Assembly: GCA_036397815.1 (NCBI GenBank)
Contig: DASWIE010000030.1
Coordinates: 3,272-67,271 of the forward strand
DNA: 64,000 nt
Source: Candidatus Limnocylindria bacterium
GTDB taxonomy: Bacteria > Chloroflexota > Limnocylindria > QHBO01
Reading direction: 5' to 3'
In this document: positions 1 through 64,000 of the stretch, in pieces
How the letters are laid out: every line of letters starts with the position of its first letter
How positions within the stretch are numbered: position 1 is the first letter of the stretch
The notes under the pieces: generated by a model
Database searches by the model: none
Told to the model about the DNA's origin: nothing
What the model saw: only the letters and a program-made list of their open reading frames with translations
Position numbers and translations under genes: made by a program

Positions 1-2
1 AC

Positions 3-233
3 AAGGTGGTCAGCCTGCGCGGCGGGCTCCTTGGCTCGACCGCGATCGACGCGGCGGCGCTGACTCGGATGGCGACCCTGCCGAGCCGCGAGGTCCTGTT
101 GGGCAGGCTGGCGGGCGGGCTCGCCGGACCGATCACCGGCTTCGCCGGCGTATTGGCGGCCAACCTCCGCAACCTGGCCGGCGTCCTGGCCGCGGTGGCC
201 GATCAGAAGCGACAGACCGAAGGCGCCGCCTGA
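3..233 (+). CDS. rplJ: 50S ribosomal protein L10 (uL10), C-terminal fragment; the gene starts upstream of the window
   Basis: Ala/Leu-rich C-terminal tail typical of L10, ending with a TGA stop 85 nt upstream of rplL. The order rplJ-rplL is conserved. Confidence 0.65.
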
Positions 234-318
234 GCCGCGCCACCCCAAACGGGCAGTAGCCCTACCTACCGGCAGTGGCCCACGCACGGGCGGCAGCCCG
301 ACAAGGAGAGAAGCACAT

Positions 319-717
319 ATGGCAACCAAGACCCTGGGTAAGGACGAGATCCTCGAGGCCATCTCGGGCATGACCGTCCTGGAGCTCGCCGACCTCGTGA
401 AGGCGGTGGAGGAGAAGTTCGGCGTCACCGCGGCCGCTCCGGTGGCGATGGCCGCCGCGCCCGCCGCCGGCGGGGGAGACGGCGCAGCCGCTCCGGCCGA
501 GGAGAAGACCGAGTTCGACTCCGTCCTGACCGAGGTCGGCCCGAACAAGATCCTGGTCATCAAGGCCGTGCGCGAGCTGACCGGCCTGGGCCTCAAGGAG
601 GCGAAGGACCTCGTCGACGCCGCTCCCAAGGCGGTGAAGGAGGGCGTCACCAAGGAGGAGGCCGACCAGGTCAAGGAGAAGCTGGCCGAGGCCGGAGCAA
701 CTGTCGAGATTCGCTAG
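319..717 (+). CDS. rplL: 50S ribosomal protein L7/L12 (bL12)
   Basis: [36 protein letters not shown]..., an Ala/Pro hinge, and C-terminal [35 protein letters not shown] upstream. Confidence 0.97.
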
Positions 718-919
718 GCCGGCCAGTCTGTTCAGGTCCGCGATCGCGCAGCATTCCTAACGGCCAAGTTGGGAGGCCCGGTTAGCCGCTGGGATCAGCC
801 GGCGTTCCCCACGGCCATCAACGGGCCCTTGGGGAGGTTTACTTGGCGGATAGGAACAAAGGCTGATCACGGCGTTCGGCACCGCGCTCGCCGTCAGTCG
901 GCCGCGCCCATTTTCACGA

Positions 920-944
920 GAGCGCTTCACTTGACGAAGCGCTC
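920..944 (+). promoter_or_regulatory. Perfect 9-bp stem / 7-nt loop hairpin (GAGCGCTTC-acttgac-GAAGCGCTC) in the rplL-rpoB spacer; possible attenuator/processing structure
   Basis: Inverted repeat read directly from the sequence. It is flanked by a direct repeat cacgag and overlaps the -35-like hexamer. Confidence 0.4.
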
Positions 945-958
945 ACGAGTGATATACT
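931..958 (+). promoter_or_regulatory. Sigma-70-type promoter candidate for rpoBC (TTGACG-N16-TATACT)
   Basis: TTGACG at 931-936 and TATACT at 953-958, 50 nt upstream of the rpoB ATG. The same -10 hexamer recurs upstream of rpsL and infA. Confidence 0.4.
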
Positions 959-1007
959 CCTCTTTCGCGTGTCCGCGCCCCACCATGCCTTCCAGCAGGA
1001 GTCCTGA

Positions 1008-4490
<3,483 letters not shown>

Positions 4491-4521
4491 TCGGGGAAGC
4501 GGCGCCGAGAAGGCGCCGCGA

Positions 4522-4536
4522 CCCACCCATCGGTCC
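4522..4536 (+). repeat. Copy A of the dispersed intergenic motif CCCACCCATCGGTCC (core CCCATCGGTCC), 76 nt upstream of rpoC
   Basis: Exact 11-nt core shared with copies at about 9062 (reverse complement), 55636 and 63848. Confidence 0.55.
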
Positions 4537-4612
4537 ATTGCCTGCCGGGGCCTGGTCAGCCCTGGCGTCCCGAGCCAGATGCGGCGTCAGCCGCAGGAGT
4601 CGTAAGCCGCTC

Positions 4613-9040
<4,428 letters not shown>

Positions 9041-9061
9041 GCGTGCCGAACGCCTCAACCT

Positions 9062-9076
9062 GGACCGATGGGCGGG
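9062..9076 (-). repeat. Copy B of the dispersed motif in reverse-complement orientation (GGACCGATGGGCGGG), 22 nt downstream of the rpoC stop
   Basis: 11/11 core match and 14/15 extended match to copy A. A weaker related copy GGTCCGATGG lies at about 9231-9240. Confidence 0.5.
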
Positions 9077-9284
9077 CCGGCAGGACCACCGGCCCCCGGC
9101 AGCGCCACCCGTTGTGGCATTTTGACGATCGAGTCGTCGCCCAACTGCCTGATCAGCCATCAGGATGGTCGATCGGCCACAGGTCGTGGCGCTTCGGCCA
9201 TCGATTGCCGGCCGGGCCGGTTGATCGACTGGTCCGATGGTCAGAATGCCACGGGCTGTGGCGTCCCGGGGAGACTGCCTCCGG

Positions 9285-9314
9285 TTGACACTCTGAGCGT
9301 GCGAGCCGTATACT
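9285..9314 (+). promoter_or_regulatory. Near-consensus promoter for the str operon (TTGACA-N18-TATACT)
   Basis: Perfect -35 TTGACA with a TATACT -10, about 160 nt upstream of rpsL, within a 433-nt non-coding spacer. Confidence 0.5.
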
Positions 9315-9473
9315 CCGCCTTCGGTGTCCCGCTTGCGGGACGCCTTCGTGTGTGCCCGTTGGGCACCCCTTGCTGAAGCTCTCCCGAGCACCCTTCCCCG
9401 GGTGCGCGCGGGCCTCGTGAGGCGCGAATCGCAGCATCGGCGCACATCCTGAGAACACAACGCGAGGTCCTCG

Positions 9474-9893
<420 letters not shown>

Positions 9894-9897
9894 GCCG

Positions 9898-10371
9898 ATG
9901 CCGCGACGTCCCACCATCGCCCGCAAGAGCAAGTACTCCGAGCAGCTGGTCGGCACCGCGCTGACGATCGACCAGTTCACGCACAAGCTCATGCGCGGCG
10001 GTAAGCGCCAGCTCGCCTCCCGCATCCTGGAGGACGCCATCGCCCGCTGTGAGAAGGGGGCGGGGCGCGCCGGGGTGGAGGTGATGGAGCTCGCCCTGCG
10101 CAACGCGATGCCGCTCATCGAGGTGAAGCCCAAGCGCGTCGGCGGCTCGACCTACCAGATCCCGGTCGAGGTCCGCGCCGACCGCCGCATCAGCCTCGGC
10201 ATGCGCTGGCTGATCGAGTCCGCCCGCAAGCGGAACGGTCGCAGCATGGCCGAGAAGCTGGCGGGCGAGTTCATGGATGCCGCCAACGGTGTTGGTGCCG
10301 CGGTCAAGCGCCGCGAGGACACCCACCGCATGGCGGAGGCCAACAAGGCCTTCAGCCACTTCAAGTGGTAG
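9898..10371 (+). CDS. rpsG: 30S ribosomal protein S7 (uS7)
   Basis: [10 protein letters not shown]..., [14 protein letters not shown], ..[19 protein letters not shown]. Confidence 0.97.
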
Positions 10372-10376
10372 CCACC

Positions 10377-12482
<2,106 letters not shown>

Positions 12483-12511
12483 CGAGCGCAAGGAGCAAAC
12501 GAGAGACAACC

Positions 12512-13714
<1,203 letters not shown>

Positions 13715-13718
13715 CGCC

Positions 13719-14027
13719 ATGGCCAAGCAGCGCATCCGCATCCGGCTCAAGGCGTATGACCACAAGCTGCTCGACCAGTCGGCCGAGCAGATCGTGGAGA
13801 CGGCGCAACGGACCGGTGCCGCCATTGCGGGACCGGTTCCGTTGCCGACCCGGATCGAGAAGTACACGGTCATCCGTGGCCCATTCGTCCACAAGGACGG
13901 GCGGGAGCAGTTCGAGATCCGGACCCACAAGCGGCTGATCGACATCATCGATCCGTCGACCAAGACCGTGGATGCGCTGATGCGGCTGAGCCTGGCCGCC
14001 GGCGTCGATATCGAGATCAAGATGTGA
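13719..14027 (+). CDS. rpsJ: 30S ribosomal protein S10 (uS10)
   Basis: [21 protein letters not shown]...[25 protein letters not shown]. It lies 4 nt after tuf. Confidence 0.97.
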
Positions 14028-14089
14028 GTCGGGGGCGCCCCATGGGACGGCCCCACCCCACCCACCATCCAGGAGAGGAAGTTCGTAGA

Positions 14090-14713
14090 GTGCCGGCAGG
14101 TTTGATCGGGCGGAAGCTCGGGATGACGCGGATCTTCGGCGACGACGGCAGTGTCGTCCCGGTCAGCGTCATCGAGGCTACCCCCAACAGCATCACGCGG
14201 CTCCGCACGCCGGAGCGGGACGGCTATGCCGCCCTGCAGCTCGGCGCGGGCGTCGCGCGGCGCCAGACCAAGCCGGTCGCCGGCCAGTTCGCGCACCTCG
14301 ACAAGGCCCTGCAGAAGCCGGCCTCGGTCCGCGAGGTGCGGGTCGACTCGGTCGATGGCTTCGAGGTCGGCCAGACGCTCGACGTCAGCCTGTTCGAGCC
14401 GGGCGACCTGGTCGACGTGGTCGGCGTGAGCCGCGGTCACGGCTTCGTCGGGACCATCGCGCGCCACAACTTCAAGCGCGGGCCGAAGACCCACGGCTCG
14501 ACCAACTATCGGGCTCCGGGCTCGATCGGCGCCGGTACCACCCCCGGACGCGTCTTCAAGGGGACGCGGATGGGCGGCCACATGGGCGACGAGCGGGTGA
14601 CGGTCAAGAAGCTGAAGGTCATCCGCGTCGACGCCGAGCGCAACCTGATCCTGCTCAGGGGTGCGGTTCCCGGCGCGCGCAACGGCCTGCTGCTGGTGCA
14701 GAAGGCGAAGTGA
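14090..14713 (+). CDS. rplC: 50S ribosomal protein L3 (uL3)
   Basis: [13 protein letters not shown]...G.T.G.VFKG.RMGGHMG. GTG start at 14090, with AGGAGAGG upstream; the track ORF starts earlier at 14024. Confidence 0.93.
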
Positions 14714-15336
14714 GCATGGACCACAAGATCCTGACGGCGACCGGCAAGGAGGCTGGCCAGGTGGACCTGGCCGAGTCGCTTTTCGGCGCGCCGGTGAGCG
14801 AGACGCTCATTCACCAGGCCGTCGTGCGCCAGCTGGCGGGACGCCGGATCGGCGCCGCCGACACGTTGACCCGCGGCCAGGTGACCGGCGGCGGCCGCAA
14901 GCCGTGGCGCCAGAAGGGGACCGGGCGAGCGCGGCAGGGCAGCCGCACCGCGCCGCAGTGGAAGGGTGGCGGCGTCGTGTTCGGTCCGCACCCGCGCGGG
15001 TACGAGCAGAAGCTCAACGCCAAGATGCGCCGCGCGGCGCTCCAGGGCGTGCTCAGCTCGAAGGCGGCCGAAGGCGCCCTGCGCGTGGTGGAGGGCTTCG
15101 AGCTGGACGAGATCGAGACTCGGGCCTTCGCCGAGCGGCTCGCCGCCTGGAAGGCCGAGGGCAAGGTGCTCGTGGTCCTGGCCGCGCGGGATCACGTCGT
15201 CGAGCGTTCGTGCCGCAACCTGCGCGAAGTGCGGGTCATCCTGGCCGATAGCCTGAATGTGATCGACCTGCTGGAGGCCGATACGGTCGTCTTCACCCGC
15301 GACGCCCTGGCACGCGCCCAGGAGGTGTACGCATGA
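14710..15336 (+). CDS. rplD: 50S ribosomal protein L4 (uL4)
   Basis: [32 protein letters not shown]. Alternative ATG at 14716. Confidence 0.94.
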
Positions 15337-15629
15337 CCGCCGTCAGCCTGCACGACATCCTGCTGCGCCCGGTGATCAGCGAGAAGAGCGTGGCCGAGAC
15401 GGAGCGCAACAACTACACCTTCGCCGTCGCGCGCGACGCGAACAAGTTCCAGATCAAGGCCGCAGTCGAAGCCGAGTTCAAGGTGAACGTGCTCGGCGTG
15501 CGCGTCATGAGCGTCAAGCCCAAGCAGAAGCGCCGCGGCCGCCGCCAGATGGGCACCGTTCCCGGCTGGCGCAAGGCGGTGGTGACCATCGCCGCGGGCC
15601 AGAAGATCGAACTCTTCGAGGCGGTGTAA
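15333..15629 (+). CDS. rplW: 50S ribosomal protein L23 (uL23)
   Basis: [10 protein letters not shown]......[15 protein letters not shown]....KQKRRGRR.G....WKKAVVTI. ATGA overlap with rplD. Confidence 0.95.
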
Positions 15630-15634
15630 GGACC

Positions 15635-16465
15635 ATGCCACTTCGCAAGTACCGGCCGACCAGCCCCGGCCTGCGCCAGATGACGCGATCGACCTTCGAG
15701 GAGATCACGCACGACGAGCCGTACAGGCCGCTCACCGAGCGCCTCGTGTCGCGGGCCGGGCGCAACAGCCAGGGCAAGCTGACCGTGCGCCACCAGGGCG
15801 CCGGCCACAAGCGGCTCTACCGCGTGATCGACTGGAAGCGCGACAAGGCCGGCGTGCCCGCAACGATCGCCACGGTCGAGTACGACCCGAACCGATCGGC
15901 GCGGATCGGACTGCTCCACTACGCCGATGGCGAGAAGCGCTACATGCTGCTGCCCCACGGCCTGGGGGTCGGCGACTCGGTCACCTCCGGCCGTGACGTG
16001 GAGGCGAGGATCGGCAACGCCCTGCCCCTGTCTCGCATCCCGCTCGGCACCCAGATCCACAACGTCGAGCTGGTGGCGGGTCGCGGCGGACAGATCGTGC
16101 GCTCCGCCGGCAGCAGCGCGCAGCTGCTCGCCAAGGAGGGTGAGATGGCCACCATCCGCCTTCCCTCCGGCGAGGTGCGCCGGGTGCGCGCCGAGTGCAT
16201 GGCCACCGTGGGGCAGGTGAGCAACCTCGACCACGAGAACCAGAACATCGGCAAGGCCGGACGGAGCCGGCATCTCGGCCGGCGGCCTCAGGTGCGCGGC
16301 GTGGTGATGAACCCGAACGACCATCCACACGGCGGTGGCGAGGGCAAGTCGCCGACCGGCATGCCGCCCAAGACGCCGTGGGGCAAGCCGGCGATGGGCC
16401 TGCGCACCCGAAAGAACAAGACCACCGGCAAGAACATCGTCCGCCGTCGGTATGGGCGGGGTTAG
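15635..16465 (+). CDS. rplB: 50S ribosomal protein L2 (uL2)
   Basis: [14 protein letters not shown]...[22 protein letters not shown]...[14 protein letters not shown]. Confidence 0.97.
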
Positions 16466-16474
16466 GAGGGCGCG

Positions 16475-16759
16475 ATGAGTCGTTCCGTCAAGAAGGGACC
16501 ATTTGTCGACGCGCGCCTGCTCGGCCGCATCGACGAGATGAACAAGCGCAACGAGCGCAAGGTGCTGAAGACCTGGTCGCGGGCCAGCGTGGTCTTCCCG
16601 GCCATGATCGGTCACACCATCGCGGTGCACGACGGTCGGCGGCACGTGCCGGTCTTCATCACCGAGAACATGGTCGGCCACCGGCTCGGCGAGTTCGCTC
16701 CGACGCGGCACTACCGTGGCCACGGCAAGGCCACCGAACGCTCGTCGGCGCTGAAGTAG
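16475..16759 (+). CDS. rpsS: 30S ribosomal protein S19 (uS19)
   Basis: [14 protein letters not shown].....NK...[44 protein letters not shown]. Confidence 0.97.
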
Positions 16760-16771
16760 GAGCCTGAGTCG

Positions 16772-17113
16772 ATGCGCGTGACCGCCACCGCCAAGTACAT
16801 CCGCATCAGCCCGCGCAAGGTGCGGCTGGTGACCGACCTGATCAGCGGCAAGCCCGTCGAGGAGGCGGCCGCCATCCTGCGCTTCCTGCCGAACGCGGCG
16901 GCGCGCGACGTGGCCAAGGTGCTGAAGAGCGCCACGGCCAATGCCGAGAACAACTTCAACCTTTCGGCCGACGAGCTCACGGTGGTGAGCGCCGTCGCCG
17001 ACGAGGGCCCGACCCTGAAGCGGTGGCGACCCCGCGCCCAGGGACGGACCTTCGGGATCCTGAAGCGAACGAGCCACATCACGATCGCCGTGGCTGACCA
17101 AGAGGAGGCCTGA
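16772..17113 (+). CDS. rplV: 50S ribosomal protein L22 (uL22)
   Basis: [26 protein letters not shown]....AA. C-terminal [13 protein letters not shown]...I.KRTSHITI. Confidence 0.95.
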
Positions 17114-17925
17114 TGGGCCACAAGGTTCACCCCTACGGATTTCGGATCGGGATCATCAAGCCCTGGCTGGCGAAGTGGTACGCCGACCGCGACTACGCGA
17201 CCCTGCTGCAGGAGGACATGCGCGTCCGGCAGCTCGTGGCCAAGCAGCTGGCCAACGCCAGCGTCAGCCAGGTCGAGATCGAGCGCGGCATCAACCACGT
17301 GACGGTGACGGTGCACTCGGCCAAGCCGGGGATCGTGATCGGCAAGGGCGGCGCCAACGTCGAGCTGCTGCGCACCTCGATCGGCAAGCTGACCGACAAG
17401 AAGGTCAAGCTCGAGATCAAGGAGATCCTGCAGCCCGAGCTCGACGCCGTGCTCGTGGCCCAGAACGTGGCCGGCCAGCTGGAGCGCCGGATCGCGTTCC
17501 GCAAGGCGATCAAGCAGACCATCCAGCGCACCATCAAGGCTGGCGCCAAGGGCGTGAAGATCCAGGTCTCGGGCCGCCTCGGTGGCTCGGAGATGAGCCG
17601 TACCGAGTGGGATCGGGAGGGGCGCATCCCGTTGGGCACCCTGCGCGCCGACATCAGCTACGGCGTCGTGCACGCTCGCACGACCTATGGCCGCATCGGC
17701 GTCAAGGTCTGGGTCTACCGCGGCGAGCAGCTCGCCGAGCGACCCGGATCGGCACGCACCGAGCCGCGTGAGCAGCGCGCCCGCACCCCTCGCGGCCGGA
17801 CCCGCTCGGCCGCGCAGCCGGCCGCCGTCGAAGCCGCGGCCGGCACGGCTGCCGCTGCGGCTGCCCCGGCGCCGAGCGCACCCGCCGCCGCAGAGCAGCC
17901 GGCGACCGCGGGCGAGGAGGCCTGA
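17113..17925 (+). CDS. rpsC: 30S ribosomal protein S3 (uS3) with an Ala/Pro-rich C-terminal extension of about 60 aa
   Basis: [26 protein letters not shown] domain and GRLGG.EM.R.EW. The tail is [40 protein letters not shown] overlap with rplV. Confidence 0.95.
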
Positions 17926-17929
17926 TCAG

Positions 17930-18358
17930 ATGCTGATGCCAAAGCGCGTCAAGCACCGCAAGGTGCAGCGCGGCCGCCGGTCGGGAATGGCGAAGGGTGG
18001 CACCACCGTCAGCTTCGGCGACTTCGGCCTGATGGCCGAGGAGGTCTGCTGGCTCACCAGCCGCCAGATCGAGGCGGCGCGCCGCGCCATGACCCACCAC
18101 ATCAAGCGGGGTGGACGGATCTGGATCCGGGTCTTCCCCGACAAGCCGGTCACCAAGAAGCCGGCGGAGGTGCGGATGGGCTCGGGCAAAGGAGCGCCAG
18201 ACCACTGGGTCGCGGTCGTCAAGCCCGGGCGGGTGATGTTCGAGATGTCCGGCGTGCCGGAGACCGTCGCCCGCGAGGCGATGCGGCTCGCCAGCCACAA
18301 GCTGCCGATCTCCACCAAGTTCGTGATCAAGGAGGGCGTGGAACATGGACATCAGTGA
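17930..18358 (+). CDS. rplP: 50S ribosomal protein L16 (uL16)
   Basis: [110 protein letters not shown]. Confidence 0.94.
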
Positions 18359-18572
18359 GATCCGGCGTCTCTCCGACCAGGACCTGGCGGGCGCCCTCGT
18401 CGAGGCCAAGCAGGAGCTCTGGAAGGTCCGTTTCGACCTCGCCACCAGGCAGGAGAAGAACTACAGCAGGTTGCCGGCGACCCGCCAGCGGATCGCTCGC
18501 ATCCTGACCGTCATGACCGAGCGCCAGCACGCGGCGGCCGCCGCGACCGCTGACGCCGAGAAGGCCAGCTGA
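18345..18572 (+). CDS. rpmC: 50S ribosomal protein L29 (uL29)
   Basis: EIR.LSDQDL...L.EAKQEL...RF...T.Q..N.S.L...RQ.IARI.TV..ER. Confidence 0.88.
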
Positions 18573-18841
18573 TGCAGGGAAAGCGGCGTCTGAAGCTCGG
18601 GCGCGTGGTGTCCGACAAGATGGACAAGACGGTGGTCGTCAGCGTTGAACGGCTGCGCCGCCACCCGGTCTACAAGCGGGTGGTGCGGCTGTCGAGCAAG
18701 TTCAAGGCGCACGACGAGGAGAACTCAGCGCGCGTCGGCGACACGGTGCGGATCGAGGAGAGCCGTCCGCTCTCGCGCGAGAAGCGGTGGCGGGTGGTCG
18801 AGGTGGTCGCCCGCGGCTCCTACGAGGAGCTGGTGGACTAG
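18572..18841 (+). CDS. rpsQ: 30S ribosomal protein S17 (uS17)
   Basis: [16 protein letters not shown]...HP.YKR.V....KF.AHDE.N.A..GD.V.I.E.RPLS..KRW.VVEV. Confidence 0.93.
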
Positions 18842-18843
18842 CC

Positions 18844-19212
18844 GTGATCCGTCAGTACACCCGGCTGCGCGTGGCCGACAACACCGGCGCGCGGACGCTC
18901 ATGTGCATCACCATCGTCGGTCGGTCGCGCTCCGACTCGGCCGAGGTCGGTGACGTCATCGTGGCGAGCGTCAAGCAAGCGTTGCCCAACTCCGGCGTCA
19001 AGAAGGGCGACGTCGTGCGTGCCGTGGTGGTCCGCACCAGCAAGGAGTACGGCCGGCCGGACGGCAGCCACATCCGCTTCGACGAGAACGCGGCGGTGCT
19101 GATCACGCCGCAGGGCAACCCGCGTGGGACCCGCATCTTCGGGCCCGTCGCGCGCGAGCTTCGCGAGCGCAACTACATGAAGATCGTTTCGCTCGCGCCG
19201 GAGGTGCTCTAG
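18844..19212 (+). CDS. rplN: 50S ribosomal protein L14 (uL14)
   Basis: [21 protein letters not shown].....S....[13 protein letters not shown]...VKKGDVV.AVVVRT.KE..R.DGS.IRFDENA.VLI. GTG start at 18844; the track ORF begins at 18787. Confidence 0.93.
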
Positions 19213-19542
19213 ATGAACGTGCGGAAGGGCGACACGGTGCTGGTGCTGGCCGGCAAGGATCGCGGCAAGCGCGGAACCGTCGAGCGCGTCGAGCGCACCA
19301 AGCGCGGTATGGGCGTGGTGGTGCCGGGCCTCAACATGGCCAAGCGCCACCAGCGACCGAGGACCCGCACCCAGCAGGCCGGCATCCTGGACATCCCGGT
19401 GCCGATCCACGTCAGCAACGTGCAGGTCGTCTGCCCACGCTGCGGCAAGCCGACGCGCATCGGTCACCAGGTGCTGGAGAACGGCAGCCGGGTGCGCGTC
19501 TGCAAGCATTGTGGCGAGCAGATCGAAGGGACAACCAAGTGA
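19213..19542 (+). CDS. rplX: 50S ribosomal protein L24 (uL24), zinc-ribbon type
   Basis: [23 protein letters not shown]... with C-terminal [33 protein letters not shown]. Two CxxC pairs, as in Thermus-type uL24. Confidence 0.93.
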
Positions 19543-20162
19543 GCGCAGAGACACCCACCAAGCGGAAGGCAGCGTCGAAGCGAGCCCCGGCGAAGGCCGC
19601 GAACGCAGGTTCCACGCCACCGGCGGGCCTGCGCCAGCGCTACCGTGACGAGGCGGCGCCCGCGCTGCAGCGCGAGTTCGGCTATGCGAACCCGATGCAG
19701 ATCCCTCGCCTGGAGAAGGTGGTCGTCAACATCGGCCTGGGAGAGGCGATCCAGAACGCGAAGGCCCTCGATGCGGCGGTCGGCGACCTCACCCAGATCA
19801 CCGGCCAGAAGCCGATCGTGACCCGCGCCAAGCGCTCGATCGCCCAGTTCCGGTTGCGAACCGGGATGCCGATCGGCGCCAAGGTGACGCTGCGCGGGCA
19901 GCGGATGTACGACTTCCTGGAGCGCACCCTGCGCCTGGCGCTGCCGCGCATCCGCGACTTCAGGGGGATCGCGACCCGCTCGTTCGACGGGCGCGGCAAC
20001 TTCAGCCTCGGGCTGCGCGAGCAGCTCGTCTATCCCGAGATCGACTACGACAAGATCGACCGGCTCCGCGGGCTGGAGATCAGCATCGTGACCACGGCCA
20101 AGACCGATGAGGAGGGGCGCAAGCTCCTGGAGCTCCTCGGCATGCCGTTCCAGGCCAACTAG
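19539..20162 (+). CDS. rplE: 50S ribosomal protein L5 (uL5) with an N-terminal Lys/Ala-rich extension of about 25 aa
   Basis: ..[40 protein letters not shown]...[42 protein letters not shown] at 19539 overlaps the rplX stop (GTGA). Confidence 0.9.
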
Positions 20163-20174
20163 CGAGGAAACCGA

Positions 20175-20360
20175 GTGGCGAAGAAGTCGAAGATCGCGAA
20201 GGCACGGCGGGCGCCGCGCTTCCCGGTCCAGCAGCACAACCGCTGCTCGATCTGCGGGCGGCCGCGGGGCTACATGCGCCGCTTCGCGATGTGCCGAATC
20301 TGCTTCCGGGAGCGGGCCTTGGAGGGCCAGCTTCCCGGCGTGACCAAGTCGAGCTGGTAG
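20175..20360 (+). CDS. rpsN: 30S ribosomal protein S14 (uS14), short zinc-binding type Z (61 aa)
   Basis: [56 protein letters not shown]. Confidence 0.95.
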
Positions 20361-20460
20361 CTCAGGTCAATCGGCCGCCGCGCGGGCGGCCCCATCAGCG
20401 GCAGGCGCCGACCACGCCGCGCGTGGCGCGTACCACCGTCGAGGAGACACCGAAACCGAC

Positions 20461-20859
20461 ATGAACGTAACCGACCCGATCGCCGACATGCTGACGCGGA
20501 TCCGCAACGCGAGCGCCGCGCGGCACCGTGAGCTGATGCTGCCCTCGTCCCGGGTGAAGCGCGAGATCGCGCGCATCCTTGTCGAGGAGGGCTTCATCGA
20601 TGGCTACTCGACCAGCCAGGACGGTATCCAGGAGATGCTCTCGCTGCAGCTGAAGTACGTCGAGGGCCGCACGCCGGTCGTCAGCGGGCTGAAGCGGATC
20701 TCCAAGCCGGGCCTGCGGGTCTACGCCCGCAAGACCGAGATTCCCCGCGTCCTGGGCGGGCTCGGGATGGCCATCCTCTCCACCTCGCGCGGGATCATGA
20801 CCGGGTCGCAGGCCCGGAAGCTGAATCTCGGCGGCGAGGTCCTCTGCTATGTCTGGTAG
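20461..20859 (+). CDS. rpsH: 30S ribosomal protein S8 (uS8)
   Basis: [16 protein letters not shown]......S...K..IA.IL.EEGFI..Y......GLRVY....[19 protein letters not shown]...[24 protein letters not shown]. Confidence 0.95.
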
Positions 20860-20871
20860 GGGAGCGAGCTG

Positions 20872-21423
20872 ATGTCACGAATCGGTCGAATGCCGATCGC
20901 GCTGCCGTCCGGGGTGGAGGTCACCCAGGAGGGTCGACTGCTGCGCGTCAAGGGCCCGCTCGGAACGCTGGAGCGGGAAATCCATCCCGAGATGACCGTG
21001 GAGCGCGATGACGGCCAGCTTCGCGTGGTGCGGCCGTCCGATCAGCCACGCCATCGGGCCCTGCACGGCCTGACCCGGACCCTGGTCAACAACATGGTCA
21101 CCGGCGTCACGAGCGGCTTCAGCAAGGGCCTGGAGATCAGCGGCGTCGGCTATCGCGCCCAGCTGCAGGGCACCAAGCTGGTGCTGGCCCTCGGCTACTC
21201 CCACCCGGTCGAGGTCGATCCGCCGGCCGGCATCGAGTTCCGCCTGGAGACGCCGACGCGCCTGGCGGTGTTCGGCGCCGACAAGGAGCTGGTCGGTCAG
21301 ATCGCGGCCTACATTCGCTCGCGACGAAAGCCAGAGCCGTACAAGGGCAAGGGGATCAAGTACGCGGGCGAGCAGATCCTGCGCAAGGCCGGCAAGGCCG
21401 GCAAGGTCGGAGGCGCCAAGTAA
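20872..21423 (+). CDS. rplF: 50S ribosomal protein L6 (uL6)
   Basis: [18 protein letters not shown]...V.V.GP.G.L....HP.......DG.L.V.R.....R..HGL.R.L..NMV.GV..GF.K.LEI.GVGYRA. Confidence 0.94.
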
Positions 21424-21782
21424 TGATCAAGAAGCAGAGCCGCGGCGCCTCGCGCCAGAAGCGGCACGCCCGCCTCCGGCTGCGCCTGTCGGGGAGCGGT
21501 GACCGCCCGCGCCTGTCGGTCTTCCGCAGCGCGAAGTACATCTACGCCCAGGTCATCGACGACACGACCGGGCGCACGCTGGCGGCGGCCTCCAGCCGGG
21601 AGGCCACCTTCGCCGGTGGGCCGGGAAAGCTCGGCGCCGCTCACGCGGTCGGCAAGGCGCTGGCCGAGCGGGCCAAGGCCGCCGGCGTTACGACCGCGGT
21701 CCTGGACCGCGGTGGATACCGATATCACGGGCGGGTTCGCTCGCTCGCCGAGGGCGCCCGCGACGGCGGCCTCGACCTGTAG
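21423..21782 (+). CDS. rplR: 50S ribosomal protein L18 (uL18)
   Basis: [38 protein letters not shown]..........A..VGK.LAERA..AG...VV.DRGGY.YHGRV..LAEGAR..GL. Confidence 0.93.
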
Positions 21783-21795
21783 GGCGGAGGACCAG

Positions 21796-22383
21796 ATGGC
21801 AAGAATCGACCCGACCAAGCTCAACCTGGAGGAAAAGGTCGTCCAGATCAACCGCGTGGCCAAGGTCGTCAAGGGCGGCCGGCGCTTCAGCTTCAGCGCG
21901 GTGGTGGTGGTCGGCGACCACAACGGCGTCGTGGGTGCCGGACTCGGCAAGTCGAACGAGGTACCCGAGGCGATCCGCAAGGGCGTCGAGGACGCCAAGA
22001 AGCGCCTGATCCGCGTGCCGCTCGTCGGCTCCACCATCCCGCACGAGGTCTCGCACGACTTCGGGGCCAGCACGGTGCTGCTCAAGCCGGCCTCGGCCGG
22101 CACCGGCGTCATCGCCGGCGGCTCGGTCCGATCGGTGGTGGAGGCGGCGGGGATCCGCGACCTGCTGAGCAAGTCGATGGGCAGCACCAACCCGGTGAAC
22201 GTGGTTCGCGCCACGATCGAGGCGCTCACCTCTCTGCGCTCCGCGGACGCGATCGCCGCGCGGCGTGGCAAGACGGCCGAGCAACTGCTCGGCAAGCGCG
22301 GCGCCGAGCTGGCGCGTCGCCCGCACGAGGTGATCGAGCGTCCGGCGCCCGCCTATCCGATGGGAGGCGGCCGTGGCCGCTGA
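21796..22383 (+). CDS. rpsE: 30S ribosomal protein S5 (uS5) with a C-terminal tail of about 30 aa
   Basis: [64 protein letters not shown]....[35 protein letters not shown] at 21796; the track ORF starts at 21499. Confidence 0.93.
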
Positions 22384-22405
22384 GCGGGGCGCTGACGCAG
22401 GACCG

Positions 22406-22600
22406 ATGCTGCGGGTGACCTGGGTCCGCTCCACCATCGGCCACAAGGCCGGGGCCCGAGGCACCATCCGGGCGCTCGGGCTGCATCGGCTCAACCAGAC
22501 GGTGGAGATCGCGGATACGCCGGTCAACCGCGGCATGCTCCGCCGCGTCGCCTTCCTGCTCCACGTGCAGGAGCCGACCAGGGAAGGGGGTACGCAGTGA
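22406..22600 (+). CDS. rpmD: 50S ribosomal protein L30 (uL30)
   Basis: MLRVTWVRSTIGHKAGARGTIRALGLHRLNQTVEIADTPVNRGMLRRVAFLLHVQE. Alternative upstream start at 22373. Confidence 0.85.
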   Translation: MLRVTWVRSTIGHKAGARGTIRALGLHRLNQTVEIADTPVNRGMLRRVAFLLHVQEPTREGGTQ

Positions 22601-23433
22601 AGCTCCACGACCTGCAGCCGTCCTCCGGCTCGCACGAGCCGTCGCGTCGCGTCGGTCGCGGGCACGGTTCTGGCCGCGGCAAGACCGCCGGGCGCGGGAC
22701 GAAGGGCCAGAAGTCGCGAGCCGGGGGCGGGATCCCCGCCTGGTTCGAGGGCGGCCAGACCCCCCTCCACATCCGGACCCCGAAGCTGCACGGCTTCAAG
22801 AACCGATTTCGGGTGGAGTACGCGGGCGTCAACCTCGCTCGGCTGACGGAGGCTGCCGCCGGGACCCTGATCACGCCGGACGTGCTCAAGCACGACGGGC
22901 TGCTGCGCGACCGCAAGACCAGGCAGCTGCCGGTCAAGATCCTGGGCGGCGGCGATGCGCCGAAGGGCGTCACCATTCACGCGCACGCCTTCACCCGTTC
23001 CGCCCTCGCCAAGCTGTCGGCCGCGGGCAGCACGGCGCAGCGCATCAGCTGGCCGGAGGGCAACCCGGTCGACGAGGCCGCCGAGGCCGCTGAGGCCGCG
23101 AGCATCGAGGCCCGCGACTCTGCGAAGGCCGATGCCCGGGCCCGGGGCAAGGCCAAGCGGAAGGCGGCTCGCGGCGGGGCTCCGGCGCCTTCCGGGGCAC
23201 CCGCGAAGGGGTCGGCGGCAACGGCCACGGTCGATACGGCCGATGCGGAGGCCGAGTCCGCCGACATGGAGCCCACGGCAGAGACGGAGCCCGCGGAAGA
23301 GACTGAGCCCACCGCAGCGGCGGAGGCCGCGGAAGAGACTGAGCCCACCGCAGCGGCGGAGGTCGCGGCAGCGGCCGAAACCACCGCTGAGCCCCAGCCC
23401 ACGGCAGACGCCGAGAGCGAGGTCGAGCCCTAG
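22597..23433 (+). CDS. rplO: 50S ribosomal protein L15 (uL15) with a 130-aa acidic low-complexity C-terminal extension
   Basis: The N-terminal 145 aa is canonical L15 (MKLHDLQPSSGSHE..R.GRGHGSGRGKTAGRGTKGQKSRAGGGIPAWFEGGQTPLHIRTPKLHGFKN..). The rest is Ala/Glu/Thr/Pro-rich with tandem repeats. GTGA overlap with rpmD. Confidence 0.92.
   Translation: MKLHDLQPSSGSHEPSRRVGRGHGSGRGKTAGRGTKGQKSRAGGGIPAWFEGGQTPLHIRTPKLHGFKNRFRVEYAGVNLARLTEAAAGTLITPDVLKHDGLLRDRKTRQLPVKILGGGDAPKGVTIHAHAFTRSALAKLSAAGSTAQRISWPEGNPVDEAAEAAEAASIEARDSAKADARARGKAKRKAARGGAPAPSGAPAKGSAATATVDTADAEAESADMEPTAETEPAEETEPTAAAEAAEETEPTAAAEVAAAAETTAEPQPTADAESEVEP
23296..23367 (+). repeat. Two direct copies of a 36-bp repeat (gaagagactgagcccaccgcagcggcggagg[c/t]cgcg) inside the rplO tail, encoding (EETEPTAAAEAA)x2
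   Basis: Tandem copies read directly; a degenerate third unit precedes them (AETEPAE). Confidence 0.8.
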
Positions 23434-24720
23434 GTGATCGACTCGCTCATCACCGCCTTCCGTGCGCCGGACATCCGGCGCAAGATCCTCTTCACGCTCG
23501 GGATCCTGCTGATCTTCCGGGTGCTCACCAACGTTCCCGTCCCGAACGTCGACCAGGAGCGGCTCTCGAACCTGTTCGAGACCAACCAGCTGCTCAGCCT
23601 GCTCGACCTCTTCTCGGGCGGTGGGCTGGCGACCGCCTCGATCATCGGGATGGGGGTGAACCCCTACATCAACGCCAGCATCATCATGCAGCTGATGCAG
23701 GGCGTCATCCCGAGCCTCGGGGAGCTGGCGCGCGAGGGCGAGTACGGGCGCAACAAGCTCAACCAGTACACCCGCCTGCTGACGGTCCCGATGGCCTTCG
23801 CCCAGGGCTACGGCTTCAGCGTCCTGCTGCAGGCCAACGGCGTGATCCCCCAGTCGGACCTGTTCAGCTTCCAGACCGCGTCCCTGCTGATCAGCTTCAC
23901 CGCCGGGACCATCCTGCTGATGTGGCTCGGCGAGCTGATCAGCGAGCGCGGGCTGGGCAACGGCATCAGCTTCATCATCTTCGCCGGCATCGTGGGGCGG
24001 ATCCCGCACCAGGCTGGCCCGATCGTCACCGGACCTGACGGCCTGCTGCGGATCATCCCGTTCGTGATCATCGCCATCGTGGTGATCGCGGGCGTGGTCT
24101 TCATCAACGAGGGCCAGCGCCGGATCCCCGTCCAATACGCCAGCCGCGTGCGCGGCCGGCGCATGTACCAGGGCCAGACCCAGTACCTGCCCCTCAAGGT
24201 GACGATGGCGGGCGTGATCCCGATCATCTTCGCCATCAGCATCCTGCTCTTCCCCGCCCAGATCGCCCAGTATTTCACCGCAAGCGACGTCGAGTGGGTA
24301 CGGAACACCGCGAACTGGATCGCGACCAACCTCGACGGACGCACCAATGTGCCGCTCTACGGATCGATGTACTTCGCGCTGGTCGTCTTCTTCACCTACT
24401 TCTATACGGCCTTCCAGTTCCGGCCCGATCAGACGGCCGACTTCCTGCGCAAGAACGGCGGCTTCATCCCGGGCATCCGGCCCGGCAAACCGACCGAGGA
24501 CTTCCTGTCGCGGGTCACGAACCGCATCACGCTCGGCGGCGCGTTATTCCTGGCCACGCTGGCGGTGCTCCCGCTGATCGTGGCCGCGGCGATCCCCGGC
24601 ACGCAGGGCCTCCAGCTGGGTGGCACCAGCATCCTGATCGTGGTGAGCGTCGTGGTTGAGACGATGAAGCAGCTGGAGGCGCAGATGCTGATGCGCCACT
24701 ACGAGGGCTTCATCCGGTGA
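23434..24720 (+). CDS. secY: Protein translocase subunit SecY
   Basis: 428 aa, 10 TM. IR.KILFTLG.L.IFR....VP.P.VD, GG.......IGMGV.PYI.ASIIMQL, and ISERGLGNGISFIIFAGIV are conserved. Confidence 0.96.
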   Translation: MIDSLITAFRAPDIRRKILFTLGILLIFRVLTNVPVPNVDQERLSNLFETNQLLSLLDLFSGGGLATASIIGMGVNPYINASIIMQLMQGVIPSLGELAREGEYGRNKLNQYTRLLTVPMAFAQGYGFSVLLQANGVIPQSDLFSFQTASLLISFTAGTILLMWLGELISERGLGNGISFIIFAGIVGRIPHQAGPIVTGPDGLLRIIPFVIIAIVVIAGVVFINEGQRRIPVQYASRVRGRRMYQGQTQYLPLKVTMAGVIPIIFAISILLFPAQIAQYFTASDVEWVRNTANWIATNLDGRTNVPLYGSMYFALVVFFTYFYTAFQFRPDQTADFLRKNGGFIPGIRPGKPTEDFLSRVTNRITLGGALFLATLAVLPLIVAAAIPGTQGLQLGGTSILIVVSVVVETMKQLEAQMLMRHYEGFIR

Positions 24721-25403
24721 CCGATGCGGGCCACGGCCCGTCGGCGCCCGATCGGCGGCGCATCCTCCTGCTGGTCGGCGCGGCGGGCGCCGGCAAGGGC
24801 ACCCAGGCCGTGCTGCTGAGCCGCGAGCTTGGGCTCCCGCACCTGGCCTCAGGCGACCTGTTCCGCCAGGCGGTCCACGACGCCACCCCGCTCGGCGAGC
24901 AGGCGCGTGCCTACATGGAGCGCGGCGACCTCGTGCCTGACGAGGTCACGATCGGGATGTTCATGGATCAGCTGGCGCGGCCGAGCGCCGATCGCGGGGC
25001 GATCCTGGACGGCTTCCCACGCACCGTGGCCCAGGCCCGCGCCCTCGACGCCACCCTGGCGGGACAGGGTGAGCGCATCAACCGCGTCTTCTACATCGAG
25101 GTCCCGACCGATGAGCTGGTGGCGCGCCTCGCCGGGCGCTGGGTATGCCCAGCCTGCCGGACGATCTACCACGAGCTCACCGACCCGCCCCGCGTCCCGG
25201 GCATCTGCGACCGGGACGGAACGCCGCTCCAGCAGCGCGACGACGATCGTCCTGAGGTGGTGCGCGCGCGGCTCAGCAAGCAGGTGCCGCCGATGCTCGA
25301 GGTGGTCGACCATTACGACCGGTCGGGTGTCGTGACCCGCATCGGCGGGCGCCAGCCGATCGGGGCCGTGACCCGCGCAATCCTGGACGAGCTGGCCCGA
25401 TGA
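24717..25403 (+). CDS. adk: Adenylate kinase (zinc-lid type)
   Basis: LLVGAAGAGKGTQA..L....G.PH.ASGDLFR, lid CPACRTIYHE...PPRVPGICDRDG, RDDD. GTGA overlap with secY. Confidence 0.93.
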   Translation: MTDAGHGPSAPDRRRILLLVGAAGAGKGTQAVLLSRELGLPHLASGDLFRQAVHDATPLGEQARAYMERGDLVPDEVTIGMFMDQLARPSADRGAILDGFPRTVAQARALDATLAGQGERINRVFYIEVPTDELVARLAGRWVCPACRTIYHELTDPPRVPGICDRDGTPLQQRDDDRPEVVRARLSKQVPPMLEVVDHYDRSGVVTRIGGRQPIGAVTRAILDELAR

Positions 25404-26209
25404 GCAGCCCGTTGCGCGCGTCCCTTGTCACCATCAAGCGGCCGGAGGAGATCGCCCGCATGCGCCACGCCGGCGCGATCCTGGCCGACGTGCTCGACGC
25501 CCTCTACGCGGAGCTGCGTCCCGGGGTCTCGACGGCCGAGCTCGACCGGATCGCGGAAGAGATGATCCGCGGCGCCGGTGCCGTGCCCTCGTTCAAGGGC
25601 TATCGCGGGTCTGGCGGCGCCCCCAACTTCCCGGCGTCGATCTGCGCATCGCTGAACGACGAAGTGGTGCACGGCATCCCTTCACCGAAGCGGTGGATCC
25701 GCGACGGGGACGTGGTGAGCCTCGACGTCGGCTGCATCTGGGACGGATGGCACGCCGACTGCGCCCGCACCTGGCCGGTCGGCGACGTGCCCCGCCGCGT
25801 CCAGCGGCTGATCGACGCCACGCGGCGCGGGATGGAGGCGGGGATCGCGGCCGCTGTGCGCGGCAACCGGATCGGCGACGTGGGAGTGGCCATCGAGGCG
25901 GTGGCCCTCGAGCACGGCTATGGCGTGGTCCGCCCGTTCGTGGGCCACGGCATCGGCCAACAGATGCACGAGGAGCCGCAGGTGCCGAACTACCGACCGA
26001 GCAGCCCCGGGCTGCGGATCGAGACGGGCATGTGCTTCGCCATCGAGCCGATGTTCAACCTGGGCGGCGACGACGTCGTGCTGCTCGACGATGGCTGGAC
26101 GGTGGTGACCGAGGACGGCAGCATCTCGGCCCATTTCGAGAACACGATCGCCGTGACGGACGCTGGGCCGGAGGTGCTCACCGACCGATCAGCAGCCATC
26201 GGGCTATGA
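25400..26209 (+). CDS. map: Methionine aminopeptidase type I
   Basis: IK.PEEIA.MR.AG.I.A.VL......L.PGVST.ELD.IAE..I...GA.PSFKGY.G......ASICAS.NDEVVHGIP......DGD.VSLD.G....G.H.D.A.T..VG, HG.G...HEEP, E.G..FAIEPM. ATGA overlap with adk. Confidence 0.95.
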   Translation: MSSPLRASLVTIKRPEEIARMRHAGAILADVLDALYAELRPGVSTAELDRIAEEMIRGAGAVPSFKGYRGSGGAPNFPASICASLNDEVVHGIPSPKRWIRDGDVVSLDVGCIWDGWHADCARTWPVGDVPRRVQRLIDATRRGMEAGIAAAVRGNRIGDVGVAIEAVALEHGYGVVRPFVGHGIGQQMHEEPQVPNYRPSSPGLRIETGMCFAIEPMFNLGGDDVVLLDDGWTVVTEDGSISAHFENTIAVTDAGPEVLTDRSAAIGL

Positions 26210-26222
26210 CCAGGATCCGCCG

Positions 26223-26252
26223 TTGTGCCGGCTGGCCGGTCTCGTGTATACT
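26223..26252 (+). promoter_or_regulatory. Promoter candidate for infA-rpmJ-rpsM... (TTGTGC-N18-TATACT)
   Basis: The same TATACT -10 hexamer as the rpoB and rpsL candidates, about 85 nt upstream of infA, in a 125-nt spacer. Confidence 0.35.
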
Positions 26253-26334
26253 CTTCATTCTGGTCGCCCGGGCGGCGGCCTTTCCGTGTGTTCCCAACCA
26301 ATCAATCAGACAGCAGTTCGAGGGTGCGTAGCGC

Positions 26335-26553
26335 TTGGCGAAAAAGGATGCAATCGAGGTTGAGGGAGAGGTAGTCCTCCCCCTGCCGAACGCGATGTTC
26401 AAGGTGCGGCTCGAGAACGGGCACGAGGTGCTCGCCCACATCTCCGGCAAGCTGCGCCAGAACTTCATCCGCATCCTGCCCGGCGACACCGTCCGCGTCG
26501 AGCTGAGTCCCTACGACCTCACCCGGGGTCGCATCACGTACAGGATGAGATGA
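26335..26553 (+). CDS. infA: Translation initiation factor IF-1
   Basis: [73 protein letters not shown] start, with GAGGGTG upstream. Confidence 0.95.
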
Positions 26554-26663
26554 AGGTTTCTGCGTCCGTAAAGCCGCGCTGTGAGCGCTGCAAGGTGATC
26601 AAGCGCTCCGGCGTGGTGATGGTCATCTGCGTCATCCCCAAGCACAAGCAGCGGCAGGGGTAG
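26550..26663 (+). CDS. rpmJ: 50S ribosomal protein L36 (bL36); below the 60-aa cutoff of the ORF track
   Basis: Found by eye: [37 protein letters not shown], with the C-x2-C...C...H zinc motif. ATGA overlap with the infA stop. Coordinates were inferred from the flanking track ORFs. Confidence 0.8.
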
Positions 26664-26670
26664 CGCGAGC

Positions 26671-27042
26671 GTGGCACGAATCTCCGGCGTCGACATCCCC
26701 CGCGAGAAGCGGGTGATCGTGTCGCTGACGTATATCCACGGCATCGGCCCCACCTCGGCGAATCAGATCCTGAAAGCCGCCAACGTCTCCGAGGACACGC
26801 GGGTCCGCGACCTGACCGAGGACGAGGTCAACCGCATTCGAGAGCTGATCGACAAGCGCTTCAAGGTCGAGGGCGACTTGCGCCGCGAGGTCAGCATGAA
26901 CATCAAGCGCTTGATGGAGATCGGCTCCTACCGGGGCATCCGTCATCGACGCAACCTACCGGTGCGCGGGCAGCGCACCAAGACGAACGCGCGCCAGCGC
27001 CGCGGCTCGCGCAAGACGGTCGGCGTCCGACGCAAGAAGTAA
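26671..27042 (+). CDS. rpsM: 30S ribosomal protein S13 (uS13)
   Basis: [24 protein letters not shown]...A..IL..A........V.DLT..E.....E.I......VEGDLRRE...[30 protein letters not shown] start. Confidence 0.96.
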
Positions 27043-27080
27043 CCAGATCCACCCTCACCCGCGAGTGACACAGGAGTTCC

Positions 27081-27476
27081 ATGGCTGAGCGGAAGCGCGC
27101 CGCGCGCACCAAGAAGCGAGAGAAGAAGAACGTCCCGGTGGGACACGCCCACATCCAGTCCACGTTCAACAACACGATCGTGACGATCACCGACACGACC
27201 GGAAACGTGGTCAGCTGGGGCAGCGCCGGGCTGGTCGGCTTCAAGGGCTCGCGCAAGAGCACGCCATACGCCGCCGCGCAGACCGCCGATTCGGCCGCGC
27301 GCCGCGCCATGGAGCACGGGATGCGCCAGATCGAGGTCTTCGTCAAGGGCCCCGGTGCCGGGCGCGAGCAGGCGATCCGCTCCCTCCAGGCCGCCGGCCT
27401 GGAGGTGACCGCCATCACCGACGTGACCCCCATCCCGCACAACGGATGCCGCCCGCCGAAGCGGCGACGGGTCTAG
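27081..27476 (+). CDS. rpsK: 30S ribosomal protein S11 (uS11)
   Basis: [35 protein letters not shown]...A.......MEHGM...[37 protein letters not shown]. Confidence 0.96.
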
Positions 27477-27488
27477 GGAGCGATCGAG

Positions 27489-28115
27489 ATGGCCCGATAC
27501 ACCGATCCGGTCTGCCGCATCTGCCGCCGCGAGGGGCTGAAGCTGTTCCTCAAGGGGAGCCGCTGCTACACCAAGAAGTGCTCCTTCGAGCGGCGCAGCA
27601 CGCCGCCCGGCATGAACACCCAGCGCCGCCGCAAGGTGAGCGAGTTCGGCATCCAGCTCCGCGAGAAGCAGAAGGTCCGCAAGAGCTACTCGGTACTCGA
27701 GAAGCAATTCCGCAACTACTTCGAGAAGGCCGAGCAGCGCAAGGGCATGACCGGCGAGAACCTGCTGCGCATGCTCGAGATGCGGCTGGACAACGTCGTC
27801 TTCCGGATGGGCCTGGCCACCTCACGCGCTCAGGCGCGCCAGCTGGTGGGCCACGGCCACTTCGCCGTCAACGGCAAGCCGACCAACATCCCCAGCTTCG
27901 CGACCAAGGTCGGCGACCGGATCGAGGTCCGGGAGAGCCGCCGCGGCCGCGAGATCTTCAAGGCCGTCACCGAGACGATCAAGTCCGCGCAGATCCCCGA
28001 GTGGGTGAGCGTCGACGGGGGCAAGCTCGCCGGGTCCATCCTGGCCGAGCCCGTCCGCGAGCAGATGCCACCCGAGTTCAACGAGCAGCTGGTCGTCGAG
28101 TACTACTCGCGATAG
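27489..28115 (+). CDS. rpsD: 30S ribosomal protein S4 (uS4)
   Basis: MARYT.PVCR.CRREG.KLFLKG.RC.T.KC...RR...PG......RK.SE.G.QLREKQK..., S4 domain RQLV.HGHF.VNGK...IPSF. Confidence 0.96.
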   Translation: MARYTDPVCRICRREGLKLFLKGSRCYTKKCSFERRSTPPGMNTQRRRKVSEFGIQLREKQKVRKSYSVLEKQFRNYFEKAEQRKGMTGENLLRMLEMRLDNVVFRMGLATSRAQARQLVGHGHFAVNGKPTNIPSFATKVGDRIEVRESRRGREIFKAVTETIKSAQIPEWVSVDGGKLAGSILAEPVREQMPPEFNEQLVVEYYSR

Positions 28116-28137
28116 CAGCAGGAGTAAGCATCCCTTC

Positions 28138-29160
28138 ATGATCGAACTAGAGACAACCACGCCGGCGCCTCGCATCGAGGAGGTCGAGTCGAACGGCAAC
28201 CTCTCCGTCTTCGAGGTCAATCCGCTCGCCGACGGATACGGCGTCACGCTGGGCAACGCGCTGCGCCGCGTGCTGCTCAACTCCCTCGAGGGGGCGGCCG
28301 TCACCTCGATCCAGATCGCCAATGTCTTCCACGAGTTCAGCACGCTGCCGAACGTGAAGGAGGACGTGACCCAGATCGTCCTGAACATCAAGAAGATGCG
28401 GCTGCGCTCGTTCGCCCGCCACGCTGTCACGCTCAAGCTGGTGAAGCACGGCGCCGGGCCGGTGACCGCCGGCGACATCGCCGAGTCGGCGGACGTCGAG
28501 ATCGTCAACTCCGAGCTGGTGCTGCTCACCCTGGATAGCGACGCCGGCTCGATCGAGATGGACCTGACCGTCGAGACGGGGGTTGGCTACCGCCCCGCCG
28601 AGCACACCGAGGACATGCCGATCGGGATCATCCCGGTCGACGCCATCTTCTCGCCGGTGCGCCGGGTCAACTTCGTGGTCAGTGACACGCGCGTCGGCCA
28701 GATGACTAACTTCGATCGCCTGACGCTCGACATCGAGACCGATGGCACCAGCACGCCGAAGGCGGCGCTGTCGGCGGCCGCCGACATCCTGGTGCGCGAG
28801 TTCAGCCGCTTCGCCGAGATCGGCCGCCGGCCTGCCGGCGGCGAGGAGGAGGCGCCGGCCCCGGTCGCCGCCAACCTGCTCGACGCCCCGATCGAGGAGC
28901 TGGACCTCCCGATGCGGGCCTACAACAGCCTGAAGCGGAACAACATCACCAAGGTCGGCCAGGTGCTCGCCCTCTCCGACGACGAGTTCCTGCGGATGCG
29001 CAACTTCGGCAAGAAGAGCCTGGACGAGCTGAAGGAACGCCTCGCCCTGCGTGGCTTCATCAGCCCAGAGTCGGCCGCATCGGATGCCGACGAGTCGGAC
29101 CTCCCCGCCTCGGCGGAGCTCGACGAGGCCGTCGCCGCCGAGCTCGACCGGGAGAGCTGA
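28138..29160 (+). CDS. rpoA: DNA-directed RNA polymerase subunit alpha
   Basis: 340 aa. The NTD (GYG.TLGNALRRVLL.S..GAAVTSI.I..V.HEFST...V.EDV..I.LN.K) and the CTD with LDLPMRAYNSLKRNNITKVGQVL..SDDEFLRMRNFGKKSLDELKE.L are conserved. Confidence 0.96.
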   Translation: MIELETTTPAPRIEEVESNGNLSVFEVNPLADGYGVTLGNALRRVLLNSLEGAAVTSIQIANVFHEFSTLPNVKEDVTQIVLNIKKMRLRSFARHAVTLKLVKHGAGPVTAGDIAESADVEIVNSELVLLTLDSDAGSIEMDLTVETGVGYRPAEHTEDMPIGIIPVDAIFSPVRRVNFVVSDTRVGQMTNFDRLTLDIETDGTSTPKAALSAAADILVREFSRFAEIGRRPAGGEEEAPAPVAANLLDAPIEELDLPMRAYNSLKRNNITKVGQVLALSDDEFLRMRNFGKKSLDELKERLALRGFISPESAASDADESDLPASAELDEAVAAELDRES

Positions 29161-29166
29161 GCCGAC

Positions 29167-29520
29167 ATGCCTCATCGGGTCACCGGCCGGAAGCTCGGCC
29201 GCTCCACCAGCCATCGCCTGCACATGCTGGCGAACCTGGCCGTGGCCGTGATCCGCTATGAGCGGGTCAAGACCACCGAGGCAAAGGCCAAGGAGGTCCG
29301 CGGCCTGGTGGACGGCATGATCACCATCGCCAAGCGAGGCGACCTGGCGGCGCGCCGATCGCTCGTCGCCGACATGCCGCACGAGCCGCTCATCGTCGAC
29401 AAGCTGATGGGCGAGCTGGCGACCAAATACGCCGACCGCAGCTCGGGGTTCACCCGGATCGTGAAGATCGGGGAGCGCCTTGGCGATGCGGCACCGATCG
29501 TCCAGATCGAGCTCGTCTGA
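29167..29520 (+). CDS. rplQ: 50S ribosomal protein L17 (bL17)
   Basis: MPHR.TGRKLGR...HR..ML.NLA.....YERV.TT.AKAKE.R......IT.AK.GDL.ARR.....M.......KL...LA..YADR.SG.TRI.K.G.R.GD.AP. Confidence 0.95.
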   Translation: MPHRVTGRKLGRSTSHRLHMLANLAVAVIRYERVKTTEAKAKEVRGLVDGMITIAKRGDLAARRSLVADMPHEPLIVDKLMGELATKYADRSSGFTRIVKIGERLGDAAPIVQIELV

Positions 29521-29560
29521 CACGACGCGGTCGATTGGGCGGACAACTACAGACGGATCG

Positions 29561-30346
29561 ATGGCTCCCGCGGTGCGACGGTGTGCCCGGGCGGTGATCG
29601 AGTACGACGGGACCGCCTTCGCGGGCTCCCAGTACCAGCCGAACGCTCGGACGGTGCAGGGGGAGCTGGAGGCGGCGCTTAACAGACTGACCGGCGAGAA
29701 GGTGCGAATCCGACTCGCCGGGCGAACCGATGCCGGTGTGCACGCCACCGGCCAGGTCGCGGCCTTCTGCCTCGCGCGCCGCAGGCGCGGCGCCGGGTTC
29801 GGGTGGCCTGAGCTGCAGCGACGGCTGAACGCCGTCCTGCCGCCGGACCTGGCGGTGCGGTCGCTCCGTCCGGTCCAACCCGGGTTCGACCCGCGGCGCG
29901 ACGCGTCATGGCGCGTCTACCGCTATCGGATCCGGATGCTGGGTGACCGGCGGCCGACCGATCGGCATCGGACGCTCGAGATAGGCGACCGGCTCGACAT
30001 CGTGGCCATGCGTGCCGCGGCGGGGGAGCTCACCGGACAGCGTGACTTCGCTGCGCTGGGGAGCGACCCAGTGGGCCGGACCGTGCGACACGTGTCGCAG
30101 GTGCTCGTCGTCCGGCGCGGGACCTCGGTCGAGGTGCGCGTCACGGCGAACGCGTTCCTGCGGCGGATGGTGCGCAGCATCGTGGCCCTCCTCCTGGAGG
30201 TGGGACGCGGACGGCTGGCGCCGGAAGCGATCGCCGGGTTGCTGGCGTCGGGATCGCGGGCCCTTGATGGGCGGGCGGTTCCGGCATCGGGCCTTACACT
30301 CGAGCGAGTCATCTACGAGAAGAAGACAAGAGAACGAAGAACGTGA
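29561..30346 (+). CDS. truA: tRNA pseudouridine(38-40) synthase
   Basis: [27 protein letters not shown]....[14 protein letters not shown], ..RDF.A.. ATG at 29561; the track ORF starts at 29480. Confidence 0.9.
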
Positions 30347-30771
30347 AGACCTTCGCAGTCAAGGCGAGCGATATCGAGCGGCAGTGGTTGGTGGTCGATG
30401 CCACCGGCCAGACGCTGGGCCGGCTCGCCACGCGCATCGCCACCCTGCTCGAGGGCAAGCACAAGGTGACCTACTCGCCGCACCTGGACACCGGCGATCA
30501 CGTCGTGGTGATCAACGCGGCCAGGATCAAGGTCACCGGCAACAAGCTGATCCAGAAGCGCTACTACCGGCACTCCGGTTACCCCGGCGGCCTCAAGGAG
30601 GAGAGCCTCCAGACGCTCCTGGCCCGGAAGCCGGAGTTGGTCGTCGAGCGGGCCGTGAAGGGCATGCTGCCCCAGAACCGGCTCGGCCGGGCGATGTTCA
30701 AGAAGCTGAAGGTGTATGGCGGGGCGGAGCACCCGCACCAGGCCCAGCAGCCGACCGCTGCCGAGCTGTGA
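30343..30771 (+). CDS. rplM: 50S ribosomal protein L13 (uL13)
   Basis: [52 protein letters not shown]...[12 protein letters not shown]. Confidence 0.95.
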
Positions 30772-30787
30772 GAGGACGCAGGACGAC

Positions 30788-31180
30788 TTGAGTACCACCT
30801 ATATCTACGGCACCGGTCGCCGCAAGACATCGGTCGCCCGGGTCCGGCTGCTGCCGGGCGACGGGCAGATCGTCGTGAACGGCAAGGACGTGGCCGACTA
30901 CTTCGGTGGCACGGGCGGCGCCACCGCCCTGCGGCTGCCGTTCCGCGTGACGGAGACCGAGGGGCGGTACTCCGCAACGGTGCTGGTGGCCGGCGGCGGC
31001 TTCTCGGGCCAGGCCGGCGCGATCCGCCACGGAATCGCCCGTGCCCTGGTCAGCGCCCATCCGGACGCTCGGGGGGCCCTGCGCGACGCGGGCCTGCTGA
31101 CGCGCGACCCGCGCGCCAAGGAGCGCAAGAAGTACGGGCTGAAGCGAGCTCGCAAGGCGCCCCAGTACACAAAGCGCTAG
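30788..31180 (+). CDS. rpsI: 30S ribosomal protein S9 (uS9)
   Basis: [22 protein letters not shown]............, C-terminal [31 protein letters not shown] start at 30788 (track ORF from 30716), with AGGACG RBS-like upstream. Confidence 0.9.
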
Positions 31181-31184
31181 ACCG

Positions 31185-32270
31185 ATGGACCCCGGCGGAG
31201 TCGCCGGGGCCCTTTGGTATGATCGGCGAAAGACGCTCAGAGGGGCCACCCACCGGAACGTGCTCGACGCGATCAGCGATTTCCTGCAGACATACCTTCG
31301 CGGCACTTGGACGTCGCTGGTCGACATCGTGCTCGTCGCGATCGTCATCTACTGGATCTTCATCCTGATCCGCGGCACCCGAGCCGTGCGCATCGTCATC
31401 GGCCTCTCGATCCTGTACCTGATCTACCTGGTGGCGCAAGCCGCCGAGCTTCGGCTTCTCTCCACGCTGCTGCAGACGGGCGCGGTGGTCGGCCTGTTCG
31501 CGATCGTGGTCGTCTTCCAGCCGGAGCTTCGTCGCGCGCTGGAGCAGATCGGCCGCTTCGGCTCATTCAACCGCTTCTTCGTGTCGAGCGACGTGTCGGC
31601 CGCCGAGCGTGTCGCCCGTGAGATCAGCCGCGCCGCCCGGCTCCTGGCCGGATCGCGCCACGGCGCGCTGATCGTGCTGGAACGGGACACCGGCCTCCAG
31701 GACCTGGCGACCGATTCGGGCGTGCCGCTGCACGCCGACCTTCGCGCGGAGCTGCTGGCGACCATCTTCTACCACGGCACCGCCCTGCACGACGGGGCGG
31801 TGATCGTCTCCGGCGAGAAGATCATCGCTTCCGCCGTCCTCCTGCCGCTCTCGCAGAACGTGCTCGACAGTGAGCGCTACGGGACCCGCCACCGGGCGGC
31901 GATCGGCATCAGCGAGCAGACGGACGCGATCGTGGTGGTGGTCAGCGAAGAGACCGGCTCTATCAGCCTGGTGATGCGCGGCCGCATCGAGCGCAACCTC
32001 ACCGAGGAGCAGCTGCGCCGTCGCATCTTCAACCTGATCCGGCCCCAGGCGCCGCGCCAGCGCATGCCGCTCCTGCGTCGCAGCATCGAGGGGCGCTGGC
32101 AGGTCGGCCCGGAGGCCGAGATCGAGCATCCGATCGATCCCGACGCCCGAGTCGTGGTGGAGGGCCTCGACGCCGGCCTCAAGTCACCGCCCGCCCCGGC
32201 CGACGGCGAGGCACCCGCGCCCAAGCAGCCCAGCGAGCCGCCGATCGTCCCGGCCGAGCGGAGGGGCTAG
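31185..32270 (+). CDS. cdaA: Diadenylate cyclase CdaA (c-di-AMP synthase) with three N-terminal TM helices and a Pro/Ala-rich C-terminal tail
   Basis: DAC-domain hallmarks GALIVLERDTGLQDL...G.PL.A....ELL..IF..GTALHDGAVIVSGEKI.AS...LPLS.N....E.GTRHRAA.GISE.TDA.VVVVSEETGSISL. 4 nt downstream of rpsI. Confidence 0.9.
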   Translation: MDPGGVAGALWYDRRKTLRGATHRNVLDAISDFLQTYLRGTWTSLVDIVLVAIVIYWIFILIRGTRAVRIVIGLSILYLIYLVAQAAELRLLSTLLQTGAVVGLFAIVVVFQPELRRALEQIGRFGSFNRFFVSSDVSAAERVAREISRAARLLAGSRHGALIVLERDTGLQDLATDSGVPLHADLRAELLATIFYHGTALHDGAVIVSGEKIIASAVLLPLSQNVLDSERYGTRHRAAIGISEQTDAIVVVVSEETGSISLVMRGRIERNLTEEQLRRRIFNLIRPQAPRQRMPLLRRSIEGRWQVGPEAEIEHPIDPDARVVVEGLDAGLKSPPAPADGEAPAPKQPSEPPIVPAERRG

Positions 32271-33494
32271 ATGGCCTTCCTGGTCCGCAACTGGCACCTG
32301 AAGCTGGGCGCCATCACCCTGGCCACCATCCTGTACACCGGCTTCGTCTACTCGGGCTCCTTCACCGAGCGCCCGGTGGCCGGCGTTCGCGTCGACGTCG
32401 CCGGTCAGCCGAGCGACTGGGTCCGCCTCGGCCAGCTGCGGGGGGTGACGATCACCTACCGCGTGGCGTCCAACTCCGCGGCGCTGGTCCAGCCCGAATC
32501 GTTCACCGCCTCGGTCGACTTCGCCGACTACGACCCGGATCTGGCGGCCCAGCCCCAGTCGCTCCGGGTCGAAGCACGTTCGACGCTGAACGGGGTCGAC
32601 ATCCTGAGTGTCGAGCCGGAGGAAGTGACCGTCACGCTCGATCGGGTCGACACCAAGACGATCACGGTCCGCATCGATCGGGGCCCGGTGCCGGAGGGTC
32701 TGGAGATCGGCGAGCCCCAGCTGAGCGTGCGGGAGGTCACCGCGCGCGGCGCCGCATCTCTCCTGGCGCGGGTGGATCACGCCCGGGCGACGATCAGCAT
32801 CCAGCCATCGGGGATCGACGTGAATGACCAGGTGGAGCTCACCGCGGTCGACGTCAACGCCGAACCGGTCCTCTCGGTCGAGCTCGACCCGTCCAGCGTG
32901 ACAATCCAGATCGAGGTGGAGACGAACGAGACGAGCAAGACGGTCCCGGTTCGTCCGGACCTGGACGGGACGGTGGCGGCGGGCTTCGAGATCGCCTCGA
33001 TCGGCCTGGATCCGCCTGTCGTCACGCTCCGCGGGCTGCCCGATGCACTTGCCGGCGTCTCCGAGGTCGTGACCGAGCCGCTGCCGCTCGACGGATCGAC
33101 GTCGACCCTCACCCTGGAATCCGTGCTGGTGCTGCCGACCGGCACGCGGCTCTCGGAAGCGAGCCAGCCCCCGACGGTCACGATCGAGATCCGTCCGGCC
33201 ATCGTGACGCGCACCTTCCTGCTCGGCCTGGTCTGCCAGGGCGCGGACCCCGGGGTGGCATGCCTGCCGCAGCTGGAGCAGGTGTCGGTGACGCTGCGCG
33301 GGACGGCCGCCGCCCTCGACGCGCTGGACGAAGCGGACATCTCGCCGATCCTGAACGTGGCCGGCCTCGCGCCCGGCGAGCACGATATCGTCCCGACGCT
33401 GGTGCTTCCCACCGGGGTGGAGCGCGTCGCCCTGTCGCCGGTCACGGTGACGGTCGTGCTCCAGCCTCCCGCCTCGCCCAGCCCCGCTGGCTGA
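32271..33494 (+). CDS. cdaR: CdaA regulatory protein CdaR (YbbR-domain protein; N-terminal TM plus YbbR-like repeats)
   Basis: N-terminal TM (LKLGAITLATILYTGFVY) followed by repeated beta-rich modules, in the cdaA-cdaR-glmM context. ATG is adjacent to the cdaA stop. Confidence 0.8.
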   Translation: MAFLVRNWHLKLGAITLATILYTGFVYSGSFTERPVAGVRVDVAGQPSDWVRLGQLRGVTITYRVASNSAALVQPESFTASVDFADYDPDLAAQPQSLRVEARSTLNGVDILSVEPEEVTVTLDRVDTKTITVRIDRGPVPEGLEIGEPQLSVREVTARGAASLLARVDHARATISIQPSGIDVNDQVELTAVDVNAEPVLSVELDPSSVTIQIEVETNETSKTVPVRPDLDGTVAAGFEIASIGLDPPVVTLRGLPDALAGVSEVVTEPLPLDGSTSTLTLESVLVLPTGTRLSEASQPPTVTIEIRPAIVTRTFLLGLVCQGADPGVACLPQLEQVSVTLRGTAAALDALDEADISPILNVAGLAPGEHDIVPTLVLPTGVERVALSPVTVTVVLQPPASPSPAG

Positions 33495-34825
33495 TGGGTC
33501 GCCTCTTCGGTACCGATGGCATCCGTGGCGTCGCGAACGTGGATCTCAGCCCGATCCTCGCCTACGACCTGGGTCGAGCGGTGGGGTATCTGCTCGATGG
33601 GGCCGGCCGGAGCGTGGTCGTCGGCCAGGACACCCGGCGCTCGGGCGACATGCTCGTCTCGGCGCTCTCCGCCGGCCTCTCGGCGGTCGGGGCGGACGTC
33701 GTCGAGCTCGGCGTGGTCACCACGCCCTGCCTCGCCTTCGCCGCGGCGAACGGAGATCACGCGGCCGGGGTGATGGTCTCCGCCTCGCACAACCCCGCCG
33801 AGGACAATGGGCTCAAAGTCGTCTCCGGCGGGCGCAAGGTCGACGACGAGGTCGAGGAGCGGCTGGAGCGGCTCATCTTCCAGGCCGATGCGCTGCCGGG
33901 CAAGCAGAACGCCGAGCTGGGACGCATTCGACACGACTCCGCGGAGGTCGATGCCTACGCCGCGCACCTGGCGGAAGCTGCCGGTGACGCGCTCGACGGG
34001 CTGCGTATCGGGATCGACTGCGCCAATGGGTCCGCTTCCGCCATTGCCCCCGATCTCTTCCGCCGGCTCGGTGCGGAGACGACCGTCCTGTTCGCCGAGC
34101 CGGATGGCTCGAACATCAACCAGGGCTCTGGATCGACGCATCCCGAAAGGCTGGCCGCGACCGTCGTCGAGCGCGGGCTCCAGATGGGGTTCGCCTTCGA
34201 CGGCGACGCCGACCGGCTGATCGCCGTCGACGAGGCCGGGGAGATCGTCGACGGCGATGCGATCATGGCCATCTGCGCCCTGCAGCGCCTGGCGGCCGGA
34301 ACGCTGCGAAACGGGATCCTGGTTGCCACCGTCATGAGCAACGGTGGGCTGGATCGTGCGATCGAGGCGGCCGGCGGGCGCGTGCTGCGCACTCCCGTCG
34401 GCGACCGCCATGTGTTCGAGACGATGGAGCGAGCCGACGCCGTGGTCGGCGGCGAGCAGTCCGGCCACATCATCTTTCGCGACCGGGCAACCACCGGGGA
34501 CGGGATGCTGACCGCGATCGAGCTGGTCAAGGCCGTCCGCGCGAGCGAGGGCGCGACCCTCGGCGACCTGGCCGGGCGAATTTCGAGGCTTCCGCAGGTG
34601 GTGATAAACTCAGCCGTCCGTCACAAGGACTCCTGGGAGGTCGACCCGGCCTTCGCCGCCGCCGTGGTGCGCGCAGAAGTTCGCCTGGGGTCGCGCGGAC
34701 GCATCCTGGTTCGCCCTTCCGGCACGGAGCAGACGATCCGGATCATGGTCGAGGGCGACCAGCTGGACGAGATCAACGAGATCGCGCGCGAGCTGCACGA
34801 GCTGGCCCAGACGCGTCTGAACTAG
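33494..34825 (+). CDS. glmM: Phosphoglucosamine mutase
   Basis: MGRLFGTDGIRGVAN, SASHNPAEDNG.K, GDGDADR...VDE.GE.VDGD, GGEQSGHIIF. ATGA overlap with cdaR; the track ORF starts at 33260. Confidence 0.95.
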   Translation: MGRLFGTDGIRGVANVDLSPILAYDLGRAVGYLLDGAGRSVVVGQDTRRSGDMLVSALSAGLSAVGADVVELGVVTTPCLAFAAANGDHAAGVMVSASHNPAEDNGLKVVSGGRKVDDEVEERLERLIFQADALPGKQNAELGRIRHDSAEVDAYAAHLAEAAGDALDGLRIGIDCANGSASAIAPDLFRRLGAETTVLFAEPDGSNINQGSGSTHPERLAATVVERGLQMGFAFDGDADRLIAVDEAGEIVDGDAIMAICALQRLAAGTLRNGILVATVMSNGGLDRAIEAAGGRVLRTPVGDRHVFETMERADAVVGGEQSGHIIFRDRATTGDGMLTAIELVKAVRASEGATLGDLAGRISRLPQVVINSAVRHKDSWEVDPAFAAAVVRAEVRLGSRGRILVRPSGTEQTIRIMVEGDQLDEINEIARELHELAQTRLN

Positions 34826-34842
34826 GCGAAGAGGAGACCCCC

Positions 34843-36672
34843 ATGTGCGGCATCGTCGGATACGTGGGGCCGCGCGACGCCGCGCCGATCCTGCTGGAGG
34901 GCTTACGCCGCCTCGAGTATCGCGGCTACGACTCTGCCGGCATCGCGCTGCTCACCGAGGCCGGGGACGTCTTCGTCGAGAAGAAGGCCGGCAAGCTCAG
35001 CAACCTGACCGATCACCTCAACGGCGGCGCTCCGGCCGGCCATCCCGGGATCGCCCATACCCGCTGGGCGACCCACGGCCGCCCGAACGACGCGAATGCG
35101 CACCCGCACACTGACTGCGGCGGCCAGCTGGCGCTGATCCACAACGGGATCATCGAGAACTATCGCGAGATCAAGGACCGGATGCTGGCCGAAGGCCATC
35201 GGTTCACCTCCGAGACCGATACCGAGGCGCTGGCGCACCTGATCGAGAGCCGCTACACCGGTGACTTGGTCGAGGCCGTGCGCGAGGCGCTCAACGAGGT
35301 CAGGGGCGCGTACGCGATCGGCGTCATGCATACCGACCATCCCGACCGGATCGTGGGCGCCCGCATGAACGTGCCGCTGATCGTGGGCCTCGGCAACGGC
35401 GAGGGCTTCCTGGCCAGCGACGTCCCCGCCATCCTGGAGCACACCAAGAACGTCGTGATCCTGCACGAGGGCGACATCGCGGACGTCTCGCCGGATGGCG
35501 TGCGGATCATCGGCCTCGACGGCGCGGAGGTGCAGCGCGATGTGACGCGCATCCGCTGGAGCATCGAGGCGGCCGAGAAGGGCGGATTCGCGCATTTCAC
35601 GCTGAAGGAGATCTACGAGCAGCCGCACGCCATCCAGGAGGCACTGCGCGGGCGCGTGGATGCGTCCGGGATGATCACCCTGACGGAGCTGGAGCCGATC
35701 GAGCAGAAGCTTCGCGCCGCCGAACGCGTGTACGTGATCGGCTGCGGAACGGCCCGCTATGCGGGCGAAGTGGGAGCGCAGCTGATCCAGCAGTGGGCCG
35801 GGCTGCCCGCCAGCAGCCAGATCGGCAGCGAGATGCGCTACTCGCCGCCGCCGATCGACGAGCGAACGCTGGTGATCAGCGTCAGCCAATCCGGCGAGAC
35901 GGCCGACACCCTGGCGCCCCAGAAGCTGGCCGCCGAGCAGGGGGCCACGATCGTGGTGGTGACCAACGTGGTCGGCAGCGCGATCACCCGGGAGGCCGAC
36001 GCGGTCTGCTACCTGCAGGCTGGCCCGGAGGTGGCGGTCGCCTCCACCAAGGCGTTCGTCACCCAAGTGGTGGTGCTGCAGATGATCGCCCTGCACCTGG
36101 CGATGCTGCGCGGGCGCCTCACGGCGCACCAGGTGCGAACTTTCGGCCTGGGCCTGCGCGAGCTGCCGGCCCTCTCCGCCGAGGCGCTCAAGCTCGCCCC
36201 GCAGGTCAAGAAGCTGGCGCGTCGCTGGAACAGCGTGCGGAACGTGATGTACATCGGTCGTGCGCTCGGCTTTCCGATCGCGATGGAGGGAGCGCTGAAG
36301 CTGAAGGAGCTCTCATACGTCCACGCGGAGGGCTACGCCGCGGGCGAGCTGAAGCATGGCCCGATCGCGCTGCTCGATCACGACACGCCGCTGGTGGCGA
36401 TCGCGACACAGGGCTCGACCTACGAGAAGGTGGTCAGCAACATCGCCGAGGTCCGCGCCCGGGAGGCGCCCGTGGTTGCGGTTGCCACCGCCGGTGACGA
36501 GGAGATCGCGCGCTACGCGCCGGACGTGCTCTACGTCCCTGAGACCCTCGAGCAGCTCGCCCCGGTGATCGCGATCCTGCCGCTTCAGCTGCTCGCCTAC
36601 GAGGTCGCGGTGGCGCGCGGCACGGATGTCGATCAGCCGCGCAACCTGGCCAAGTCGGTCACCGTCGAGTAG
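34843..36672 (+). CDS. glmS: Glutamine--fructose-6-phosphate aminotransferase (isomerising)
   Basis: MCGIVGYVG......L..GL.RLEYRGYDSAGIA, two SIS domains, C-terminal ...DQPRNLAKSVTVE. GAGGAG RBS, 17 nt after glmM. Confidence 0.97.
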   Translation: MCGIVGYVGPRDAAPILLEGLRRLEYRGYDSAGIALLTEAGDVFVEKKAGKLSNLTDHLNGGAPAGHPGIAHTRWATHGRPNDANAHPHTDCGGQLALIHNGIIENYREIKDRMLAEGHRFTSETDTEALAHLIESRYTGDLVEAVREALNEVRGAYAIGVMHTDHPDRIVGARMNVPLIVGLGNGEGFLASDVPAILEHTKNVVILHEGDIADVSPDGVRIIGLDGAEVQRDVTRIRWSIEAAEKGGFAHFTLKEIYEQPHAIQEALRGRVDASGMITLTELEPIEQKLRAAERVYVIGCGTARYAGEVGAQLIQQWAGLPASSQIGSEMRYSPPPIDERTLVISVSQSGETADTLAPQKLAAEQGATIVVVTNVVGSAITREADAVCYLQAGPEVAVASTKAFVTQVVVLQMIALHLAMLRGRLTAHQVRTFGLGLRELPALSAEALKLAPQVKKLARRWNSVRNVMYIGRALGFPIAMEGALKLKELSYVHAEGYAAGELKHGPIALLDHDTPLVAIATQGSTYEKVVSNIAEVRAREAPVVAVATAGDEEIARYAPDVLYVPETLEQLAPVIAILPLQLLAYEVAVARGTDVDQPRNLAKSVTVE

Positions 36673-36682
36673 CGGATCGAGG

Positions 36683-37063
36683 ATGAGCCGCCACGAGATC
36701 GGCGTCGACCTCATCGACATCGACCGCATCAGCAGTGTGCTCTCGCGTCATCCGGACCGCTTCCGCGAACGGGTCCTGACCGAGGCCGAGGCACGCTACT
36801 GCGGGCGAAAGGCGGAGCGCATCGCCGGCCGCTGGGCGGCCAAGGAGGCGATCAGCAAGGTGCTCGGGCTCGGCGTGCGGGGGGTGGGCTGGCGCGAGAT
36901 CGAGATCCTGCCCAACTGGGCGGGGGCGCCGCAGGTGCGTCTCCACGCCCGGGCCGCCGCACGAGCGGCCTCGATGCAGCTCCAGGACGTGACCGTCTCG
37001 ATCTCACACGAGCGCCGCATGGCGGTCGCGGTGGCGGTCGCTCATCGCGGCGCGCCGGAGTAG
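36683..37063 (+). CDS. acpS: Holo-[acyl-carrier-protein] synthase
   Basis: GVDLIDIDRI......RFRERVLT.AE......R....AGRWAAKEA.SK.LG.G...V.WR.IEI......GAP.V.L.G.A......V.VS.SHER..AVA.A.A. ATG at 36683 (track ORF from 36626). Confidence 0.9.
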   Translation: MSRHEIGVDLIDIDRISSVLSRHPDRFRERVLTEAEARYCGRKAERIAGRWAAKEAISKVLGLGVRGVGWREIEILPNWAGAPQVRLHARAAARAASMQLQDVTVSISHERRMAVAVAVAHRGAPE

Positions 37064-37066
37064 GCC

Positions 37067-37969
37067 GTGGCCGCGCGGACGCTGACCCAGCGCTGGGTGG
37101 CCGAGCGCCTGCCCTCTCGCCCGCCGCGCGCCCACAAGGGCACCTTCGGGCGCCTGCTGGTGATCGCCGGCTCGCTCGAATACGCGGGCGCGGCGTTGCT
37201 CACCGGCCTCGGCGCGGCCCGAGCCGGCGCGGGACTCGTCTGCCTCGCCACCCCCGAATCGGTCGGCATGCGGCTGCTCGGCATCGTGCCGGAGCTCACC
37301 GCCATGCTCCTGGCCGAGGAGGCGCCCGGCCTCATCGCGCCCGGCGGCTGGCGCCGGCTGGGGGCTGAAGCGAGCACGTACGAGGCCGTGGTGGTGGGGC
37401 CCGGGCTCGGCCACCAGCCGTCGACCGTTCGTCGCGCGCGCCACCTCATCGGCGAGCTGAAGGGGCCGGCGGTGGTGGATGCGGATGGCCTGAACGCGCT
37501 GGCGGAGGCGCAGCGCTGGTGGCAGGGCCTCAGCTCCTCGCTGGTGCTGACTCCCCATCCGGGCGAGTTCGCGCGGCTCACCGGCAAGCCGGCCGATCCC
37601 GCACTGGGCGAGGATGATGAGGCGCGAGCGGCGGCGGCCGGCGAGGCGGCCATTCGCTGGGGCCAGGTCATCGTGCTCAAGGGGGCGCGGACGGTGGTGG
37701 CCGGTCCCGACGGCGAGCTGCTGCGCTCGGACGTCGCAACCCCGGCGCTGGCGACCGCCGGCAGCGGAGACGTGCTGGCCGGAGTCATCGGCGCCTTCCT
37801 GGCGGCGGGCTGCACGCCGCTGGCCGCGGCGGGCTGTGGGGTGGCAGTGCATGGGGCGGCCGGCCTGCTGGCGGAGGACCGGATCGGTCATGCCGGGGTC
37901 ATCGCCCGCGACCTCGCCGCTCTCCTGCCCGAGGCGATCGAGCAGCTGCGTGGCGGGCGCGGCTCGTGA
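37067..37969 (+). CDS. ADP-dependent (S)-NAD(P)H-hydrate dehydratase (YjeF C-terminal/Nnr2 domain only)
   Basis: HKGTFGRLLVIAGS..YAGAALL....A.RAGAG.V......., ..VDADGLN.L, .VLTPH.GEFARL, ..VLKGA.TV.A.PDG, .GSGDVLAG.IGAFLA. No N-terminal epimerase domain. Confidence 0.85.
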   Translation: MAARTLTQRWVAERLPSRPPRAHKGTFGRLLVIAGSLEYAGAALLTGLGAARAGAGLVCLATPESVGMRLLGIVPELTAMLLAEEAPGLIAPGGWRRLGAEASTYEAVVVGPGLGHQPSTVRRARHLIGELKGPAVVDADGLNALAEAQRWWQGLSSSLVLTPHPGEFARLTGKPADPALGEDDEARAAAAGEAAIRWGQVIVLKGARTVVAGPDGELLRSDVATPALATAGSGDVLAGVIGAFLAAGCTPLAAAGCGVAVHGAAGLLAEDRIGHAGVIARDLAALLPEAIEQLRGGRGS

Positions 37970-39099
37970 GCCACCCGACACTTACACGCAGCCCACACCG
38001 CGCGTGGGTCGAGGTCGACCACGCCGCGATCGTCGACAACCTGGCCGTGCTGCGGCGCCTCGCCGGCCCGGGCAAGCAGGTGATCGCGGTGGTGAAGGCC
38101 AACGCCTACGGCCACGGCGCCGTCGCGGTGGCTCACACGCTGCTCACGGCCGGAGCCGAGCGCCTGGCGGTCGCGACCCTGCCCGAGGCGCTGGAGCTGC
38201 GTGGCGCGGGCATCGACGCTCCCATCACGGTGCTGTGGGGGATCGGCGAGCCTGAGGCAGCGGCGACGGCAGCCGCCGGACTGGAGCCGATCGTGTACGA
38301 CCCTGCCGGGATCGATCGCGTCGAGCGGGCCGCGGCGGCCACCGGCGGGCGGGCATCGGTCCAGCTCAAGATCGACTCCGGGCTCGGCCGCCAGGGTGCC
38401 GACCCGGCCGATGCCGTCGAGCTCGGGCTGCGCATCGTCCGCAGCCGCCACCTGCAGCTGACCGGCACCTTCAGCCACCTGGCGATCCCCGGCGAGGACG
38501 ATGCCTACACCGACGTGCAGCTGTTGCAGCTGGCGCGGGCGCTCGATGCGATGCGATCTGCCGGGATCGATCCGGGCCTGGTCCACGTGGCGGCCACCGG
38601 AGGGATCCTGGCCGCGGCCGGGGGCTTTGCCGATGCCGTGCGCCCCGGCCTGGGGCTGTACGGGCTGGTGCCCGGCTGGGCGTCCGCCCGTGATCACGGC
38701 CTGCGCCCGGCACTGTCGTTGAAGGCCCTCCCGCTGCGCATCTTCGATCTGGCGGCCGGAGCGCCGATCGGCTATGGGCTGCGCTTCCGTGCCGAGCGCG
38801 CGACGCGGATCGCCACGCTGGGGATCGGCTACGGCGACGGCTGGCCACGTGCCCACGCCAACAATGGCCGGGTGCTCGTGCGTGGACGCCTGGCACCAAT
38901 CGTCGGGGCGATCAGCATGGACGGGATCACCGTCGATCTGGGTCAGAACGATGATGTAACCTACGACGACGAGTTCGTCCTGATCGGCGAGCAGATGGGC
39001 GCGCTCATCTCGGCCGATGAGGTCGCTGCGGAGCGACGCACCATCAACTACGAAGTGACGACCGCCCTCCGCGACCGGCTCCCTCGCCTTCACCTGTAG
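37966..39099 (+). CDS. alr: Alanine racemase
   Basis: AWVEVD..AI..N......LAG......AVVKANAYGHGAV.VA, C-terminal GRVSMD...VD. GTGA overlap with the preceding gene. Confidence 0.93.
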   Translation: MSHPTLTRSPHRAWVEVDHAAIVDNLAVLRRLAGPGKQVIAVVKANAYGHGAVAVAHTLLTAGAERLAVATLPEALELRGAGIDAPITVLWGIGEPEAAATAAAGLEPIVYDPAGIDRVERAAAATGGRASVQLKIDSGLGRQGADPADAVELGLRIVRSRHLQLTGTFSHLAIPGEDDAYTDVQLLQLARALDAMRSAGIDPGLVHVAATGGILAAAGGFADAVRPGLGLYGLVPGWASARDHGLRPALSLKALPLRIFDLAAGAPIGYGLRFRAERATRIATLGIGYGDGWPRAHANNGRVLVRGRLAPIVGAISMDGITVDLGQNDDVTYDDEFVLIGEQMGALISADEVAAERRTINYEVTTALRDRLPRLHL

Positions 39100-39144
39100 G
39101 CCGAGGCGCTCTTCGCGGAGACCGGGGCGTCGAGCGAGCGGAGA

Positions 39145-39675
39145 ATGGCTGTCCCGATGGAGATCGACGTCTGGCAGGGGGAGATCGCCGAGCTCGAGGT
39201 CGACGCCCTGATCGTGCCGGCGACCGAGAGCCTGTTCATGACGATCCCGGTCGCCCGCGCCGTGAAGCGCCGCTCGGGTGAGAGCGTGGAGCGCGACGCC
39301 GTCGAGCAGGGACCGATCGAGGCCGGATCCGCGGTGGTCACCTCCGGCGGAGACCTGGCTGCTCCCTACATCATCCACGCCGTCGCGGTTGGCCATGACA
39401 ACCGGCCCGATGCCGATCGCGTGAGACGCGCCATCCACGCGGCCTTCGAGATCGCCGCCAGGCTGGGGCTGCACCGGCTGGCGACCGCGCCGATCGGGGT
39501 CGACCGCGGGGTCTTCAGCCCCGAAGAGGGAGCGGCCCTGATGGCCGAGGTGCTCGCCTCCCGTTCGAGCTCGGGAGACTCCCTGCCATCCTCGCTGGTG
39601 GTCGCCGTCATTAGCCCGAGCGAGGCGACCGCGTATCGCGCAACCCTGGAGCCGCTGCGAACCGTGCGCCGATGA
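39145..39675 (+). CDS. Divergent macro-domain-like protein (ADP-ribose binding/processing fold)
   Basis: EVDALIVPATESL...TSGGDLAAPYIIHAVAV resembles the macro-domain core (VDAIVNAAN...GGGV...T.AG.L.AKYVIH). The NAAN and Gly-rich motifs are replaced here, so the call is tentative. Confidence 0.55.
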   Translation: MAVPMEIDVWQGEIAELEVDALIVPATESLFMTIPVARAVKRRSGESVERDAVEQGPIEAGSAVVTSGGDLAAPYIIHAVAVGHDNRPDADRVRRAIHAAFEIAARLGLHRLATAPIGVDRGVFSPEEGAALMAEVLASRSSSGDSLPSSLVVAVISPSEATAYRATLEPLRTVRR

Positions 39676-39917
39676 CGGTCGACGGCACCGCCGACCTCGC
39701 GGCCGAGATCCGGCGCCGTGGCCTGGCTGCGCCGGCGCGCCTGCTGCTCGAGGCACATCGGCCCCTGCAGCCGCTGCTCGGTGACCTCGCCACCTTCGTC
39801 AGCCCGCTGCTCAGGCCGCTCCTGGGTGGCCGCGCGTCGCTGCTTGGCGCGGCATTCGGCGACGACAGCGCGATCGACCGCCTGATCGAGCAGCTCGCCG
39901 ACGCGGACGATGACTAG
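39672..39917 (+). CDS. Hypothetical 81-aa protein with an acidic C-terminus (..LADADDD)
   Basis: ATGA overlap with the upstream gene and 0-nt junction with the next. No recognisable family. Confidence 0.45.
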   Translation: MTVDGTADLAAEIRRRGLAAPARLLLEAHRPLQPLLGDLATFVSPLLRPLLGGRASLLGAAFGDDSAIDRLIEQLADADDD

Positions 39918-40760
39918 ATGCCGAACCTCGGCGAGCTGATCGGCAGCCTGGTAGCCCTGATCGGCTCGCAGGTCGCGGCATCCTCGCTGCGGCTCGGGCC
40001 ATTGCCGGCGGTGACCATCTTCTCCGTCGGGCTGGTGCTCCTCTCGCTGGTGGCTCGCCCGGCGACCCGCTGGACGACCCGCGACCTGGGTCGGCTGGCC
40101 GGGATCCCGCGCGCCATGGCCCTCGCCGCCGAGTCCGGCGCGGCGGCCGGCTTCTCCCTGGGGACGGCCGGCGTCGCGCGAGCCACATCGGCCTTCGATC
40201 GGATGCAGACGCTGGCCGCGTTACCGATCCTGGGTTTCGTCGCCCGCGCCGCGGCCAGCGCCGGTGTGCCGCTGCAGGTCACCGCGAACGATCCGGTAAC
40301 GGTCCATCTCGCCGAGGCGGTGTTGGCGGAGGCACATCGGTCCACCCAGACCCCGGAGCGAGCCGAGCGCTCCGGAGCGCAGTACCTGGGCGAAGGTCGC
40401 CCCGCGGTCGCCGGCATGACCCTGGCCGACCCATCCAGGCCAGAAGCCACCTTCGTCGCCGGCGGTCTGGCCGAGGAGTCGCTGCTCCTGTTCGAGGGAA
40501 CCCTGCCCGGCGCCTCCTGGACGAGCGTCGGCACTGCCGCCGCCTCCCAGGCTGCATCGGTACTGCTCACGGCAGAGGGAGCGCTCATCGGTCCGGAGCT
40601 CTACCAGGCTTCGAGCGATCTGCGGGCGGCGGGCCACGACCGCACGGGCGTGCTCGCCTCGAACCGGCTCATCCTGGCGGTCATCGCGGTCCTGGTCATC
40701 GGTTCCGCCTTGGCCCTTGCCGCTGGAGTCGACCTGGCCGGGCCCCTGGCAGGGCGCTGA
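39918..40760 (+). CDS. Hypothetical polytopic membrane protein (280 aa)
   Basis: Several hydrophobic helices at both termini (IGSLVALIGSQVAA, VTIFSVGLVLLSLVA, LILAVIAVLVIGSALALAAG). Its stop is contiguous with the next start. Confidence 0.55.
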   Translation: MPNLGELIGSLVALIGSQVAASSLRLGPLPAVTIFSVGLVLLSLVARPATRWTTRDLGRLAGIPRAMALAAESGAAAGFSLGTAGVARATSAFDRMQTLAALPILGFVARAAASAGVPLQVTANDPVTVHLAEAVLAEAHRSTQTPERAERSGAQYLGEGRPAVAGMTLADPSRPEATFVAGGLAEESLLLFEGTLPGASWTSVGTAAASQAASVLLTAEGALIGPELYQASSDLRAAGHDRTGVLASNRLILAVIAVLVIGSALALAAGVDLAGPLAGR

Positions 40761-40761
40761 G

Positions 40762-41379
40762 GTGCGTCGCTCGCTGCCAGGGGCGACGGTCGTCGTCGTC
40801 GGGCTGCTCCTGCTCCTCGACTACGTCATCATCAACCCGGTCCTCGCCACGCTCGCTGACCTGGTCCTCGAGCTCGTTGTCCTGCTGGCTGCGGCGGCCG
40901 CCCTGGCCGGCGGTGTCGCGCTGGTGCTGCGGCATTGGACGGAGCTGGTCGAGCGCCGCGGCAACCCGCCCGGGTCCCTCGCGCTGTTGGCCGGCTTCGC
41001 CGTGATCCTGCTGGCGGGCTTCTATCCGGGGTCCAGCGGCTCGACGGATCCCGCGGTTCGCTGGATCGTTGCCGCCCTGCTGGCTCCGCTCATCGCGGCG
41101 CTCTTCGCCCTCCTCTTCGTGTTCCTGCTGGGCGCCGCCCGACGCGGCCTGACGATCCGTACGCGAGAGGGCGCCCTGATGCTGGCGGCGGCTGCCATGG
41201 TCGTCGTCCTGCTGCTGCCACTGGGCGGCTCCGCTGGCGACTGGCTGGCCAGCGCCGCCGACTGGACCCTGTCGGTGCCGATCGGCGGGGCATTTCGCGG
41301 GCTGCTGATCGGCGTCGCGATCGTGACCGCGGTTCACGCCGCGCGGGTCCTCCTGGCCGTGAACGGCGCCGAGGAATGA
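40762..41379 (+). CDS. Hypothetical polytopic membrane protein (about 205 aa, about 6 TM)
   Basis: Hydrophobic throughout (VVVVGLLLLLDYVIINPVLATLADLVLELVVLLAAAAALAGGVALVL...). GTG start at 40762 just after the upstream stop; the track ORF starts at 40717. Confidence 0.55.
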   Translation: MRRSLPGATVVVVGLLLLLDYVIINPVLATLADLVLELVVLLAAAAALAGGVALVLRHWTELVERRGNPPGSLALLAGFAVILLAGFYPGSSGSTDPAVRWIVAALLAPLIAALFALLFVFLLGAARRGLTIRTREGALMLAAAAMVVVLLLPLGGSAGDWLASAADWTLSVPIGGAFRGLLIGVAIVTAVHAARVLLAVNGAEE

Positions 41380-42392
41380 CCGATCGTACGACGCGCCGAT
41401 CCTCGCGCGCGGGGTTTGCCCCGCTGGCCCTTGTCGTCCTCCTCGGAGGGGCGGTGCTCCTGCGCCCGGGTGACGATGGGGGGCCGCTGCTCCTGGCGAA
41501 CCCGGATCGCACCCGCGTCGCGGAGCTGCAGGCCGCGTTCGCCGCACTCCCCGAGGCGCCACTGGTGCTCGTCGGCCTGGACGCCGACCTTGGCACCTAT
41601 CCCGAGATTCGGGTGGCAGTGCGCGCGGCCTTCGCCGACCTGCTGGCACGCGACGCACGGCTTGCCGTTGTCAGCTTCACGCCGGAGGGCCGCGCGATCG
41701 CCAGCGCCGAGCTCGATCGACTGCAGCGCGATGGATTCGGCGGGGACGAGCTCCTGGACCTCGGATTCATCGCTGGCGCCGAGGCGGGCATGGTGCGGTC
41801 GGTGACGGCTCTGCTGCCGGTCGGGGTCGAAGGCTCCGTGGCCGATGCCATCCGCGAGGCGGATGCCGGGATGGGGGCCTTCCAGCTGGTGCTCGTCGTC
41901 GGCGGCGGCGAGCTGGGGCCGCGGACCTGGGTCGAACAGGTCGGCACCCGACTGCCGAGCCTGCCGATTGCCGCGATCGTGCCCACCTTCGCGCAGCCTG
42001 AGGTTGCCCCATACCTGCGCACCGGCCAGCTGGTCGCGCTGCTCGCCACCCTGCGCGACGACGCGGCGTACGCCGCCGACGTCGGCGGTGCCCAGGCGGC
42101 TCCCGAGCGGGTCCCGAGCGCGCTGGCGATGCTTCTCGGCATGCTCGTCGCGCTCGGCGCGCTGGGGCGTGCCGTGACGGCTGGCCTGTGGGGTGTCGGG
42201 CCGGCACCAGCCGACGGGGCGGGGCCATCCAGCCGACGCCGGCGCGGCGGCCGCGAGGCCGATATCGCGACGGATGCAGGCCCCACAGAGGCGGACGCTG
42301 CGGCTGAGCCGGAGGCCGGCTCCGAAGCCGCCACCGCCGCCGACGTCGCGGAGCCTGCCTCGGGCGCCGAGCCGGAGGGCAACGCGCGGTGA
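41376..42392 (+). CDS. Hypothetical bitopic/2-TM protein with a large extracytoplasmic domain and an acidic C-terminal tail (338 aa)
   Basis: N-terminal anchor FAPLALVVLLGGAVLL, second TM LAMLLGMLVALGALGRAVTAGLWGV, tail EADAAAEPEAGSEAATAADVAEPASGAEPEG. ATGA overlap with the upstream gene; the track ORF 40935 is a different N-terminus in the same frame. Confidence 0.55.
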   Translation: MTDRTTRRSSRAGFAPLALVVLLGGAVLLRPGDDGGPLLLANPDRTRVAELQAAFAALPEAPLVLVGLDADLGTYPEIRVAVRAAFADLLARDARLAVVSFTPEGRAIASAELDRLQRDGFGGDELLDLGFIAGAEAGMVRSVTALLPVGVEGSVADAIREADAGMGAFQLVLVVGGGELGPRTWVEQVGTRLPSLPIAAIVPTFAQPEVAPYLRTGQLVALLATLRDDAAYAADVGGAQAAPERVPSALAMLLGMLVALGALGRAVTAGLWGVGPAPADGAGPSSRRRRGGREADIATDAGPTEADAAAEPEAGSEAATAADVAEPASGAEPEGNAR

Positions 42393-43030
42393 GCGGATTC
42401 CTCGGTACCGACCTCGCCGGCGTGATCGCCACCTGGGTGGCGGCGCTCGTCACCATCGTGGTCTGGTCATACCTCCTTGGTGAGCGCCGCCCCTTTCGCC
42501 TCGCGCAGCACCTGCTCGCCGGGCTGGCGACCGGCTATCTCGTCCTGCTGGCGGTGCGCGAGGTCCTGCTGCCGCGTCTGCTCGAGCCGCTGGCCCGGGA
42601 TCCAGCCGCCAACGTGCTGCTCCTTCCGGCGCTCGCCATGGTCGGGGCGTTGGCCGGCGCGCGCTGGTTGCCGCGGCAGGTCGTGGCACTCCCGGTTGCG
42701 GTGCTGGTCGGCGCGACGACGGCTTTCGCGCTCGGCGGCGCGGTTGTCGGGACGCTGCTCCCGCAGCTGGCGGCGAGCGTCCTCCGCCCGGGCACGGCGC
42801 TGACGGTGGTCAACGGCCTCATCGGTCTGGTGATCACGGGCCTGGTGGTTCTCGGCTTCCTGCACGGCGTGCCGCGCGGTCGGATCACGGGTGTGGCGGC
42901 CGGCGCCGGGCGCTGGCTGCTGATCGGTGCCATCGGCGGCTGGCTCGGCTTCCTCCTCGTCAGCCGGTTGGCGCTGCTGGTCGACAGGCTGGGCTTCCTG
43001 CTCGGCGACTGGCTGGGGCAGGCGCGATGA
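42389..43030 (+). CDS. Hypothetical polytopic membrane protein (213 aa, about 6 TM)
   Basis: GTGA overlap at its start and ATGA overlap at its end. Uniformly hydrophobic helices. Confidence 0.55.
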   Translation: MSGFLGTDLAGVIATWVAALVTIVVWSYLLGERRPFRLAQHLLAGLATGYLVLLAVREVLLPRLLEPLARDPAANVLLLPALAMVGALAGARWLPRQVVALPVAVLVGATTAFALGGAVVGTLLPQLAASVLRPGTALTVVNGLIGLVITGLVVLGFLHGVPRGRITGVAAGAGRWLLIGAIGGWLGFLLVSRLALLVDRLGFLLGDWLGQAR

Positions 43031-44718
43031 CCATGGAAGGGCCGGTCGCCGGGTTGCTGCCCTCGCCGAGCAAGCGGCCCGGGCCGGCGGCTGAGCTGTC
43101 GCTGCTGGTGGACGTCGGCTCCGCCTGGACGAAGGCCGTCGTGGTGGCGCGCGCGCGCGGGCGTTGGCGGATCGCCGGACATGCGGCTCAACCGAGCGCC
43201 TGGGGCGAGGAGGAGCTCGTGAACGCGCTGGTCGCGCGCCTGGCCGAGGGCGCGGACCGGCGCGTGGCGGACCGCCTGGCGGAGCTCCTGGGGACCGCCC
43301 CCCGAATCGCCTGTCATACGCCACGACGCGCGGGGCGCATCGGGCTCGCCGCCATCTCCGCGGAGCTTTCAGGAGCCTCCGCGCGTCGTGCGGCGGAGTC
43401 TGCCGGCTGGACGGTCGCCGAGGCGGCGACGGCCGATGACGGCCGCTCGCTCGTCGATCGCCTCTCAGCGCTCCAGGCTGCCGACGTGGACGCCTGGCTG
43501 CTGGCGGGTGGCTTCGACCACGGGCGGGCCGGCCAGGCGCTGGAGATGGCGGGCCTGGTCGCGGCGGCACGGGGTGCATCCCGAACTCCGGTGCTGTGGG
43601 CGGGATCCGCTGCCCTCGCGGATGAGGTCGCCACGCTCTTCGAGCCGGGTGCCCTGCAGACGGTCGCCAACCCGCGGCCGTCGGCGACCGAGGAGGATCT
43701 CGTCCCGCTGCGCCACACGCTCGAAGGCCTGCTGCAGCAGCTCGTGGAGCCGGGCGGCGTTCGGCAGCTGACGCCGGTCTCATTCCGTCGCGCCGTCGCC
43801 GAGCTCGCGCGTTCGACCGAGCGCCGAGTCCTGGGCGTCGACCTGGGCGCCCGCTACGCCAGCTGGGTGCTCGCCGACGCGGATGGGACCGCGGAGAGCC
43901 GGGTCTTCGCCGAGGGCGGGCTATCGGCCTCGAGCCTGGTCGGGCCGGGCGGTCCGGCGCGCCTTGCGAGGTTGCTTCCGCTGGCGATCGACGAGCTGGC
44001 GGTGGCCGATGCGCTGCAGAACCTGCGCGCCCGGCCGGGCACCCTGCCGCAGACCGAGGACGAGCTCGCGATCATGCACGGTGCGGCTCGTCAGCTGCTG
44101 GCGCAGGGAGCGGCCGACGAGGGAGCGATCTCGGGCATCGACCTGCTCATCGGGTCGGGGCGCACGCTGGCCGCGGCACCACGGCCCGGCCAGGCGGCCC
44201 AACTGCTGCTCGACGGCGTGCGCCCGCTCGGGGTCACTGAGCTGGCGATCGACGCCGCCGGCGCGCTGCCGCCGCTCGGTGCGCTGGACGACGCCGAGAT
44301 CCGAGAGGGGATGGGCATGCTCCGAGATGACCTCCTCACGCCGCTCGGCGCCGCCGTCGTCTGTCGCGGCGGCCATCCTGGGCAGGTGGTGATGCGCGTG
44401 ACCGTCCATCGGGCTGGATGGCCCACCACGGGCCCGGTCGAGCTGCGCAGCGGGCAGCTGCAGCTGCTGCCCCTCGGACGGGGCCAGTCGGCTGAGCTCG
44501 AGATCGAGCTCGAAGCCGGCGTGACGCTGGGGGGGCCACGACGCGCGCGGCGCGCCCAGGTGACGGTCACCGGTGGGGCGCTGGGGCTGATCCTCGACGC
44601 GCGAGAGGTCCCGCTGTCAATGCCGCGTCGCGCCGACGACCGTCGTGCCGTGCTCGCCGGTTGGCGCGATGCCTTCGCCCGCGAGCCCTCGACACCGGTG
44701 CCCGGAGACCAGCCGTGA
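43027..44718 (+). CDS. Hypothetical 563-aa cytoplasmic protein with ASKHA (actin/Hsp70/sugar-kinase)-like nucleotide-binding motifs
   Basis: N-terminal LLVDVGSAWTKAVVV resembles phosphate-1 motifs of ASKHA ATPases (D.GS..TK, as in the GlmL/MutL-like, BadF/BcrAD-activase and FtsA/PilM families). A second VLGVDLGARYASWVLAD motif lies at about residue 270. No family could be assigned by eye. Confidence 0.55.
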   Translation: MTMEGPVAGLLPSPSKRPGPAAELSLLVDVGSAWTKAVVVARARGRWRIAGHAAQPSAWGEEELVNALVARLAEGADRRVADRLAELLGTAPRIACHTPRRAGRIGLAAISAELSGASARRAAESAGWTVAEAATADDGRSLVDRLSALQAADVDAWLLAGGFDHGRAGQALEMAGLVAAARGASRTPVLWAGSAALADEVATLFEPGALQTVANPRPSATEEDLVPLRHTLEGLLQQLVEPGGVRQLTPVSFRRAVAELARSTERRVLGVDLGARYASWVLADADGTAESRVFAEGGLSASSLVGPGGPARLARLLPLAIDELAVADALQNLRARPGTLPQTEDELAIMHGAARQLLAQGAADEGAISGIDLLIGSGRTLAAAPRPGQAAQLLLDGVRPLGVTELAIDAAGALPPLGALDDAEIREGMGMLRDDLLTPLGAAVVCRGGHPGQVVMRVTVHRAGWPTTGPVELRSGQLQLLPLGRGQSAELEIELEAGVTLGGPRRARRAQVTVTGGALGLILDAREVPLSMPRRADDRRAVLAGWRDAFAREPSTPVPGDQP

Positions 44719-45758
44719 ACGGGCCGGCGCTGCACCGGGTGCGCGTGCCGCGTGGCACCGTGCCGAGCGTCATGGTCGGCAGCGACGTCGCTCCCGACCA
44801 GGTGCTCGGTCTCCATCGGCGGCCAGGCCCCGCCGTACGGGTCCAGCTGGCGACGAAGCTGCGCGTGCGATCCGATGCCGTCTCGGCCCTGCTCCTGGTC
44901 CGGCCGGGCACCCGCCTGGCGGAGGGCGACGCGATCGCGCGAGGTGCCGACGGACGCGAGGCACGCGCGCCGACGGGCGGCCTGCTGCTGGGCGTGTCGG
45001 CGATCGACGGTACTGCTCTGCTTGCGCCGCTCGGGCCCGAGGAGCCGGTCATCGGCCATGTGCATGGCCGCATTCGCGCGGTGGAGGACGGGGCCATCAC
45101 GGTCGAGGTCCCCGGCGCCCTGGTGCGGGGCGTTGGGGGCACGGGCGAGGCGGTCCACGGCGAGCTGGTGGTCGCCGTCCACGATCCCGGCGAAGAGCTC
45201 AGGGCGGCGGCAATCGACGTGGGCGCGACTGGCAGGATCCTGGTGGGCGGGTCGCGCGCCTCGGCCGAGACCCTCACGCGGGCACGCGCCATGGGGGTGG
45301 CGGGGATCGTGCTCGGCGGGGTGCTGGACAAGGAGCTGCGCGACTTCGAGGCCATCCAGCGTCGCCGTCGGGAGGTTGGAGGCCTGGTCGGCGCGTTCGG
45401 AGTGCTGCTGCTGGAGGGGTTCGGCAAGGTAGGCATCGACCCGCAGCGCTTCGGATGGTTCAAGGCTCATGCCGGTCGGATGGCCAGCCTGTTCGGCACC
45501 GATGGGCTCCTGTACGTCTACGACGCCGAACCCGCGCCGGGACGCCGGACGCTGCCGCGCGTCGGCGAGCGGGTGATCGCGCACCGCCGCCCGTTCCAGG
45601 GACGCGCCGGCGTGCTGGTGGCGGAGCTGGATGACCTGCACGCGACGCCATCGGGCATCGCCACCAGGATGGGCCTGGTCCGTTTCGAGGACGGACGGCT
45701 GGCGCCCGTGCCGCTCGCCAATCTGGAGGCCACCCTGCCGGTGCCCCCCAGCGCCTGA
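44715..45758 (+). CDS. Hypothetical 347-aa protein with a C-terminal KOW-like motif
   Basis: C-terminal GERVIAHRRPFQGRAGVLVAELDD...RMGLVRFEDGRLAPVPLANLE resembles the KOW motif of NusG/L24. Mid-region RPGTRLAEGDAIARG...GGLLLGV resembles a barrel-sandwich (lipoyl/biotinyl-like) hairpin. GTG at 44715 overlaps the upstream stop (track ORF from 44661). Confidence 0.5.
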   Translation: MNGPALHRVRVPRGTVPSVMVGSDVAPDQVLGLHRRPGPAVRVQLATKLRVRSDAVSALLLVRPGTRLAEGDAIARGADGREARAPTGGLLLGVSAIDGTALLAPLGPEEPVIGHVHGRIRAVEDGAITVEVPGALVRGVGGTGEAVHGELVVAVHDPGEELRAAAIDVGATGRILVGGSRASAETLTRARAMGVAGIVLGGVLDKELRDFEAIQRRRREVGGLVGAFGVLLLEGFGKVGIDPQRFGWFKAHAGRMASLFGTDGLLYVYDAEPAPGRRTLPRVGERVIAHRRPFQGRAGVLVAELDDLHATPSGIATRMGLVRFEDGRLAPVPLANLEATLPVPPSA

Positions 45759-45776
45759 CCCGTATCCTTCTCGCTC

Positions 45777-46268
45777 ATGGACCGATTCACAGCGGCAGCG
45801 CCGAGCTCCGGCGCGCTGCGAAGCGACTCGCCGCAGCACACCCGGGCCCTCGGACGCGCGATCGGCACGCGGGCCAGGCCGGGAATCGTGCTGGCACTGG
45901 TCGGGCCGCTCGGCGCCGGCAAGACGCAGCTGGCCAAGGGGGTCGCCGACGGGCTCGACGTCACCACCGTCGTCAACAGCCCCACCTTTGTGCTCATGAA
46001 CGAGCATGTCGGCCGGCTGCGCCTCTTCCATGTCGACGCGTACCGCCTCGACGACCCGGGGGAGGCGCTGGCGGTCGGCCTCTTCGACGAGCGCCAGGCC
46101 GAGGGCGTGACCGTGGTGGAGTGGGCGGATCGCCTGGATGGCTGGCTGCCCCTGGAGCGCATCGACCTCTGGATCGAGCCTGATGCCGCCGGCGAGGACG
46201 TTCGCGCCATCCGCTGGGCTGCCCACGGCGACGCGCATGCGGCGCTGGCGGCGGAGGCGCTGCGATGA
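45777..46268 (+). CDS. tsaE: tRNA threonylcarbamoyladenosine biosynthesis protein TsaE
   Basis: Walker A LVGPLGAGKTQLAKG, then VVNSPTFVLMNEH..........HVDAYRL. Confidence 0.88.
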   Translation: MDRFTAAAPSSGALRSDSPQHTRALGRAIGTRARPGIVLALVGPLGAGKTQLAKGVADGLDVTTVVNSPTFVLMNEHVGRLRLFHVDAYRLDDPGEALAVGLFDERQAEGVTVVEWADRLDGWLPLERIDLWIEPDAAGEDVRAIRWAAHGDAHAALAAEALR

Positions 46269-46906
46269 TCGTCGCCGTCGAATCCGCGTCGACCGACCTC
46301 TCGGTCGCTACAGCCGCCGAGGACGGCGAGCTGCTGGCCATCGATGGCTGGCGCTCCGCCGGACGTGGCGCGCACGAGCTGCTGCCACACCTCCTCGCCC
46401 TGCTGGCTGGCGGCGGTCATCGGCTCGACCAGGCCACGGCGTTCGCCGTCGGCATCGGACCGGGCTCCTTCACCGGCCTGCGGGTCGGCATGAGCCTGGC
46501 GAAGGGCATGGCGCTCGCTCTCGGGCGCCCGATCGTCGGCGTGCCGAGCCTGGAGGCGTGGTTGGCGGCCGATCCTGGGGCCCCGGCGGCGATCGCCCGG
46601 GCCGGCGCCCGCGAGGCGTACCTCCTGCTGCGGGGGGAGACGCGACCCCGCATCGTCGACCGCGACGAGCTCCCCTTGCAGTCCGGCGTGGCGGCCGTCG
46701 CGGCACCGGGTGAGCTCGCCGAGGCGTTCGGCCTCGCCGGGGCAACGCCTCCAACCAGAGCGGCGGCTGCGGTCGCTGCGCTCGCGGCCGCGCGGCTGGC
46801 CTCGAATCCCGCCGGCGACGATCTCGCCCGCCTCGAACCGGCCTACCTGCGCCAACCCCGGGGCCTGGGACAGCTGGCACATGCCGAGGCCACGCCATGG
46901 CCGTGA
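46265..46906 (+). CDS. tsaB: tRNA threonylcarbamoyladenosine biosynthesis protein TsaB
   Basis: M.VA.E.AS...SVA.........., FAVGIGPGSFTGLRVG...AKG.ALALG.P..GV.SLEA. Confidence 0.88.
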   Translation: MIVAVESASTDLSVATAAEDGELLAIDGWRSAGRGAHELLPHLLALLAGGGHRLDQATAFAVGIGPGSFTGLRVGMSLAKGMALALGRPIVGVPSLEAWLAADPGAPAAIARAGAREAYLLLRGETRPRIVDRDELPLQSGVAAVAAPGELAEAFGLAGATPPTRAAAAVAALAAARLASNPAGDDLARLEPAYLRQPRGLGQLAHAEATPWP

Positions 46907-47433
46907 GCCTGCCGCTGACGGTCGAGGCCATGCGAACGAGCGACATCGAAGCGGTGCACGAGATCGAGCGCCTCAGCTTCAGCACGCCGTGGCCGTCGTA
47001 CGCGTTCGAGCAGGAGCTGACCGGCAATCGGCTGGCGCGGTACATCGTGGCCCGCGCGGCCGCACCCGACGGCGAGCGGATCGTCGGTTTCGCGGGCGTC
47101 TGGCTGATGGTCGACGAGGCGCACATCACCACCTTCGGGGTCCATCCCGATTGGCGGCGGCGTGGTGTTGGCCGTCGACTGCTGCTGCGACTTGCCGACC
47201 TGGCCCGGGAGCTTGGAGCGGCGCGCATGACGCTGGAGGTGCGGGTCGGCAACGACGCGGCAAAGGCCCTCTATCGCTCCTTCGGCTTCACCGTTGCCGG
47301 CAGGCGTCCCCGCTACTACACCGACGACGGGGAGGACGCGTACGTGATGAGCACCACGGACCTCGTCGAGCCGGAGATGCAGGCGGTGCTCCGTGCCGAA
47401 CGCGAGCGGCAGGCGGCGGAGGAGGCCTCGTAG
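46897..47433 (+). CDS. rimI: Ribosomal-protein-alanine N-acetyltransferase RimI (GNAT)
   Basis: DI.AV.EIE...F..PW.......EL......Y.VA......, ...GFAG.W.MVDEAHITT..VHPDWRRRGVGR.LL..L...A.E.GA.RMTLEVR..N..A..LY...GF. Sits between tsaB and tsaD. Confidence 0.88.
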   Translation: MAVSLPLTVEAMRTSDIEAVHEIERLSFSTPWPSYAFEQELTGNRLARYIVARAAAPDGERIVGFAGVWLMVDEAHITTFGVHPDWRRRGVGRRLLLRLADLARELGAARMTLEVRVGNDAAKALYRSFGFTVAGRRPRYYTDDGEDAYVMSTTDLVEPEMQAVLRAERERQAAEEAS

Positions 47434-48476
47434 TGGCTGCCCCGCGGATCCTGGCGATCGAGACGAGCTGCGACGAGACCGGCGTGGCGGTGGTGGTCGG
47501 CGGACGTCGGATCGAGGCGAACCAGGTGGCGACCCAGATCGCGCTGCATGCCGAGACGGGCGGGATCGTGCCCGAGGTCGCCGCCCGCCAGCAGCTGCGC
47601 TGGATCGTCCCAACCATCGAGGCCGCCCTGGCCGAGGCCGGCATGGGCTGGACCGATCTCGACGCGCTGGCCGTGACCTGCGGTCCCGGGTTGATCGGCT
47701 CCCTGCTGGTGGGCGTCAACGTCGGCAAGGCCGTCTCGGCAGCACGTGACCTGCCGCTCGTCGCGGTCAACCACCTCGAAGGCCACATCTACGCCAACTG
47801 GTTGACCGATGCCCCCGCCGCGGAGCCACTTCCGCCGGAGCCGCCCTTCCCGCTGCTCTGCCTGGTGGTGAGCGGCGGGCACACCCAGCTGATCCTGATG
47901 GAGGACCACGGCCAATACCTGCTGCTCGGCCAGACGGTCGACGACGCCGCCGGCGAGGCGTTCGACAAGGTCGGCCGATTGCTTGGCCTGCCGTATCCTG
48001 GCGGGCCGGCGATCTCCACGGCGGCCGAAGGGGCGCAGCCGGCGACCCGCTTTCCGCGGGCGCGGACCGATGGCCGCTACGACTTCAGCTTCAGCGGCCT
48101 GAAGACGGCCGTGCTGCGGGCCGTGGCCGGCTATCGCGAGCGCGGTGAGCCGCTCCCGGTCGACGGGCTTGCAGCGGCGTTCGAGGAGGCCGTCGTCGAC
48201 GCGCTGACCGCGAAGACGGTGGCGGCCGCGGAGGAGCATGGCGTCGCCGCGGTGGCGCTCGGCGGCGGCGTGGCGGCCAACCGCGCCCTGCGCGCCGCGC
48301 TGCGCGAGCGGCTCGCGGTCGCCGGCGTCCCGCTGCTGGTGCCGCCGCCGGCCTGGTGCACGGACAACGGCGCGATGATCGGCGCCGCAGCCGGCTACCG
48401 CTTCGCGGCGGGCGACCGGGCCGACGCGTCGCTCGAGGCGACCCCGAACCTGGCGCTGCCCTGGCTCGACCGATGA
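47433..48476 (+). CDS. tsaD: tRNA N6-adenosine threonylcarbamoyltransferase TsaD (Kae1/YgjD family)
   Basis: ILAIETSCDETGVAVV, ...LAVTCGPGLIGSLLVGVNVGKAV..A.DLPLVAVNHLEGHI, LL.VSGGHTQL, VALGGGVAAN..LR. GTG at 47433 overlaps the rimI stop (taGtg); the track ORF 46710 extends upstream in frame. Confidence 0.92.
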   Translation: MAAPRILAIETSCDETGVAVVVGGRRIEANQVATQIALHAETGGIVPEVAARQQLRWIVPTIEAALAEAGMGWTDLDALAVTCGPGLIGSLLVGVNVGKAVSAARDLPLVAVNHLEGHIYANWLTDAPAAEPLPPEPPFPLLCLVVSGGHTQLILMEDHGQYLLLGQTVDDAAGEAFDKVGRLLGLPYPGGPAISTAAEGAQPATRFPRARTDGRYDFSFSGLKTAVLRAVAGYRERGEPLPVDGLAAAFEEAVVDALTAKTVAAAEEHGVAAVALGGGVAANRALRAALRERLAVAGVPLLVPPPAWCTDNGAMIGAAAGYRFAAGDRADASLEATPNLALPWLDR

Positions 48477-49351
48477 GCGATCCGCTCGCCGCCGATCGCC
48501 TTGCGCCGCCGACGCCCGGGCAGCTGCGCCGCCTGCTCGCCGCCGAGCGGCTGCGCCCGCGCCGCACCCTCAGCCAGAACTTCCTGACCGACGCGGCTGC
48601 GCTCGACGAGATCGTCGCCGCCGCGGAGCTGCGACCCGGCGACCGGGTGGTCGAGATCGGTCCTGGCCTCGGCGTGCTGACCCGTCGCCTGCTGGCCGCC
48701 GGCGCATCGGTCCTGGCGGTCGAGCTGGATGCGCGGCTGGCGGGATGGCTGCGTCGCGAGCTCGGTGCCGTGCCGGGCTTCGAGCTGATCGAGGCCGACG
48801 CCCTGACCATCCATCCCCGGGAATGCTTTCCGGGGGAGTCGTTCAAGCTGGTGGCCAACATCCCGTACCACATCACCAGCCCGCTGCTGCATGCCTTCGT
48901 GGAGGGGGAGCGGCCGCCGGAGCTGACGGTCCTGCTGGTGCAGGCCGAGGTGGCGGAGCGCGTCGCCGCCCCGCCCGGCCAGATGAGCTACCTGTCCGTC
49001 TTCGTCCAGAACGTCGCCAGCGCGGAGGTCGTGGCCCGGGTGCCGGCGGCCGCATTCGAGCCGTCGCCGAAGGTCGACTCGGCGGTCCTGCGTCTGCGCC
49101 GCCGTCCGGATCCGCCGGTTCCGGTGGGCGATGGGCGCGAGCCGTTCTACCGGATCGTGCAGGCGGGGTTCCGTCAGCGCCGCAAGCAGCTGCACAACGG
49201 CCTCGGTCGTGAGCTCCCGGTGCCTCGCGAAGCACTGACCTCCGCGTTCGCCGCCTGCGGGATCCACTCCGAGCGGCGCCCACAGACGCTGAGCGTCGAC
49301 GAATGGGCCTGCCTCGCGACTCGGCTGAGCCCGTTGCTGGTGAGCCGATGA
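48473..49351 (+). CDS. rsmA: 16S rRNA (adenine1518-N6/adenine1519-N6)-dimethyltransferase
   Basis: SQNFLTD, VVEIGPGLGVLT, NIPYHITSP.L. ATGA overlap with tsaD. Confidence 0.93.
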   Translation: MSDPLAADRLAPPTPGQLRRLLAAERLRPRRTLSQNFLTDAAALDEIVAAAELRPGDRVVEIGPGLGVLTRRLLAAGASVLAVELDARLAGWLRRELGAVPGFELIEADALTIHPRECFPGESFKLVANIPYHITSPLLHAFVEGERPPELTVLLVQAEVAERVAAPPGQMSYLSVFVQNVASAEVVARVPAAAFEPSPKVDSAVLRLRRRPDPPVPVGDGREPFYRIVQAGFRQRRKQLHNGLGRELPVPREALTSAFAACGIHSERRPQTLSVDEWACLATRLSPLLVSR

Positions 49352-50193
49352 CCCCCACGGTGCCGCTGCGCCTCGACGCCCCGGCCAAGCTGAACCTGTC
49401 GCTCGCCGTCGTCGGTCGACGCCCTGATGGCTACCACCTGCTGGTCAGCGACCTGGTGCTGCTCGATCTCGCTGATCGGCTGCTGCTGATGCCCGGCTGC
49501 TCCGGCCTCCGCGTCGAGGCCCAGCCGGGCGAGGAGATCCCGCTCGGGCCGCGCGAGAACCTCGCCTGGCGCGGCCTGGTGGCCGGGCTTGGCGCGGAGC
49601 CAGAGCTCGCCTGCCTGACGGTCGAGAAGCAGATTCCCGCGGCTGCCGGGCTGGGCGGCGGCTCGTCGGACGCGGCGGCGGCCTGGCGGCTCGCGCGGCG
49701 CTGGCGCGGCGCAGACGAGGCGCCCGGCGAGCAGGACCTGGCGGCGCTCGCCGCGATCGGCGCCGACGTGCCGTTCTTCGCCTCGCGACTCTGCGCGGCG
49801 CGGGTGGAGGGGATCGGGGAGCGCGTCTCGGCGATCGAGCCGCCGAGCGGCGGTGAATTGGTGCTGCTGATCCATCCGCCGTTCCGCCTGTCGACCGCCG
49901 ATGTTTTCGCCGAGCTGCGCCCGGGCGAGATCGGCGGTCCCGCGCCGCCCGAGCCGGGGCGCAACGACCTGCTGGCTCCGGCGCGGCGCCTGCGCCCCGA
50001 GCTGGACGACCTCTTCCGGCTGGTGACGGCGGCCGGGGCGGCGCCGCGGCTGACCGGCAGCGGGCCGACGATCTTCGTCCGCAACGACGATCCCGAGCGA
50101 GTCGCCGCGCTGGCAGCCGGGCTGCGAGAGCTCGGTCTCCGCGTCACCGAAACGCGTCTGCGGCGCGAAGCGGCTAGCATCGAGGAGGCATGA
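49348..50193 (+). CDS. ispE: 4-diphosphocytidyl-2-C-methyl-D-erythritol kinase
   Basis: APAKLNLSLAVVGRRPDGYH.L.S, KQIPAAAGLGGGSSDAAA. ATGA overlap with rsmA. Confidence 0.92.
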   Translation: MTPTVPLRLDAPAKLNLSLAVVGRRPDGYHLLVSDLVLLDLADRLLLMPGCSGLRVEAQPGEEIPLGPRENLAWRGLVAGLGAEPELACLTVEKQIPAAAGLGGGSSDAAAAWRLARRWRGADEAPGEQDLAALAAIGADVPFFASRLCAARVEGIGERVSAIEPPSGGELVLLIHPPFRLSTADVFAELRPGEIGGPAPPEPGRNDLLAPARRLRPELDDLFRLVTAAGAAPRLTGSGPTIFVRNDDPERVAALAAGLRELGLRVTETRLRREAASIEEA

Positions 50194-50582
50194 GCGTGCG
50201 CACCCAGGTGATGACCAACGCCGCGCCCGCGGCGATCGGCCCCTACAGCCAGGCGATCCATGCCGGCGGCCTCGTGTTCACCGCTGGCCAGCTCGGGCTC
50301 GACCCGACCGGCGGCGAGCTGGCGGCCGGCGCAGCGGCGCAGGCGGATCGGGCGCTCCGCAACCTGTCGGCGATCCTGGACGCTGCCGGCACCTCGCTCG
50401 AGCGCGTGGTGAAGACCACCATCTTCCTGGCCGACATGGGGGACTTCGCGGCGGTCAACGAGGTCTACGCGGCGCACTTCTCGACCCCATATCCGGCCCG
50501 TTCGACGGTTGCGGTCAAGGCGCTCCCCAAGGACGCTCTGGTGGAGATCGAGGCGGTCGCGCTGGTCGAGACGCGCGGTTGA
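50190..50582 (+). CDS. ridA: RidA/YjgF-family reactive intermediate deaminase
   Basis: APAAIGPYSQAI.AGGLVFTAGQLGLDP.TGEL, LERVVKTTIFL.DM.DFAAVNEVYA..F...YPARS.V.V.ALPK.ALVEIEAVA. Confidence 0.88.
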   Translation: MSVRTQVMTNAAPAAIGPYSQAIHAGGLVFTAGQLGLDPTGGELAAGAAAQADRALRNLSAILDAAGTSLERVVKTTIFLADMGDFAAVNEVYAAHFSTPYPARSTVAVKALPKDALVEIEAVALVETRG

Positions 50583-50658
50583 CCGGCTTCATGCACCACG
50601 CATACCATCGGCGCCACTGTCCGTTCGATTTGGAGCACCCACGGGAGCACCCACACAC

Positions 50659-52116
50659 GTGCTAGCCACCGCGGCCATCGTCCTGGCCGCCGGGCAAGGG
50701 ACCCGGATGCGATCCCGTCTGCCCAAGGTCCTCCACCCATTGGCCGGCCGCCCGATGATCGAGCATGTGCTCGGCGCGCTCGCCAGCGCCGGCATCGAGC
50801 ACCGGGTGGTGGTCACCGGCCACGGCGCCGACCAGCTCGAGGCGGCGCTCGGCGAACGGGCCCCGACAGTCCGCCAGGAGCCCCAGCTGGGCACCGCCGA
50901 TGCGGTCCGGCAGGGGCTGAGCAGGGTGTCCTCAGGCGCGCGCCACGTTCTGGTGACAATGGGCGACGTTCCGCTGCTTCCCTCCGACCTTTTCCAGCGT
51001 CTCCTGCGCGAGCAGGCGGAGGGGGAGGCGACGGTGGCGCTGCTCTCGGCCCGCGTCGCCGATCCGACCGGGTACGGGCGGGTGCTGCGTGGCCCGGACG
51101 GCGGCGTGAGCGCGATCGTGGAGGAGGGCGACGCCGACCCCGCCACCCGGGCGATCGACGAGGTGAACGTCGGAACCTACTGCTTCGACGCCGCCTGGCT
51201 GCGCGCCAACGTGGGCCAGGTGCCCGCATCGGCCTCGGGGGAGTACTACCTCACCGACCTCGTGGCCATGGCGGTTGGCGGCGGCCGTCGCGTGGCGGTC
51301 GTGACCGCGCCGCGCGCCGAGCTGACGACCGGCATCAATGACCGTATCGCGCTGGCGGCCGCCGAGCGGCTGCTGCGCGCCGAGATCGCCGAGCGCCACA
51401 TGCGCAACGGGGTCACCATCGTCGACCCGGCGACCACCTACATCGACGCCGCGGTCGAGATCGGGCAGGACGCCCGTATCGAGCCGTGGACGGTGCTCAA
51501 GGGCGCGACCGTGATCGCGCAGGACGCGGTGATCGGCCCGCAGGCGGAGCTGCGTGACTCGCGCATCGGGCCGCGCACGGTCGTGTGGGCCAGCGTGATC
51601 GAGGAGTCGACCGTGGCCGAGGACGTGGAGATCGGTCCGTACAGCCACCTGCGCCCCGGCTGCCAGATCGGTCCTCGCTGCCGGATCGGCAATTACGCCG
51701 AGCTCAAGCAGACGCGCATGGGGGCCGGCACGCAGGTGCACCACTTCAGCTACCTGGGCGACGCCGAGGTGGGCGAGGAGGTCAACATCGGCGCTGGCAC
51801 GGTGACTGCTAACTTTGACGGCGTGCGGAAGCACCCGACGATCATCGGCGACGGTGCGTTCATCGGCGTCGACACCATGCTCCGCGCTCCAATCACCGTC
51901 GGGCCCGGGGCCAAGACCGGTGCCGGCGCCGTGGTGACGCGTGACGTCCCGGCCGGCAAGACGGTGGTCGGCATGCCGGCGCGTCTGATCGACGCCCGGC
52001 GGCGCAGCCGCGAGGCCAGCCCCGAGCCGCCTCCGGAGCCGGCCCCGGAGCCGGCGGCCTCGGCCGCCGATCGGAAACCGCAGGCGGGAGGCAGGTCGAA
52101 CCCGGCCGATGGCTGA
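50659..52116 (+). CDS. glmU: Bifunctional GlmU (UDP-N-acetylglucosamine pyrophosphorylase / glucosamine-1-phosphate N-acetyltransferase) with a Pro/Glu/Ala-rich C-terminal tail
   Basis: N-terminal AIVLAAGQGTRMRSRLPKVLHPLAGRPM, then a C-terminal left-handed beta-helix hexapeptide domain. GTG start at 50659; the track ORF runs from 50509. Confidence 0.92.
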   Translation: MLATAAIVLAAGQGTRMRSRLPKVLHPLAGRPMIEHVLGALASAGIEHRVVVTGHGADQLEAALGERAPTVRQEPQLGTADAVRQGLSRVSSGARHVLVTMGDVPLLPSDLFQRLLREQAEGEATVALLSARVADPTGYGRVLRGPDGGVSAIVEEGDADPATRAIDEVNVGTYCFDAAWLRANVGQVPASASGEYYLTDLVAMAVGGGRRVAVVTAPRAELTTGINDRIALAAAERLLRAEIAERHMRNGVTIVDPATTYIDAAVEIGQDARIEPWTVLKGATVIAQDAVIGPQAELRDSRIGPRTVVWASVIEESTVAEDVEIGPYSHLRPGCQIGPRCRIGNYAELKQTRMGAGTQVHHFSYLGDAEVGEEVNIGAGTVTANFDGVRKHPTIIGDGAFIGVDTMLRAPITVGPGAKTGAGAVVTRDVPAGKTVVGMPARLIDARRRSREASPEPPPEPAPEPAASAADRKPQAGGRSNPADG

Positions 52117-52122
52117 CCGGCG

Positions 52123-53496
52123 ATGATCGACAACTGGCTCATCGACCTGGCCATCGTCGCAGGGCTGATCCTGATCGGCGGCTTCTTCGCGGCCTCCGAG
52201 ATCGCGCTGATCACCGTCAAGCGCCACCGCCTGAACCAGCTGATCAGCGAGGGCAACCGCGGCGCGCGGACCGCGAAGCGGGTCACCGACGACCCGAGCC
52301 GCTTCCTGGCCACGATCCAGATCGCGATCACCTTCCTCGGCTTCCTGGCCGCCGCGGTCGGTGCCGTCTCGCTCTCCCGCTCGCTGGAGGGGCTGATCGG
52401 GATCATCCCGTTCCTGAGCGACGCCGCCGCCGCCGGGATCAGCTTCGTGCTGGTCACGCTCTTCATCGCGCTGGCGTCGATCATCGTCGGCGAGCTGGTG
52501 CCCAAGACGCTGGCGCTCACCTTCGCAGACCGCTTCGCGCTGGTGGTCGCCCCGGCCATCGGCCTCCTCGACCGCGTCCTGCGGCCGATCGTCTGGCTCG
52601 TGTCGAGCGTCTCCAACGTCCTCGTCCGGCTGCTGGGGGGCACGGAGCGGCCGCAGGCCGGCTACCTGTCGACCGAGGAGCTGAAGATGCTGGTCGAGAC
52701 CGGCAGCGAGACGGGCGGTATCGAGAAGGACGAGAAGGAGATGATCCACGGCGTCATCGAGCTCGGCGAGACGCAGGTCCACGAGGTGATGGTGCCGCGC
52801 ATCGGGATCCAGGCGATCGAGGTCAACGACCCGATCGACGACGTGCTCGACATGATCATCCGGGCGGGCCACTCGCGCCTGCCGGTGTACGAGGAGAGCC
52901 TGGACAACGTCGTCGGCATCCTCTACGCCAAGGACCTGCTGCCCTACCTGAAGCGCGACGGCGGTGAGACGCCCCAGATCGACATCCGCAAGATCGCCCG
53001 ACCGCCGGTCTACGTCCCGGAGACGATGGCGGTCGACGAGCTGCTGCACCAGATGCAGTCCACCAAGCGCCACATCGCGATCGTGGTGGACGAGTACGGT
53101 GGGACCGCCGGGCTGATCACGCTCGAGGACGTGGTCGAGGAGATCGTGGGCGAGATCCAGGACGAGTACGACACCGAGGAGTCGCTGGTCGAGCCGATCG
53201 AGTCGGACGGGCAGCGAGCCTTCCGGCTGGACGGCCGGGTGAGCATGGACGACCTGCGCGACCTCTTCGAGCTCCCTGATACCGAGGAGGAGGACGAGGA
53301 GGCGTACGACACGGTCGGCGGGTTCATCGTGCACCGGGTCGGCCGGATCCCGCTCCCCGGCGCGGAGGTCCCCTTCCAGGACGTCATGCTGAAGGTCGAG
53401 GCCGCCGAGCCCCGGCGCGTCGCCAAGGTTCTGGCCACGCGTCCGGAGCGGACGAACGGCGAGGAGAACGGCTCAGAGCCTGCGCCGCAGTCCTAA
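52123..53496 (+). CDS. CNNM/HlyC-CorC-family transporter-like protein (DUF21 TM domain, CBS pair, CorC-HlyC domain)
   Basis: The N-terminal 4-TM region carries FFAASEIALI...; two CBS-like segments; C-terminal ..PG..V.F.D......V..A....V.KV.... Confidence 0.85.
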   Translation: MIDNWLIDLAIVAGLILIGGFFAASEIALITVKRHRLNQLISEGNRGARTAKRVTDDPSRFLATIQIAITFLGFLAAAVGAVSLSRSLEGLIGIIPFLSDAAAAGISFVLVTLFIALASIIVGELVPKTLALTFADRFALVVAPAIGLLDRVLRPIVWLVSSVSNVLVRLLGGTERPQAGYLSTEELKMLVETGSETGGIEKDEKEMIHGVIELGETQVHEVMVPRIGIQAIEVNDPIDDVLDMIIRAGHSRLPVYEESLDNVVGILYAKDLLPYLKRDGGETPQIDIRKIARPPVYVPETMAVDELLHQMQSTKRHIAIVVDEYGGTAGLITLEDVVEEIVGEIQDEYDTEESLVEPIESDGQRAFRLDGRVSMDDLRDLFELPDTEEEDEEAYDTVGGFIVHRVGRIPLPGAEVPFQDVMLKVEAAEPRRVAKVLATRPERTNGEENGSEPAPQS

Positions 53497-53505
53497 ATCG
53501 AAGTC

Positions 53506-54561
53506 CTAGATCGAGATCACCGACTCGACCAGCAGCCGAAGCGCGGCCCGGTTCTCTTCCGGGACGGACAGGGCGGCGACGTTGGCGAGCGCCATCTCCC
53601 GGTAGCGGAGCGCCTCGCGCCTGGCGTGCTCATGCGCGCCGCTGCGTTCCAGGATCGCCAGCACCTCGTCCACCTGCTCCTGCGTCATCGGCACCTCGAC
53701 CTCCGGCGGCAGGCTGCCATCGGTGGCCCTGATCGGCTGGTAGATCTCGCGCAGCCGTGCGGCGTCGGGCTCGGAGGCATGCTGCAGCGCCCACACCAGC
53801 GGAAGCGTCTTCTTGCGCTTGCGAACGTCGCCCGCCACCGGCTTGCCCGAGTCTCGCGTCGCCCAGAAGGTGCCCTTCAGGTCATCGGCCATCTGGAAGG
53901 CGATTCCGAGCTCGAAGCCGAAGCGGCGGAAGGCCTCGACGGTCTCCTCGTCGCGGTCGGCCAGCATGGCGCCCTGCTGCAGTGACGCGCCCAGCAGCGC
54001 GGCGGTCTTCTTGCCGATCATCTCCATGTACTCGTCCACGGTGACGTCCACCCGCCGCTCGAAGCTGATGTCCAGGTACTGCCCCTCGCACAGCGCCAGG
54101 CAGGTCTCGTCGTAGACGTGCATCACGTCAAGCAGCTTCTGCGGCTCGTACTTCTCCGAGTGCACGAGCCGATAGAGCGCGAGCCGTGACAGCGCGAACA
54201 GGGCGTCGCCGGCGTTGATGGCCATAGGCACCCCCCAGATCGCCCACAGGGTGGGCCGATGCCGTCGCTCGCGATCCGAATCCTCGATGTCGTCGTGGAC
54301 CAGGCTGAAGTTGTGGCCGAGCTCGACCGCGGCGGCGGCAGGCAGCGCGTCGTCATGGTTGCCGACCAGCGCCTCGTAGGCGAGCAGGCCGAGGAGGGGT
54401 CGCATCCGCTTGCCGCGCGGCCCCTCCGTCTGGTCCAGGCCGAGGTGGTAGGCGAGCATCTCGTACAGCGGCCGCGCGTGGCCCTGCCGCTCGTCGAGCA
54501 CGGACCGCATCTCGCCCTCGATCTCGGCCAGCAGGTCGTTAAACTCGGTCTGGATGTCCAC
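53506..54561 (-). CDS. Short-chain (E)-polyprenyl diphosphate synthase (FPP/GGPP synthase type)
   Basis: GKRMRPLL, first Asp-rich motif [18 protein letters not shown] (DD....D type, with Phe at -5), second motif MADDLKG. The start is placed at GTG 54561 (alternative ATG 54510). The track ORF extends to 55203, but the extra 214 N-terminal codons are Arg/Ala-rich with no homology signal. Confidence 0.8.
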
Positions 54562-54588
54562 TCCGAGAGCGTACCCGACCGGAGACCG

Positions 54589-55374
54589 ATGAGCCGCGCA
54601 CGCCTCTACAAGACGGAGGGCATCGTCCTGCGCTCGATGGACCTGGGCGAGGCGGATCGGGTGCTCACCGTGCTCACCCCGCGGCTCGGCAAGCTGCGCG
54701 TCATCGCCAAGGGGATCCGTCGCCCGCGCTCCCGCCTGGGCGGGGGATTGGAGCCGTTCAGCGACGTTCACCTGGTACTGGCGGTGGGGCGCACCTTCGA
54801 CGTCGTCACTCAGGCCGCGCTCGAGGACCCGCACCTTGGCCTGCGCAACGACCTGCATTCCACGGCGGCGGCCTGGTACCTCATCGAGCTGGCCGACCGC
54901 TTCTGCGAGGGGACGGCCGACTCGCACGGCGCCTTCATCCTGCTGGCGCAGAGCCTCAGCGCCCTGGATGCCGCCCCGCTCGACGTGTCGCGCGAGGTCG
55001 TGGCCCGCTGGTTCGAGCTGCACCTCCTCGATGCGATGGGCTTCCGGCCGGAGCTGACGACCTGCCTGGAGTGCGGCGCCGGGATCGGGCCGGAGGGGAA
55101 CGCGTTCTCGCCGGTCGCCGGCGGCGTGGTGGGCCCCGAGTGCGCGCACGCCTCGCTGGGCGCGCGGTCGATCTCGGCGGAAGGGCTCAAGGTCCTGCGC
55201 CATCTGCAGCGATCCTCGCTGACCGCGGTCCTGCGACTACAGGTTCCCTCGGCGCTGCATCGGGAGGTGGAGCGGCTGCTGCACGCAACCGTCTCAGCCG
55301 TCCTGGAGCGCGAGCTGCGCACCCGCGACTTCCTTGCCGAGGTCGCGGCCCGCGAGGCCGCCGTCCTGACGTGA
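54589..55374 (+). CDS. recO: DNA repair protein RecO
   Basis: [57 protein letters not shown], zinc motif CLECG...C. GGAG lies 4 nt before the ATG (track ORF from 54259). Confidence 0.92.
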
Positions 55375-55679
55375 CCGTGGCGCGGCTGCGAATCGAGCGA
55401 GCGATACGCAGATGTTCACGAGGAGAGCCGTAGCGAGGCACTCGAGCCGATGTCGGCTCGCCACGGCCGCGTCTCACGCTCAGCAGCACCTCGCCCCCGG
55501 GACGAAACGGCGTCATCCCCAGGCTAATGGTCTGTACATGCGCATTTGCGTAATTCGGCGGATCGTCTCCGGTGCGCAGGCGGCTGCCTGACCTGACCGG
55601 TTCTCCAGTCGGTGCCTGCTAGACTCGAACGCCCACCCATCGGTCCAACATCTGGTGCACCGGAGGCCATCCAGAGACC
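55375..55679 (+). promoter_or_regulatory. 300-nt untranslated leader upstream of glyQS; candidate structured regulatory RNA (T-box-like?)
   Basis: Length and position are typical of tRNA-sensing leaders. It contains a perfect hairpin GAGCCGA-tg-TCGGCTC, the segment TGGTGCACCGGAGG (a partial resemblance to the T-box AGGGTGGNACCGCG), and motif copy C. It was not verifiable by eye. Confidence 0.3.
55632..55646 (+). repeat. Copy C of the dispersed motif CCCACCCATCGGTCC, 33-48 nt upstream of the glyQS start
   Basis: Exact 15/15 match to copy A. Confidence 0.55.
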
Positions 55680-57053
55680 GTGCCTGCCCCCAACATGGAG
55701 GTCATTGTCAGCCTCGCCAAGCGGCGGGGGTTCGTCTTTCCCTCCAGCGAGATCTACGGTGGCATGGGCGGCTTCTGGGACTACGGGCCCCTGGGCGTGG
55801 AGCTCAAGAACAACGTCAAGGCCGCCTGGTGGCGCTCCATGGTCCAGCTCCGCGACGACGTGGTGGGTATCGACGCGGCGATCATCATGAACCCTCGGGT
55901 CTGGGAGGTCTCCGGCCACGTCGGCGGCTTCAGCGACCCCATGGTCGACTGTCGCAACTGCAAGCTCCGCTTCCGGGCGGACGACCTCAAGGGCAAGCCG
56001 TCCGAGATCGCATGCCCGAACTGCGGCATGAAGGGCACCCTGACCGAGGCCCGCCAGTTCAACCTCATGTTCAAGACCAACGTCGGGCCGGTCGAGGAGA
56101 CGGCGAGCGAGGCGTACCTGCGCCCCGAGACCGCCCAGGGCATATTCGTCAACTTCGATAACGTCGCCACCACCACCCGCAAGAAGCTGCCGTTCGGGAT
56201 CGCGCAGGTCGGCAGGGCCTTTCGCAACGAGATCACGCCGGGCAACTTCATCTTCCGCGACCGCGAGTTCGAGCTGATGGAGCTGGAGTTCTTCGTCCAT
56301 CCCAGCCAGGAGGACGAGTGGTTCGTCTACTGGGTCACCGAGCGCCTGCGCTGGTGGACCGATGTGATGGGGATCGACCGATCCCGCCTGCGCCTTCGCC
56401 CGCACGAGGCCGATGAGCTCTCCCACTACTCGAAGCAGACGACCGATGTGGAGTACGCCTTCCCGATGGGCTGGTCCGAGCTGGAGGGCGTGGCCGACCG
56501 CACCGACTTCGACCTCTCAGCCCACGCTGCCGGCTCCGGCAAGGGGCTCGCCGTCTTCGACGAGGCGAGCGGGGAGCACGTCACGCCCTTCGTCATCGAG
56601 CCGGCGATGGGCGTGGATCGTGCGGTGCTCACCGTCCTTCTCGACGGCTATACGGAGGAGCAGGTCGCCGGCGAGCGGCGCGTGGTCCTGCGCGTGGCGC
56701 CATCGCTGGCGCCCGTGAAGGTGGCGGTGATGCCGCTCCTTCGCAACCGGCCGGAGCTGGTCGAGCGGGCGCGGGCGCTGACCGCCGAGCTGAAGCCGCG
56801 CATGGCGGCGATCTACGACGACACCGCCTCCATCGGGAAGCTCTACCGCCGCCAGGACGAGATCGGCACGCCGTACTGCGTGACGGTCGACGTCGACTCC
56901 CTCGACGATGGGGCGGCCACTATCCGCGAGCGCGACTCGATGACCCAGGAGCGCGTGGCGATGGGGGACATCCCGGGTCGGCTCGCCGCGCTCCTGGACG
57001 GCACGGCGCCGTGGGAGGGCGTGCCGCGCGAGGCGGGCGATGTCCCCGCCTGA
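55680..57053 (+). CDS. glyQS: Glycine--tRNA ligase, homodimeric (alpha2) type
   Basis: VSLAKRRGFVFPSSEIYGG..G.WDYGPLGVELKNN.K..WW, class II motifs, and a C-terminal anticodon-binding domain. Start GTG 55680 or ATG 55695. Confidence 0.93.
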   Translation: MPAPNMEVIVSLAKRRGFVFPSSEIYGGMGGFWDYGPLGVELKNNVKAAWWRSMVQLRDDVVGIDAAIIMNPRVWEVSGHVGGFSDPMVDCRNCKLRFRADDLKGKPSEIACPNCGMKGTLTEARQFNLMFKTNVGPVEETASEAYLRPETAQGIFVNFDNVATTTRKKLPFGIAQVGRAFRNEITPGNFIFRDREFELMELEFFVHPSQEDEWFVYWVTERLRWWTDVMGIDRSRLRLRPHEADELSHYSKQTTDVEYAFPMGWSELEGVADRTDFDLSAHAAGSGKGLAVFDEASGEHVTPFVIEPAMGVDRAVLTVLLDGYTEEQVAGERRVVLRVAPSLAPVKVAVMPLLRNRPELVERARALTAELKPRMAAIYDDTASIGKLYRRQDEIGTPYCVTVDVDSLDDGAATIRERDSMTQERVAMGDIPGRLAALLDGTAPWEGVPREAGDVPA

Positions 57054-57714
57054 CGAGTCACGCCCGGACGACGTGCGCGCGGTCGAGATCGTCGGGGCCG
57101 GGTACGACCGCATGGCGGCGCGGTACCTCGCCAGCAACCGGTCGGGCGGGGCCCGCGACCGGTACCTGGAGCGGCTCCTGGCCCTGCTCACCGCGGCGTC
57201 CGACGTCCTGGAGCTCGGCTGCGGCGCCGGTGAGCCGGTGACGCGAGGGCTGGCACAGAGGCATCGCGTCACTGCGGTGGACATCTCGGCCGAGCAGCTG
57301 CGCATGGCCGCCGCGCGCGCGCCCGGTGCCCGTTTCCTGCAGGCAAGCATGCTCGACGTGGCCTTCGAGGCCGCCACGTTCGACGCGGTGGCGGCCTTCT
57401 GCGCGATCACCCACGTCCCGCGCCAGCACCACGCCGACCTGCTGGGGCGGATCGCCGGTTGGCTGCGCCCTGGCGGCGTGCTGCTCATCTCGATGGGCGC
57501 GAGCGACGACCCCGGGACCGTCGAGGGGGACTGGCTCGGCGTGCCGATGTACTTCAGCCACTTCGACGCCGTCACCAACCAGGGGCTGGTGCAGCGCGCC
57601 GGCTTCGAGCTGGTCGAGGCGGAGGTCGTCGAGGAGATCGGCCCGGACGGAACGGCCGAGCGATTCCTGTGGATCATCGGCAGACGCCTTCGCGGCGCGG
57701 AGGCGGGCGGATGA
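57040..57714 (+). CDS. Class I SAM-dependent methyltransferase
   Basis: Motif I VLELGCGAGEP, then D.V......H.P......L..I...L.PGGVLLIS. Confidence 0.75.
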   Translation: MSPPDESRPDDVRAVEIVGAGYDRMAARYLASNRSGGARDRYLERLLALLTAASDVLELGCGAGEPVTRGLAQRHRVTAVDISAEQLRMAAARAPGARFLQASMLDVAFEAATFDAVAAFCAITHVPRQHHADLLGRIAGWLRPGGVLLISMGASDDPGTVEGDWLGVPMYFSHFDAVTNQGLVQRAGFELVEAEVVEEIGPDGTAERFLWIIGRRLRGAEAGG

Positions 57715-58463
57715 CCCGCCGCGGGACTGCGCTCGCCTCGGTCCAAGAGGCGTTCGATCGCGGCGATCACCAGGCCGTGCTGCGCCTGACCGAGTCGATC
57801 CTCGCCGAGCGACCCGGCGACGATGCCGCCCACGAGTTCCGCGCGCGCTCGCTCCTGGCACTGGGACGTGCCGAGGAGGCCGAGCGGCATGCCAGCGATG
57901 CGGTCCGCCTGGACCCCGATGAGATCCGCTATCGCGAGCTGTTGGCGCAGGCCCTGGCGGCTGGTGGGGCGCACCGCGACGCCGCCGTGGAATACCGGCG
58001 CCTGGCGCTCAACGACCCGCGACAGGCTGCCTGGATCGTGGCCGAGGCCGCCGAGCGCCTTGACGCGGCGCAGGCCACGGAAGCGGTCGACGCCGCCCGA
58101 CGCGCCGTGCGGCTGGATCCGCGGAACGCGGCGGGCCAGCTGGCCCTGGCCCAGGGGCTGGCGCGAATCGGCGATGCCCGTGGCGCGCTGCAGGCCGCCG
58201 GATCTGCGGTCGAGCTGCTGCCCGGCGATCCCGCCGCCCGCGAGGCGCTGGCGGACGCCCACTGGCTGTCCGGTCAGGAGGCCGCCGCCTTCTCGGACTT
58301 CCGCGGCCTGGCGATGGAGCTCAGCGGGCCGGCGCGCGAGCGGGTGCTCCGCAAGGCGCGAGCCCTGTACAGCCGGCGGGCGGGGCCGTTCGGGCGCGTC
58401 CTCGCCGCCGTGCCGTGGGCGTTCGCCGTCGCCCTGCGGCGCGGCTGGGCGCAGGTCGGGTGA
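57711..58463 (+). CDS. TPR-repeat protein
   Basis: Repeated ..A......A..L.P degenerate TPR units. ATGA overlap with the methyltransferase (track ORF from 57459). Confidence 0.6.
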   Translation: MTRRGTALASVQEAFDRGDHQAVLRLTESILAERPGDDAAHEFRARSLLALGRAEEAERHASDAVRLDPDEIRYRELLAQALAAGGAHRDAAVEYRRLALNDPRQAAWIVAEAAERLDAAQATEAVDAARRAVRLDPRNAAGQLALAQGLARIGDARGALQAAGSAVELLPGDPAAREALADAHWLSGQEAAAFSDFRGLAMELSGPARERVLRKARALYSRRAGPFGRVLAAVPWAFAVALRRGWAQVG

Positions 58464-58858
58464 GCGCCGGTCGCCGGCCGACGCCCTCGGCCGCCGGATC
58501 GGGCACCACCGCGGGGGTGCTGCGAGACCATTTGGCCGCCGCGCTGGGGAGCGCCATGCGTCGGGCCGAGCCGGAGGCGGTGGCCCTGACCGCCGATCGC
58601 ACGAAGGCCATGGCGGTGGCGCTGGTCGGCCTCCCCGATTCGACGCCGGTCGACCTGACTCGCCTGGAAGTCGGCACCCGCCAGGCGGGTGTGATCCTGG
58701 GCTTCCATCCCGAGCACGTGCGGCGTCTGATTCGATCCGGCCGCCTGCGTGCCCGGCGGCTGGGCGGGGACTACCGCGTGACGCTCGACGACCTGTGGCC
58801 GCTGATCGAGGTGCGATACCGTGAGCCCGGCCGGCGCCGGCTGCGGCCGCGGCGATGA
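58415..58858 (+). CDS. Helix-turn-helix DNA-binding protein (excisionase/MerR-like HTH_17 fold)
   Basis: LTRLEVGTRQAGVILGFHPEHVRRLIRSGRLRARRLGGDYRVTLDDL. The start could instead be GTG at about 58460, overlapping the upstream stop. Confidence 0.55.
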   Translation: MGVRRRPAARLGAGRVSAGRRPTPSAAGSGTTAGVLRDHLAAALGSAMRRAEPEAVALTADRTKAMAVALVGLPDSTPVDLTRLEVGTRQAGVILGFHPEHVRRLIRSGRLRARRLGGDYRVTLDDLWPLIEVRYREPGRRRLRPRR

Positions 58859-59394
58859 GCTCGCTGCGGGTCGTGCCCTCCGCCGAGCTCAGCGCTGCCG
58901 AGTGGTCGACGCTGACCGACCTCTGCGTGGCCGCATTCAACGAGCCCTGGGATAGTTACTGGGAGGACATCGGTCCAGGCGTCCACGTGCTGGCCGAAGA
59001 CCCGGAGCGCGGCATCCTGGCCCACGCCGCGATCGTCGACCGGCTGCTCTATCCGGGCGACGCTGTCCTGCGGGCCGGCTACGTCGAGGCGGTCGCCGTG
59101 TGGCCGGACCTCCAGCGCACCGGCCTCGGCACGCGGGTGATGGAGGTCATCGACCGCATAGTCGACGAGCGATACGAGCTCGGCGCGCTGGGGACCGGCA
59201 GCCAGCCGTTCTACGCCCGCCTCGGCTGGGTCGTCTGGCAGGGTCCCACCTGGATCCGCAACCGGGACGGCACACTCGAGCGGTCGCCGGACGAAGACGG
59301 CGGCATCATGGTCCGCATCACGCCACGGACACCGCGCGGGCTCGACCTGGCTCTGCCGATAGCCGTCGACTGGCGCCCCGGCGAGGTCTGGTAG
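58855..59394 (+). CDS. GNAT acetyltransferase resembling aminoglycoside 2'-N-acetyltransferase AAC(2')
   Basis: 179 aa. AHAAIVDRLLYPGDAVLRAGYVEAVAV, YELGALGTGSQPFYARLGWVVWQGPTWI, DEDGGIMV and C-terminal DWRPGEVW align with the AAC(2')-I pattern as recalled ([27 protein letters not shown] ... CDWRAGDVW). ATGA overlap with the upstream gene. Confidence 0.6.
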   Translation: MSSLRVVPSAELSAAEWSTLTDLCVAAFNEPWDSYWEDIGPGVHVLAEDPERGILAHAAIVDRLLYPGDAVLRAGYVEAVAVWPDLQRTGLGTRVMEVIDRIVDERYELGALGTGSQPFYARLGWVVWQGPTWIRNRDGTLERSPDEDGGIMVRITPRTPRGLDLALPIAVDWRPGEVW

Positions 59395-59457
59395 GGCCGG
59401 GACTGAGCTCGCGGTACAATCGGGGCTCCCCAGCAGATACGAGGACTGTGCCAGCGC

Positions 59458-62442
59458 ATGGCCGGAACCACCCGCAAGCGTGTAGCGAAGCCGAAGGCCG
59501 CCACGAAGCCCGCTGCATCCACGGCGGCCGCTGAGGCATCGGCTCCGCCAGTCGCCCCCACCGGCCAGCTAATCTACACCTTCGCGGAGGGCAACGCCCA
59601 GATGCGCGCGCTCCTGGGAGGAAAGGGCGCGGGCCTTGCCGAGATGACCAAGGCGGGCCTGCCGGTGCCTCCCGGCTTCACGATCACGACCGAGGCCTGC
59701 AACGCCTACTACGCCGCGGGCAAGGAGCTGCCGCCCGGCCTGTGGGACGACGTGCTGGCGCACATGGCGGAGCTGGAGCGGGAGACCGGCAAGGGCTTCG
59801 GTGACCCGAACAACCCGCTCCTCGTCAGCGTTCGTTCCGGGGCGGCGTTCTCGATGCCCGGCATGATGGACACGGTCCTCAACCTGGGACTCAACGAGCA
59901 CACCGTGGCCGGCCTCATCGAGCTGACCGGCAACGAGCGCTTCGGCTATGACGCCTGGCGCCGCTTCATCGCCATGTTCGGGCGCATCGTGCTCGACATC
60001 CCGGCCAGCGAATTCGACGAGCCGTTCGACGCGCTCAAGGAGCTGCGCGGCGCCAAGCTCGACACCGACGTGTCCGCGGAGGATCTGCGCGAGATCGCGG
60101 ACACCTATCGGGAGGTCGTGCGCACGCACACCGGCGAGCATTTCCCGACGGATCCGTACAGGCAGCTGGAGCTGGCCACCCGCGCGGTCTTCGACAGCTG
60201 GTTCGGCAAGCGCGCCCACGACTACCGCGAGTTCAACAAGATCCCGCACGACCTGGGCACCGCGGTGAGCGTGGTGACCATGGTCTTCGGCAACATGGGG
60301 ACCGATTCGGGGACCGGCGTCGCCTTCACGCGCGACCCGAACACCGGGGCGAAGGAGCTGTACGGCGAGTACCTGACCAACGCCCAGGGCGAGGACGTGG
60401 TGGCCGGCATCCGGACGCCGGCCAAGATCAGCCACATGCGCGACGAGCTGCCGGAGGTCTACGGCGAGTTCACCGCCATCGCGGAGCGCCTGGAGCGGCA
60501 TTACCGCGACGTGCAGGACCTGGAGTTCACCATCGAGCGCGGCAAGCTGTACATGCTCCAGACCCGCTCAGCAAAGCGCACCGCGCCGGCCGCGGTGAAG
60601 ATCGCGGTCGACATGGCCAACGAGGGCATCCTGAGCAGGGAGGAGGCTCTGCAGCGGGTCGATCCCGCGCAGATCGTCCAGCTCCTGCTGCCGCGCTTCG
60701 ACGAGGCGGCCAAAGCCAAGGTGCAGGACCGCTTCCTGGCCAAGGGCCTGAACGCTTCACCCGGCGCCGCCACCGGCAAGGCGATCTTCGACCCGGATCG
60801 CGCGGTCGAGGCCAAGACGGCCGGCGACCCCGTGATCCTGGTCCGGATCGAGACCAGTCCGGACGACGTGCACGGCATGCTGGCCGCCCGGGGCGTGCTG
60901 ACCGCTCGCGGCGGCGCCACCAGCCATGCGGCTGTGGTGGCGCGCTCCATGGGCCTGCCCTGCGTTGCCGGGGCCGAGTCGCTGCTCATCGACTACGCCG
61001 AGCGGACCATGCGTGCCGGAGGCGTCACCGTCAAAGAGGGCGAGATGATCAGCATCGACGGCACCACCGGCGAGATCTACGCCGGCGAGCTGCCGACCAT
61101 CGAGGCCCGCTTCGAGGACGAGCACGACCTGGCCACCCTTCTCGAATGGGCCGATGCGGTGCGCCGCCTGCAGGTCTGGGCCAACGCCGACTATCCGCGC
61201 GACGCGGAGCGCGCTCGCGCCTTCGGCGCGCAGGGCATCGGGCTGTGCCGAACCGAGCACATGTTCTTCGAGGAGGAGCGGCTGCCGACGGTGCAGCGCA
61301 TGATCCTGAACGCCACGCGCGCCACCGAGGCCAAGCGCCGGCGGGACGCCGGCGCGGAGCTGGATGCCGACGACCGCGAGGCGGTGGAGGTCTTCGACGC
61401 CGCACTGGCCGAGCTTGAAACCGCCCAGACCGATGATTTCGCCGGCCTCTTCCGTGCCATGGACGGCCTGCCGGTCGTGATCCGCCTGATCGACCCGCCG
61501 CTCCACGAGTTCCTTCCGTCTCACGACGAGCTGCTGGTCGACGTCACGCGGCTGCGCACCATCCTCGAGACCGACGGCGCCAACCGGCTCGATGCTGGCA
61601 TCGTCCAGCAGGGGCTGGTGAAGCTGTTCGGCAAGAAGGACGCGGCGCGCGCGATGCGGAAGCTGCGGCTCTCCGGACCCGAGGCGGAAGGGAATGGAGT
61701 CGATCGGTCCAAGCTGGAGAGGGATCTGGCCGAGAAGGAGGAGCTGCTCGCCGCCGTCGAGGCGATGCGCGAGCAGAACCCGATGCTCGGCATGCGCGGC
61801 TGCCGCCTGGGGCTGCTGATCCCGGACATCGTCCGCATGCAGACCCGGGCCATCCTGGCCGGGGCGACGCGGGTGGCAGCCGAGGGGATCACCCCGCTGC
61901 CCGAGATCATGATCCCCCTCGTCGGCCACGTGAACGAGCTGGCCGAGACGCGACGCGTGCTCGAGGCCGAGGTCGCCCGCATCGTGATGGAGACCGGCCA
62001 GCAGGTGCGCTACAAGTTCGGGACCATGATCGAGGTGCCGCGCGGCGCGCTCACCGCCGACGAGATCGCGAAGCACGCCGAGTTCTTCAGCTTCGGCACC
62101 AACGACCTGACCCAGATGACCTTCGGGTTCTCGCGCGACGACGCGGAGGGCAAGTTCTTGCTCCAGTACGTCGACCGCAAGATCCTGCCGGAGAACCCGT
62201 TCCAGGTCCTGGATCGCGACGGGGTGGGGCAGCTGGTGCGCCTGGCGACCGAACGGGGCCGCAAGACGCGCAAGAACCTCAAGGTCGGCATCTGCGGCGA
62301 GCACGGCGGCGATCCGGCGAGCATCGCCTTCTGCCACGAGGTGGGGCTGGACTACGTCTCCTGCTCGCCGTTCCGCGTCCCTGTCGCGCGCCTTGCCGCC
62401 GCCCAGGCGGCGATCAGCGGAGCCGAGGCCCGCGACAAGTAA
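59458..62442 (+). CDS. ppdK: Pyruvate, phosphate dikinase with an N-terminal Lys/Ala-rich extension of about 30 aa
   Basis: IYTFAEGNAQMRALLGGKGAGLAEM, phospho-His region GGATSHAAVVARSMGLPCV, C-terminal PEP-utilising TIM barrel (CGEHGGDP.S). Confidence 0.95.
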   Translation: MAGTTRKRVAKPKAATKPAASTAAAEASAPPVAPTGQLIYTFAEGNAQMRALLGGKGAGLAEMTKAGLPVPPGFTITTEACNAYYAAGKELPPGLWDDVLAHMAELERETGKGFGDPNNPLLVSVRSGAAFSMPGMMDTVLNLGLNEHTVAGLIELTGNERFGYDAWRRFIAMFGRIVLDIPASEFDEPFDALKELRGAKLDTDVSAEDLREIADTYREVVRTHTGEHFPTDPYRQLELATRAVFDSWFGKRAHDYREFNKIPHDLGTAVSVVTMVFGNMGTDSGTGVAFTRDPNTGAKELYGEYLTNAQGEDVVAGIRTPAKISHMRDELPEVYGEFTAIAERLERHYRDVQDLEFTIERGKLYMLQTRSAKRTAPAAVKIAVDMANEGILSREEALQRVDPAQIVQLLLPRFDEAAKAKVQDRFLAKGLNASPGAATGKAIFDPDRAVEAKTAGDPVILVRIETSPDDVHGMLAARGVLTARGGATSHAAVVARSMGLPCVAGAESLLIDYAERTMRAGGVTVKEGEMISIDGTTGEIYAGELPTIEARFEDEHDLATLLEWADAVRRLQVWANADYPRDAERARAFGAQGIGLCRTEHMFFEEERLPTVQRMILNATRATEAKRRRDAGAELDADDREAVEVFDAALAELETAQTDDFAGLFRAMDGLPVVIRLIDPPLHEFLPSHDELLVDVTRLRTILETDGANRLDAGIVQQGLVKLFGKKDAARAMRKLRLSGPEAEGNGVDRSKLERDLAEKEELLAAVEAMREQNPMLGMRGCRLGLLIPDIVRMQTRAILAGATRVAAEGITPLPEIMIPLVGHVNELAETRRVLEAEVARIVMETGQQVRYKFGTMIEVPRGALTADEIAKHAEFFSFGTNDLTQMTFGFSRDDAEGKFLLQYVDRKILPENPFQVLDRDGVGQLVRLATERGRKTRKNLKVGICGEHGGDPASIAFCHEVGLDYVSCSPFRVPVARLAAAQAAISGAEARDK

Positions 62443-62452
62443 TACCCCGCCC

Positions 62453-62473
62453 GCGCCCTCAGGGCGAGGGCGT
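62453..62473. terminator. GC-rich hairpin (CGCCCTC-agggc-GAGGGCG) between convergent ppdK and the anti-sigma gene; candidate bidirectional terminator
   Basis: A 7-bp stem read from the sequence. There is no U-tract and it overlaps the anti-sigma stop codon. Confidence 0.25.
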
Positions 62474-63151
62474 CGGCGATGGCGTGGGCGTCTCGGTGAG
62501 AGTGGGCGTGGGGGTCGGCGAGGGCGTGGGCGTCTCCGACTCCGACGGTGTTGGCGTGGGGCTCCCGGTCGGGGTCGTGCCCGATGCGCTCGGCGTCACG
62601 GATGCGGATGGGCTCGCCGACACCGTCGGGCGCGGCGTGACGGGACGCGGCGCCGGGCCCGGTTGGATGAGCGGTGGCGAGGTCGGCGGCGGCGTCGGGG
62701 CAGCGGTCCCGGCGGGTTCCATCGACGAGGTCGATGCGGCCGATCCTTCTGCGCTCGGAGGCTGCGAGGACTCTCCCGTGCCGCCCAAGACGGCCTGGCC
62801 CGGCGTCTCGCCGGCGTTCGCGTCCACCCGGTCGGCCAGGCCCTGCAGGTCCATCATCCGCCAGGTCGCCAGCCCGATGAGCGTCGCGGCGACCGTCACG
62901 CCGGCGAAGGCAGCCGCGAATCGCCCAGCGCGACGGAGGGTGGTGACCGGCCGTCGGGCACCCGCCAGCGAGGGCGGCATGGTTGCTCGACCCGGATCGA
63001 TCGATGTGAGCAGATCCAGCGCGCTGATCCGTGCCGTGCAGGCGGCGCAGAGCGACGCATGCAGCGCAAGGTCGCGTGCCGGCTCGCCCCGCGCTCCGGT
63101 GAGCAGCCATTGGTCGAAGCGCTCGTGCGGATCCGCGGCGCGCCTGGTCAT
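62459..63151 (-). CDS. Zinc-binding anti-sigma factor (ZAS-type) with a TM helix and a Pro/Thr/Ser-rich extracytoplasmic tail
   Basis: HASLCAACTARI matches the H...C..C motif, followed by TM FAAAFAGVTVAATLIGLATW and a tail of PTPSPTPTP-type repeats. Its start overlaps the sigma gene stop. Confidence 0.75.
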   Translation of the reverse strand: MTRRAADPHERFDQWLLTGARGEPARDLALHASLCAACTARISALDLLTSIDPGRATMPPSLAGARRPVTTLRRAGRFAAAFAGVTVAATLIGLATWRMMDLQGLADRVDANAGETPGQAVLGGTGESSQPPSAEGSAASTSSMEPAGTAAPTPPPTSPPLIQPGPAPRPVTPRPTVSASPSASVTPSASGTTPTGSPTPTPSESETPTPSPTPTPTLTETPTPSPTPSP

Positions 63152-63819
63152 CGAGCGACGCCCGTGGGCGCGCCCATCGCGCGATCGGCGACCTCGCGAA
63201 TCCTGTCACCCAGCTCGCCACCTGGCGTATCGACCAGCTCCTGCGGATTCGCCGTCGCCATGACGGCGGCCAGGTATCGCTGCCGGGCACGCGCCACCGT
63301 CCGCAGGCTCGACCCGGTTGGCATCCCCAGGATCGTCTCCACGTCGATCGGATCGAAACGTTCGACCGTCGAGGCCACGAGCGCGGCGCGGGGCACGATG
63401 GGCAGCGCGGCAAGCCCGTCGAAGACGGGGTCCGCAGCTCCCAGGCCGCGCAGGGCCGCACGCCGCTCGCGATCCCATGGACCGGCACGCGGCCGAGATC
63501 CACGGCGGAGCCGGCGAAGGACGCGGGCCCGCAGCCAGGCGGCGGCCCGCTCGGGATGCCGCAGCTCGGCGGAGCGCCGGACTCCCTCCTCGAGTGCCCC
63601 GGTGGCGGCCCTCGCCGCGCGCGGCCGGTCGCCAAGCGAGACGAGCAGCGCGAATCCGTGCAGCCGCGCGCCGTGGATGTCACGGAACGCGGCGCGGCGC
63701 AGGGTCGGTTCGCGCAGATCGAGCGGTGGCGGTGGGGCGCGCGTGATGGGTCCTCCGGTGGGGAGCGGTGCGGTGCGGCCGGGTCAGCCGTGTGGAGTGT
63801 AGAACCCGCGTCCAGCCAT
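63148..63819 (-). CDS. ECF (sigma-70 family) sigma factor whose reading frame is interrupted by an in-frame TGA 11 codons after an RBS-preceded ATG; possible pseudogene or readthrough
   Basis: Manual translation of the minus strand gives region 2 (..FRDIHGARLHGFALLVSLGD...HPERAAAWLRARVLRRLRR) and region 4 (LAALP..PRAALVASTVERFDPIDVETILGMPTGSSLRTVARARQ). GGGAGG-N10-ATG at 63819 is followed by MAGRGFYTPHG-TGA(63786..63784), then the sigma domains in frame. No ATG/GTG/TTG occurs in the next 129 codons, so the track shows only the 82-aa tail ORF 63148..63396. Confidence 0.5.
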
Positions 63820-63847
63820 GGGCGACCCGCCTCCCGGTCGCCTGGCA

Positions 63848-63858
63848 CCCATCGGTCC
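63848..63858 (+). repeat. Copy D of the dispersed motif core CCCATCGGTCC, in the divergent region between the ECF sigma gene and a downstream + strand gene
   Basis: Exact 11-nt core. It lies 29 nt upstream of the sigma ATG on the opposite strand and about 97 nt upstream of the ATG at 63955. Confidence 0.5.
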
Positions 63859-63873
63859 GTGGAGGGGCCAACC

Positions 63874-63922
63874 TTGACAATGTGGTAAAATCAAGGCCCG
63901 CCCATTGACAAACCCCTTGACA
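63874..63922 (+). promoter_or_regulatory. AT-richer promoter region with three TTGACAA heptamers (63874, 63905, 63917) and an extended -10-like TGGTAAAAT (63883-63891)
   Basis: Read directly from the sequence; the spacing does not fit a single canonical -35/-10 pair. Confidence 0.3.
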
Positions 63923-63954
63923 AGCCGAACCAGTCGGCAGGACCTGCCACCCGT

Positions 63955-64000
63955 ATGACCTCCTCAGGCATCACCGCCGAGATCAAGTCCAAGCTGCCCG
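63955..64000 (+). CDS. 5' end of an unidentified gene (MTSSGITAEIKSKLP...), truncated by the window edge
   Basis: ATG after the promoter-like region; too short to classify. Confidence 0.3.
   Translation, partial: MTSSGITAEIKSKLP

What the first reader, a model, noticed from the sequence alone, without database searches (positions are those of the whole stretch)
39145..45758. Eight-gene, tightly coupled operon of uncharacterised proteins between alr and tsaE: a candidate new membrane-associated system
Eight co-directional ORFs are linked by stop/start overlaps or zero-nt junctions (at 39672, 39917/39918, 40760/40762, 41376, 42389, 43027 and 44715). That pattern implies one transcription unit and stoichiometric co-expression. 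The set comprises a divergent macro-like domain, a small acidic protein, three polytopic membrane proteins, a 2-TM protein with a large extracytoplasmic domain and acidic tail, a 563-aa ASKHA-like putative ATPase, and a KOW-motif protein. I could not map this combination onto any described secretion, division, pilus or transport system. It sits inside a block of universally conserved housekeeping genes, which suggests a core rather than accessory role.
Basis: partly seen in the sequence, partly recalled or inferred. Interest (0 to 1): 0.8.

Follow-up and report, generated by a model that had tools for sequence, protein, structure and literature searches.

The report
Uncharacterised seven-protein membrane machine with ATPase
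The eight genes are real, and seven of them form a gene set conserved across several bacterial phyla: five membrane-associated proteins plus an actin/Hsp70-fold ATPase and its partner, matching no described system and of unknown function.

Summary
Eight co-directional genes (39145-45758) have the stated overlaps and normal codon bias, in a Candidatus Limnocylindria (Chloroflexota) MAG.

Only three match Pfam: g1 Macro, g3 DUF6754, and g7 MutL/GlmL (an ASKHA ATPase).

Seven genes, g2-g8, recur in the same order in about 70-80 of 80 Anaerolineae genomes, out of at least 571 matching loci. All seven also occur in a 35%-GC marine lineage, reordered and with g7 and g8 fused into one 995-aa protein. 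A Candidatus Ozemobacteraceae contig carries g6-g2-g7::g8. Bacillota have only the g7+g8 pair, with other partners. The macro gene is a Limnocylindria-only addition.

Predicted structures:
- g8 has a barrel-sandwich hybrid domain, a low-confidence swivelling-type domain and a KOW/SH3-like domain.
- g3 has a TM hairpin, a generic Rossmann-like domain and a C-terminal TM helix.

No defence, phage, PDB-sequence or literature match identifies the system.

Best reading: a new membrane complex in which a reactivase-like ATPase module (g7+g8) acts on a membrane platform (g2-g6), perhaps for envelope transport or assembly. The complex is well supported. The function is inferred.

Two points need correcting. 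The position between alr and tsaE is lineage-specific, and tight gene coupling is general in this window.

The parts
39145..39675 (+). g1: divergent macro-domain protein (176 aa). It is coupled to the operon by an ATGA overlap but is lineage-specific, not part of the conserved system.
   Evidence: Pfam Macro E 6.5e-13, 49.1 bits against a cutoff of 22. All NCBIfam equivalog scores are far below their cutoffs. A homolog is found next to the cluster only in Limnocylindria locus L001. By eye against the macro consensus recalled from memory, not aligned here, the usual N..GGG ADP-ribose loop is not recognisable (IVPATESLFMTIPVARAV).
39672..39917 (+). g2: small acidic protein (81 aa, pI 4.6). No Pfam family. 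Conserved first gene of the system.
   Evidence: No Pfam or NCBIfam hit. An iterative search finds it directly upstream of g3 in 70 of 82 loci. Homologs: 109 aa in L083 (E 1.2e-9) and 87 aa in L086 (E 1.5e-4).
39918..40760 (+). g3: DUF6754 protein (280 aa). N-terminal TM hairpin, Rossmann-like alpha/beta domain, C-terminal TM helix. The only Pfam-defined family among the membrane subunits.
40762..41379 (+). g4: six-TM membrane protein (205 aa, basic). Conserved C-terminal motif GARGxLLGxALG..GLR.L.G.DRPY. No known family.
   Evidence: Hydropathy. Alignment A8. No consistent Pfam family in 22 orthologs. PDB profile: only a non-significant match to the CorA TM region, E 0.17. Not homologous to g6. 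Weak internal-repeat signal, hhalign probability 27%.
41376..42392 (+). g5: bitopic or two-TM protein (338 aa). N-terminal TM, a domain of about 210 aa placed outside the cell by topology, second TM, acidic low-complexity tail.
   Evidence: Hydropathy: TM at 10-32 and 245-271. Alignment A7. No Pfam or PDB hit. In Anaerolineae the ortholog is about 800 aa, with an N-terminal zinc ribbon and a long acidic PDWL-repeat region before the TM. The L083 ortholog is 293 aa (E 4.6e-37).
42389..43030 (+). g6: six-TM membrane protein (213 aa, pI 11.7). Conserved motifs SY..GDN.LFR and VG.GAA.A.GGA..GT..PQ. No known family.
   Evidence: Hydropathy. Alignment A9. No Pfam family. No PDB match. Present in 81 of 82 loci, in L083 (E 3.3e-40) and in L086 (E 3.1e-40).
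43027..44718 (+). g7: ASKHA-fold ATPase of the MutL/GlmL family (563 aa), with a C-terminal extension (about 430-555) outside the Pfam MutL match.
   Evidence: Pfam MutL E 1.1e-27, 97.4 bits against a cutoff of 27, residues 26-428. NCBIfam GlmL scores 40 bits against a cutoff of 475, so it is not a GlmL equivalog. 1062 50%-identity clusters at E<1e-3, many about 575-610 aa and covering the C-terminal extension. Motifs DVGSAWTK, VDLGARY and IGSGRTLAAAP. No solved relative by sequence.
44715..45758 (+). g8: partner of g7 (347 aa). N-terminal barrel-sandwich-hybrid/beta domain, central swivelling beta/beta/alpha-type domain (low model confidence), C-terminal KOW/SH3-like domain.

Best explanation
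g2-g8 encode a previously undescribed multi-subunit membrane complex.

The proposed membrane platform has five parts:
- two unrelated six-TM proteins, g4 and g6;
- g3 (DUF6754), whose Rossmann-like domain is held at the membrane by helices at both ends and probably faces the cytoplasm;
- g5, which places an alpha/beta-type domain outside the cell between two TM helices;
- the small protein g2.

A cytoplasmic two-protein module would dock on this platform. g7 is an ASKHA-fold ATPase of the GlmL/MutL family. g8 carries barrel-sandwich, swivelling-type and KOW/SH3-like domains.

Together g7 and g8 hold the same two kinds of domain as DdrA, the diol-dehydratase reactivase large subunit: an ASKHA ATPase plus a swivelling domain. 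DdrA is thought to use ATP to force a conformational change in a partner protein (recalled knowledge). I propose that g7+g8 work the same way on the membrane subunits, driving transport or assembly of something at or across the membrane, most plausibly a cell-envelope component.

Shown: the genes are real, linked, widely conserved as a set and fused or rearranged elsewhere, and the folds above are predicted.

Inferred: physical complex formation, ATP use, topology, and the transport or assembly role.

g1 (macro) is a Limnocylindria-specific passenger or regulator.
For: Real genes: GC3 0.84-0.90 and exact overlaps.

Synteny:
- Limnocylindria.
- g2-g8 in the same order in Anaerolineae, including cultured Bellilinea caldifistulae. 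Of 82 loci in total, 70, 71, 72, 80, 81, 82 and 81 carry g2, g3, g4, g5, g6, g7 and g8. The gaps are mostly explained by contig ends.

Independent arrangement in a marine lineage: g2, then a g7::g8 fusion, then g3-g4-g5-g6. HMM E-values are 1e-9 for g2 and 1e-34 to 1e-70 for the rest.

Ca. Ozemobacteraceae: g6-g2-g7::g8.

The g7+g8 pair is also adjacent in Bacillota without g2-g6. This marks it as a separable module.

Family and folds: MutL family membership of g7; g8 folds; g3 fold; TM predictions.

Weak envelope-flavoured neighbours:
- Wzz/GNVR gene overlapping the fusion by 4 nt in L086.
- PIG-L upstream in Bellilinea L004, and a phosphohexomutase-like gene, identified by eye and not domain-scanned, downstream in 61 Anaerolineae loci.
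- CdsA and a lipid kinase in L083.
- ybbR, a phosphohexomutase (glmM-like), a SIS-domain gene (glmS-like) and alr upstream in Limnocylindria.
Against: - No experiment and no complex prediction. Interaction of any two subunits is inferred only from gene linkage and one fusion.
- The swivelling-domain call rests on the least confident part of the g8 model, pLDDT 34-55.
- The second phosphate motif of g7 is degenerate in Limnocylindria (VDLGARY against DIGGATTD in the fusion proteins), so ATPase activity may be weak.
- No ASKHA-powered transporter is known (recalled knowledge).
- Neighbour genes differ between lineages, so the envelope link is only suggestive.
Confidence: 0.55

Rival explanations
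1. Scaffold or cytoskeletal complex rather than a motor-driven transporter. On this reading g7 acts like PilM, FtsA or MreB: an actin-fold protein that binds nucleotide mainly for structure, or polymerises, and organises bitopic and polytopic membrane partners. Those partners (g5, g4/g6) would be analogous to PilN/PilO or MreC/MreD, and the complex would position envelope synthesis or a surface structure.
For: Comparison with the PilMNO and MreBCD subunit layouts, recalled from memory:
- An ASKHA protein is encoded with a two-TM ectodomain protein (g5) and six-TM proteins (g4, g6).
- Anaerolineae g5 has a long cytoplasmic zinc-ribbon and repeat tail that could be a docking peptide.
- The degenerate phosphate-2 motif in g7 fits a structural nucleotide role.
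Against: - Pfam scans of g1-g8 at E<=1 list no PilM, PilN, PilO, MreB, MreC, MreD or FtsA family.
- g7 belongs to the GlmL/MutL branch, for which I know of no report of polymerisation (recalled knowledge).
- The obligate g8 partner and the Bacillota versions without membrane partners fit a soluble ATP-driven module better.
Confidence: 0.2
2. A cobalamin-related function. As a GlmL relative, g7 with g8 would reactivate or load a B12-dependent enzyme, and the membrane proteins would handle cobalamin trafficking or anchor the enzyme.
For: - g7 is in the MutL/GlmL family.
- The g7+g8 domain repertoire resembles DdrA.
- In about 20 of the 80 Anaerolineae loci, genes that look like a methylmalonyl-CoA mutase B12-binding subunit and a MeaB-type GTPase lie divergently upstream. 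They were identified by eye from the translations; no domain search was run.
Against: - No mutase or other B12 enzyme gene lies in or beside the cluster in Limnocylindria, the marine lineage, Ozemobacteraceae or the Bacillota variants.
- The g7 score for the GlmL equivalog is 40 bits against a cutoff of 475.
- The MCM/MeaB neighbours are on the opposite strand and in only about a quarter of loci, which is typical of clade-level synteny.
Confidence: 0.1
3. Not one system. The eight genes would be unrelated functions packed together in a compact, co-directional genome, and the overlaps would reflect genome streamlining only.
For: Overlaps and tiny gaps are also found between unrelated flanking housekeeping genes, and nearly the whole window is co-directional. 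For g1 this reading is right, since it is not conserved with the rest.
Against: g2-g8 stay together over very large evolutionary distances. This holds despite 20-30% identity to the window proteins, a changed gene order, a gene fusion and completely different flanking genes.
Confidence: 0.03
4. An accessory defence or mobile-element module. The macro domain would suggest ADP-ribosylation conflict systems.
For: Macro domains occur in toxin-antitoxin and anti-phage contexts (general knowledge), and g1 is translationally coupled to g2.
Against: - No PADLOC or PHROGs family for any of the eight proteins, apart from weak chance-level g4 hits.
- Composition matches the surrounding genes.
- Position is fixed within Limnocylindria.
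- The set is present in at least 571 loci of a one-genome-per-species collection.
- No integrase or transposase is among the genes listed next to the cluster in L001, L002, L083 or L086.
Confidence: 0.03

Closest known systems
GlmL/MutL (glutamate mutase accessory protein), with EutA and DdrA-DdrB reactivases of B12 enzymes as functional analogues
   Different: - No B12 enzyme partner.
- g7 has an extra C-terminal extension outside the Pfam MutL match.
- It scores far below the GlmL equivalog cutoff.
- It is encoded with five membrane-associated proteins. I know of no reactivase with such partners (recalled knowledge).
PilM-PilN-PilO (type IV pilus alignment complex) and MreB-MreC-MreD
   Same: By recalled knowledge of those systems, the overall logic is shared: a cytoplasmic actin-fold protein encoded with bitopic ectodomain proteins and small polytopic membrane proteins in one operon.
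   Different: No sequence family is shared. There is no pilin, secretin or PBP/RodA gene in the cluster. g7 is from a different ASKHA branch and needs the g8 partner.
RnfC / NqrA peripheral subunits of the Rnf and Nqr membrane complexes
   Different: - g8 has no cysteine, so it has no Fe-S clusters.
- Pfam finds no domain at all in g8, hence no NADH- or FMN-binding domain.
- g4 and g6 give no Rnf/Nqr family hit.
- The resemblance is limited to one common fold.
RCK/KTN (TrkA-N) regulatory domains of K+ transporters

Membership tests
Pfam MutL (PF13941; GlmL family ASKHA ATPases) - g7 | Sequence match above the Pfam gathering score | tested here: met
   97.4 bits against a cutoff of 27, E 1.1e-27, residues 26-428.
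GlmL proper (methylaspartate mutase accessory protein, NF040745) - g7 | Score above the equivalog cutoff, and location with glutamate mutase glmS/glmE genes | tested here: not met
   40 bits against a cutoff of 475. The neighbours are membrane proteins, alr and tsaE, with no mutase genes.
ASKHA ATPases - g7 | Phosphate-1, phosphate-2 and adenosine motifs | tested here: inconclusive
   DVGSAWTK and IGSG are present. Phosphate-2 is VDLGARY, with D272 and G274 invariant across the family but without the GGATTD seen in the fusion proteins. Activity was not testable.
Pfam DUF6754 (PF20539) - g3 | Sequence match above the gathering score | tested here: met
   66.6 bits against a cutoff of 27. Orthologs score 92 bits.
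Macro domain (PF01661) - g1 | Sequence match above the gathering score | tested here: met
   49.1 bits against a cutoff of 22.
O-acetyl-ADP-ribose deacetylase / ADP-ribose-binding macro equivalogs - g1 | Equivalog score, and the Gly-rich ADP-ribose-binding loop | tested here: not met
   Best score is 75.5 bits against a cutoff of 246. The sequence has IVPATESLFMTIPVARAV where, from the macro consensus as I recall it, the N-x6-GGG-V loop would be expected. No reference alignment was made, so the loop assessment is by eye.
KOW motif (PF00467) - g8 C-terminus | Pfam match, or the KOW/SH3-like fold | tested here: inconclusive
PEP-utilising-enzyme mobile (phosphohistidine) domain - g8 centre | Pfam PEP-utilizers match and a conserved phospho-acceptor histidine | tested here: not met
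RnfC / NqrA - g8 | Barrel-sandwich N-domain plus NADH/FMN and Fe-S domains (RnfC), with Rnf/Nqr membrane subunits | tested here: not met
   Only the barrel-sandwich fold matches. g8 has no cysteine. g4 and g6 have no Rnf/Nqr family hits.
Type IV pilus PilMNO, MreBCD, FtsA | PilM, MreB or FtsA family ATPase together with PilN/PilO or MreC/MreD families | tested here: not met
   None of these families appears in the Pfam scans of g1-g8 at E<=1.
ABC or other known primary transporters | ABC ATPase, P-type or other known energising domain together with a permease family | tested here: not met
   No such Pfam or NCBIfam hits for any of the eight proteins.
Known anti-phage defence systems (PADLOC-DB) | A match to any PADLOC model | tested here: not met
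   No hits at E<=0.1.

The most novel reading that the evidence does not exclude
g2-g8 define a new class of membrane machine energised by an ASKHA (actin/Hsp70-fold) ATPase of the reactivase type instead of an ABC, AAA+ or P-type motor. It is conserved across Chloroflexota and at least two other lineages, and it performs a core envelope transport or assembly step. The g7+g8 pair would be a portable 'conformational crowbar' module that plugs into different partners: membrane proteins here, and M1-peptidase-like proteins in Bacillota.
Probability: 0.3. Interest if true: 0.85.

Novelty: categorically new. Interest (0 to 1): 0.68.

Why it matters
The set was found in at least 571 loci of a one-genome-per-species collection (the 80 loci inspected are all Chloroflexota), in a marine lineage and in an Ozemobacteraceae genome. 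Five of its seven proteins have no Pfam family, and the searchable literature does not mention it.

If it is a membrane machine driven by a GlmL-type ASKHA ATPase, that would add a new way of coupling ATP to a membrane process. It would also give the widespread but unexplained 'glutamate mutase L' annotations outside glutamate fermenters a function.

Chloroflexota cell biology and envelope architecture are poorly understood. A conserved envelope-associated complex would be a concrete target for study. Cultured carriers exist for experiments: Bellilinea caldifistulae for the full set, and Clostridium sp. 'deep sea' for the g7+g8 pair.

Even if the function turns out to be modest, the gene set is a well-defined family-of-families that could be curated.

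Tried and rejected
Searches that found nothing useful:
- Pfam, NCBIfam, PHROGs and PADLOC on all eight proteins gave only Macro, DUF6754 and MutL.
- Profile searches against PDB sequences for g3, g4, g5, g6, g7 and g8 gave nothing significant. The best were a lipoyl domain at E 0.86 for g8 and the CorA TM region at E 0.17 for g4.
- Per-member Pfam scans of 22-23 orthologs of g4 and g6 gave no consistent family.
- Literature searches for DUF6754, TIGR01319, PF13941+MutL, 'glutamate mutase L' and ASKHA/Chloroflexota found nothing relevant. One search was too broad to be useful.

Ideas tested and dropped:
- g4 and g6 as paralogs, like RnfA/RnfE: hhalign probability 0.4%.
- Inverted or internal repeats in g4 and g6: only a weak signal in g4, probability 27%.
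- Electrostatic docking of an acidic g5 tail on a basic g8: dropped because g8 pI is not conserved (median 7.1) and the tail is absent in L083.

- A mixed Limnocylindria and Anaerolineae g7 alignment was too divergent for the genome scan, so an Anaerolineae-type alignment was used.
- The afdb50 fold library was unavailable.

Full report
**1. What is in the sequence**

The window is about 70% G+C and almost entirely coded on the + strand.

The junctions were checked base by base:
- ATGA overlaps at 39672, 41376 and 43027.
- GTGA overlaps at 42389 and 44715.
- TAG directly followed by ATG at 39917/39918.
- TGA-G-GTG at 40760/40762.

Third-position GC is 0.84-0.90 in all eight frames, as in the neighbouring housekeeping genes. 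Every protein has orthologs. They are therefore real genes.

Exact look-ups place the window in an NCBI MAG named Candidatus Limnocylindria bacterium. The accessions run from HEX9634259.1 (alr) to HEX9634267.1 (g8), which fits eight genes after alr.

Two cautions apply. Overlapping junctions also link unrelated flanking genes: nnr/alr and tsaE/tsaB overlap by 4 nt. No promoter-like or terminator-like site was found across 38800-46400. Tight coupling alone therefore says little, and the transcript may be longer than eight genes.

**2. What the proteins are**

| Gene | Size | Family or fold | Key evidence |
|---|---|---|---|
| g1 | 176 aa | Pfam Macro, divergent | 49 bits; far below every NCBIfam equivalog cutoff |
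| g2 | 81 aa | none | acidic, pI 4.6 |
| g3 | 280 aa | Pfam DUF6754 | 67 bits |
| g4 | 205 aa | none | six hydrophobic segments |
| g5 | 338 aa | none | TM at 10-32 and 245-271, then an acidic tail |
| g6 | 213 aa | none | six hydrophobic segments |
| g7 | 563 aa | Pfam MutL, the GlmL-family branch of ASKHA ATPases | 97 bits; only 40 bits against the GlmL equivalog cutoff of 475 |
| g8 | 347 aa | none | folds from a predicted structure, below |

PHROGs and PADLOC give nothing.

- g4 and g6 are not homologous to each other. No Pfam family recurs in 22-23 orthologs of each.
- The g5 ectodomain is about 210 aa and lies between the two TM segments.

Predicted structures:
- **g8** (43-sequence alignment, pLDDT 74.6) has three parts.
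  - The central part matches swivelling beta/beta/alpha domains: rifampin phosphotransferase 8.8, Enzyme I 8.7, RraA 8.7 and DdrA 7.0. This lies in a low-confidence region.
  - Foldseek agrees on the KOW domain and on MccF/LdcA-type matches.
The Bellilinea ortholog also has a sub-threshold Pfam KOW hit.
- **g3** (87 sequences, pLDDT 76.5) has a TM helical hairpin, a five-stranded alpha/beta domain and a C-terminal TM helix.
  - Positive charges follow the first TM helices. The marine ortholog also has an extra N-terminal segment before the first TM that reads like an Fn3-type domain by eye. I infer from both that the alpha/beta domain is cytoplasmic.

Profile searches of g3-g8 against all PDB sequences found no relative.

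**3. Conservation, the key result**

- **Limnocylindria.** The whole arrangement from alr through the eight genes to tsaE recurs on a 2.2-Mb contig (L001) and in part on L002. g7 and g8 orthologs are 65-96% identical.
- **Anaerolineae.**
  - An exhaustive search with g7 found 1062 clusters at 50% identity. Many are about 575-610 aa, about 30% identical, and cover the C-terminal extension as well.
  - An alignment of these retrieved at least 571 loci from a one-genome-per-species collection.
  - The best 80 are all Anaerolineae and include the cultured Bellilinea caldifistulae GOMI-1.
  - Iterative searches of the ORFs of these loci with the window proteins found the following, always in the order g2-g3-g4-g5-g6-g7-g8. 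The gaps are mostly explained by contig ends.

| Gene | g1 | g2 | g3 | g4 | g5 | g6 | g7 | g8 |
|---|---|---|---|---|---|---|---|---|
| Loci with a hit (of 82) | 1 | 70 | 71 | 72 | 80 | 81 | 82 | 81 |

  - g1, alr and tsaE are not conserved with the set.
- **Marine lineage.**
  - Some g7 homologs are about 1000 aa. Their C-terminal halves are g8 homologs (BLASTP 8e-12 to 2e-19).
  - One such fusion sits on marine contigs of 35% G+C, next to a protein with a weak T9SS sorting-domain hit.
  - The order there is g2 (109 aa), g7::g8 fusion, DUF6754, g4, g5, g6. All were confirmed with HMMs: E 1e-9 for g2 and 1e-34 to 1e-70 for the others.
- **Candidatus Ozemobacteraceae.** One contig shows g6-g2-g7::g8, followed by a Wzz/GNVR gene that overlaps the fusion by 4 nt.
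- **Bacillota.** The g7+g8 pair occurs without g2-g6. Partners are small membrane proteins or M1-peptidase-like proteins, and in one case the peptidase is fused to MutL.

Seven genes kept together at 20-30% identity, with a changed order, a gene fusion and unrelated neighbours, make a functional unit very likely. They also identify g7+g8 as a separable core module.

**4. How it most likely works**

Shown:
- The gene set and its conservation.
- The family membership of g7.
- The predicted folds and TM segments.

Inferred: g4, g6, g5, g3 and g2 form a membrane platform, and g7+g8 form a cytoplasmic ATP-dependent module acting on it.

The closest mechanistic analogue is the reactivase group: GlmL, EutA and DdrA-DdrB. 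From established knowledge of those systems, an ASKHA ATPase with a swivelling domain uses ATP to force open a partner protein. Here g7 supplies the ASKHA domain and g8 the swivelling-type domain. They sit on separate chains that are fused in other phyla.

I therefore propose an ATP-driven conformational motor coupled to membrane subunits, used for transport or assembly at the membrane. A cell-envelope substrate is weakly suggested by neighbours in four lineages:
- Wzz/GNVR in Ozemobacteraceae.
- PIG-L upstream in Bellilinea, and a phosphohexomutase-like gene, identified by eye, in 61 Anaerolineae loci.
- CdsA and a lipid kinase in the marine lineage.
- ybbR, a phosphohexomutase (glmM-like), a SIS-domain gene (glmS-like) and alr in Limnocylindria.

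I put about 0.75 on 'one multi-subunit membrane-associated complex with g7+g8 as its ATPase module'. I put about 0.3 on the specific 'envelope transport or assembly' role. The 0.55 stated for the best explanation blends the two.

Weak points:
- There is no interaction evidence beyond genomics.
- The g3 fold is generic.
- The g8 centre has low model confidence.
- The phosphate-2 motif of g7 is degenerate in Limnocylindria.

**5. Rivals**

- *PilMNO- or MreBCD-like scaffold* (0.2). It shares the operon logic but no families.
- *Cobalamin-related role* (0.1). It is suggested by the GlmL kinship and by genes that look like an MCM B12-binding subunit and MeaB in about a quarter of Anaerolineae loci. 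No B12 enzyme accompanies the set in the other lineages.
- *Chance co-location* (0.03). This is contradicted for g2-g8 but correct for g1.
- *Defence or mobile module* (0.03). There are no PADLOC hits, and the set is stable and widespread.

**6. Comparison with what is known, and novelty**

g7 is a member of Pfam MutL but not a GlmL equivalog. g3 is a member of DUF6754. g1 is a divergent macro domain. g2, g4, g5, g6 and g8 are in no Pfam family.

No paper in the searchable library mentions DUF6754, TIGR01319 or this gene set.

The set fails the membership tests for Rnf/Nqr, PilMNO, MreBCD, ABC transporters, PEP-utilising enzymes and known defence systems. As a system it corresponds to no described kind, so I rate it categorically new. 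Its function remains a hypothesis.

**7. Verdict**

- Three corrections apply. The conserved unit is seven genes, g2-g8, not eight. The housekeeping location is lineage-specific. The overlaps are not discriminating.
- Interest is 0.68. A conserved, multi-phylum machine with an unusual ATPase and no known function is worth experimental follow-up, and cultured carriers exist.

Noticed in passing
L004:6813-9308 (Bellilinea caldifistulae g5 ortholog); similar lengths in most Anaerolineae loci: The Anaerolineae g5 ortholog is about 800 aa. It has an N-terminal zinc ribbon (Pfam Zn_Ribbon_1, E 4e-4, below the gathering cutoff) followed by about 450 aa of very acidic sequence with repeated (E/D)(L/V)PDWL motifs before the TM segment. 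In Limnocylindria the acidic low-complexity stretch is instead at the C-terminus. By topology both tails would be cytoplasmic.
   Followed up: partly
L004:12836-13468, and 78 of the Anaerolineae loci about 25 nt downstream of g8: A ninth co-directional gene is conserved after g8 in Anaerolineae only. It is about 200 aa, with an acidic N-terminus, a TM segment, a Thr/Pro/Ala-rich linker and a C-terminal hydrophobic segment ending in basic residues. It is absent from the window, where tsaE follows.
   Followed up: partly
About 20 Anaerolineae loci, e.g. L057:4494-4940 (-) and L047:3258-4271 (-): Genes that look like a methylmalonyl-CoA mutase B12-binding subunit and a MeaB/ArgK-type GTPase lie divergently upstream of the cluster in about a quarter of the loci. 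They were identified by eye from the translations. This may be clade-level synteny or a hint of a cobalamin link for the GlmL-like ATPase.
   Followed up: partly
L085:8001-11999 and L087:1100-9430 (Bacillota): In Bacillota the MutL + g8-like pair is linked to very large peptidase-M1-domain proteins, fused in L085 and adjacent in L087. L085 carries two MutL/g8-like pairs. In Clostridium sp. 'deep sea' (L088:7938-12665) the pair is flanked by an HTH_5 protein and a 139-aa membrane protein.
   Followed up: partly
window 39145-39675 (g1): Compared by eye with the macro consensus as I recall it, the macro-domain protein lacks a recognisable N-x6-GGG ADP-ribose-binding loop. It may be a non-catalytic or re-purposed macro domain. 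It overlaps g2 by ATGA in this window and by 4 nt in L001.
   Followed up: partly
Proteins P0598, P0095 and P0170: Near-identical copies of the Limnocylindria g7 and g8 proteins are deposited under the names 'Candidatus Binatia bacterium' and 'candidate division Zixibacteria bacterium'. This is probably MAG mis-binning or mislabelling rather than real occurrence in those phyla.
   Followed up: no
window 46710-48476 and 40935-42392: The mechanically longest ORFs here are GC-driven over-extensions. 46710-48476 runs across tsaB, rimI and tsaD; the real genes are about 46265-46906, 46897-47433 and about 47430-48476, judged from L001. 40935-42392 extends g5 upstream through g4 in another frame.
   Followed up: partly
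window 1-34000: From ORF sizes and order, not checked by any domain search, the upstream part of the window looks like a long co-directional block of core information-processing genes. It includes two very large ORFs at 1008-9040 (1160 and 1500 aa, rpoB/rpoC-sized) and many small ribosomal-protein-sized genes. This shows how compact and collinear the genome is.
   Followed up: no

Follow-up and report, generated by a model that had tools for sequence, protein, structure and literature searches.

The protein GlmL/MutL (PF13941; TIGR01319) is an accessory protein whose gene lies between the glutamate mutase subunit genes in Clostridium tetanomorphum and C. cochlearium. In the diol/glycerol dehydratase reactivases DdrAB/GdrAB and in EutA, which are reactivating chaperones, an ASKHA ATPase is obligately paired with a non-ATPase protein, and its ATP/ADP cycle serves to exchange a subunit or cofactor rather than for small-molecule chemistry. 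Another arrangement is found in PilM-PilN-PilO, FtsA-FtsN and MreB-MreC-MreD/RodZ, in which a cytoplasmic ASKHA protein is encoded together with bitopic and small polytopic membrane proteins. NqrA is an example of a cofactor-less cytoplasmic subunit that docks on small subunits with six transmembrane helices.

Here, we describe a 563-residue ASKHA protein encoded in the window, by which we mean the whole 64,000-nucleotide stretch of Candidatus Limnocylindria DNA that was analyzed. It has in common with GlmL/MutL the Pfam family, an ASKHA core with a Rossmann-like insert and the phosphate-1 motif DxGSxxTK, and its canonical relatives also have the motifs GGTDGG and DIGGATTD. However, the window protein is about 120 residues longer, with a conserved C-terminal beta domain, and members of this long form are never found beside glutamate mutase. 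A reactivase-type cycle like that of DdrAB/GdrAB and EutA is the assumed working model for the GlmL family, although the window system has no B12 enzyme client, its partner is a barrel-sandwich/alpha-beta/KOW protein unlike DdrB, and it is membrane-associated. The organization of the PilM, FtsA and MreB systems is also shared: the folds of PilM and FtsA strongly match that of the window protein, and in most Chloroflexota the cytoplasmic tail of the bitopic partner carries short repeated peptide motifs. Nevertheless, there is no sequence-level membership in these families, the partners are unrelated to PilN/O, FtsN or MreC/D, and the window protein has an extra C-terminal domain and an additional partner, p345. 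With E-values of 1.9e-8 to 3.5e-7 and a probability of 1.0, the best structural matches are hydantoinase A-type proteins (N-methylhydantoinase, 9h03; the acetophenone carboxylase Apc, 5l9w; and acetone carboxylase beta, 5svc/5m45), which have a similar ASKHA core with large insertions and act in multi-subunit complexes, as predicted for the window protein. Unlike them, the window protein has no hydantoinase profile match, no HyuB-like partner and a membrane-associated context, and the TM-scores are 0.13-0.33.

Family and predicted fold of the ASKHA protein

The gene is supported by a GC3 of 0.86, a match to Pfam PF13941 (MutL/GlmL) and more than 450 homologues; an exhaustive search yielded 1062 cluster representatives. 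The PF13941 match scores 97.4 bits against a gathering threshold of 27 (E 1.1e-27) and aligns residues 26-428 with profile positions 2-442 of 450. The NCBIfam GlmL-type models align with residues ~26-247 only, and their cut-offs are not reached (40 versus 475 bits for NF040745, 37.3 versus 204 for TIGR01319, and 24.3 versus 600 for NF040744 (Or-4)).

A first AF2 run on a shallow alignment of 64-88% identical sequences gave a pLDDT of 64 and uninformative Foldseek scores, and was replaced by a run on a 62-sequence alignment (pLDDT 92.3, pTM 0.91). The resulting model contains the two RNase-H-like beta-beta-beta-alpha-beta-alpha-beta-alpha halves of an ASKHA fold, beginning at residues 24 (E24-30/E34-43/E46-56/H61-73) and 268 (E268-273/E277-283/E289-295). 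Its best Foldseek match in the PDB is N-methylhydantoinase 9h03_A (E 1.9e-8), followed by Apc 5l9w and acetone carboxylase beta 5svc_B, with further matches to PilM, FtsA, Ppx/GppA and HgdC-type activases, all at a probability of about 1.00. Inserted and extra domains keep the TM-scores low (0.25-0.49). A Foldseek search of a viral structure library returned Hsp70 homologues only (probability 1.0), and a PDB sequence search with the ASKHA-family profile gave no significant match.

Thus, the resemblance to ASKHA ATPases noted in the preliminary description is borne out by profile search and by structure prediction with Foldseek comparison, which together identify the 563-residue protein as a genuine ASKHA protein of the GlmL/MutL family, within the hydantoinase-like branch. 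Among the four candidate families named there, GlmL/MutL passes a curated threshold, hydantoinase A provides the closest solved fold, and BadF/BcrAD and FtsA/PilM are more distant structurally. The activase folds 1hux, 4eht and 9gai match with TM-scores (target) of 0.45-0.49, and, whereas cysteines ligate the [4Fe-4S] cluster that bridges the dimer in BadF/BadG/BcrA/BcrD/HgdC, no cysteine occurs among the invariant or near-invariant columns of the 62-sequence alignment; C96 is conserved within Limnocylindria only. Likeness to FtsA, PilM and MreB is at the level of fold alone (TM-scores (target) 0.33-0.38), with no Pfam match.

The open reading frame and both of the phosphate motifs reported for it are present, and the earlier reading of two phosphate-1 motifs stands for the N-terminal one, LLVDVGSAWTKAVVV, but not for the second, VLGVDLGARYASWVLADADGT, which is phosphate-2. 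In the secondary structure of the AF2 model both lie in a single ASKHA fold, on beta1-loop-beta2 of subdomain I and of subdomain II, respectively. The phosphate-1 stretch D29-V-G31-S-A-W-T35-K36 is identical in 31/31 Limnocylindria sequences, and D29, G31 and T35 are conserved in at least 90% of 62 diverse sequences. Across these 62 sequences, with identities down to 23%, the near-invariant residues are D29, G31, T35, G161, G162, D272, G274 and G378. In the remaining motifs, D272, G274 and G378 are kept, but the GG(A)TTD part of phosphate-2 is lost and GSGG has become GSGR (G376, G378) in the window. The phosphate-2 sequence is DLGARYAS in the window protein, compared to D(I/L)GGATTD in canonical relatives and DxGxxxTT in other Chloroflexota.

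Degenerate motifs are a feature of the Limnocylindria version as a whole, including that in the window, with DLGARYAS in place of DxGGATTD and two changes in the Rossmann-like insert: the loop GGTDGG of other lineages is GGFDHG (residues 161-166), and AGN is AGS (residues 192-194). Because several nucleotide-motif residues are substituted in Limnocylindria, ATPase activity there is uncertain, and nucleotide dependence is something that we infer. The insert matched the B12-binding-like Rossmann domain of 2yxb with a TM-score of 0.60 in the first, low-confidence AF2 model, and a PDB sequence search gave a weak match to MoeA/Cnx1 (E 0.04). The family's most conserved motif, GGxxGxI(I/L)DAR(G/E)xPL (G516, G517, G520, D524, R526, P529), lies in the C-terminal domain specific to the long form; no PDB sequence relatives of this domain were found by profile search.

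A seven-gene cluster and its distribution

We define a seven-component "long-form GlmL" system, which is a definition of the present analysis and not a curated family, by the presence of orf81, DUF6754, TM220, p338, TM213, the long-form ASKHA protein with the GGxxGxIxDARGxPL domain, and p345. All seven families are contiguous in the window, at 39672-45758 (Table 1).

Table 1. Coordinates of the cluster genes, of the adjacent macro-domain gene and of features within the ASKHA protein (positions in the window).
Feature	Position	Strand	Remarks
Macro-domain gene	39145..39675	+	ATGA coupling to first cluster gene (orf81)
orf81 family, 81-aa small subunit	39672..39917	+	First gene of conserved cluster
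DUF6754 protein, 280 aa	39918..40760	+	PF20539, E 2.5e-18
TM220 family, 5-6 TM protein	40762..41379	+	Likely GTG start 40762; mechanical ORF from 40717
p338 family, bitopic protein	41376..42392	+	TM, ~230-aa alpha/beta domain, TM, acidic tail
TM213 family, 6-TM protein	42389..43030	+	Directly upstream of ASKHA gene, always so in Chloroflexota
ASKHA protein, long-form GlmL/MutL family	43027..44718	+	ATG start, 563 aa; core residues ~24-430; C-terminal beta domain + helix ~437-551
Phosphate-1 motif LLVDVGSAWTKAVVV	43102..43146	+	Residues 26-40; D29, G31, T35 near-invariant family-wide
Rossmann-like domain within ASKHA subdomain I	43324..43671	+	Residues ~100-215
Phosphate-2 motif VLGVDLGARYASWVLADADGT	43828..43890	+	Residues 268-288; D272, G274 conserved; GG(A)TTD part lost
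Adenosine-type motif LLIGSGR	44143..44163	+	Residues 373-379; GSGGVL in canonical relatives; G378 near-invariant family-wide
Long-form-specific C-terminal beta-rich domain + terminal helix	44335..44679	+	Past end of Pfam MutL model
p345 family, 347-aa partner	44715..45758	+	GTG start overlapping ASKHA stop codon

As first described, the ASKHA gene directly follows four genes for membrane proteins. Hydropathy confirms this for all four products, which are DUF6754, a protein with 5-6 TM helices, a bitopic protein with two and a further protein with six. Overlaps of 4 nt (ATGA/GTGA) couple these four frames with one another and with the ASKHA frame; the likely start of TM220 is 2 nt past the DUF6754 stop. 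No promoter-like or terminator-like sites were found within the window cluster. Membrane topology was predicted solely from hydropathy and the positive-inside rule. DUF6754 has N- and C-terminal TM helices flanking a domain of ~190 aa that is predicted to be cytoplasmic, and the ~230-aa domain of p338, with a conserved WVEQV motif, is predicted to be extracytoplasmic. The window p338 lacks the zinc ribbon and PDWL-repeat region of other Chloroflexota. In p345, a barrel-sandwich hybrid domain and a C-terminal KOW-like domain flank an alpha/beta domain, with matches to Spt5 KOW (E 4.5e-4) and NqrA (E 0.014); across the family, RnfC_N was matched in 13/31 sequences (best E 2.3e-7), NQRA_N in 10/31 and KOW in 10/31.

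Save for these generic barrel-sandwich and KOW domains, searches of Pfam, NCBIfam, PADLOC and PDB sequences revealed no functionally characterized relative for any of the six partner families. DUF6754 and TM213 had no relative in the PDB, and TM220 and the p338 core profile had none in Pfam or the PDB. All 21 hhalign pairs among the cluster proteins gave probabilities of 11% or less, indicating no internal duplication, and Rfam at gathering score matched nothing in the window and eight related loci apart from one tRNA. The barrel-sandwich domain of p345 recalls the N-terminal one of NqrA and RnfC, but the likeness is confined to a very common domain and the window system has no flavin or Fe-S motifs. 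We rejected an Rnf/Nqr-like complex, in which the two 6-TM proteins of ~210 aa would correspond to RnfA/E, because the TM213 and TM220 profiles matched no Rnf/Nqr PDB chain, the two are not paralogues, and the generic barrel-sandwich domain alone is shared. An anti-phage defence system was also discarded, as PADLOC matched none of eight proteins.

All seven families were detected in identical order in 95/163 Chloroflexota loci. Nearly all of the remaining loci are interrupted by contig ends, and in the few uninterrupted exceptions a member escaped detection although a gap of fitting size is present, or the MutL match was fragmented; the gene order differs in 0/163. This set includes 82 metagenome loci whose ASKHA proteins are ~30% identical to that of the window and have a median identity of 46% to one another. 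The genes flanking the cluster vary by lineage. The macro-domain gene is specific to Limnocylindria, is outside the conserved system, and was found in 0/82 metagenome loci.

Outside Chloroflexota, the seven families are present in permuted order. One locus (L170, 35% GC) has the order orf81, MutL::p345, DUF6754, TM220, p338, TM213, and another (L172) has orf81::MutL, p345, DUF6754, TM220, p338, TM213. As these examples show, some members are fused: orf81 to the N-terminus of the ASKHA protein (P0188/L172) and p345 to its C-terminus (P0149, P0150, P0220), which argues for direct interaction. The ASKHA gene always adjoins p345, and the four membrane proteins and orf81 accompany it except in Bacillota, in which the ASKHA-p345 pair persists alone. 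In Bacillota and Chloroflexota, the ASKHA protein itself sometimes carries a TM anchor (P0243, P0146, P0247). Strict co-occurrence with the four membrane proteins, seen in over 160 loci, and the gene fusions strongly support the initial suggestion that this protein could be the cytoplasmic component of a membrane complex. Literature searches on the long-form subfamily, DUF6754, PF13941, TIGR01319, GlmL and Chloroflexota actin-like clusters returned nothing relevant.

Possible functions of the system

The reading that we favor, and consider reasonably probable, is that the long-form GlmL/MutL protein is the cytoplasmic nucleotide-controlled switch of a seven-component membrane system, possibly related to the envelope. 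The ASKHA protein would work as a nucleotide-controlled conformational switch, comparable to ASKHA reactivases, Hsp70 and PilM/FtsA, and in the cytoplasm may assemble with the 81-aa protein and with p345, the latter contacted via the family-specific C-terminal domain. The resulting subcomplex would dock onto a membrane platform of DUF6754, the two polytopic proteins and the bitopic protein with its outside alpha/beta domain, so that an ATP-dependent cycle in the cytoplasm would be coupled to a process located at the membrane or outside it, probably the biogenesis or maintenance of the cell envelope. Given that the nucleotide motifs are partly degenerate in Limnocylindria, the protein there may bind nucleotide otherwise or be mainly a scaffold.

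The link to the envelope is possible, and leans on anecdotal gene neighborhoods and on a gene missing in Limnocylindria. In 41/52 loci of other Chloroflexota with room for it, an eighth gene downstream encodes a product with an [LVM]PxTG sortase-type sorting signal; this gene occurs in 0/77 Limnocylindria loci. A link of the eighth gene to LysM was dropped because the match came from one long member (L106), the conserved feature being the LPXTG-type signal. In Limnocylindria, the cluster is located inside a super-operon of housekeeping and cell-wall-precursor genes, and its neighbors in the window include glmM/glmS/alr/glmU. The window glmM is genuine (475 bits versus a cut-off of 447.55), but we do not use the glmM link as evidence, since the PGM/PMM gene that recurs beside the cluster, in 22 metagenome loci, does not encode bacterial GlmM (163 versus 447.55 bits). 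Envelope-type neighbors elsewhere include Wzz (L165), SpoIID/SpoIIT (L166), Bac_transf and PMT_2 (L172), and cdsA, a lipid kinase and an RlpA-like gene (L170). A bolder and rather doubtful proposal is an undescribed trans-membrane machine in which an ASKHA ATPase of the GlmL/hydantoinase branch, in place of an ABC, AAA+ or P-loop ATPase, would with its barrel-sandwich/KOW partner power or gate an extracytoplasmic envelope process, perhaps handling wall-anchored (LPXTG) surface proteins or envelope precursors. Such a machine would be present across Chloroflexota and in Riflebacteria-like and FCB-like bacteria, with a two-gene core in Bacillota.

Alternatively, the ASKHA protein could be an enzyme, a catalyst like hydantoinase, oxoprolinase, acetone carboxylase or a kinase that activates a small-molecule or lipid-linked substrate with ATP. 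In that case p345 would supply another subunit, catalytic or carrier-like, while the membrane proteins would form a transporter or substrate-delivery module that couples uptake to ATP-dependent trapping. We consider this unlikely. The closest solved folds are indeed the ASKHA subunits of ATP-dependent N-methylhydantoinase and of acetophenone and acetone carboxylases, and relatives with canonical motifs have sub-threshold to borderline matches to Hydantoinase_A (PF01968) and Hydant_A_N (PF05378); however, the window protein has no match to either model even at E<=1, and a HyuB-like gene is absent from all clusters examined. The barrel-sandwich domain of p345 is biotinyl/lipoyl-like, but no Lys that could carry biotin or lipoate is conserved in its hairpin. 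Similarly, the pair of 6-TM proteins could constitute a transporter, with the outside alpha/beta domain as its tethered binding protein, yet TM213 and TM220 match no transporter family. The strictly invariant D409, D524 and R526, with G520, cluster in or beside the C-terminal domain in the manner of a catalytic or ligand site. Retention of the whole system in Limnocylindria despite degenerate phosphate motifs is harder to reconcile with obligatory ATP chemistry.

It is likewise improbable that the protein is an actin-like cytomotive element or scaffold comparable to MreB, FtsA, PilM and GspL, forming a polymer or oligomer on the membrane platform that organizes an envelope machine while contributing little if any enzymatic activity, and acting as a pseudo-ATPase scaffold in Limnocylindria. 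In structure, PilM and FtsA rank with the best matches (TM normalized to target 0.36-0.38, at a probability of 1.0), but the profile places the protein in the GlmL/hydantoinase branch, which is considered non-polymerizing (PMC5597319). The pairing with bitopic membrane proteins resembles PilM-PilN, FtsA-FtsN and GspL. The cytoplasmic tail of p338 in other Chloroflexota contains PDWL repeats (mean 3.4 per protein versus 0.03 in shuffled sequences), and one relative (P0260) has a PDWL motif at the ASKHA C-terminus; p338 of Limnocylindria is without any PDWL motif, and the system is nonetheless retained. Although the TM-anchored relatives and the degenerate nucleotide motifs of Limnocylindria would fit a scaffold, no amphipathic membrane-targeting helix was identified.

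It is very unlikely that the protein is a true GlmL, assisting or reactivating a coenzyme-B12-dependent mutase (glutamate mutase, ornithine/lysine aminomutase or methylmalonyl-CoA mutase) as an ATP-dependent chaperone: although the Pfam MutL gathering score is passed, relatives are named "glutamate mutase L" in the sources, the Rossmann-like insert resembles B12-binding domains by fold, and one clade of relatives has a B12-binding-domain gene and meaB divergently upstream, the scores are well under the NCBIfam GlmL equivalog, TIGR01319 and Or-4 cut-offs, no mutase gene is present at 28-52 kb of the window or in the conserved neighborhood of four other loci (L001, L083, L170, L172), the MeaB/B12 neighbors occur in 7/26 loci with room, in a single clade that also shares the unrelated prs and fpg, the partners that never vary are membrane proteins plus the barrel-sandwich/KOW protein, and the long form has a C-terminal domain past the 450-position Pfam model. 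For the window protein, the low NCBIfam GlmL scores and the lack of a linked B12 mutase lead us to reject, on sequence grounds, a role as a glutamate mutase accessory protein.

Significance for Chloroflexota and the GlmL family

For the long-form subfamily as a whole, with its hundreds of 50%-identity clusters, the public name "glutamate mutase L" is almost certainly a misnomer. What appeared to be an isolated ASKHA protein is a member of a defined seven-gene module with fusions and permutations, in which six of the seven members have no recognizable function, and which is near-universal in Chloroflexota, a large and poorly studied phylum. The presence of the two-gene core in a cultured carrier, Clostridium sp. 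"deep sea" (CP063353), makes experiments feasible. If the ASKHA protein drives a membrane complex, it would extend the membrane-associated ASKHA machineries, so far PilM, FtsA, MreB and GspL, by a new class, and would also provide a concrete handle on the envelope biology of Chloroflexota.

A conserved seven-gene cluster

The key result of our analysis is the genomic context of the gene encoding the 563-aa ASKHA protein. Translation confirmed this ATG-initiated ORF, and hydropathy bore out the earlier claim that four membrane-protein genes directly precede it; with it, orf81 and p345 they form a cluster of seven genes. Upstream on the + strand lie rpoA, cdaA, cdaR, glmM, glmS, acpS, nnrD, alr and Macro, and downstream tsaE, tsaB, rimI, tsaD, ksgA, ispE, ridA and glmU. 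The cluster appears inserted between alr and tsaE. Four-nucleotide ATGA/GTGA overlaps occur at five junctions, four inside the cluster and one (ATGA) where the Macro stop codon overlaps the orf81 start. Promoter-like or terminator-like sites were not found within the cluster, and a scan of 34-52.5 kb of the window gave no terminator on the + strand and a single promoter-like site, where ridA and glmU overlap. The Macro gene adjoins the cluster in Limnocylindria, including the related 2.2-Mb contig L001, and in 0 of 82 metagenome loci of other Chloroflexota. Because of the high G+C of the window (about 70%), many mechanical ORFs overlap; genuine genes were told by a GC3 of 0.84-0.90, homology and the same gene calls in L001. 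Antisense and out-of-frame ORFs of up to 715 aa over the cluster lack homology and were rejected as artefacts of high G+C (~74%), and a 485-aa ORF from 40935 is genuine only from the ATG at 41376.

Positions of features in the window and in related loci (L numbers)
Locus	Feature	Position	Strand	Remark
Window	Housekeeping block, rpoA to glmU	28138-52116	+	Co-directional
Window	Macro	39145-39675	+	ADP-ribose-binding or hydrolase-like; between alr and cluster
Window	orf81	39672-39917	+	81-aa protein
Window	DUF6754	39918-40760	+	Soluble domain between two TM helices
Window	TM220	40762-41379	+	5-6 TM protein
Window	p338	41376-42392	+	Bitopic protein
Window	TM213	42389-43030	+	6-TM protein
Window	ASKHA gene	43027-44718	+	563-aa protein under study
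Window	CHTP	43312-43323		Residues 96-99
Window	Rossmann-like insert	43324-43671
Window	p345	44715-45758	+	Partner protein, 347 aa
Window	Promoter-like site	50579-50608
Window	Rejected ORF	44091-46238	-
Window	Rejected ORF	42467-43783	-
Window	Rejected ORF	40935-41375	+	These three among others
L083	p338	4914-8051		Also L085, L107, L116, L135 and others
L084	Eighth gene	6259-6831		Directly downstream of p345
L087	Eighth gene	5626-6195		Directly downstream of p345
L113	Eighth gene	12848-13393		Directly downstream of p345
L097	B12-binding-domain gene with meaB	2872-3324	-	Divergently upstream of cluster, with prs and fpg
L124	B12-binding-domain gene with meaB	3444-4592	-	As in L097; likewise in five more loci
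L166	TM-anchored ASKHA protein	2457-6371

MAGs of 'Candidatus Limnocylindria' (Chloroflexota) encode close homologues of the ASKHA protein (55-95% identity). Scanning a single genome for each GTDB species gave 141 relatives, and the best 80 of these 141 were nearly all from Limnocylindria or Chloroflexota. An exhaustive search yielded 1062 cluster representatives with E<=1e-3. Many of these representatives have lengths of 550-620 aa and an alignment spanning residues ~25-550, and the C-terminal domain is therefore present in them. The more distant relatives that carry a name belong to Anaerolineales, Anaerolineae, Dehalococcoidia, Candidatus Ozemobacteraceae, the cultured Clostridium sp. 'deep sea' (WP_195158549.1) and a Bacillota MAG. 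The gene for an Anaerolineales relative with 33% identity (P0154) sits in the same seven-gene arrangement as in the window, among unrelated flanking genes. We retrieved loci from Limnocylindria (80) and from diverse metagenomes (80) and applied iterative HMMs of the seven families. In 95 of 163 loci the full set was detected in identical order, and no locus of the 163 had a differing order. Contig ends cut all but a few of the others; in those few, one or more members escaped detection within a gap that fits them in size, or the MutL gene was matched piecewise.

Other lineages have the seven families in a permuted order, at times with gene fusions (marked ::). L170 and L171 (35% GC, with a T9SS-tail protein nearby) have the order orf81, ASKHA::p345, DUF6754, TM220, p338, TM213; L172 (67% GC) has orf81::ASKHA, p345, DUF6754, TM220, p338, TM213; and L165, whose protein falls in a cluster with a member named Candidatus Ozemobacteraceae, has TM213, orf81, ASKHA::p345. 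Fusion of orf81 to the N-terminus and of p345 to the C-terminus of the ASKHA protein is a classical kind of evidence that the proteins are directly coupled, both functionally and physically. In Bacillota the ASKHA-p345 pair alone is retained, with a small TM protein. The ASKHA protein is in some cases itself TM-anchored and carries an ectodomain such as peptidase M1. For example, P0247, P0243 and the L166 protein (Bacillota and Chloroflexota MAGs) are single-pass, with large N-terminal ectodomains (TSP3 repeats; peptidase M1) and the ASKHA domain on the cytoplasmic side; neighbours in L166 are a second M1 peptidase (1020 aa), SpoIIT and SpoIID.

Partner proteins and an eighth gene

All p345 homologues are annotated 'hypothetical'. 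The protein begins with a barrel-sandwich hybrid domain (RnfC_N in 13 of 31 members, best E 2.3e-7; NQRA_N in 10 of 31; Biotin_lipoyl in 9 of 31), whose hairpin has no conserved lysine, and continues with an alpha/beta domain in the middle and, at the C-terminus, a KOW-like domain (KOW match in 10 of 31 members; PDB Spt5 KOW at E 4.5e-4). DUF6754 has a TM helix at either end and a ~190-aa domain between them that, by the positive-inside rule, is probably cytoplasmic. In p338, two TM helices enclose a ~230-aa alpha/beta domain with a conserved WVEQV motif, probably extracytoplasmic. Outside Limnocylindria, p338 also has an N-terminal zinc ribbon (37 of 39 complete copies) and a long disordered acidic stretch in which hydrophobic-P-[DEP]-W-[LIMV] motifs recur, on average 3.4 per protein (maximum 13) against 0.03 in shuffled sequences; Limnocylindria p338 lacks both zinc ribbon and repeats. 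In L083 and similar loci, single or double zinc ribbons accompany a 150-750-aa acidic region with up to 13 'LPDWL'-type repeats, and P0260 carries PPWLL repeats of the same type at the C-terminus of the ASKHA protein itself. TM213 and TM220 each have roughly six TM helices, are not paralogues of one another and had no detectable relatives. We found no relatedness among the seven families, no PADLOC match for any of them, and no sequence match in the PDB for TM213, TM220, p338 or DUF6754.

An eighth gene lies directly 3' of p345 in 41 of the 52 non-Limnocylindria Chloroflexota loci with room for it, and in none of 77 Limnocylindria loci. Its ~190-aa product is acidic at the N-terminus and has an NR(T/S)F(L)I motif ahead of a TM helix, then a spacer rich in Thr and Pro and, as read from its sequence, a sortase-type C-terminal sorting signal consisting of [LVM]PxTG, a hydrophobic stretch and RRLR. 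The L106 variant has two LysM domains in addition. Upstream, the meaB/B12-binding neighbourhood is probably lineage-specific synteny, notable given the name 'glutamate mutase L'.

Fold, family and nucleotide motifs of the ASKHA protein

The preliminary description had proposed an ASKHA-type ATPase, and structure prediction together with Foldseek matches in the PDB and a viral library establishes this fold. AlphaFold2 gave a pLDDT of 64 with a shallow alignment, and a pLDDT of 92.3 and pTM of 0.91 after full-length relatives (23-57% identity) were added from the exhaustive phmmer search. In the model, residues 24 and 268 each begin a beta-beta-beta-alpha-beta-alpha-beta-alpha subdomain; the first of the two holds a Rossmann-like insert (about residues 100-215), and residues 437-551 form an extra beta-rich domain with a helix. 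Sequence searches of the PDB with the single protein and the family profile found no similar chain; Foldseek returned 154 PDB matches with E<=1e-3, and Hsp70 homologues from the viral library. Best were N-methylhydantoinase (9h03_A, E 1.9e-8), the acetophenone carboxylase ASKHA subunits (5l9w) and acetone carboxylase beta (5svc_B, 5m45_B). PilM, FtsA, Ppx/GppA, LsrK, Hsp70s and HgdC/BCR-type activases followed. We consider it unlikely that the protein is itself a hydantoinase-like enzyme, and an actin-like scaffold equally unlikely. A review of the actin superfamily counts the 'glutamate mutase' family as non-polymerising (PMC5597319).

Among the families first considered (GlmL/MutL, hydantoinase, BadF/BcrAD, FtsA/PilM), it was GlmL/MutL that matched: PF13941 'MutL' is the sole Pfam match (97.4 bits, E 1.1e-27, residues 26-428), and the 563-aa protein is a long-form member of this family. 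The glutamate mutase accessory role implied by public names is contradicted, because its scores fall short of the curated GlmL cut-offs five- to tenfold or more (NCBIfam NF040745, 40 bits vs 475; TIGR01319, 37 vs 204; both weak matches to the N-terminal half only), no mutase is linked to the cluster, and B12-related neighbours (MeaB, a B12-binding-domain gene) are limited to one clade (7 of 26 loci), beside unrelated shared neighbours.

Both motifs noted earlier, LLVDVGSAWTKAVVV (residues 26-40) and VLGVDLGARYASWVLADADGT (residues 268-288), are indeed phosphate motifs, but they are the phosphate-1 and phosphate-2 motifs of a single fold rather than two phosphate-1 motifs. Among 62 sequences, D29, G31, T35, G161, G162, G193, D272, G274, G378 and D396 are at least 90% conserved, and D409, G418, G520, D524 and R526 are invariant. 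The Asp and Gly cores of both phosphate loops are kept in the window protein, but several phosphate-contacting positions are lost, and motif comparison shows stepwise degeneration across lineages, including the Limnocylindria clade. Judged from these motifs, nucleotide binding by the window protein is plausible, and catalytic competence in the Limnocylindria lineage is uncertain.

Nucleotide-binding and insert motifs by lineage
Lineage	Phosphate-1	Insert	Third	Phosphate-2	Adenosine
Bacillota, Riflebacteria-like, low-GC marine	DxGSTTTKA	GG(T/V)DGG	AGN	D(I/L)GGATTD	GSGG
Most Chloroflexota	DxGSxxTRA	GGTDGGA	AGN	GVDxGxxxTT
Limnocylindria clade (window)	DVGSAWTKA	GGFDxGR	AGS	GVDLGARYxxW	GxGR

The top conserved motif of the long-form family, GGxxGxI(I/L)DAR(G)xPL, lies in the C-terminal domain beyond the Pfam model, in a region with no sequence relative in the PDB. 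The Rossmann-like insert, with its GGTDGG-type loop, weakly resembles the MoeA/Cnx1 molybdopterin-binding domain ('SGGVDMGD'; E 0.04, family profile) and, in fold, B12-binding domains; the insert could provide another site for phosphate or ligand. Within Limnocylindria, the CHTP motif has H97, T98 and P99 invariant and C96 nearly so, a conservation absent in other lineages. CHTP may mark a functional site peculiar to this lineage that goes along with the degenerate nucleotide motifs.

Proposed role of the system

Most likely, the ASKHA protein acts as the cytoplasmic subunit of a conserved system of seven components, most of them embedded in the membrane. By analogy with the reactivating chaperones GlmL, EutA and DdrA, with Hsp70, and with membrane-docked PilM and FtsA, the mechanism is most likely a nucleotide-controlled conformational cycle. 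A cytoplasmic ASKHA-p345-orf81 subcomplex would run this cycle and pass it on to the platform in the membrane and to the p338 domain outside. The LPXTG gene, the p338 ectodomain and adjoining envelope or lipid genes in several independent contexts (glmM, glmS, alr and glmU in the window; Wzz, cdsA, Bac_transf and SpoIID elsewhere) suggest an envelope-related role. The fold and the Pfam family are already known, and the papers covered by our literature search made no mention of DUF6754, PF13941 or TIGR01319. The long-form subfamily, its obligate partner p345 and the membrane system of seven genes appear not to have been described before, and there is a realistic chance that the whole system represents a new type of ASKHA-driven membrane machine.

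What the first reader, a model, noticed from the sequence alone, without database searches (positions are those of the whole stretch)
63148..63819. ECF sigma factor gene with a good RBS and ATG followed by an in-frame TGA(C) stop and no canonical restart for 129 codons
On the minus strand, GGGAGG-N10-ATG (63819) opens a frame reading MAGRGFYTPHG, then TGA (63786-63784, followed by C). It then continues in frame through a complete sigma-2/sigma-4 ECF sigma factor ending at 63148, which overlaps the start of a ZAS anti-sigma gene. There is no ATG/GTG/TTG between the TGA and codon 130 (the track's 82-aa ORF). With about 5% start-type codons expected per position, the chance of none is below 0.001. 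The options are a recent nonsense pseudogene, a sequencing error, programmed UGA-C readthrough, or initiation at a non-canonical codon such as CTG at 63717.
Basis: seen in the sequence. Interest (0 to 1): 0.6.

Follow-up and report, generated by a model that had tools for sequence, protein, structure and literature searches.

The report
Sigma factor gene starting at ACG
This intact regulatory (sigma factor) gene has no normal start codon because, as in at least 40 related soil-bacterial genomes, it most likely starts at a conserved ACG codon just after a strong ribosome-binding site, a start codon not annotated for natural bacterial genes in the sources searched here.

Summary
In detail: minus-strand ATG 63819, in-frame TGA 63786-63784, then an open frame to 63148 whose first ATG/GTG/TTG is GTG 63396. 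Three other independent assemblies are identical here, so it is not a sequencing error.

The favoured interpretations are wrong. In relatives the ATG, its "RBS" and the TGA are not conserved. They lie in non-coding DNA with frame-breaking indels, around a conserved -10-like TACACT (63801-63796).

The gene is intact: dN/dS 0.23-0.45, 197-198 codons in the ten relatives compared, and a confident ECF-sigma fold.

A strong Shine-Dalgarno (GGAGGA, 63756-63751) is followed 7 nt later by an in-frame ACG (63744-63742). This ACG is invariant in all 18 close-relative sequences and present in 40 distinct Limnocylindria/Chloroflexota loci (35-90% protein identity). Coding-type GC periodicity and multiple-of-three indels begin exactly there.

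ACG-type genes carry strong, well-spaced SDs (27/34). ATG-type paralogues and orthologues carry weak ones (1/29).

Best reading: a conserved near-cognate ACG initiation codon that gives weak, tunable translation of the sigma factor and of its coupled anti-sigma. This is inferred from comparison only; no N-terminal or RNA data exist.

The parts
63148..63744 (-). Proposed full coding sequence of the divergent ECF-type sigma factor: 198 codons from ACG 63744, plus stop TGA 63150-63148.
   Evidence: The frame is open. There are 774 homologues. Length from ACG is 197-198 codons in ten relatives and dN/dS is 0.23-0.45. AF2 pLDDT is 87.7 and every top PDB fold hit is an ECF sigma.
63742..63744 (-). 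ACG, the proposed initiation codon, 7 nt downstream of GGAGG.
   Evidence: Invariant in 18/18 close-relative sequences chosen by protein similarity only. It is the in-frame codon after the strongest SD in 40 of 81 loci. It is in frame with the core in 39 of 40 occurrences. Coding GC periodicity starts here. Thr codons elsewhere in the same genes are only 51% ACG.
63751..63756 (-). Shine-Dalgarno GGAGGA.
   Evidence: Conserved in all close relatives. 27/34 ACG-type genes have an SD core of at least 5 nt at 4-10 nt spacing, against 1/29 canonical-start genes. Only 7 of 42 coding-like ORFs in the window have a full GGAGG.
63745..63747 (-). ATC immediately before the ACG: an alternative near-cognate start in this genome only.
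   Evidence: Present only in the window and L002. The same position is GTC, GAC, GCC, CTC, TCC, CTT, GAA, ACC or CAA in relatives, and a 1-nt indel separates the SD from the ACG.
63745..63789 (-). Inferred 5' leader (about 45 nt): C/A-rich (CCGCACCGCACCG), unstructured, and containing the TGA 63786-63784.
   Evidence: GC by frame position is flat, and leader length varies from 30 to 89 nt in all mod-3 classes. The leader folds no better than shuffles, z=+1.24. No Rfam family matches. The TSS position is an inference from the -10-like box.
63796..63801 (-). -10-like hexamer TACACT.
   Evidence: TA[C/G/A]A[C/A]T was found at a consistent distance in 77 distinct loci out of 87 with the core motif (6 lack it). 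All 40 ACG-type loci have it 30-89 nt before the ACG. The strict sigma-70 scan found no promoter, so promoter function is inferred.
63784..63819 (-). It lies across the promoter-like box and the leader start.
   Evidence: The ATG is replaced by ACC, ACT or a deletion in relatives, and the frame is broken by 1-nt indels. Homologue 'N-terminal extensions' are the same DNA read in three different frames.
63821..63842 (-). Inverted repeat GGCGACC-(GGGAGGCG)-GGTCGCC.
   Evidence: Seen in the sequence. The region is variable in sequence and length in relatives.
63715..63717 (-).
   Evidence: No SD upstream. The codon is CAA in L001 and CAG in L006. The coding signature already extends upstream of it to the ACG.
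63394..63396 (-). First canonical in-frame start-type codon (GTG, Val117): an internal codon of the sigma-4-like domain.
   Evidence: residue 117 lies in helix 116-127. An 82-aa product would lack the whole sigma-2-like half.
62459..63151 (-). Anti-sigma-like gene (230 aa), translationally coupled by the ATGA overlap. It has an HxxxCxxC motif, one hydrophobic segment and a Pro/Thr-rich tail.
   Evidence: The 4-nt overlap is conserved in relatives. There is no Pfam or NCBIfam hit.

Best explanation
The gene is an intact, divergent ECF-type sigma factor. Its translation starts at a phylogenetically conserved non-canonical ACG codon (63744-63742), placed 7 nt after a strong Shine-Dalgarno (GGAGGA).

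The upstream ATG 63819 and TGA 63786 are chance triplets in the promoter and 5'-leader region, not part of the gene.

Mechanism (inferred):
- The transcript starts a few bases after the conserved TACACT box.
- The unstructured C/A-rich leader and the strong, optimally spaced SD hold the 30S subunit.
- Initiator tRNA reads ACG as a near-cognate codon with a second-position mismatch, giving a Met N-terminus at a low rate.
- This keeps the sigma factor scarce. Through the ATGA overlap it also limits the anti-sigma.
- It probably makes synthesis sensitive to initiation fidelity (IF3), as with the AUU start of infC.

Relatives that have ATG at this site have weak, badly spaced SDs instead. This suggests that total initiation strength is held within a narrow low range.
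For: Shown by comparison:
- ACG is invariant in 18/18 close-relative sequences, while the flanking bases vary and a 1-nt indel sits between the SD and the ACG. There are no indels from the ACG to the conserved core.
- With the strongest SD chosen blindly, 40 of 81 loci have an in-frame ACG 3-11 nt downstream and no canonical start.
- Frame-agnostically, 39 of 40 such ACGs are in frame with the core. ACG-to-core distances vary only in whole codons (22-29). Distances from the -10-like box to the ACG (30-89 nt) fall in all mod-3 classes. GC1/2/3 is 0.78/0.54/0.80 after the ACG (core 0.86/0.60/0.83) and flat, 0.62/0.65/0.63, before it.
- ACG-type genes span 35-90% pairwise identity, with dS up to about 1. 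Ordinary Thr codons in the same genes are 51% ACG.
- Of 40 distinct ACG-type loci, 16 have no canonical start anywhere between the -10-like box and the core. Six have an in-frame stop in the leader; L018 has TGA TGA TGA starting four codons before the ACG.
- 27/34 ACG-type genes have a strong SD, against 1/29 canonical-type genes (Fisher p=5e-10).
- The gene is under purifying selection and has an ECF sigma fold.
- Independent assemblies are identical.

From the literature:
- In E. coli, ACG initiates with native tRNAfMet at 0.7-1% of AUG (PMC3643588).
- It yields a Met N-terminus, with Thr N-terminal peptides also seen in one culture (bioRxiv 10.1101/063800).
- IF3 discriminates against non-canonical starts, and infC uses this for autoregulation (PMC5499595).
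Against: - There is no protein N-terminus, ribosome-profiling or RNA evidence. Every step from 'conserved ACG after an SD' to 'initiation at ACG' is inference.
- ACG is one of the weakest near-cognate codons in E. coli, so expression could be very low.
- In this genome an ATC sits one codon upstream and cannot be excluded as a co-start.
- Loci are phylogenetically related, so the counts and p-values overstate independence. The ATG-type genes form mostly one clade.
- The promoter and TSS assignment rests only on a conserved hexamer. The strict sigma-70 scan found nothing.
- A limited scan of about 565 kb found no other ACG-start gene, so the lineage shows no general ACG usage.
Confidence: 0.72

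Rival explanations
1. In this genome the start is the ATC (63747-63745), a recognised rare bacterial start codon. The ACG is simply codon 2.
For: ATC is in frame, 4 nt after GGAGG. In E. coli, AUC initiates about 5-8 times better than ACG (PMC3643588).
Against: ATC is present only in the window and L002. Relatives have GTC, GAC, GCC, CTC, TCC, CTT, GAA, ACC or CAA there, and a 1-nt indel lies between the SD and the ACG. The 4-nt spacing is short. This reading does not explain why ACG is invariant at all three positions.
Confidence: 0.08
2. The genomic ACG is converted to AUG in the mRNA by C-to-U editing, as at plant-organelle start codons. Translation then starts canonically.
For: It would explain the strict conservation of ACG, the only codon one C-to-U step from AUG, after a strong SD. 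The literature search found natural ACG starts almost only in edited plant organelle genes and eukaryotic viruses.
Against: To my knowledge no site-specific C-to-U mRNA editing system is known in bacteria (background knowledge, not tested). No editing factor was looked for. Near-cognate decoding needs no extra machinery. The SD-strength compensation fits a weak codon better than an edited, fully canonical one.
Confidence: 0.04
3. Translation starts further downstream at another non-canonical codon such as CTG 63717. Alternatively, only the 82-aa sigma-4-like fragment from GTG 63396 is made.
For: CTG is a recognised rare start. GTG 63396 is the only canonical in-frame start, and gene callers chose it in four assemblies.
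Against: CTG 63717 has no SD and is CAA or CAG in relatives. The coding signature and whole-codon indels extend up to the ACG. Residues 8-81, the sigma-2-like half, are highly conserved and confidently folded. GTG 63396 is an internal Val codon with no SD.
Confidence: 0.05
4. The gene is a recent nonsense or start-loss pseudogene. Alternatively, a full-length product is made by programmed UGA-C readthrough from ATG 63819.
For: ATG with GGGAGG-N10 and an in-frame TGA followed by C.
Against: The ATG, the GGGAGG and the TGA are not conserved, and the region has frame-breaking indels. Homologue 'extensions' are three different frames of the same DNA. dN/dS is 0.23-0.45 and length is constant. The same start architecture occurs in 40 distinct loci.
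Confidence: 0.03
5. A sequencing or assembly error removed the real start codon or created the stop.
For: None beyond the anomaly itself.
Against: Three independent assemblies from other samples are identical over 300 nt. The ACG architecture is found in dozens of unrelated assemblies.
Confidence: 0.01

Closest known systems
infC (IF3) and pcnB: conserved non-canonical AUU/AUC start codons in bacteria
   Same: A near-cognate start codon is kept across orthologues after a functional SD. It gives low initiation that IF3 discriminates against. For infC this is used for regulation (PMC5499595).
   Different: The codon is ACG, a second-position mismatch. ACG is absent from genetic-code table 11 (background knowledge) and from the annotated start codons of model bacterial genomes (10.1101/063800). 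The gene is a sigma factor, not a translation factor. IF3 dependence is untested here.
Experimental ACG initiation in E. coli reporters
   Same: SD-led initiation at ACG by native tRNAfMet, giving a Met N-terminus at about 0.7-1% of AUG (PMC3643588; 10.1101/063800).
   Different: Those are engineered reporters. Here ACG is a natural codon maintained by selection across a whole gene family, with a compensating strong SD.
Start-codon tuning of sigma/anti-sigma stoichiometry (Listeria rsbW ATG to ATA/ATT)
   Same: A weak start codon in a sigma/anti-sigma module sets the ratio and the activity of the sigma factor (PMC13068326).
   Different: In Listeria the weak start is on the anti-sigma gene and arose under laboratory selection. 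Here it is on the sigma gene, it is ancient, and the anti-sigma is coupled downstream.
ACG start codons of plant organelle genes (edited to AUG) and of AAV VP2 / Sendai C'
   Same: The genomic start codon is ACG.
   Different: Those depend on C-to-U editing or on eukaryotic scanning. Neither mechanism is known in bacteria (background knowledge).
ECF (group IV) sigma factors with ZAS anti-sigma partners (SigW/RsiW, SigR/RsrA, SigH/RshA)
   Same: Two-domain sigma-2/sigma-4 fold, with best PDB hits SigW, SigH, CnrH and RpoE. A downstream, overlapping anti-sigma carries HxxxCxxC.
   Different: The sequence is so divergent that the Pfam Sigma70_r2/r4 and zf-HC2 models do not match. There is an extra C-terminal tail of about 35 residues. 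The gene sits divergent from dnaG.

Membership tests
ECF (group IV) sigma-70 family | Sigma-2 and sigma-4 domains only, recognisable by family profiles (Pfam Sigma70_r2, Sigma70_r4/_2). | tested here: not met
   Pfam gives only PhyR_sigma-like at E=0.03. NCBIfam SigM scores 29 bits against a cutoff of 190. A PDB profile search hits only a PhyR sigma-like domain.
ECF (group IV) sigma-70 family | Two-domain helical sigma-2/sigma-4 fold. | tested here: met
   The AF2 model has pLDDT 87.7 and pTM 0.79. The Foldseek top hits are all ECF sigmas or PhyR (SigW 5wuq, CnrH 4cxf, RpoE 5uxx, SigH), with probability 1.0 and target TM 0.62-0.70, but E-values of only 1e-3 to 1e-2.
ECF (group IV) sigma-70 family | Cognate anti-sigma encoded immediately downstream and co-expressed. 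| tested here: met
   ATGA overlap at 63151-63148. The overlap and the partner gene are conserved in relatives.
ECF (group IV) sigma-70 family | Binds core RNA polymerase and directs promoter-specific transcription; often autoregulated. | not testable with these tools
   No typical GGAAC/CGT-type ECF promoter was recognised upstream. The conserved box is TACACT.
ZAS (zinc-binding) anti-sigma factors | Hx3Cx2C motif in an N-terminal anti-sigma domain. | tested here: inconclusive
   The motif LHASLCAAC is present, but no Pfam or NCBIfam model (e.g. zf-HC2) matches at E<=1. No structure was modelled.
Bacterial genes with conserved non-canonical start codons (infC type) | The same near-cognate codon is kept at the start in orthologues, with no canonical alternative. 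| tested here: met
   ACG is invariant in 18/18 close-relative sequences. It occurs in 40 distinct loci, 16 of which have no canonical start anywhere between the -10-like box and the core.
Bacterial genes with conserved non-canonical start codons (infC type) | A functional SD at initiation distance, with the coding signature beginning at that codon. | tested here: met
   GGAGG is 7 nt upstream. 27/34 ACG-type genes have a strong SD. GC periodicity and whole-codon indels start at the ACG.
Bacterial genes with conserved non-canonical start codons (infC type) | Experimentally determined N-terminus or initiation site; IF3-dependent expression. | not testable with these tools
   Only uncultured MAGs and metagenome contigs are available.
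Programmed stop-codon readthrough | A conserved, in-frame coding region upstream of a conserved stop. | tested here: not met
   The upstream ATG and the TGA are not conserved. There are 1-nt indels and 36-40-nt insertions, and GC by frame is flat.
Pseudogene | Relaxed selection, or disruption of the reading frame. | tested here: not met
   dN/dS is 0.23-0.45 against ten relatives. Length is 197-198 codons with no internal stop.
C-to-U start-codon editing (plant-organelle type) | Genomic ACG read as AUG in the RNA; a site-specific deaminase factor. | not tested
   No RNA data are available, and no search for deaminase or PPR-like genes was made.

The most novel reading that the evidence does not exclude
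The conserved ACG is converted to AUG by site-specific C-to-U mRNA editing in these Chloroflexota. That would be a bacterial counterpart of plant-organelle start-codon editing, and editing efficiency would act as the on/off switch for this sigma factor. A less extreme novel reading is that the ACG start is an IF3/initiation-fidelity sensor coupling a sigma regulon to the state of the translation apparatus; I put that at perhaps 0.3.
Probability: 0.04. Interest if true: 0.95.

Novelty: new variant of a known kind. Interest (0 to 1): 0.65.

Why it matters
- Bacterial gene finders and genetic-code table 11 do not allow ACG starts. As a result this widespread Limnocylindria/Chloroflexota sigma family is mis-annotated. 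Predicted products are 82, 146, 183, 194 or 216-251 aa, and the N-termini are translated from promoter DNA in three different frames.
- If confirmed, it would be a natural ACG initiation codon in bacteria maintained by selection across deep divergence. The library searches made here found no such case.
- The inverse link between start-codon strength and SD strength would be a clear natural example of compensatory tuning of translation initiation.
- It would give a concrete system for testing whether very weak near-cognate starts serve as regulatory devices for sigma/anti-sigma modules, for example through IF3 or stress sensitivity.

Tried and rejected
- **Pfam/NCBIfam scans** of the sigma-like and anti-sigma-like proteins gave no significant family hit.
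- **Metagenome scan** with the single protein returned only one locus. Close relatives were instead fetched one at a time.
- **Strict sigma-70 promoter/terminator scan** of 63600-64000 found nothing.
- **Rfam** at E<=1 found nothing in 63400-64000.
- **Leader folding** was no more stable than shuffles, so a riboswitch or structured leader was dropped.
- **ARAGORN** found no tRNA in the window, so no unusual initiator tRNA could be examined.
- **Window ORF scan** for other genes with long start-less leaders found only normal upstream overlaps.
- **Scan of about 565 kb** (window plus loci) for other SD+ACG starts was noisy and found none outside this family. It did find two more family members, L015 and L025.
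- **Depletion of internal ATG/GTG/TTG** in ACG-type versus ATG-type genes is only borderline (3.2 vs 4.1 per 120 codons, p=0.051).
- **Rejected starts and explanations:** CTG 63717, ATG 63819 with readthrough, pseudogene, sequencing error (reasons given under the rival explanations).
- **Canonical -35** for the TACACT box was not found. The conserved TTGCC/CTGGAC motif lies only about 8-9 nt upstream of the box.
Full report
**1. The observation**

On the minus strand, GGGAGG (63835-63830) is followed after 10 nt by ATG 63819. This opens MAGRGFYTPHG and stops at TGA 63786-63784.

The same frame then runs open to TGA 63150-63148. Its first in-frame ATG/GTG/TTG is GTG 63396.

The stop overlaps the ATG of the next gene as ATGA. 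That product carries HxxxCxxC, a hydrophobic segment and a Pro/Thr-rich tail.

No ATG/GTG/TTG exists in any frame between 63795 and 63684.

Start-type codons make up 5.9% of codons in the window's genes, so none in 129 has P about 4e-4. This protein family is intrinsically poor in them (2.65%). By my arithmetic that gives P about 0.04 for the 116 codons from ACG to GTG, and several relatives also have none.

Three contigs assembled independently from other samples are 100% identical across the whole region. The sequence is therefore real. In those assemblies gene callers produced only the 82-aa ORF.

**2. What the protein is**

Pfam finds no sigma domain, and NCBIfam SigM is far below its cutoff. 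A profile search of the PDB hits only the sigma-like domain of a PhyR.

The family is nevertheless large: 774 homologues at E<=1e-3, mostly Limnocylindria, Chloroflexota and 'Dormibacteraeota' MAGs.

An AlphaFold model built from ACG 63744 is confident (pLDDT 87.7). It consists of two helical domains. Its best PDB matches are all ECF sigma factors: SigW, SigH, SigL, CnrH, RpoE and AlgU, with target TM 0.62-0.70 for the compact anti-sigma-bound forms.

With the coupled HxxxCxxC partner, this is a divergent ECF-type sigma/anti-sigma pair. It lies divergent from dnaG and next to PPDK, a synteny shared by relatives.

**3. The region upstream of the TGA is not coding**

Aligned homologue proteins carry 'N-terminal extensions' that are the same DNA read in three frames: AGRGFYTPH, WTRVLHSTPL and SAPEDPST.

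I aligned the DNA of 18 sequences chosen only by protein similarity. It shows:
- The ATG and the GGGAGG are not conserved. The ATG is replaced by ACC, ACT or a deletion.
- 1-nt indels and 36-40-nt insertions occur between a conserved box and the SD.
- A nearly invariant GCTGGACGCGGGTTC-TACACT-CCACAC block is present.

TA[C/G/A]AcT is found at a consistent distance in 77 distinct family loci out of 87 with the core motif. I read it as a -10-like element (63801-63796). This is an inference, because the strict sigma-70 scan found nothing.

A start site about 7 nt downstream puts the TGA at roughly +4 to +6 of the leader. It also puts ATG 63819 upstream of the transcript.

**4. Where coding begins**

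In all 18 close-relative sequences the SD (GGAGGA, 63756-63751 here) is followed by an invariant ACG (63744-63742). The codon just before it varies (ATC, GTC, GAC, GCC, CTC, TCC, CTT, GAA, ACC, CAA). A 1-nt indel lies between the SD and the ACG. No indel occurs from the ACG to the conserved core.

Across 81 GTDB and metagenome loci I picked the strongest SD blindly:
- 40 have an in-frame ACG 3-11 nt downstream and no canonical start.
- 15 have a canonical start; in one of these (L040) an ACG follows the ATG.
- 7 have another near-cognate codon in that position (for example CTG in L032, L041 and L075; ATC in L027).
- The other 19 have a weak SD or none, and use ATG.

Without using frame information, 39 of 40 such ACGs are in frame with the core. 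ACG-to-core distances differ only by whole codons (22-29). Distances from the -10-like box to the ACG (30-89 nt) fall in all three mod-3 classes. GC by codon position is 0.78/0.54/0.80 after the ACG, like the core at 0.86/0.60/0.83. It is flat before the ACG (0.62/0.65/0.63).

Ordinary Thr codons in the same genes are 51% ACG and 41% ACC. Even at an invariant Thr, ACG accounts for 23 of 30.

ACG-type genes span 35-90% pairwise identity, with dS up to about 1 from the window gene.

Of 40 distinct ACG-type loci:
- 28 have no in-frame canonical start between the box and the ACG.
- 16 have none up to the conserved core.
- 6 have an in-frame stop inside the leader.

L018 has TGA TGA TGA starting four codons before its ACG.

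From the ACG the protein is 197-198 residues in the ten relatives compared, and dN/dS is 0.23-0.45.

**5. Compensation between SD and start codon**

I defined the classes without using the SD. Among ACG-only genes, 27/34 have an SD core of at least 5 nt at 4-10 nt spacing. Among canonical-start genes only 1/29 do; these typically read CGAGGGCCG-ATG, a 4-nt core at 4-nt spacing (Fisher p=5e-10).

Relatedness inflates this p-value, because the ATG genes form mostly one clade with a few sporadic conversions.

The pattern fits selection that holds overall initiation strength low. It argues that the strong SD is there to serve the ACG.

About half of the coding-like ORFs in the window have a GGAG-type SD, so SD-led initiation is normal in this genome.

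**6. Mechanism**

*Shown by comparison:* a conserved SD, ACG at initiation distance, the coding signature starting there, and an intact gene under selection.

*From the literature:*
- Native E. coli tRNAfMet initiates at ACG at 0.7-1.0% of AUG, against 3-8% for AUU, AUC and AUA (PMC3643588).
- The product carries Met at the N-terminus; Thr N-terminal peptides were also seen in one culture (10.1101/063800).
- IF3 rejects non-canonical starts, and infC exploits this for autoregulation, with relief at low temperature (PMC5499595).
- Weak starts in a sigma/anti-sigma operon change sigma activity in Listeria (PMC13068326).

*Inferred:*
- ACG is decoded as a near-cognate start.
- This gives scarce sigma and, through the ATGA coupling, scarce anti-sigma.
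- Output may be tunable by initiation fidelity.

The leader is unstructured (z=+1.24) and matches no Rfam family.

**7. Rivals**

- **ATC 63747-63745** could contribute in this genome, but it is not conserved (0.08).
- **C-to-U editing of ACG to AUG** cannot be excluded without RNA data (0.04).
- **CTG 63717 or the 82-aa fragment** are contradicted by conservation and by the coding signature (0.05).
- **Pseudogene or UGA readthrough** (0.03) and **sequencing error** (0.01) are contradicted as described above.

**8. Novelty**

Annotated bacterial start codons are ATG, GTG and TTG, and rarely CTG, ATT, ATC or ATA. ACG is not among them (10.1101/063800).

Full-text searches returned natural ACG starts only from plant organelles (where they are edited) and from eukaryotic or viral mRNAs.

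A selection-maintained ACG start in a bacterial gene family is therefore a new variant of a known phenomenon, conserved non-canonical starts of the infC type. It still needs experimental proof.

Noticed in passing
window 63872-63923 (both strands), between the sigma gene and the divergent dnaG start at 63955 (+): A ~50-nt intergenic block holds three TTGTCAA repeats (63923-63917, 63912-63906, 63880-63874). It is almost identical in relatives whose proteins are only 75-85% identical, so it is more conserved than the coding DNA. On the + strand it reads TGTGGTAAAAT (63881-63891), an extended -10-like element pointing at dnaG, followed by two TTGACAA copies in the presumed dnaG leader. It could be a regulator-binding array or the dnaG promoter.
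   Followed up: partly
window 63760-63789 (-); L061, L062, L091, L092 leaders: The 5' leaders of this gene family are built from C/A-rich pentamer repeats (CCGCA/CCGAA; L062 has about five CCGCA copies in tandem). They expand by 36-40 nt in L091 and L092. The function is unknown; a standby site or translational enhancer is possible.
   Followed up: no
L032, L041, L075, L027, L012 (family members lacking the ACG): Where the ACG is absent and no canonical start exists, another near-cognate codon sits after the SD: CTG in L032, L041 and L075, and ATC in L027. In L075 the ACG position reads ACC directly after a new CTG. This suggests the family tolerates several weak start codons.
   Followed up: partly
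L007, L008, L040: A few lineages have gained an ATG one or two codons before the retained ACG (AGC-ATG-ACG in L040 and AGT-ATG-ACG in L008; GGAGGAC-ATG-CAC-ACG in L007). These look like recent 'upgrades' of the start next to the ancestral ACG.
   Followed up: no
L082-L085 versus window 62442-62459: Relatives carry a PadR-family regulator gene and a HAAS-domain gene between the anti-sigma gene and PPDK. The window and its identical assemblies (L095-L097) lack both, and the anti-sigma stop abuts the end of PPDK.
   Followed up: no
homologue proteins P0001-P0120 and L095-L097: Automatic annotation of this family is inconsistent. Predicted lengths are 82, 146, 183, 194 and 216-251 aa. Many N-termini are translated from promoter or leader DNA, because gene finders do not allow ACG starts.
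   Followed up: partly
window 63821-63842 (-): A perfect 7-bp inverted repeat, GGCGACC...GGTCGCC, lies just upstream of the -10-like box. The arms are not conserved in relatives, which have different GC-rich palindromes at the same place.
   Followed up: no
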